DNA from: an uncultured virus (IMG/VR IMGVR_UViG_3300046537_000053)
Taxonomy: Duplodnaviria; Heunggongvirae; Uroviricota; Caudoviricetes; Schitoviridae
IMG/VR virus record: IMGVR_UViG_3300046537_000053
Length of the DNA: 20,000 nt
Strand: one strand, 5' to 3'
This document shows positions 1 to 20,000 of this stretch, piece by piece; within the stretch, counting starts at the first letter, position 1, and each line of letters opens with the position of its first letter. The position numbers were made by a program, and so were the translations under genes. Under the pieces are notes generated by a model, which saw only the letters and a program-made list of their open reading frames with translations, did no database searches and had not been told where the DNA came from.

Positions 1-839
1 AAGCCGATCAGGTTCACGCCCCAGTCGAGCGCGTAGAACGGCAGCTCATTCTGGTGAACGCTGATCCTTGGCTCGTCTTCGAACAGGGCAGCAAACAACT
101 TCCGGAGCCAGAGCGAACCGGTGAGATCGTGGTTACCCTCCATCACCAGCAGCACGACCTGCTCATGCTTTTGCAGAGCCAGGTTGACCAGTTGACGGAT
201 CAGCCGGATCGCGACGTCGACCACCTTGCTGAAGCGGCCGTCCGCATCAAGCACATGGCCTGAAGTCGGGGTGATTGGCAGCAGGCCGTCGAAGTGTAAA
301 AAATCACCCCCGATATTTATCACCGCGGTGTGGCTGGCTGGTGAGGAATTCACCAGGGACTGCATCGAGGCAACGCCGACTTCTTCGGCGATCCTCAGGT
401 CCCAGTCGGCGCCGCCTTCCTTATGCCAGGCCAGCATTCCGACGTGGTAGTCGAAAAAGTTGTACAGAGTCAGCAGCTTGGCCAGGACATGGGTCGGTGC
501 ATCGATCGGCCGGACCGGGTCGACAGTGGCACACATTGCGGCGATCGCAGCCTCGAGCTGGATCTGCCGGGCTTCATCGTCGGGGGACTGGCGTTCCCAG
601 GTCCGCTCGATGTCACCGTCCGAGTTGCGCTGGACCGTGACCTTGCCCATCAAGTAACCGGGCGCCACACCGTTGTCGAAATGTCCGGGTGCCAGACCCA
701 GTCTGGCTTTGTGTTCAGGGGTGAGAGCGGCCTCGGCCATCTCTTCTTTCAATCGGCCGCGGAAGGTGCTGTCGGCAATTCCTAATGCCTTGGCTGCTCC
801 GCGCTTACTGCCATGCGTCTTCCACGCTTCATGATACAT
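1..839 (-). CDS. N-terminal HTH + calcineurin-like metallophosphoesterase domain protein (3' end truncated by window edge)
   Basis: Not in the ORF track; translated by hand from ATG at 839: MYHEAWKTHGSKRGAAKALGIADSTFRGRL (HTH-like)...FFDYHVGMLAW...NIGGDFLHFD...MEGNHD. The DxH, GD and GNHD motifs are those of metallophosphoesterases. GGGGAGGGA SD lies upstream, and the frame is open to the window start. Confidence 0.8.
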   Translation of the reverse strand, partial: MYHEAWKTHGSKRGAAKALGIADSTFRGRLKEEMAEAALTPEHKARLGLAPGHFDNGVAPGYLMGKVTVQRNSDGDIERTWERQSPDDEARQIQLEAAIAAMCATVDPVRPIDAPTHVLAKLLTLYNFFDYHVGMLAWHKEGGADWDLRIAEEVGVASMQSLVNSSPASHTAVINIGGDFLHFDGLLPITPTSGHVLDADGRFSKVVDVAIRLIRQLVNLALQKHEQVVLLVMEGNHDLTGSLWLRKLFAALFEDEPRISVHQNELPFYALDWGVNLIG

Positions 840-898
840 GTGTACTGTCCCTCCCCAGGGCTGATAGAGTTAACTTTTGTGGAACTGCTCCTAAATTT

Positions 899-1915
899 TT
901 AGAATGCTAACAGCATGTTGCCGGACGAAGGCACGGCCACTGTGTAAGTAATGATCAGGGCGCCCTGGGCACCTGACGTTGGAAAGTTGCCAGTCGTGAC
1001 TGAGCCGCAACCGCCAGCGCCACCACCCGCACCGTAAAGGCCTGGAGCACCGGCACCTCGGCCAGTGCCCGAACCGGACAGACCACCGCCGCCACCAGCG
1101 CCGCCGCCTGCACCTGCAGTACCGCCCGCTGTGATCGTATATTCATCACCATCGCCGCCCGCACCACCAGTCGAGTCCTGGGTCGAGCCGCCAAAGCCAC
1201 CGCCACCGCCTGAGCCGGACGTGCCATCGCCAGCTGTACCGTTGGCGTCGGGATCACCCGTACCGCCTGCAGCCCCAGCCCGACCGGTACCACCGGCACC
1301 GCCCGTTGCACCCGGGGCAGCATTGCCACCTCCGGAGACACCACCACCGCCACCGCCTCCTCGGCCATTGGATGATGCAGCATTACCGCCCACTCCACCG
1401 GTGCCAGCGGCACTACCGGCCGCACCGCCACCTGCAGCACCACCCAGGTTGCTACCCGAGCGGGCACCGCCATCACCGCCGCTGAATTTGGTAGTGCCGA
1501 CACTGGCTGAGGCCTGACCGCCGACACCACCCAAGGTCGACGTCGGGGCGCCGGCACCTTTGGCCATCACACCATCAGCGGTCGAGCCAGGAGCTGCGTT
1601 CGAAGTCTTGTTGAGCCAGGTGTCAGCGCCAGCTGAACCTTGGGCACCAGCACCGGTTGCAGCGAAGCCGCCCGCTCCGACCCAGGTATAGAGAGTGCTG
1701 GATCCCGGCGTCAGACCAGAGACCGACAGGCTGACTGAAGCGAACGCACCGCCACCGCCACCCGTGACATTGGTAGTGGACGTTGCTGCAGGACGTGAAC
1801 CGCCCGAACCACCACCGATTGCCACGACATCGATCGGGACCGAGGTGTCGCAGTCAGCCGGCAACGTCCAGGTATGGGCCCCGGTCGTGCTGAGCAGGAC
1901 GGTCTTGGTCGCCAA
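899..1915 (-). CDS. Glycine-rich tail-associated/virion protein
   Basis: 338 aa with a TTG start 3 nt after the tail-fibre stop. It has 'DVVAIGGGSGG', many GGxGG tracts and C-terminal 'GAQGALIITY', typical of phage Gly-rich domains found next to tail fibres. Confidence 0.7.
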   Translation of the reverse strand: MATKTVLLSTTGAHTWTLPADCDTSVPIDVVAIGGGSGGSRPAATSTTNVTGGGGGAFASVSLSVSGLTPGSSTLYTWVGAGGFAATGAGAQGSAGADTWLNKTSNAAPGSTADGVMAKGAGAPTSTLGGVGGQASASVGTTKFSGGDGGARSGSNLGGAAGGGAAGSAAGTGGVGGNAASSNGRGGGGGGGVSGGGNAAPGATGGAGGTGRAGAAGGTGDPDANGTAGDGTSGSGGGGGFGGSTQDSTGGAGGDGDEYTITAGGTAGAGGGAGGGGGLSGSGTGRGAGAPGLYGAGGGAGGCGSVTTGNFPTSGAQGALIITYTVAVPSSGNMLLAF

Positions 1916-1918
1916 GAG

Positions 1919-3619
1919 CTAGACTTCCTGGCTCACACCGACAACATCCCATTTGGTGTCGGCATTGTTGAAAATCATGCCCAGATACAACCACTTACCG
2001 TTGACGGTTGCGGTCGGCAGGGTCACTCCGATTGCCCGGTACTGCGAGCCATAGCTGATCGCATAGGCGCCATTGGCCTTGATCCGGACGATGATCTTGT
2101 GGCAATCGATGGCCGTGCCGGTCGGATTGTTGAGCGTCGGAGCGGCAGTAACCGCACCGTTGTTGACCATGTTGTCGGAGAAAGTCGGCGTGATCGAGTT
2201 GGCGCCGGCTGCCTGGATATCCGGGGACCGGTTCTGTTTCAGATCTAGGGCTGCCTGCTGAGCGGTCGACACCGGCTTGGCAGTATCGGCGGTATTGTCG
2301 ACACTGCCCAGTCCGACGTCCGCCTTGACGAAGCTCATTGCCGTCTTCAGGCCCGAGGCCGAGATTGCACCCGACAGGCCGGCGACCGAGCTCACCGTTT
2401 CGGTGTTGTCGATCTTGTCCCAGCTGGCGCCATTGGAGACGATCCAGTCACCGACCGCCCACTCGGCAATGCCCGAGATGCTGGTCGTGCCCGCGGTGGC
2501 GACTTTGTAGAAGTAGCCCTTGTTGCCCGCAGCGGCAGCCGGGATGGCTGGCGAGTTGGCCGTGGCGTCCCAGGTTCCCTGGTACACCATTGCTCCGACC
2601 ACCAGGCCTTCGAGGGCAACGATTTTATCGTAGATGTCGTTCTTGGTCGGGACTTCGTTCGATCCGTTCCAACCGGGACCATAGGCTTCTGCTGAAACGA
2701 TTATGTCGGTTGCGGTGATGCTGCCAAAGACCGACAGACCGGTTGCAGTGAATGTCGCCCAAAAAGCCTCAGTGTCGTAGTCTATGATCGAGAATTCGCC
2801 AGTGACTGCAGAATAGAAGGCGCTGGGTGTTGATACGAACGCCGCGTATTCGGTGCCGCCAGATTGGAACCCGCTGTAACCTCCCGTCATGGAGAAGCCA
2901 GTGGCCGTGATATAGCCGTCAATCGTTTGGTCGCCGACGAAGCTGTTGCCTCCAGCCAGTAGAGCCTTGGCATCGAGCGTAGCCTGCAGACCGGTGACAC
3001 CGGCAACGGCGATCGCCGGGATCTGGCCAATCGGGATCTTGGTACCCGAGTCCAAGGTGGCGACACCGTCAGCCACGCCGCGGTCAGTGTTGGGGACAAA
3101 GTCACCCCCGACAATCGCTTCGGCATCCGCAGCAGCAGCTTCCGCTGCAGCCTGGGCCGCTAGAGCTGCAACCTTGGCTGCATTGGCATCAGTAGCCTGG
3201 GTTGCGGCAGATGTTGCAGATCCGGCCGCAGCAGTGGCAGATCCTGCGGCAGCGGTAGCAGAAGCAGCTGCAGCGGCGACAGAGCCAGAGACAGAGGCAA
3301 CAACGACGGCAGCTGCGGCTTCCACTGCTGCGGTGACATTCCCGGACGCCTCCGCCGCTTCGACCGCTGAGGCTGCCGCTGCAGCCGCTGACGCGGCTGC
3401 TGCTGCCTCGGCCGCCTCGGCGTCGGCTATACCGGAGGCAACCGTCGCGGCGACCTCGCTCAGTTCAGGAAGATTTTCAAGTCCATCGGCAACCAGCACG
3501 ACATCGTCGATATTCTCAGCAACGATCCGCACGTTGGCATAGACCGGGCCGATCTGGTCGTTGGCGAACTCAGCTCCCGAGTCTTCACCCGGGATCTCTG
3601 CAGATGGCTTGATACCCAT
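1919..3619 (-). CDS. Tail fibre / receptor-binding protein
   Basis: 566 aa with an Ala-rich coiled-coil N-terminal third. Fibre-type motifs include GVATLDSGTKIP, YQGTWDATANSP...WAVGDWIV, VSSVAGLSG and KADVGLGSVDNTADTAKPVS. It lies downstream of gp67 as in N4-like phages. Confidence 0.75.
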   Translation of the reverse strand: MGIKPSAEIPGEDSGAEFANDQIGPVYANVRIVAENIDDVVLVADGLENLPELSEVAATVASGIADAEAAEAAAAASAAAAAASAVEAAEASGNVTAAVEAAAAVVVASVSGSVAAAAASATAAAGSATAAAGSATSAATQATDANAAKVAALAAQAAAEAAAADAEAIVGGDFVPNTDRGVADGVATLDSGTKIPIGQIPAIAVAGVTGLQATLDAKALLAGGNSFVGDQTIDGYITATGFSMTGGYSGFQSGGTEYAAFVSTPSAFYSAVTGEFSIIDYDTEAFWATFTATGLSVFGSITATDIIVSAEAYGPGWNGSNEVPTKNDIYDKIVALEGLVVGAMVYQGTWDATANSPAIPAAAAGNKGYFYKVATAGTTSISGIAEWAVGDWIVSNGASWDKIDNTETVSSVAGLSGAISASGLKTAMSFVKADVGLGSVDNTADTAKPVSTAQQAALDLKQNRSPDIQAAGANSITPTFSDNMVNNGAVTAAPTLNNPTGTAIDCHKIIVRIKANGAYAISYGSQYRAIGVTLPTATVNGKWLYLGMIFNNADTKWDVVGVSQEV

Positions 3620-4332
3620 TAACAGAACCCCCGGTCATTGAATTTCTTGCTGGTCTCCGACAGGCTGGTCGAGACCAGGTCCTGGTCGACTGCCTCGTTG
3701 CAGATGCTGGTATAGATCGACAGGTAATCGCTCGATTTCAGCGTGTTTTCCTGGCCGTTCATGTAGAAATAGACCTTGTGCCCGATGTAGGCGATCAGTG
3801 CCTCCTCGAGGACCTCGGGCAGATCGATGTCGGCATCCAGGTAGCCCTCACCCTCGAGCGCGAGGGGAGCGTGCTTCGCCTGGTAGATAATATAGAGCGG
3901 CGCCCCGTCCTCAGGATCGGGCACCTGCAGCAGGTCATAGGTCGGCGTGAACAGCGAGTTGGAGGCGTTGTCGTCGTTGAGCGGCGCCTGGGCTCCACCG
4001 GTCTGATAGACGCCGAGCACCTTGATCAGGTCATCGGTGAACGGCTTGGTCACCGAGTCGATGATGTAATGCGGCAGCGTCGGGTTGGCCGCGGCATTCA
4101 CCAGGCTGTACTTGCTGTCCAGCTTGTAGTTGGTGATCGTGCCGGCCTGCTCGATGATCACCTCAGCTTCTTTGAGGTTGAACTTCGAATAAAGCTTGAG
4201 CAGGCACTCGTTGGCGAAGCCGATCACTGCCGGATGCTTGGTCTCGACAATCGTGCCGTCGCCATCATTCGACATGCTCAAATTGGCCAGCGGGCCATAG
4301 GACAACCGCTGCAGAAGCTGCGTTACGTTCAT
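3619..4332 (-). CDS. N4 gp67-like virion structural (head-tail adaptor-like) protein
   Basis: 237 aa immediately downstream of the terminase, matching N4 gp68-gp67 synteny. Motifs LSYGPLANL, DDLIKVL, YQAKH and DLPEVLEEAL resemble this family. Confidence 0.75.
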   Translation of the reverse strand: MNVTQLLQRLSYGPLANLSMSNDGDGTIVETKHPAVIGFANECLLKLYSKFNLKEAEVIIEQAGTITNYKLDSKYSLVNAAANPTLPHYIIDSVTKPFTDDLIKVLGVYQTGGAQAPLNDDNASNSLFTPTYDLLQVPDPEDGAPLYIIYQAKHAPLALEGEGYLDADIDLPEVLEEALIAYIGHKVYFYMNGQENTLKSSDYLSIYTSICNEAVDQDLVSTSLSETSKKFNDRGFC

Positions 4333-4368
4333 CTATTCCCCACCCAACCCGGTCAGAGTTGAACTAAC

Positions 4369-5964
4369 TCACACTATATATGATGTCAGTCCGCTCGGAT
4401 CGCTTATACCATGATCATCTCCCCATCGGTCTATATCTTCTTTCACGACAGGGATAGAGTCGGATGGCCGCCAGGCCGTCAGGAACGCCAGCATCGACAC
4501 GGTATCGAGGAAGTCGTCCTTGCCCTTGAGCCCCCGGGTGGTGGCCTGCCGGATCTGGGCCAGCCCCAATCCCATGATGGTCGACGACTTCATCTCCTCC
4601 GGCCAGTAGATCTTGCCCATCTTGAACCAGGGCACGACCATATTGAACCGGCTGAGCTTGTCGACGGTCGGCCGAATGCCGGGGGTCGCCGACTTGGTGA
4701 CCGGGTCATGGGCGAGGTTGAACCAGATGTTCCGGTTCAGCATCTCCTGCTGGATCCACTTGATGAAGGCGCCCTGCTGACCGGTGATCTCGACGCCCAC
4801 CTGCTGCGGCTTGTACTGCTGAGCCAGGCGGAACAGGTCATCGATCGACTTATCCATCGTCTGGCGGGCGAGGATCCCGTCGACCCAGTACCAGTCGCCG
4901 TTGGCATTATAGGCCCACACCGAGATGGCGCTGAAGTCGGCCGTCTGCTTCTCGCTCGTGGCGAAGTCGGTCGTGATATAGAAGTTGAACAGTGACTGGT
5001 TGTTGAGCAGCTGTTGCCGGCTGTAATACTTGATCTCGGTTTCCTGGACGAGCCGCTCTTCCTCGGACGTGATCCGGAGCATCAGCTCCTGGAAGAAGGC
5101 GGCGCCGTGCCCGGTCTCGACCGCGAGGTCGTACTGGCTTTTGACATAGGTGTAGGTGAAGCGGTCGGGCCAGGCGCCGCGGAACTCGGCCTCCTCGCAC
5201 GGGAAGCGTTCGCACACCGGCCAGACGTTGACGTCCCACTGGCCCGACTCGATTGCCTCGATCAGGATGTCGTCGGCGTTGAACGGCGTGCCGTTGAAGA
5301 TCACCTTGCGACGGGTCGGATCGAGCGCGTGGTTGACACCTTTATATACGGTGTCCTTGATCGCGATCATCGCGGCCTTGGATTTGCTGTCGTCATCGCT
5401 GACCAGATCGTCGAGCACCGCCAGGGGCGGACGCTTGCCGAAGATCTTGGTACCGCGGAGACCGGTCTTGGCACCGAACATCTTCAGGCCGAACCGCTTG
5501 CCCTCGATGTTGGTGAACTCGATATAGTTGTCGGTGAAGGTCGCCTTGGGGACCCACTGCTGCAGGAACGGCGAGTTGTTGTAGCGGAACTCCATGTTCT
5601 TGCGGAGCGATTTGACGCCGTTCTCCATGGTGTCGCCGACATAGATGGCGGCATCGATCTCCCCGAACCCGGGGATGTAGCAGAAGGTCGCGAGGAACAG
5701 GAAAAAATACTCGGCGAACAGCGTGGTCTTGGCCGCGCCGCGGAAGCAGAGGTTGGCGATGTACTCGGACGGTCCCACCACCTTGTCGAGCATGGCGAGG
5801 TGGACAGGCGGAGTTTTATGCGACTCACCCTCCGCTCCGTTCACCAATTTGATAAAATTCATGAAGGTGAGTGCGAACTGAGTCGGCACATACGTTCCGT
5901 CGTTCAACGCAACATAGGATACCGTGTTCAGCCACTCGTCGAGAGATTGCTTAATCTTCGCCAT
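4369..5964 (-). CDS. terL: Terminase large subunit (N4 gp68-like)
   Basis: Walker A-like FRGAAKTT, Walker B LAVLDDL, coupling motif FNGTPF, RNase H-like nuclease motif ITTDFATS and C-terminal KDDFLDTVSML. Start moved to ATG 5964 (MAKIKQSLDEW), which has a GAGGA SD. Confidence 0.93.
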   Translation of the reverse strand: MAKIKQSLDEWLNTVSYVALNDGTYVPTQFALTFMNFIKLVNGAEGESHKTPPVHLAMLDKVVGPSEYIANLCFRGAAKTTLFAEYFFLFLATFCYIPGFGEIDAAIYVGDTMENGVKSLRKNMEFRYNNSPFLQQWVPKATFTDNYIEFTNIEGKRFGLKMFGAKTGLRGTKIFGKRPPLAVLDDLVSDDDSKSKAAMIAIKDTVYKGVNHALDPTRRKVIFNGTPFNADDILIEAIESGQWDVNVWPVCERFPCEEAEFRGAWPDRFTYTYVKSQYDLAVETGHGAAFFQELMLRITSEEERLVQETEIKYYSRQQLLNNQSLFNFYITTDFATSEKQTADFSAISVWAYNANGDWYWVDGILARQTMDKSIDDLFRLAQQYKPQQVGVEITGQQGAFIKWIQQEMLNRNIWFNLAHDPVTKSATPGIRPTVDKLSRFNMVVPWFKMGKIYWPEEMKSSTIMGLGLAQIRQATTRGLKGKDDFLDTVSMLAFLTAWRPSDSIPVVKEDIDRWGDDHGISDPSGLTSYIV

Positions 5965-6694
5965 TATCGTCCTCAACCCTTGTAGCTGTCGCTTCAATCA
6001 AGGGTTGAGCTGCAATGTCCACAACTTTCACCCCACCCTGCATTGCTTCTAATTGTTTTTCTGACAATGCAACCAACATACTCTTCAACTCAGTCATACC
6101 TGAGTCTTCCTTAACTTCCAGACTGAGCTGGAAGTTTCCTTCTTTGGGCTTGGCCAGATGCGTCAAGATAGAGTTGGCCGCCTCACAGCGGACCTTCTCT
6201 GACAGTGCGTTCCGCATCAGGTCGACCTGCGTATTGATCGCTTCCTGGAAGGCGCCGTGGTTCAGCACCCAGCTCGGCACCAGGCTTTGCTCGGTGATCA
6301 GGTTGACCAGCTTGCCCTTGTTGTAGGCGCTGACGTAGGCGCTGATATCCTTCTGGCTGGTGCCCAGCTGGACCAGCCGTTGGTGCCGGGCAGGGAAGGT
6401 CCGGAGGTAGCTCTCCTCGTTGTTGTACCCCATCAGCTTGTAGCTGACGTAGGTGATCGCGTTGAGGTAATCCTCGAGCTTGAACTTGCCGTCCTTGAGG
6501 ACCGAGGCGTAGCTGACCACGTTGTTGCGGATCTGCTCGGCCAGGATCGGATCGCTGACCAGGTTGTTGACCTGGTCGACAAACGCCTGGTTGATCTGGC
6601 CCTTGAACTGGGGTGGCACCGCCTGCCGCACCTTCTCGACCGTCAGCGGGTCGGGTGCGTTCTGGATCCCCGGTAGATTAGCAGTCAGTGTCAT
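5951..6694 (-). CDS. N4 gp69-like protein (putative terminase small subunit)
   Basis: Directly upstream of terL and overlapping it. Motifs YLNAITYVSYKLMG, YVSAYNKGKLVN and SEKVRCEAANSILTHL resemble gp69. The likely start is ATG 6694 after GGTGGGGAAA. Confidence 0.75.
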   Translation of the reverse strand: MTLTANLPGIQNAPDPLTVEKVRQAVPPQFKGQINQAFVDQVNNLVSDPILAEQIRNNVVSYASVLKDGKFKLEDYLNAITYVSYKLMGYNNEESYLRTFPARHQRLVQLGTSQKDISAYVSAYNKGKLVNLITEQSLVPSWVLNHGAFQEAINTQVDLMRNALSEKVRCEAANSILTHLAKPKEGNFQLSLEVKEDSGMTELKSMLVALSEKQLEAMQGGVKVVDIAAQPLIEATATRVEDDNGED

Positions 6695-6831
6695 TTTCCC
6701 CACCATTATATATACTGTGTGAGTCCGGTTTCTCTGGGTTCCCGGACACTAGCGAGAGCGCCGGCCGAGAGGCCGCCTGCTCGGGTAGCCGGGGGTAGGC
6801 TGGTCACCAATGATCCCCCGGCTGCTTCGCT

Positions 6832-7140
6832 TTAGACCAGGATCAGCCAGTCCTCCATCAGCAGGTCACTTTGGCTGGCTACCCACGGCACCACATCCTG
6901 GTCGACGGTGAACATGGCGATGTAGGGCCGATAGGGCACCAGCCCGTCGATGTGGCCCTGGGCAATCAGCTTGCCAGTCTCGGTGGTCGGCGGATAACGG
7001 CCCTCGCCCACCAGGTAGAGGAACATATTCTTGCCGTTCCAACCGCGGCGGAGGATCCGCTTGCCGGCCTTCAGGGCCTCGAGGGCCTCACTGAAACAGA
7101 AGGTAATGACCCTGGGTTCTTCGAAATTGGTCGCTCGCAT
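6832..7140 (-). CDS. DUF2829 family protein, Tad2-like (Thoeris anti-defence sponge)
   Basis: FSEALEALKAGKRILRRGWNGKNMFLYL...PWVASQSDLLMEDW is the DUF2829 signature. ATG 7140 has better SD spacing than GTG 7149. Confidence 0.8.
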   Translation of the reverse strand: MRATNFEEPRVITFCFSEALEALKAGKRILRRGWNGKNMFLYLVGEGRYPPTTETGKLIAQGHIDGLVPYRPYIAMFTVDQDVVPWVASQSDLLMEDWLILV

Positions 7141-7217
7141 TGGTTTCACTCCCCACCATATTAGATCTATATTTGTAGGGAGTCGGCGTCAGCCGACCCC
7201 CGAAATTTTTTCGACCC

Positions 7218-7787
7218 CTATTTCCCCAGGGCCTCCTGGAATTCGGATTTGACCGGCTGTTCGGCCGGTTCTTCCTCAAACTTAGCTAGGATAGCGTCGA
7301 CATCGGCCGGCCGCAGGGCTTCGGCGTTGCCGAGCCCATGCGCCGTCAGCCTGGTCAGGGCCTCATCGAGGTCGTCTTCCCCGATCGTTGCGGCGACATG
7401 CAACTTATCCCGCAGGGAATAACCGAGCAGCGGCCAGATCTTGTTGACGGCGTCCTGTCGGGCAACCCGTTCGCCGATCGAACGGCTGAAGTTCGACGGG
7501 CTGGCACAGGCACTGGTGCCCACAACCGTGTAGCCATTCTTGAGGACCAGGACGCAAAAGGTCAGCAGCCGGAGCTCGTCCGGCAGGCTCAGCGTCTGGC
7601 TGAGGTTCTCGATCACGCCAAGCTCAGCTGCATCGTCAAGCAGCCCGAGGCGGGCGCCCTGGTGAGCAGTGAAGTAATGTTCGCTGGTGATATGGGCCTC
7701 GATCACCTCCGGGGTGATCCGCGGGCCGTTGTTGGGATAATCGGTCCGGTCGACACTAACGATGGGGCCATTTGACATGCTGCTCAT
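7218..7787 (-). CDS. Phage Gp49/Sf6 gp66 family protein (Acb4-like sponge) with C-terminal extension
   Basis: ITPEVIEAHI...LLTFCVLVLKNGYTVVGTSACASPSNFSRSIGERVARQDAVNKIWPLLGY matches the Gp49_66 family. About 60 extra acidic/helical residues follow. Confidence 0.8.
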   Translation of the reverse strand: MSSMSNGPIVSVDRTDYPNNGPRITPEVIEAHITSEHYFTAHQGARLGLLDDAAELGVIENLSQTLSLPDELRLLTFCVLVLKNGYTVVGTSACASPSNFSRSIGERVARQDAVNKIWPLLGYSLRDKLHVAATIGEDDLDEALTRLTAHGLGNAEALRPADVDAILAKFEEEPAEQPVKSEFQEALGK

Positions 7788-8009
7788 ATTCCCTTTATCT
7801 AGCCACCTGCAATCGGGTGGGGCCCTTAGTATTTAGGGTATTTATCGCCGAAAGCCAACTGCGTCGGGGACGGCAGGCCATTTCTTCTCAATTTACTAGA
7901 GAAGAGAAAGGACCCTCCTATTGTCTGCTGTGTCCTAAAGAACACAACCAGACCAGGAGAAACTGGGGATAAATCCCACAGCATTTGACAGATATGTAAC
8001 ACTATGAGA

Positions 8010-8176
8010 GCTTGGCTCTGGGCGGTAACGCCTGCCAAGCGTGATGCGGGGCCAGACACCCTAGTCGCTTAGTGGGGACAATAACGGCGACGGGAGTTGC
8101 GGGATTTCCTTTGGCTCAGCGATGAGCCTAAACTCGACGAACTCTAGGGCCCGGGTCGCAAGATCCGGGCTCTTTT
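8010..8176 (+). ncRNA. Candidate structured ncRNA 1 (three GNRA-capped stems, terminator-ended)
   Basis: GCTTGGC/GCCAAGC encloses GGGCG-GTAA-CGCCT. Further stems are GTCGCT/GGCGAC, GGCTCA-GCGA-TGAGCC, CCCTAG/CTAGGG and GGGCCCGGGTC-GCAA-GATCCGGGCTC followed by TTTT. No credible ORF covers the region. Confidence 0.5.
8147..8176 (+). terminator. Intrinsic terminator ending candidate ncRNA 1
   Basis: 11-bp GC-rich stem, GCAA loop, followed by TTTT. Confidence 0.6.
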
Positions 8177-8230
8177 ACTTATGTCGGCTGAGCCACATAA
8201 GAAAAAAGTTCCACAGATGAAAAATATCTA

Positions 8231-8258
8231 TTGACCTGTTCAGGGTTTACGATAGGTT
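8231..8258 (+). promoter_or_regulatory. Possible promoter (TTGACC-16 nt-TAGGTT) upstream of candidate ncRNA 2
   Basis: Sigma70-like -35/-10 pair after an A-rich tract; it also contains GACCTG...TTTA, reminiscent of N4 middle promoters. Confidence 0.35.
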
Positions 8259-8264
8259 TGGAGC

Positions 8265-8441
8265 CAGAGGGAGAGAGCGGGGTCTTCGCGCTGAAGCATC
8301 GATCGAACTCTTATTTGGGTGGGGAGGGAATAAGCTAGAACTATCGCTCAGGTTTGCCCCTTATCCTGGCCGGTCGCTTTAGCTTATTCTTCCCCACCTC
8401 AAACTTATCTGCATATAAGCCGCTTTTCAGCGGCATTTTTT
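8265..8441 (+). ncRNA. Candidate structured ncRNA 2 (long hairpin + terminator)
   Basis: TTTGGGTGGGGAGGGAATAAGCTAGA (8314-8339) pairs nearly fully with TTTAGCTTATTCTTCCCCACCTCAAA (8378-8403). It lies between a putative promoter and a terminator. The 5' end is approximate. Confidence 0.4.
8419..8441 (+). terminator. Intrinsic terminator
   Basis: GCCGCT-TTTC-AGCGGC followed by ATTTTTT. Confidence 0.65.
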
Positions 8442-8615
8442 GTGCCTGCCGGCAAGGCGTTGGTGTGTCACCAAGATAGTACACCGCAGTACGATTTGAC
8501 CCTCTAGCTAGGTACGGCTGTAGGGTATTGGGGGTCACTACCCCCGTAAACTAAACCACCCCCCCGGGTGATTAACACATAAACACTTGACCCTACCCCA
8601 GGGTCTTAACACGTC

Positions 8616-8626
8616 GCGCTACGCGC
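8616..8626 (+). promoter_or_regulatory. Virion RNA polymerase hairpin promoter copy 1
   Basis: GCGCTACGCGC; the template strand folds as GCGC-GTA-GCGC (C-GNA-G triloop as in N4 early promoters). Intergenic, upstream of the first early gene. Confidence 0.8.
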
Positions 8627-8659
8627 TCAGGAGTATTACTCCAACCTAAGGAGCCTATC

Positions 8660-8977
8660 ATGGCTACTGCTCGTATTGCACTGGACTCTGTCCTTGGCAC
8701 GGTCCAGAAGACCGCAAATACCTTCACCAATGTCATCGGCACTGTCGATGCTGGTGTCTCTATGCTCAACAGCTTCGTTGAGCGTCACTCCACGCAACAG
8801 CGTGACAAGAACCTTGTGGAACTCAAGGTCTCCCGTATTCGACTCGTCGAAGACACATCCCTGCAAATCGCCGAACGGCGTGCAGAGATCAAAGCTCGCC
8901 TTAAAGATGAAGGCTTCGCCAAAATCTACGAGGCAGCATATACCGAAATCAATGAGCTCTTCACCCCAGCGGGGTGA
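8660..8977 (+). CDS. First early gene, N4 gp1-like protein
   Basis: 105 aa with AAGGAG SD, first ORF after hairpin promoter 1. Size, position and N-terminal amphipathic helix resemble N4-like gp1. Confidence 0.6.
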   Translation: MATARIALDSVLGTVQKTANTFTNVIGTVDAGVSMLNSFVERHSTQQRDKNLVELKVSRIRLVEDTSLQIAERRAEIKARLKDEGFAKIYEAAYTEINELFTPAG

Positions 8978-9008
8978 GGAGCCTAAATACCACCTGATAC
9001 CCAACTAA

Positions 9009-9031
9009 GGAGATCGGCTGTGCCGGTCTCC
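9009..9031 (+). terminator. Hairpin (terminator/processing site) after gp1-like gene
   Basis: GGAGATCGGC-TGT-GCCGGTCTCC, with a second hairpin at about 9047-9068; no strong U-tract. Confidence 0.4.
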
Positions 9032-9094
9032 AAAGTTATGTCTAAAGATGGCCTGACTTCAGACCATCCTTTGACCTAACTCCAACGACTCAAC

Positions 9095-9105
9095 GCGCTA
9101 CGCGC
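9095..9105 (+). promoter_or_regulatory. Virion RNA polymerase hairpin promoter copy 2
   Basis: Exact GCGCTACGCGC, intergenic; shares downstream GGAGTATT with copy 1. Confidence 0.8.
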
Positions 9106-9138
9106 TTGGGAGTATTCACCCTGCAAGGAGATCTTGCC

Positions 9139-9315
9139 ATGACCATCGATCAGATCGTCTCACATCACGACAACCAGCTCGAGCTTACAGACTCGAGCGA
9201 TCCAACGGTTGTCGAGATCGACGAACCAATCTGCGATAACGGCTGCACCGACTACGAGTGGTGCGAGCATCCTGCTCCCGGCTATCGCTATCGCTCCTAC
9301 CTCAACGAAGGCTGA
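9139..9315 (+). CDS. Small acidic early hypothetical protein
   Basis: AAGGAG SD then ATG 9139 (MTIDQIVSH...); 58 aa with CDNGC...WCEH. Confidence 0.6.
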   Translation: MTIDQIVSHHDNQLELTDSSDPTVVEIDEPICDNGCTDYEWCEHPAPGYRYRSYLNEG

Positions 9316-9318
9316 GGC

Positions 9319-9534
9319 ATGGACGAACCCATCTTCGCATTCCGCGAACAGGTGCTATGCACCTCAATCCGACAGAAATGGGACTGGCGCTTCGGCTCCA
9401 GTTCCATTCGTCGCTATCTCCACATCGATGTCGCAGCTCTCCGCTCATTGCGGGCAGCTCGCATCGCCTATGAAGAAGGAACAAACCGTGGCCAAACCAC
9501 CGGTTCCGCTGCCCACTCCGCGGCAGCTCACTGA
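9319..9534 (+). CDS. Early hypothetical protein
   Basis: 71 aa starting 3 nt after the previous stop; GAGG SD. Confidence 0.5.
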   Translation: MDEPIFAFREQVLCTSIRQKWDWRFGSSSIRRYLHIDVAALRSLRAARIAYEEGTNRGQTTGSAAHSAAAH

Positions 9535-9694
9535 TCTCGCTCTCGAGCATCCTGCCCATACTGGGGCAGGGCTGCTCGCCCTCGCATTCTTGCTGAAGAT
9601 CTCATTCTTCATCAAGCTTGCGACCTATGCCTGCCTCACCCTTGGGGCAGTCTTCATCTGGGAAGCTTACAAAGCTTCCAAGCCCAAGGCCTAA
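9488..9694 (+). CDS. Small membrane protein (about 2 TM)
   Basis: GTG start after GAAGGAA; hydrophobic AGLLALAFLLKISFFIKLATYACLTLGAVFIW. Confidence 0.6.
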   Translation: MAKPPVPLPTPRQLTDLALEHPAHTGAGLLALAFLLKISFFIKLATYACLTLGAVFIWEAYKASKPKA

Positions 9695-9697
9695 CCG

Positions 9698-9790
9698 ATG
9701 ACGACCGACCAGATCATCATCGGCTTCTTCATCGTCCTAGTCGCGGTCCAACTGGCCCGCGTTCTAGGGCGCTCCCTCAACCTCTTGTAG
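9698..9790 (+). CDS. 30-aa single-TM peptide (not in ORF track)
   Basis: MTTDQIIIGFFIVLVAVQLARVLGRSLNLL*, packed tightly between its neighbours. Confidence 0.5.
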   Translation: MTTDQIIIGFFIVLVAVQLARVLGRSLNLL

Positions 9791-9800
9791 GACAGCATCC

Positions 9801-10076
9801 ATGAACCGCTTCATCCATTGCGTAATCGCCCTGGCTGGCGCCATTGGCGGTGGCATTATCCTCGCAACCGCGGGATATGTCCTCGCCAACTTCATCGCTC
9901 CGGCCAACGTCATCCCGACTTGGCTGTGGAACCTCACGTTCACCAGCATGATGCTCGCTGGTCTCATGACCATGGGCTATTGCCTGTTCACCGCTCTCGA
10001 CGAAATGTTCCTCAAGCCTGAGGATCCACGTCGTATCACGGGTAAGCGTTACTGCTGCACCCGTCGTCCAAGTTAA
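9801..10076 (+). CDS. Small membrane protein (2 TM)
   Basis: AGGA SD; two hydrophobic segments and a basic C-terminus. Confidence 0.6.
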   Translation: MNRFIHCVIALAGAIGGGIILATAGYVLANFIAPANVIPTWLWNLTFTSMMLAGLMTMGYCLFTALDEMFLKPEDPRRITGKRYCCTRRPS

Positions 10077-10205
10077 CCCAGAGAAGGCGAAGCCGATCTA
10101 ATCGCAGGAACCATCTAGCAAAGGCACTGTGCGAGTCGCACGGCGCTTGAGCCAATGGCCTCGACTATCGAGCTCGCCTTCTCACCCTCTATTTAAATCC
10201 AAGAT

Positions 10206-10216
10206 GCGCTACGCGC
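10206..10216 (+). promoter_or_regulatory. Virion RNA polymerase hairpin promoter copy 3
   Basis: Exact GCGCTACGCGC; GG at 10222-10223 is +1/+2 if the loop centre is -11, as in N4. Confidence 0.8.
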
Positions 10217-10302
10217 TTTTTGGTTGGGTGGTGCTCGTCAACCCCGCGAGCACTGCCCATCATTTCAACCTTCCAGCACCATGGAAAAGAAGGGAATATT
10301 CT

Positions 10303-10797
10303 ATGTCCAATGCACCTGCCGCCACTCCCGGTCTCGACATGAGCCGCTTTGGCACCATCTTCGGCCAAGCCGGTGGCGAAGCCCCAGCTCCGGCCGCCAA
10401 GCGCGAAGCTGCTACCATCTGGGTGAACGTCGGCTATCTCCAGCCGGAGAAGGACGCTCAGGGCAACGACGTCCTGACGTTCGTGTCTCTCCCGTTCGGT
10501 GGCATCCCCATCGACACCCAGAAGCCCAGCGAGCTGAAGGGCAACCCGCAGAAGGTCTTGCGTCTCAACCGTGAGAACAAGCTCCTCGAGCAGGTCACCA
10601 ACATCGGCAAGTCCATGGAGCCGGGTCAGGAGCACATCCTTGCTTTCGACTCGACCAATCGCATGGCCTTGCAGATCCGCCGCGTCCGCGTCGAGGTCGA
10701 AGCTTCGGCTGTCACCGACAACGCCGACGAATTCGTCCTCACTCTGCCGACTGTCGGTGTCGCCACGGCACCGGCCGGGGAGCCTGTCGAGGCCTAA
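10303..10797 (+). CDS. N4 gp2-like ssDNA-binding activator of RNAPII (middle transcription)
   Basis: IWVNVGY...FVSLPFGGIPIDT...LQIRRV resembles N4 gp2. Start reassigned to ATG 10303 after GAAGGGAA, downstream of promoter 3. Confidence 0.75.
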   Translation: MSNAPAATPGLDMSRFGTIFGQAGGEAPAPAAKREAATIWVNVGYLQPEKDAQGNDVLTFVSLPFGGIPIDTQKPSELKGNPQKVLRLNRENKLLEQVTNIGKSMEPGQEHILAFDSTNRMALQIRRVRVEVEASAVTDNADEFVLTLPTVGVATAPAGEPVEA

Positions 10798-10822
10798 CGT
10801 CTCACGTTCTCCCCAGCTTGAG

Positions 10823-10857
10823 TATAACCCAGTCCCTTCGGGGGCTGGGTTATATTT
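10823..10857 (+). terminator. Intrinsic terminator after gp2-like gene
   Basis: TATAACCCAGTCCC-TTCG-GGGGCTGGGTTATA-TTT (cUUCGg loop). Confidence 0.75.
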
Positions 10858-10974
10858 ATGTCTATGAAAGCTCAACTCTCATTCAACTCTGCAAAACCTA
10901 AGTTGAGTGAGAATTGGGGCCAGGACGCTGATAGTCCCTAAACCCTATCCGAACCTAGAATAAGGATCATCATC

Positions 10975-11559
10975 ATGCTTCCAGCAACCATCAAAATGGG
11001 CGTCGCCCAGGTCATCAGCTTGCCCAGGATCGTCAGTGTCCTATTCCCCAACAACAACACCGAGTACAGCTATTACAGCGACATCGAAGGCCTCGAGGTC
11101 GGCGACTTCGCCATTGTGGCCTCGCCGCATGGCAACGAATATGCTGCAGGACGCTTCCGCAGCACCGAACTCGATGGCTATCCGACCGTCGTCCGGGTCG
11201 TCAGCACCCAGGAGACGGTCAAGGCCGTCAATAAAGCCGCCAAATGGATCGTCCAGAAGATCGACATCGCTGCCTATGTCGAGCGTCTCAACGCCGAGCG
11301 TCAGCTCGAAGTGTTGCGGGCCAAGATCGAGAAGGCTAAGAAAGCCGCGCTCGAGCAGGCCCAGCTGGCGACCCTTCGTACATTGAGCCCTGAGCTCGAT
11401 GCCCTGGTCACGGAGTTGGCCAAACTGACCGGCGTTCCGATCGAGGAAAAGCCGATCGCGGTTCGGGCCCACAAGCGTGTTCGCACGCCGAGGGCAGCGG
11501 CCGGCAAGACCGCGTCGAAGCAGCGGGCCAAGCAGCCTGCAGCTAAGCGCCGCAAATAA
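10975..11559 (+). CDS. Hypothetical protein with coiled coil and highly basic C-terminal tail
   Basis: TAAGGA SD; 194 aa ending VRAHKRVRTPRAAAGKTASKQRAKQPAAKRRK. Confidence 0.75.
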   Translation: MLPATIKMGVAQVISLPRIVSVLFPNNNTEYSYYSDIEGLEVGDFAIVASPHGNEYAAGRFRSTELDGYPTVVRVVSTQETVKAVNKAAKWIVQKIDIAAYVERLNAERQLEVLRAKIEKAKKAALEQAQLATLRTLSPELDALVTELAKLTGVPIEEKPIAVRAHKRVRTPRAAAGKTASKQRAKQPAAKRRK

Positions 11560-11568
11560 CCAACTCCA

Positions 11569-11601
11569 GAGGGAGGGACGGGCAAACTCCGTCCCTCCCT
11601 C
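11569..11601 (+). terminator. Strong hairpin (terminator/processing site)
   Basis: GAGGGAGGGACGG...CCGTCCCTCCCTC, directly after a stop codon. Confidence 0.5.
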
Positions 11602-11631
11602 AAATTTCTCCAGTCACAAGGAACCTGTTCC

Positions 11632-11928
11632 ATGCGTATCGTCATCGCCTCACTCATTGCCATCAGCGTTGGCCTGGCCCTATCGCCGCCAGCCCATGCT
11701 GAAACACAACTCTACCTCAGTGCTGAACGCCTCGAGCAAATTGCCGAGGACAGTAAGACCATCTGTTGGCTGGCCCTCAAGGGTCCAACCGAACAGATTG
11801 GTCCAGTGCTCGATCGCGAAACGGCCAAGCGTGGGTACACCACCCGCGACAAAGTCGTCCTCGGCTCGCTCTGCAAAGTCTATCTTGAAGGGCAGGTCGA
11901 CGGTATTCGTGCGGTCAACCACAGCTGA
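11632..11928 (+). CDS. Secreted/periplasmic small protein
   Basis: Signal peptide MRIVIASLIAISVGLALSPPAHA|E (AxA cleavage site); two Cys; AAGGA SD. Confidence 0.7.
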   Translation: MRIVIASLIAISVGLALSPPAHAETQLYLSAERLEQIAEDSKTICWLALKGPTEQIGPVLDRETAKRGYTTRDKVVLGSLCKVYLEGQVDGIRAVNHS

Positions 11929-11934
11929 TCAACC

Positions 11935-11959
11935 AGGAGGAGGGCTCGTCCCTCCTCCT
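11935..11959 (+). terminator. Hairpin after secreted-protein gene
   Basis: AGGAGGAGGG-CTCGT-CCCTCCTCCT. Confidence 0.45.
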
Positions 11960-11982
11960 ATTCACCTCTAAGGGATAGTCCC

Positions 11983-12219
11983 ATGTCGCTACCGAGCCGC
12001 AACATCCGCAAAACCCTAGCTCCGAAATCTATTGAGGAGCTGGCCACCGACTATATCCTCATGACAGATATGTCAGCTCTCAAGCTGGGCGAGGGCACTC
12101 GGCCGCGGATCTATTCTGCCATCGACGTCATGGGCGAGCTGCAGCTCCGAGTCGGCAAACATCGTGCCATCAAGGAGATCGCTCGAGCTCAAGAGACCAT
12201 GAAAATGTTCGATGTCTGA
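11983..12219 (+). CDS. Small helical protein, paralog A
   Basis: PKSIEELATDY...VGKHRAIKEIARAQETMKM, similar to the 12212 and 13060 ORFs. Confidence 0.7.
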   Translation: MSLPSRNIRKTLAPKSIEELATDYILMTDMSALKLGEGTRPRIYSAIDVMGELQLRVGKHRAIKEIARAQETMKMFDV

Positions 12220-12460
12220 GATCCCGGTAGTCCACCTGCCAATCCCATCGCTCGAAGAGCTCGCCACTCAATATGCCATGCTTGCTCGTGACGATTACGA
12301 TAGCCAGACTTTCGCTGGCGACGGAGTCGAGCACGAACGCATCCGCCTCAAGCAACAAATGGCTGTTTGGTATGGTGAATATCGCACCGAGCAGGCCATC
12401 AAGAATGCTTTCGAGATCCTAGAAATGATGAACTTCCACCCCGAAGGGAACAACTCATGA
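12212..12460 (+). CDS. Small helical protein, paralog B
   Basis: IPSLEELATQY...YGEYRTEQAIKNAFEILEM. Confidence 0.7.
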   Translation: MSEIPVVHLPIPSLEELATQYAMLARDDYDSQTFAGDGVEHERIRLKQQMAVWYGEYRTEQAIKNAFEILEMMNFHPEGNNS

Positions 12461-12666
12461 CCACTCACAAGCTCATCGTCGTCCGCGGGGACGGCCTGGT
12501 CCAAGAGACCAGTATCAGCGGTTGGAATTCCGAAGGAGTATCCGACCGCCTCGCCAACGAAGCCAAAGCCGACCCTCGCACCATCTTCCTTTGCACCATC
12601 GTCAGCGATGGCGACAGCTCCTACACTCGGCAATGGTTTCATGATGAGAAAAGGTGCGAAGCATGA
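12457..12666 (+). CDS. Hypothetical protein
   Basis: ATGA overlaps at both ends; GAAGGGAA SD. Confidence 0.65.
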   Translation: MTTHKLIVVRGDGLVQETSISGWNSEGVSDRLANEAKADPRTIFLCTIVSDGDSSYTRQWFHDEKRCEA

Positions 12667-13076
12667 CCCAGCAATTTCAATGGGCCCGTAAGCACCAAGG
12701 CGCCTACGAAGTCAGCTCAGCCGGCGACAAACGCTTCAGCGCCATGCACGCCGAGATGCCAGATAAACGCACCATCGAAATGTGGTACCAGTGCGACGTC
12801 AAAGGGTACCAACCCGGTGGCACCGACTGGCGCCTCGGCAAGGGCAAGAAGCCGCTGATCGCCTATCCTGGCGACGATGGCCTCTACGACATGTACCTGT
12901 CGCTATGGAAGCTCTGGGCCATCACCCACCCTCGATTGATCATGGAGCTCGCTGTCCTGGCCCGCCAGCACGGATCCATGCTCACCGATTGTTTCGCCAA
13001 CACCAACGTCAACCAGGCTCGGGCCCTCGCCCAGATCCTCAACGAATGGTTCCCCGAATATGGGCTCAAAATATAA
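12663..13076 (+). CDS. NADAR-like (putative ADP-ribosyl glycohydrolase) phage protein
   Basis: YEVSSAGDKRFSAMHA...TIEMWYQCDVKG...LWKLWA...LTDCFA...NQARALAQIL resembles the NADAR FS..[ST]xExxYQxxK core. Start at the ATGA overlap, 12663. Confidence 0.55.
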   Translation: MTQQFQWARKHQGAYEVSSAGDKRFSAMHAEMPDKRTIEMWYQCDVKGYQPGGTDWRLGKGKKPLIAYPGDDGLYDMYLSLWKLWAITHPRLIMELAVLARQHGSMLTDCFANTNVNQARALAQILNEWFPEYGLKI

Positions 13077-13311
13077 CTGGCCCAACATCATCACTGAACA
13101 GCACGGCTTCGGCCGGCCGAGCATTGATGACCTGGCGATGAAATTCGCCATCTCTGCAGCCCGCGATCAGATCGCAACGCTCGACGAAATCCACGAACAA
13201 TATCTCCGCAAGGAGGAAATGATCCGTCGCATCGGTGCCGAACGCACCGAGGCGGCGATCGCTCGAGCGAAAGAGATCCTCGCCATGGTAGGAATTGGCC
13301 ATGCCCGATAG
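13060..13311 (+). CDS. Small helical protein, paralog C
   Basis: RPSIDDLAMKF...IGAERTEAAIARAKEILAM. Confidence 0.7.
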   Translation: MGSKYNWPNIITEQHGFGRPSIDDLAMKFAISAARDQIATLDEIHEQYLRKEEMIRRIGAERTEAAIARAKEILAMVGIGHAR

Positions 13312-13558
13312 ACCATACGCCTGCGACGAGAAGTTCATTGTCTTCATGGAAGCAGTGCCTTCTCGCCGCGACTCTCAACCGCCCATCACAGCCGGCTATT
13401 ACGTCGGCCATGCTGGGCAAAATGCCTATATCTACGGCCGTGGCCCCAAAGATCGGGCCCTGACCTTCAGCAAATGGCGTGCCGTGCATTTCATCCTAGA
13501 TGCGAAAGCTCGAGGATATCCTTGCAGGGCTGAGCCGCCCATCAATCTGACCCTCTAA
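13301..13558 (+). CDS. Hypothetical protein
   Basis: ATG 13301 after an AGGA SD; ends just before promoter 4. Confidence 0.6.
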   Translation: MPDRPYACDEKFIVFMEAVPSRRDSQPPITAGYYVGHAGQNAYIYGRGPKDRALTFSKWRAVHFILDAKARGYPCRAEPPINLTL

Positions 13559-13561
13559 TTC

Positions 13562-13572
13562 GCGCTACGCGC
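13562..13572 (+). promoter_or_regulatory. Virion RNA polymerase hairpin promoter copy 4
   Basis: Exact GCGCTACGCGC in a 43-nt intergenic gap; GG at 13578-13579 is +1/+2. Confidence 0.8.
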
Positions 13573-13601
13573 TCGATGGTTAGACCTAACTTTGGAAGGA
13601 A

Positions 13602-14150
13602 GTGATCGTGGCCTCTCATAACCTTATCTATGCAGGAATAGGCTCCCGCAAAACACCCACCTTTGTTCAGCGCCAGATGCGTGAAATCGCCGAGCAACTG
13701 TCACCTATTGGGTGGCAGCTTCGCTCGGGTCATGCTGATGGCGCCGACAAAGCCTTCGAGCGGGGTGCCGTCCACAAGGAGATCCATCTTCCCTGGGGCG
13801 GCTACAATAACCAGCTCGACGACAACATCACCTACTTTGTACCCGATCCGCGGGTACCCGGGCTGCTTGATATCGCGGCCCGCAACCATCCCATTTGGGA
13901 TAAGCTCGGTGTGCCGGTCAAAAACATGATGATCCGGAACACCACCATCCTGCTGGGCCTCGACATGGCCTCGCCGGCCAAGATGATCATCTGCTGGACC
14001 GAGAGCGGCAAGGTAGAGGGTGGCACCGGCCATGCTCTCCGCGTCGCTCGTGATCCACTGGTGGTCGACATCGTTGGCGAGATCCCAATCTTCAATTTGG
14101 CTCGGCCCGAAGATGTCACAGCTTTGGTGAAATTCGTCACCAGCTATTAA
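13602..14150 (+). CDS. SLOG superfamily (DprA/Smf-like Rossmann fold) protein
   Basis: YAGIGSRKTP, LRSGHADGADKAFE, RN, ICWT...GGTGHALRVA and IPIFNL; GGAAGGA SD with GTG start. Confidence 0.75.
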   Translation: MIVASHNLIYAGIGSRKTPTFVQRQMREIAEQLSPIGWQLRSGHADGADKAFERGAVHKEIHLPWGGYNNQLDDNITYFVPDPRVPGLLDIAARNHPIWDKLGVPVKNMMIRNTTILLGLDMASPAKMIICWTESGKVEGGTGHALRVARDPLVVDIVGEIPIFNLARPEDVTALVKFVTSY

Positions 14151-14266
14151 ACTTATATTGACAAGCACCGGGGCAGGTTCATTCTGCCTCGGCACTTGCT
14201 CTTCGAAGAAGAGCGTGCCTCGCGTCGCTTCGCGCCGCGGGTGCTGCCAATCGAGAGGGGCTCTCT

Positions 14267-14545
14267 ATGGTACAACCAACTATCCAACCCGAACCCGAGA
14301 CCGTCATGCTGCAGTCGCACCTGCCGGCTGGCCTGTCCGAATTTGTTTCGGCCGCTTATCCACCCGTCGATGACGGTCCAGTGCTCTGCATCTGCGAGGC
14401 ACCAGCCAACAGCGGGGCCAAGTACGAGCTCATTACAGCTCGCTATGTGGCCAACAAGCGGAGCTGGAGAACGCTCGATGGGGCCTGGCCCATCAACTCC
14501 ATCCTCGGCTGGAAGAATGCTCACCGCTGGCTACAGGCCCTCTAG
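14267..14545 (+). CDS. Hypothetical protein
   Basis: GAGGGG SD; 92 aa with Trp-rich C-terminus. Confidence 0.6.
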   Translation: MVQPTIQPEPETVMLQSHLPAGLSEFVSAAYPPVDDGPVLCICEAPANSGAKYELITARYVANKRSWRTLDGAWPINSILGWKNAHRWLQAL

Positions 14546-14599
14546 CCTCAGCCCTCCACCAACCCTGACCAAGGATCTCTCATTGAAAGGAGAAAGACC

Positions 14600-14863
14600 A
14601 TGCACGCCATGTGCTCATTCAAGCGTTCGCCTCCTCTCACTGAGACCGAGGCCATCCTGCTGTCCGAAGAGTCGCACACCTTTGGCTACAAGCCCGAGGT
14701 GCTGCAGCTTGACGGCTGCTTCTATCTCAAGATCCGCGGCGACGGGACCTCTGACCAGGTCTTCGCTGCCCGGCTCAACCAACTGAGGAAACCCGCATGG
14801 ACCAGTCCAAAACCGAACCTCACGGCCCCATCGCCAATGATGGCCCGGAAGTCATCCACCTGA
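14600..14863 (+). CDS. Hypothetical protein
   Basis: AAGGAG SD; overlaps the next gene by 67 nt. Confidence 0.5.
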   Translation: MHAMCSFKRSPPLTETEAILLSEESHTFGYKPEVLQLDGCFYLKIRGDGTSDQVFAARLNQLRKPAWTSPKPNLTAPSPMMARKSST

Positions 14864-15144
14864 TCGTTCACGATACGGATCAACTGGCGACCGAGCCCAA
14901 GGCCGGCGTCACACTCCATACTCGTGATGGCTCCAGGATCGGCAACGCAATCATCCTCCGGGTGACCAGCGTTGCCAACCGGCCCCAGTATCATATCGAG
15001 ACCGACTTCGGGAACGTCACCAAGCTCTTCATCGAAGAGCTCGAGGAGATGTTCACGCTCGGCTACCAGCTCAGCTACGAACGCTGGTGGGACGATCGCC
15101 TCGAGACCATACAAAAATCGGTCGAGAACTTCGGTGACCGATGA
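14797..15144 (+). CDS. Hypothetical protein (small beta-rich domain)
   Basis: GAGGA SD; LHTRDGSRIGNAII...IETDFGN...ELEEMF. Confidence 0.65.
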   Translation: MDQSKTEPHGPIANDGPEVIHLIVHDTDQLATEPKAGVTLHTRDGSRIGNAIILRVTSVANRPQYHIETDFGNVTKLFIEELEEMFTLGYQLSYERWWDDRLETIQKSVENFGDR

Positions 15145-15499
15145 TTGGCCAATGTCCCCGCGTAAGCTGGGCACATCCTGGGTCGAGTTGCTCCGCCAGC
15201 ATCTCGAGGATCACCACGCTAAGACAATCCACCAGATCATCTACGATGCCGACTTTGCCGACATCGAAAGCCGGGTTCTCGGCGTCGATCTGGCCAAGGG
15301 CGACGACCATAGTGTCGTCGTCACAGGCCGGAGGAATGACGGCTTCATCATCATCGATGAAGTCAGGCCACTCCTCAAAGAAGAGCTCGAGCTATTGCTC
15401 AAGGAATTCGGAGCCAAAAAACCCAAGCCAATGACGCCCAATCGGCAACCTGACTGGGCACGTCATAACCAGGCACCCCGCTCCTTTAGGAGACGCTAA
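15134..15499 (+). CDS. Hypothetical protein
   Basis: 3' part of ORF 14972..15499; start is GTG 15134 or ATG 15152; stop overlaps the next ATG (TAATG). Confidence 0.55.
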   Translation: MTDDWPMSPRKLGTSWVELLRQHLEDHHAKTIHQIIYDADFADIESRVLGVDLAKGDDHSVVVTGRRNDGFIIIDEVRPLLKEELELLLKEFGAKKPKPMTPNRQPDWARHNQAPRSFRRR

Positions 15500-15684
15500 T
15501 GACAGGCAATCTCTACCAACTCAGGACCCGGGCTCGCCCTGGCGAGCACGTCATCATCGATGGTCCTCACGACCGCTACGGCCAAGTGATCAAGGACCAG
15601 CCTTCGGGCTACTCGCTAATCCGGGGGCTGGGCATGATCCAGCCACCCGGCAAGCGGATCTTCCTCACCACGGAGAAGGACTGA
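15499..15684 (+). CDS. Hypothetical protein (small SH3/KOW-like)
   Basis: AGGAG SD; translationally coupled on both sides. Confidence 0.6.
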   Translation: MTGNLYQLRTRARPGEHVIIDGPHDRYGQVIKDQPSGYSLIRGLGMIQPPGKRIFLTTEKD

Positions 15685-16091
15685 TGCCCATCAAGCCTGA
15701 ACTCGTCAATGTGCCCATGGCATTCGTCTTCGGATCCAACGAAAGCGGATACCATGGCGCCGGCGCTGCCAAGTTCGCTCTCCAACACAAAGGAGCGATC
15801 TACGGCCTCGGCCAGGGACCAGCTGGTGACAGCTATGCCCTGCCGACCATGGACTGGAAGATCCGGCCGTTACCGGTCTCGGTCATCCAGCACTACGTCG
15901 AACGCTTCATCGTGTTCGCCCGCTACAACCCCAACGTGCTGTTCCAGGTCACGGCCGTAGGCTGTGGACTGGGCGGCAAGAACCATAAGGATATCGCACC
16001 ACTCTTCAAATATGCACCTGAAAACTGCTTATTTGACGAATTGTGGCAAGAGTTCCTGCCCAAGAAGCAGTTCTGGGGCACTGTCCCCTAA
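15684..16091 (+). CDS. Macrodomain-like phage protein (FVFGSN family)
   Basis: FVFGSNESGYHGAGAAKFA...SYALPT...FQVTAVGCGLGG has both Gly-rich loops of macro/DarG-like folds (N..G.HG.G and GCGLGG). Confidence 0.65.
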   Translation: MPIKPELVNVPMAFVFGSNESGYHGAGAAKFALQHKGAIYGLGQGPAGDSYALPTMDWKIRPLPVSVIQHYVERFIVFARYNPNVLFQVTAVGCGLGGKNHKDIAPLFKYAPENCLFDELWQEFLPKKQFWGTVP

Positions 16092-16121
16092 CAATCCTCA
16101 ACTCAATCTAAGGAAACTGCC

Positions 16122-16394
16122 ATGAACCTGCAGCAATCCAATCAGACTGATGAAATCCACCTGGTCACGCCTTCGGGCGTGATCTCCCTCATCACCAACG
16201 ACATGGACCTGGCGATCGCCCGCTGGGAAAAGATGGGCCAGCCCCGCGGCTGGAAGATCCTTCAGATCGTTACCCATCGCTACGACGTCACCCCGGCTCG
16301 CATGAGCCGACTCACCAAGTCGACCGCTGCACTCAAGCTCGCTCGCGAGCAGGGCATCCCGACGATCGACATTCCTCTGGCTCAGGCCAGCTGA
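16122..16394 (+). CDS. Hypothetical protein
   Basis: TAAGGA SD; 90 aa. Confidence 0.6.
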   Translation: MNLQQSNQTDEIHLVTPSGVISLITNDMDLAIARWEKMGQPRGWKILQIVTHRYDVTPARMSRLTKSTAALKLAREQGIPTIDIPLAQAS

Positions 16395-16395
16395 C

Positions 16396-16605
16396 ATGTC
16401 TCCAGCCAAGCGGGCCCAGATCCGCACCAGCATCGAAATCGTCTTCGATGACGATGCTCCAGGCTGGCTCAGCCATTTGCAACTCACCAGGGACGGCGAC
16501 CAGATCAAGATCTCGGTCGTCAAAAACAACGGGTTCACCTACGATATGGACCCGTTGTGCCTGGCTGAGTTCAACAAGCTGATCGACACTCTCCTCGATC
16601 CCTAA
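16396..16605 (+). CDS. Hypothetical protein
   Basis: Tightly packed between its neighbours; 69 aa. Confidence 0.55.
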   Translation: MSPAKRAQIRTSIEIVFDDDAPGWLSHLQLTRDGDQIKISVVKNNGFTYDMDPLCLAEFNKLIDTLLDP

Positions 16606-16616
16606 GGACAGCTCCC

Positions 16617-17507
16617 ATGCAACAGCGTGTCACCGTGGCGCCGGCACCCCCGGCGACCATCGATCATTTCGTCGATGGCTCGAATTATGTGAAGAAGCAG
16701 CATCAGCGTGAGCTCGAGCTGCTCTATTCGAAGAACCAGACGCTATCGCGGATCCGCAAGGAATTCACCGATTGCCAACAGTTCAACTTTGAGGCCTATC
16801 TCGAGCATCACCAGATCCCGGTCGACTTCGGCCTGGACGTGATGGTCCAGATGGCCCTCCACAAGCGTACCACCTTCCCTACCCTGGCCGGGATCCTGCG
16901 TCGTCATTATGACGGCTACGCCAATCCCAGCCAGCTCACGGCCAACATGTTGGAGCACTGCGTCAAAGCCCGGATCGTGATCTGGGATCCAACAACGGAG
17001 CAGTTCATCGTGATGTTCAACATCACCGACGAAGTGCAACGGGACCTCGACCGGTACCAGTATCCGCTGCCGATGGTCGTGCCACCGCTTCGAGTGATGG
17101 ACAATCGGGACACCGGTTACTTCACCCATCGCTCGAGCATCCTTCTCCGCAAGAACCACCATGACGACGATGTCTGCCTCGATCACATCAACCGGGTCAA
17201 CCGGATCCCGTTCGTGATCAACTACGACACCGCCCACATGATCAGTGGTGCCTGGCGGAACCTAGACAGACCCAAGCCTGGGGAAACCCAGGCCGATTAC
17301 GACAAACGGGTGAAGGCATTCGAGAAATACGATGCTTCATCCAAAGACGTGATCGCCAAACTGCTTGCTTATGGCAACGAGTTCTACTTAACTCATCGCT
17401 ACGACAAGCGCGGGAGGGTGTATTGTCAGGGATATCACGTCAACTACCAGGGTGCGCCCTGGAACAAGGCCGTCATCGAGCTCGCCAACAAGGAGTTCGT
17501 TGAGTGA
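16617..17507 (+). CDS. N4-type RNA polymerase II subunit 1 (gp15-like, N-terminal half of T7-like RNAP)
   Basis: YQYPLPMVVPP, KNHHDDDVCLDHIN and the DxRGR motif in HRYDKRGRVYCQGYHVNYQG; TAAGGA SD. Confidence 0.9.
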   Translation: MQQRVTVAPAPPATIDHFVDGSNYVKKQHQRELELLYSKNQTLSRIRKEFTDCQQFNFEAYLEHHQIPVDFGLDVMVQMALHKRTTFPTLAGILRRHYDGYANPSQLTANMLEHCVKARIVIWDPTTEQFIVMFNITDEVQRDLDRYQYPLPMVVPPLRVMDNRDTGYFTHRSSILLRKNHHDDDVCLDHINRVNRIPFVINYDTAHMISGAWRNLDRPKPGETQADYDKRVKAFEKYDASSKDVIAKLLAYGNEFYLTHRYDKRGRVYCQGYHVNYQGAPWNKAVIELANKEFVE

Positions 17508-17770
17508 GCCACGAAGAGTGCGACTGTCCGAACTGCGTTCAGCAGGCGGATAATCCGTTGGCATGGGTCGTCTTCAACCCGACTGAACAGTCGGTGCGAG
17601 TGGCGATCCATGCCGTTCCCAACCACGACATCGGGGGCCATGCCCTCAACGACGAAGCCAACTGTGCCTGCAATCCGTGGATCGATGACGAGGCTGAAGG
17701 CCTGGTCATCGTCCATCGGTCCTATGACGGCCGAGAAGACTTCGAACGAAAACTGAGGAAACCATCCTAA
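17504..17770 (+). CDS. Cys/His-rich small protein (putative metal-binding)
   Basis: HEECDCPNC...H...CACNP...VHRSYDGRE; GTGA overlap with RNAP1. Confidence 0.65.
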   Translation: MSHEECDCPNCVQQADNPLAWVVFNPTEQSVRVAIHAVPNHDIGGHALNDEANCACNPWIDDEAEGLVIVHRSYDGREDFERKLRKPS

Positions 17771-17973
17771 TGGCCAGCGCATTCGATTACACCGTACAAA
17801 CCCCCGTCAACAACGGCGCCGAGATAGGCGTCACCCGATCAGGTGACTTGGTATTCCGACAGGAGTATCAGCCTGGCCTGAGCACCCGAGTCAATCTCGG
17901 CAAGGCCACTAAAACCAATATCGATCGGCTGCGTTATTGCCTCGATCGCCTTGAAGTCCATGCCGTCGAATAA
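17770..17973 (+). CDS. Hypothetical protein
   Basis: TAATG overlap; GAGGA SD. Confidence 0.6.
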   Translation: MASAFDYTVQTPVNNGAEIGVTRSGDLVFRQEYQPGLSTRVNLGKATKTNIDRLRYCLDRLEVHAVE

Positions 17974-18005
17974 TTCTTGGCCCGTCCACATTTCGGCGAC
18001 ATGGC

Positions 18006-18035
18006 AGGCCCCCATCGGTAACGGTGGGGGCCTTT
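18006..18035 (+). terminator. Hairpin/terminator between RNAP subunit genes
   Basis: AGGCCCCCATCG-GTAA-CGGTGGGGGCCT-TT. Confidence 0.6.
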
Positions 18036-18057
18036 CAACTCCCACGAGGAGACAGAA

Positions 18058-18282
18058 ATGTCGAACAATCTCAAGCTCATCCACCTGCTATTAGCGGTCA
18101 TTCGCGAATGGAAATGTCCTGCCTGTGGCGGCAAGGGCAGTTACCTGCAGCGCGGCTTTGCCGGCGAGCAGTTCCACAGCCACCACGTCCAGTGCAAGAA
18201 ATGCGAAGGCTCCGGCTATCATCCGATCGCCCGCGAAGCCATCCAGACTGCCATCAATCCACCTTACAACATCAAAATCTAG
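18058..18282 (+). CDS. Small zinc-ribbon protein (DnaJ-type CxxCxGxG repeats)
   Basis: CPACGGKG...CKKCEGSG; GAGGAG SD. Confidence 0.7.
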   Translation: MSNNLKLIHLLLAVIREWKCPACGGKGSYLQRGFAGEQFHSHHVQCKKCEGSGYHPIAREAIQTAINPPYNIKI

Positions 18283-18291
18283 GAGCCAGTC

Positions 18292-18594
18292 ATGGCCGAA
18301 TTCGAAGAAATCGTCGACGGTATCCGGCATGGCTGGCAGCCGATCGACACCTACGAAATGCCGAAAGACGACAGCGAATGGTACGGCAGTGCCGTACTGG
18401 TCGACAACGGCGAACGGGTCGGCGAAGCCCGTCCCGAACGGGATTACGGTCTATGGGACGGCGAAGAGGGGGATATCCCTCTGAGCTGGGCCTGGACCCA
18501 CCATTCAACCTGCAGCTGTTGCCACAGCTTCATGGATCCCCAACCGCTCTGGTGGCAGCCGCTACCAGCTCCCGCTCCGCGGAAAGAACCATGA
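18292..18594 (+). CDS. Hypothetical protein (WQPI...W.PLP phage family)
   Basis: AGGAG SD; GWQPIDT...PLWWQPLPAP. Confidence 0.65.
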   Translation: MAEFEEIVDGIRHGWQPIDTYEMPKDDSEWYGSAVLVDNGERVGEARPERDYGLWDGEEGDIPLSWAWTHHSTCSCCHSFMDPQPLWWQPLPAPAPRKEP

Positions 18595-18731
18595 AAATTC
18601 GCTGGTTCTATGGCTTCCTCGTCAAAGAGGAGGACAGCCTCCGCAAAGCGAGGGACCGCCTCATCGATCAACTTTCAAGGAACTCGCCATGCAAACCTTC
18701 ACCGGACGCGAATATCTCAAAATTGATATAG
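18591..18731 (+). CDS. Possible 46-aa protein
   Basis: ATGA overlap with the previous gene (MKIRWFYGFLVKEEDSLRK...); overlaps the RNAP2 start. Confidence 0.35.
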   Translation: MKIRWFYGFLVKEEDSLRKARDRLIDQLSRNSPCKPSPDANISKLI

Positions 18732-19891
18732 CCAACAACTTCGGGCTGGATAAGCTCGACTGGGACGACCGCATCGCCTGGTACGACCAGAACGAGAGCA
18801 ACCTGCCGACAATGGTCCAGCAGGCCAAGGAGCCGGCGCTATTCTATGCCGGCTGTAAGGCCATGGCCGACGTCCAGGCTGAGCGCCCGATCGGCTATAT
18901 GATCAGCCTCGACGCTACATCTAGCGGCATTCAGTTATTGGCTGCTCTGACCGGCGATCCCTACGCTGCAGCTCTCTGCAACGTGGTCGACACCGGCCAG
19001 CGTGAAGACGCCTACATCAGCATCTACCAGGCCATGCTGAACCAGGTGCAGGACAAGTCCAAGCTGACCCGGGAACAGACCAAGGACGCCATCATGACCG
19101 CCTTCTATTCATCGAAGGCAGTCCCCAAGCGTATGTTTGGGGAAGGCGCCCTGCTCGACCTGTTCTACGACACGCTGCGGACGATGGCTCCCGGCGCCTG
19201 GGAACTCAATGAGGCCATGCTGGCCTTCTGGAACCCCGACGCCTACGAGCATCATTGGATCCTGCCCGACAACTTCCATGTCCACATCAAGGTCATGGAT
19301 CAGGTCAAGGACCATGTGCTGTTCTTCGGCCAGCCGTTCGACGTTTACTATCACGTCAACCGGCCAGTCGAAGAAGGCCGATCGCTCGGCGCCAACACCA
19401 TCCATTCCATCGATGGCATGATCGTCCGGGAAATGACCCGGCGCTGCATGTACAATCCTGAAAAGGTCGATGGTCTCTACAAGCTGCTGGCCGAAGGGAA
19501 CTACGGCAATGCCGGAGACTCCCCGGCCGACGCCAAGGAGGTGACCAAGCTGTGGGATCATTATGTCCGGACCGGTTATCTATCGGCCCGGATCATCGAT
19601 CATCTCGATGAGAATACCCTCAGCCTGGTCAACGGCCACGACATTAAGCAGCTGCTCGACAGTCTGCCGTTCAAGCCGTTCGAGATCATCACCATCCACG
19701 ACTGCTTCCGGGTCCTGCCGCATTATGGCAACGACCTCCGGGAGCAATACAACCTGCAGCTCCAGCTGCTGGCCAAGTCGAACTTGCTGCAGGATATCAT
19801 CTCGCAGCTGATCGGCCGGCCGATTACCCTCAACAAGCTGGATCCCCAGCTGTGGAAGAGGATCGGGCAAACCAACTACGCCCTGTCCTAA
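18689..19891 (+). CDS. N4-type RNA polymerase II subunit 2 (gp16-like, catalytic half)
   Basis: YLKIDIANNFGLDK; motif A SLDATSSGIQ; motif B REQTKDAIMTAFY; ANTIHSIDG; motif C IHDCF. Confidence 0.92.
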   Translation: MQTFTGREYLKIDIANNFGLDKLDWDDRIAWYDQNESNLPTMVQQAKEPALFYAGCKAMADVQAERPIGYMISLDATSSGIQLLAALTGDPYAAALCNVVDTGQREDAYISIYQAMLNQVQDKSKLTREQTKDAIMTAFYSSKAVPKRMFGEGALLDLFYDTLRTMAPGAWELNEAMLAFWNPDAYEHHWILPDNFHVHIKVMDQVKDHVLFFGQPFDVYYHVNRPVEEGRSLGANTIHSIDGMIVREMTRRCMYNPEKVDGLYKLLAEGNYGNAGDSPADAKEVTKLWDHYVRTGYLSARIIDHLDENTLSLVNGHDIKQLLDSLPFKPFEIITIHDCFRVLPHYGNDLREQYNLQLQLLAKSNLLQDIISQLIGRPITLNKLDPQLWKRIGQTNYALS

Positions 19892-19909
19892 AATTACCAA
19901 CTCTGATAC

Positions 19910-20000
<91 letters not shown>

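Follow-up and report, generated by a model that had tools for sequence, protein, structure and literature searches.

A conserved plus-strand structured RNA between the late and early genes of an N4-like phage is a member of a large phage RNA family missing from Rfam

We conclude with high confidence that positions 8010-8176 of the window (the whole stretch of 20,000 nt that was analyzed, itself part of a 38-kb viral contig) encode a real and conserved structured RNA on the plus strand, and we find that this RNA belongs to a large phage RNA family missing from Rfam 15. The family comprises 86 distinct relatives in our collection, and its conserved core, as judged by comparing their sequences, corresponds to 8058-8144 of the window, where it consists of a pseudoknot strand and the helices P2, P3 and P4. 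An earlier, sequence-only reading of this DNA had proposed an undescribed structured RNA of the plus strand, and that proposal holds: no Rfam 15 family matches it and we found no description of the family in the literature.

The phage is N4-like. Its late genes occupy the minus strand up to 7787 and include the large terminase (4369-5997), a Tad2-like (Thoeris anti-defence 2) gene recognized by a Pfam domain match (6832-7149, E 2.6e-24) and an N4 gp49-family gene (7218-7787), while its early genes run along the plus strand from 8660 onward and the two subunits of an N4-type RNA polymerase II are found at 16617-17507 and 18689-19891. The element is inside the gap of 870 nt that separates these two divergent blocks. 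A plus-strand hairpin, GCGC-TAC-GCGC, occurs in four exact copies (8616-8626, 9095-9105, 10206-10216 and 13562-13572) that are probably the early promoters used by the virion RNA polymerase of the phage. According to portions of PMC4496689 and PMC9163698, such promoters in N4-like phages have a short stem of 4-7 bp and a loop of 3 nt, and transcription starts 11-14 nt downstream; because the four copies fit this description, the first early promoter would come about 440 nt after the element. In a relative, L009, CGGC-TAC-GCCG or a similar hairpin is present three times at matching places and at a matching distance from its terminase gene.

The same gap holds other features. Positions 8225-8445, 3′ of the element, form a second structured unit on the plus strand (fold z -4.03) which ends in its own terminator (8419-8434), located before the first GCGC-TAC-GCGC hairpin. 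The long hairpin of this unit (8313-8400) is kept with compensatory changes in L023, its tip (8333-8394) is swapped for 79 other letters in a strain variant, and the unit may be another small RNA. It is between the late and early blocks that N4-like phages are expected to have their physical genome ends. The motif CCACCCCCCCGGGTGAT at 8557-8575, about 45 nt 5′ of the first early promoter, has similar words (ACCCCCCCGGTAT) at the matching place in L009 and in phage Arace01, and it could be a terminal or entry signal. Another IMG/VR contig (L007) is 100% identical to window positions 1-6042 and stops at precisely that point, which is 45 nt upstream of the start of the terminase gene; assembly may have broken there, or this may be a physical end. 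In phage LUZ7 the 660-bp terminal repeat (record positions 1-660) contains ORF01, and part of PMC9163698 reports that gp01, described there as without known function, and Drc together account for up to 90% of LUZ7 early transcripts.

Folding of the element favors the plus strand. The minimum free energy of 8010-8176 on this strand is -80.3 kcal/mol, against -62.9 +/- 4.1 for shuffled sequences (n=200; z -4.24), with none of the 200 shuffles as good, whereas the minus strand gives z -1.29 with 17 of 200 shuffles as good. Strandedness had earlier been argued from G-U pairs, and indeed G8155-U8164 and G8148-U8171 in the terminator stem are compatible with the plus strand only, as are the G-U pairs of P2, which occur as both GU and UG types in the family alignments. 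The three GNRA-capped stems of the sequence-only reading are all present on the plus strand, namely GGGCG-GUAA-CGCCU (8020-8033, within a longer hairpin at 8011-8041), GGCUCA-GCGA-UGAGCC (8113-8128) and a 12-bp stem with a GCAA loop followed by UUUU (8146-8173), the last of which the terminator scan reports, as anticipated, as the end of the unit. Two further details of that reading were borne out: CTAGGG (8144-8149), the complement of CCCTAG at 8059-8064, overlaps the base of the terminator at 8146-8149, and the U-tract can alternatively pair with an A-tract, the arms being 8173-8184 and 8195-8206 (12 nt, 92% complementary). A perfect 9-nt pairing of 8112-8120 with 8187-8195 was rejected because a variant described below, X7, alters the first arm with no change listed in the second.

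The element has neither a coding frame nor a tRNA. No plus-strand ORF of at least 40 aa covers 8010-8176, and a minus-strand ORF (7826-8059, 77 aa, GTG start) reaches the 5′ part of the element only. ARAGORN found 0 tRNA or tmRNA genes in the window and there was no Rfam tRNA match, in agreement with the earlier statement that the structure is not a cloverleaf.

Relatives were not reached by ordinary similarity searches. Distant-mode blastn of 7780-8660 against 50,697 phage records returned no match, an exact 27-mer was absent from viral contigs, the first early ORF used as a protein query gave 26 pattern matches with 0 confirmed, and blastn of the intergenic region against relatives found via neighboring proteins gave nothing at E < 0.01. 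Homology was first recognized by eye in L009 (terminase identity 73%), which has ACCCTAG, GTGGGGA and AATAAC in common with the window. A word-pattern search yielded 6 clear relatives among 22 viral-contig matches, 10 among 13 metagenome matches and 2 strong ones among 9 bacterial-genome matches. A small covariance model, R1, with 14 seed sequences including the window, defines the family as ACCCYAG, then a P2 of 4-6 bp enclosing GUGGGG(A/C)n(1-3)A(A/U)UAAC. The window fits this definition with 53.8 bits (E 1e-11), a score that is partly by construction because the window is one of the 14 seeds, and members outside the seed (L080, L075, HN04, L011, Arace01, L015 and HK022) score 22-44 bits. 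The model found ACCCCAG and GUGGGGC variants in the further N4-like contigs L011 and L015, and according to it two cultured phages also have the element, HN04 of Burkholderia (38 bits) and Arace01 of Pseudomonas (22.7 bits). A strict pattern for the ACCCCAG variant matches at least 120 IMG/VR stretches.

In all, 98 loci were screened, and the removal of seven whose P2 could not be paired, one that was too short, and exact duplicates gave the 86 distinct sequences. These span N4-like contigs, HN04, Arace01, many non-N4 viral contigs, coliphage HK022 and matching E. coli prophages, and two bacterial genomes. The HK022 copy is at record positions 39766-39801 (E 2.8e-4), and 818 of 5,426 complete E. 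coli genomes contain at least 80% of a 301-nt HK022 stretch around it; RefSeq annotates no RNA at the HK022-like prophage copy in E. coli. No convincing copy was seen in E. coli K-12, which has one partial 22-bit R1 match outside prophages, and no convincing R1 match came from N4 (best E 0.17), LUZ7, phiEaP8, Axy13 or RHph_X2_28B. The bacterial copies are in an Alteromonas genome (L082) and a Motiliproteus metagenome-assembled genome; a search of 150 other genomes of the Alteromonas order produced no match, placing the element in 1 of 151.

The members have in common the strand ACCCYAG, a hairpin, P2, that covaries and whose loop, GUGGGG(A/C)nAAUAAC, is nearly invariant, and a helix in two parts, P3. 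In the window the conserved 5′ strand ACCCUAG is at 8058-8064 and P2 at 8064-8091, with arms 8064-8069/8086-8091 and a loop made of GUGGGGA (8072-8078), a variable base (8079) and AAUAAC (8080-8085). For 14 sequences, 94.3% of P2 cells are paired, compared with 64.6% in shuffled controls, with 22 double-change cells and 0 of 500 shuffles as high; the values are 96.7% against 72.6% for 24 distinct sequences, and 95.3% of cells are paired for 43 sequences. Shifting the P2 partner by 1-3 columns reduces pairing to 27-59% in the 14- and 24-sequence sets. On mixed alignments RNAalifold recovered nothing but P2. Its fold for one subgroup has GUGGGG paired with CCACCGC in place of P2, a solution we rejected because the other subgroups have no such partner and P2 covaries family-wide.

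The loop of P2 may also take part in a pseudoknot. CCCUA (8059-8063) is able to pair with UGGGG (8073-8077), a helix we call PK1, and CCCUAG could alternatively pair with CUAGGG at 8144-8149. All five PK1 pairs are possible in 43 of 43 aligned members, the variable pair being C-G in 33 and U-G in 10, although, as these columns are invariant and were partly fixed by the search patterns, the count expresses compatibility and not covariation. From this we infer the CCCYA:UGGGG pseudoknot.

P3 begins 1-3 nt after P2 in the family. In the window it spans 8094-8144, with an outer helix at 8094-8098/8140-8144 and an inner one at 8100-8103/8133-8136 assigned by inspection, like those of L023 and L026; the two are separated by an internal loop of G8099 against ACG (8137-8139), and the whole encloses a pyrimidine tract (8104-8112) and P4. 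When 43 sequences were aligned with MAFFT on sequence alone, the outer P3 helix was 74% paired, with five of six pairs changed on both sides, a pairing figure that is biased upward because these 43 of the 86 were picked with enrichment for members showing the P3 form. An unselected test of the form compared the 14 nt after P2 with the next 95 nt in each member; per-sequence P values of a duplex-energy version were uninformative and the form of the duplex was scored instead. The best duplex was a helix, a 2-3-nt 3′ bulge and a second helix in 46 of 86 members, as opposed to 121 of 2,580 shuffles (4.7%; binomial P about 6e-38), and the bulge, which adjoins a G-U pair, is GA in 39 of the 46. In this test the window does not take the bulged form: it, L023 and L026 have by inspection an internal loop there (G/ACG or CA/GGAA). 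The collection of homologues and the search for covariation, both proposed at the outset as checks on the element, gave 86 distinct relatives, with covariation of P2 and of the outer P3 helix in the aligned sets.

A CUCC- or UCCU-type tract and a small hairpin are enclosed by P3 in almost all members. In the window this hairpin is P4, GGCUCA-GCGA-UGAGCC (8113-8128), and elsewhere it is, for instance, GGAC-GCAA-GUCC (L023), UCUC-GCAA-GAGA (L011) or GGAGC-UUG-CUCC (L026). In many members from non-N4 sources an additional module follows P3, consisting of CGGAC(A/U)G and a short hairpin with a GAAAGAC-type loop, as in the HK022 copy (L205, 19840-19880), L095, L128, L164, L075 and L080, and others have GACCC-ACGUCAC-GGGUC; the window is without such a module.

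Strain variants, obtained from the DNA contigs of runs X6-X8, give independent support for the fold, as P4 and the terminator stem are both kept through paired changes. A variant on a DNA contig, X7, differs from the window at 14 positions and by 3 gaps over 8059-8210. Within its P4, A8118-U8123 has become G-C, and positions 8116 and 8126 are lost together so that C8115-G8126 and U8116-A8125 are replaced by one G-U pair, meaning that a 5-bp stem is retained; other differences are at the variable loop base 8079 and at 8092, both non-conserved. The intrinsic terminator (8146-8176; 12-bp stem, GCAA loop at 8158-8161, UUUU) has in a strain variant G8153-C8166 replaced by A-U, and the changes C to U at 8170 and U to C at 8171 both leave their positions paired.

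The 5′ hairpin behaves differently from the core. This hairpin (8011-8041, GUAA loop, inner stem 8020-8024/8029-8033, from sequence and fold) is absent from a close variant in DNA run X8, in which 7975-8041, that is, the candidate promoter together with the GUAA hairpin, is exchanged for 90 unrelated letters while 8042-8109 has 2 differing positions only. The GUAA hairpin is, accordingly, a replaceable module, and other family members have unrelated hairpins or none in its place. Comparison of the members identifies both the GUAA hairpin and the GCAA loop of the terminator as lineage-specific. The architecture first proposed, three GNRA loops around a junction, is not that of the family, and the reading that proposed it had not singled out the conserved core at 8058-8144.

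A related claim, that a CCCTAG/CTAGGG helix closes a junction, survives in part: the helix is real in the window and is not family-wide, a partner after P3 being present in some members only. Similar partners (GAGGGU, UUGGGC and AAGGGA) overlap the terminator base in L044, L045, L037 and L035, which with the window, where the four bottom bases of the terminator stem overlap CUAGGG, makes five members from three subgroups in which the complement of ACCCUAG does so. Members with ACCCUAG have AGGG after P3, and the ACCCCAG members L011, L015, L075 and L080 have GGGG(G), while in HN04, Arace01 and L088 nothing after P3 can partner ACCCYAG. In a permutation test for distal pairing, a member's own CCAG-plus-P2-arm strand ranked in the best 10% of partners for its own downstream region in 16 of 84 members, against 8.4 expected (P 0.009), with a median rank of 0.51, and the test is weakly positive overall. 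It is possible that the element is a switch.

How might this RNA be transcribed? Our own scan found a candidate sigma-70-type promoter on the plus strand (7985-8013) with a perfect -35, TTGACA (7985-7990), a 17-nt spacer, TG at 8005-8006 and a weak -10, GAGCTT (8008-8013), which has 2 of 6 consensus bases and is overlapped by the 5′ arm of the GUAA hairpin; its score is under the 9-of-12 cut-off of the terminator/promoter scan. The sequence TTGACAGATAT of this region is retained in a strain variant, and a transcript start near 8020 is predicted. Better sigma-70-like promoters are found 44-64 nt upstream of ACCC in L031 (TTCACA-17-TATAAT), L023 (TTGACG-16-TATCCT) and HN04 (TTGCAA-17-TACACT), and also in L026, and about half of the first 20 members have terminators 90-200 nt after ACCC (by scan, and by eye in L045, L048 and L015). 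The unit in this phage appears self-contained, being composed of a candidate sigma-70-like promoter, a putative RNA of about 155 nt and a terminator. A soil metatranscriptome (RNA-library run X9) contains one 252-nt contig of a close variant that covers 7798-7974, between the late-gene start and the element, and is then unlike the window, the core being outside it; its strand is not readable and it may be carried-over DNA.

In N4-like genomes the element is always between the late and early blocks and oriented towards the early genes. Of five N4-like contigs searched, four contain the large terminase gene, and in all four the element lies 1.8-2.6 kb upstream of it in divergent orientation; HN04 and Arace01 have the element in the same position and orientation relative to that gene. 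The HN04 element ends about 25 nt before a tRNA-Asn gene, so that a tRNA and not an ORF follows, which agrees with the earlier remark that the element sits where N4-like phages often carry tRNAs. Same-strand tRNA genes were found within 450 nt at 4 of 60 further loci, L090, L111 and L158 have tRNAs downstream, and tRNA neighbors amount to about 5 of the roughly 80 loci examined.

Outside the N4-like phages the neighbors are diverse on both sides. Upstream are genes for a RecE-like exonuclease, a helicase, a single-strand DNA-binding protein, a Rha-like regulator, an HNH endonuclease or a spanin, and downstream are those for small terminase, head proteins, HNH endonuclease, exonuclease, ribonucleotide reductase, or CsrA-like and DksA-like proteins. 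A Shine-Dalgarno sequence and ORF start follow on the same strand in 63 of 83 members, versus 32 of 83 in the opposite-strand control, and the ORF start is no more than 150 nt from ACCC in 22 of the 83, a pattern typical of cis-regulatory leaders. In nine members (L041, L048, L052, L051, L088, L102, L105, L126 and L140) an ORF starts 20-40 nt after the terminator or P3 itself; no downstream ORF occurs within 480 nt of the element in the window. In an E. coli prophage identical to HK022 the copy is intergenic, with lysis genes on one side and HNH/terminase genes on the other. The bacterial copies are among hypothetical genes, near DndF/DndG in one case and a WYL regulator in the other. That of Alteromonas (at about 7957 of L082) is 3.5 kb from the DndF/DndG restriction genes (1540-4462) and directly upstream of a gene for a 443-aa protein with a weak UDG-superfamily match; no clear common family was found among the neighbor proteins of the two copies.

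As for identity, a search of the 20-kb window with the 4227 models of Rfam 15 gave 0 matches at gathering score, which is the outcome of the Rfam check that had been called for. At E up to 10, region 7700-8750 has three sub-threshold matches only, none on the core (best E 0.41-0.53), of which one, on the terminator, scores 16.6 bits against a gathering score of 37. A search of 20 other members at E up to 0.1 produced nothing except one neighboring tRNA. The downstream genes are diverse, whereas riboswitches are placed upstream of genes of related function, and 0 copies of GCGC-TAC-GCGC are inside 8010-8176, unlike the case of an N4-type hairpin promoter. Four 15-nt motif strings are absent from seven searchable supplement files of PMC10690425 (Fremin et al., 2023), and the family may still be among the 10,006 unnamed candidates of that study.

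What, then, does the RNA do? We give roughly even chances to the reading that, in this phage, it acts as a free, trans-acting small RNA. Host RNA polymerase would start at the sigma-70-like promoter (TTGACA, 7985-7990) near 8020, and the transcript would fold into a variable 5′ hairpin and the conserved core, comprising the ACCCUAG strand, P2 with its loop GUGGGGAcAAUAAC pairing back to CCCUA as a pseudoknot, and a P3 enclosing the UUUCCUUU tract and hairpin P4. Transcription would stop at the terminator (8146-8176) to leave an RNA of about 155 nt, and, as a guess, the invariant pseudoknot loop and the exposed CUCC-type tract of this free RNA might be where a conserved partner is bound, be it a protein, RNA polymerase or the ribosome/Shine-Dalgarno sequences. 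Signs that it stands alone are the lack of a covering plus-strand ORF of at least 40 aa, the position of the first early promoter (8616) beyond the second terminator, and the diversity of the neighbors on both sides. Against a free RNA, the -10 is weak, many members are directly upstream of an ORF, the pseudoknot is on invariant columns only, and, in the manner of a switch, the complement of ACCCUAG lies over the base of the terminator in the window, L044, L045, L037 and L035. A possibility to which we give less credence is that the element is a cis-acting leader in which the nascent RNA decides whether the terminator stops transcription or whether the next gene is translated. With CCCUAG held in the pseudoknot the terminator could form, and with CCCUAG free it could pair with CUAGGG and weaken the terminator; or the leader could be a protein- or polymerase-binding antiterminator of the HK022 put kind. 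The order promoter, element, terminator, genes recurs, with ORFs 20-40 nt after the terminator or P3 in the nine members listed above, and the two contexts, a terminator or a nearby Shine-Dalgarno sequence, resemble two kinds of riboswitch expression platform. Same-strand downstream ORFs (63/83 vs 32/83), the overlap of the ACCCUAG complement with the bottom pairs of the terminator in five members of three subgroups, the presence after P3 of AGGG in ACCCUAG members and of GGGG(G) in the ACCCCAG members L011, L015, L075 and L080, the excess of own distal partners (16/84 vs 8.4, P 0.009) and the resemblance of the CUCC tract to an anti-Shine-Dalgarno sequence all speak for a leader. However, in the window nothing translatable follows for 480 nt and the early genes have their own hairpin promoters, tRNAs are downstream in HN04, L090, L111 and L158, the alternative-helix signal is weak (median rank 0.51), L088, HN04 and Arace01 lack an ACCCYAG partner after P3, and the downstream genes have no common function, which argues against a metabolite sensor.

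We consider it unlikely that the element is a ribozyme that cleaves itself, or a signal for RNA processing by which transcripts are separated where modules meet. The invariant unpaired nucleotides, the putative pseudoknot and the conserved GA bulge adjoining a G-U pair would suit such a function, as would the location at lysis or replication/packaging module boundaries and beside tRNAs, but no Rfam ribozyme matched the window at E up to 10 or the 20 other members at E up to 0.1. Least probable, and largely refuted, is that the region is a DNA-level signal (for packaging or a terminal repeat, an origin, or a hairpin promoter of a phage polymerase) or a chance array of G+C-rich hairpins and a terminator. 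Its position between the late and early blocks, where the ends of N4-like genomes are expected, would suit a signal of this kind, and N4-like polymerases do use DNA hairpin promoters, as set out in portions of PMC4496689 and PMC9163698. Yet both the G-U/U-G pairs and the folding asymmetry fit an RNA of one strand, the hairpin promoters described in that part of PMC9163698 have 3-nt loops, the phage has its own GCGC-TAC-GCGC set elsewhere in the window, unrelated phages have the element within their operons, and the HK022 copy is far from cos. Chance is excluded by covariation in three helices.

The family is far more widespread than a single N4-like window suggested, with three covarying helices and about 25 near-invariant bases, and such conservation usually marks a riboswitch, a ribozyme or an RNA that binds a specific protein or machine. 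In N4-like phages the element would add a transcription unit of host-polymerase type upstream of the first virion-polymerase promoter. We tentatively suggest, as a speculation that we hold with less than even confidence, a new class of phage regulatory RNA, whose invariant pseudoknot core would recognize, by sensing or binding, something that many hosts have in common (RNA polymerase, the ribosome, a nucleotide signal or a defence protein) and so set read-through or translation at module boundaries or disarm defence. If this were true, the rare bacterial copies in defence-island-like regions would be either the target system's own RNA or captured decoys. As HK022 and E. coli K-12 are a standard laboratory system, the function is directly testable.

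Several known systems invite comparison. Riboswitches of the preQ1-I-like H-type pseudoknot kind have an A-rich third loop. The element would resemble them in having a short G-C-rich stem, CCCYA:UGGGG, interleaved with P2 and followed by the A-rich strand AAUAAC, and an intrinsic terminator or Shine-Dalgarno sequence often comes after it; it differs in having no Rfam match, a first pseudoknot strand that leads straight into P2, a core that at about 90 nt includes the additional bulged P3 and hairpin P4, and downstream genes that are mutually unrelated. GOLLD, ROOL and the small stable RNAs of T4 are stable phage RNAs beside tRNA genes, of unknown function. Like them the element is phage-borne, highly structured, sometimes tRNA-adjacent and scattered across unrelated phages, but it is much smaller (core about 90 nt), does not match the GOLLD or ROOL models of Rfam and has few tRNA neighbors. 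With the promoters of N4-type virion RNA polymerases it shares the presence of hairpins in the left part of an N4-like genome, although those promoters are described in portions of PMC4496689 and PMC9163698 as DNA hairpins with a 4-7-bp stem and a 3-nt loop, whereas the loops of the element are of 4 or 16-18 nt. Moreover, every GCGC-TAC-GCGC copy of this phage is downstream of the element. A member of the family is found in HK022 itself, and this copy comes after the lysis genes and before the HNH/terminase genes, unlike the put sites, which are elsewhere. The put RNAs of HK022 are cis-acting antiterminator transcripts, as described in part of PMC9378689, and the element resembles them as a phage RNA element between a promoter and terminators, a likeness that would explain why genes of any kind can be found downstream of it.
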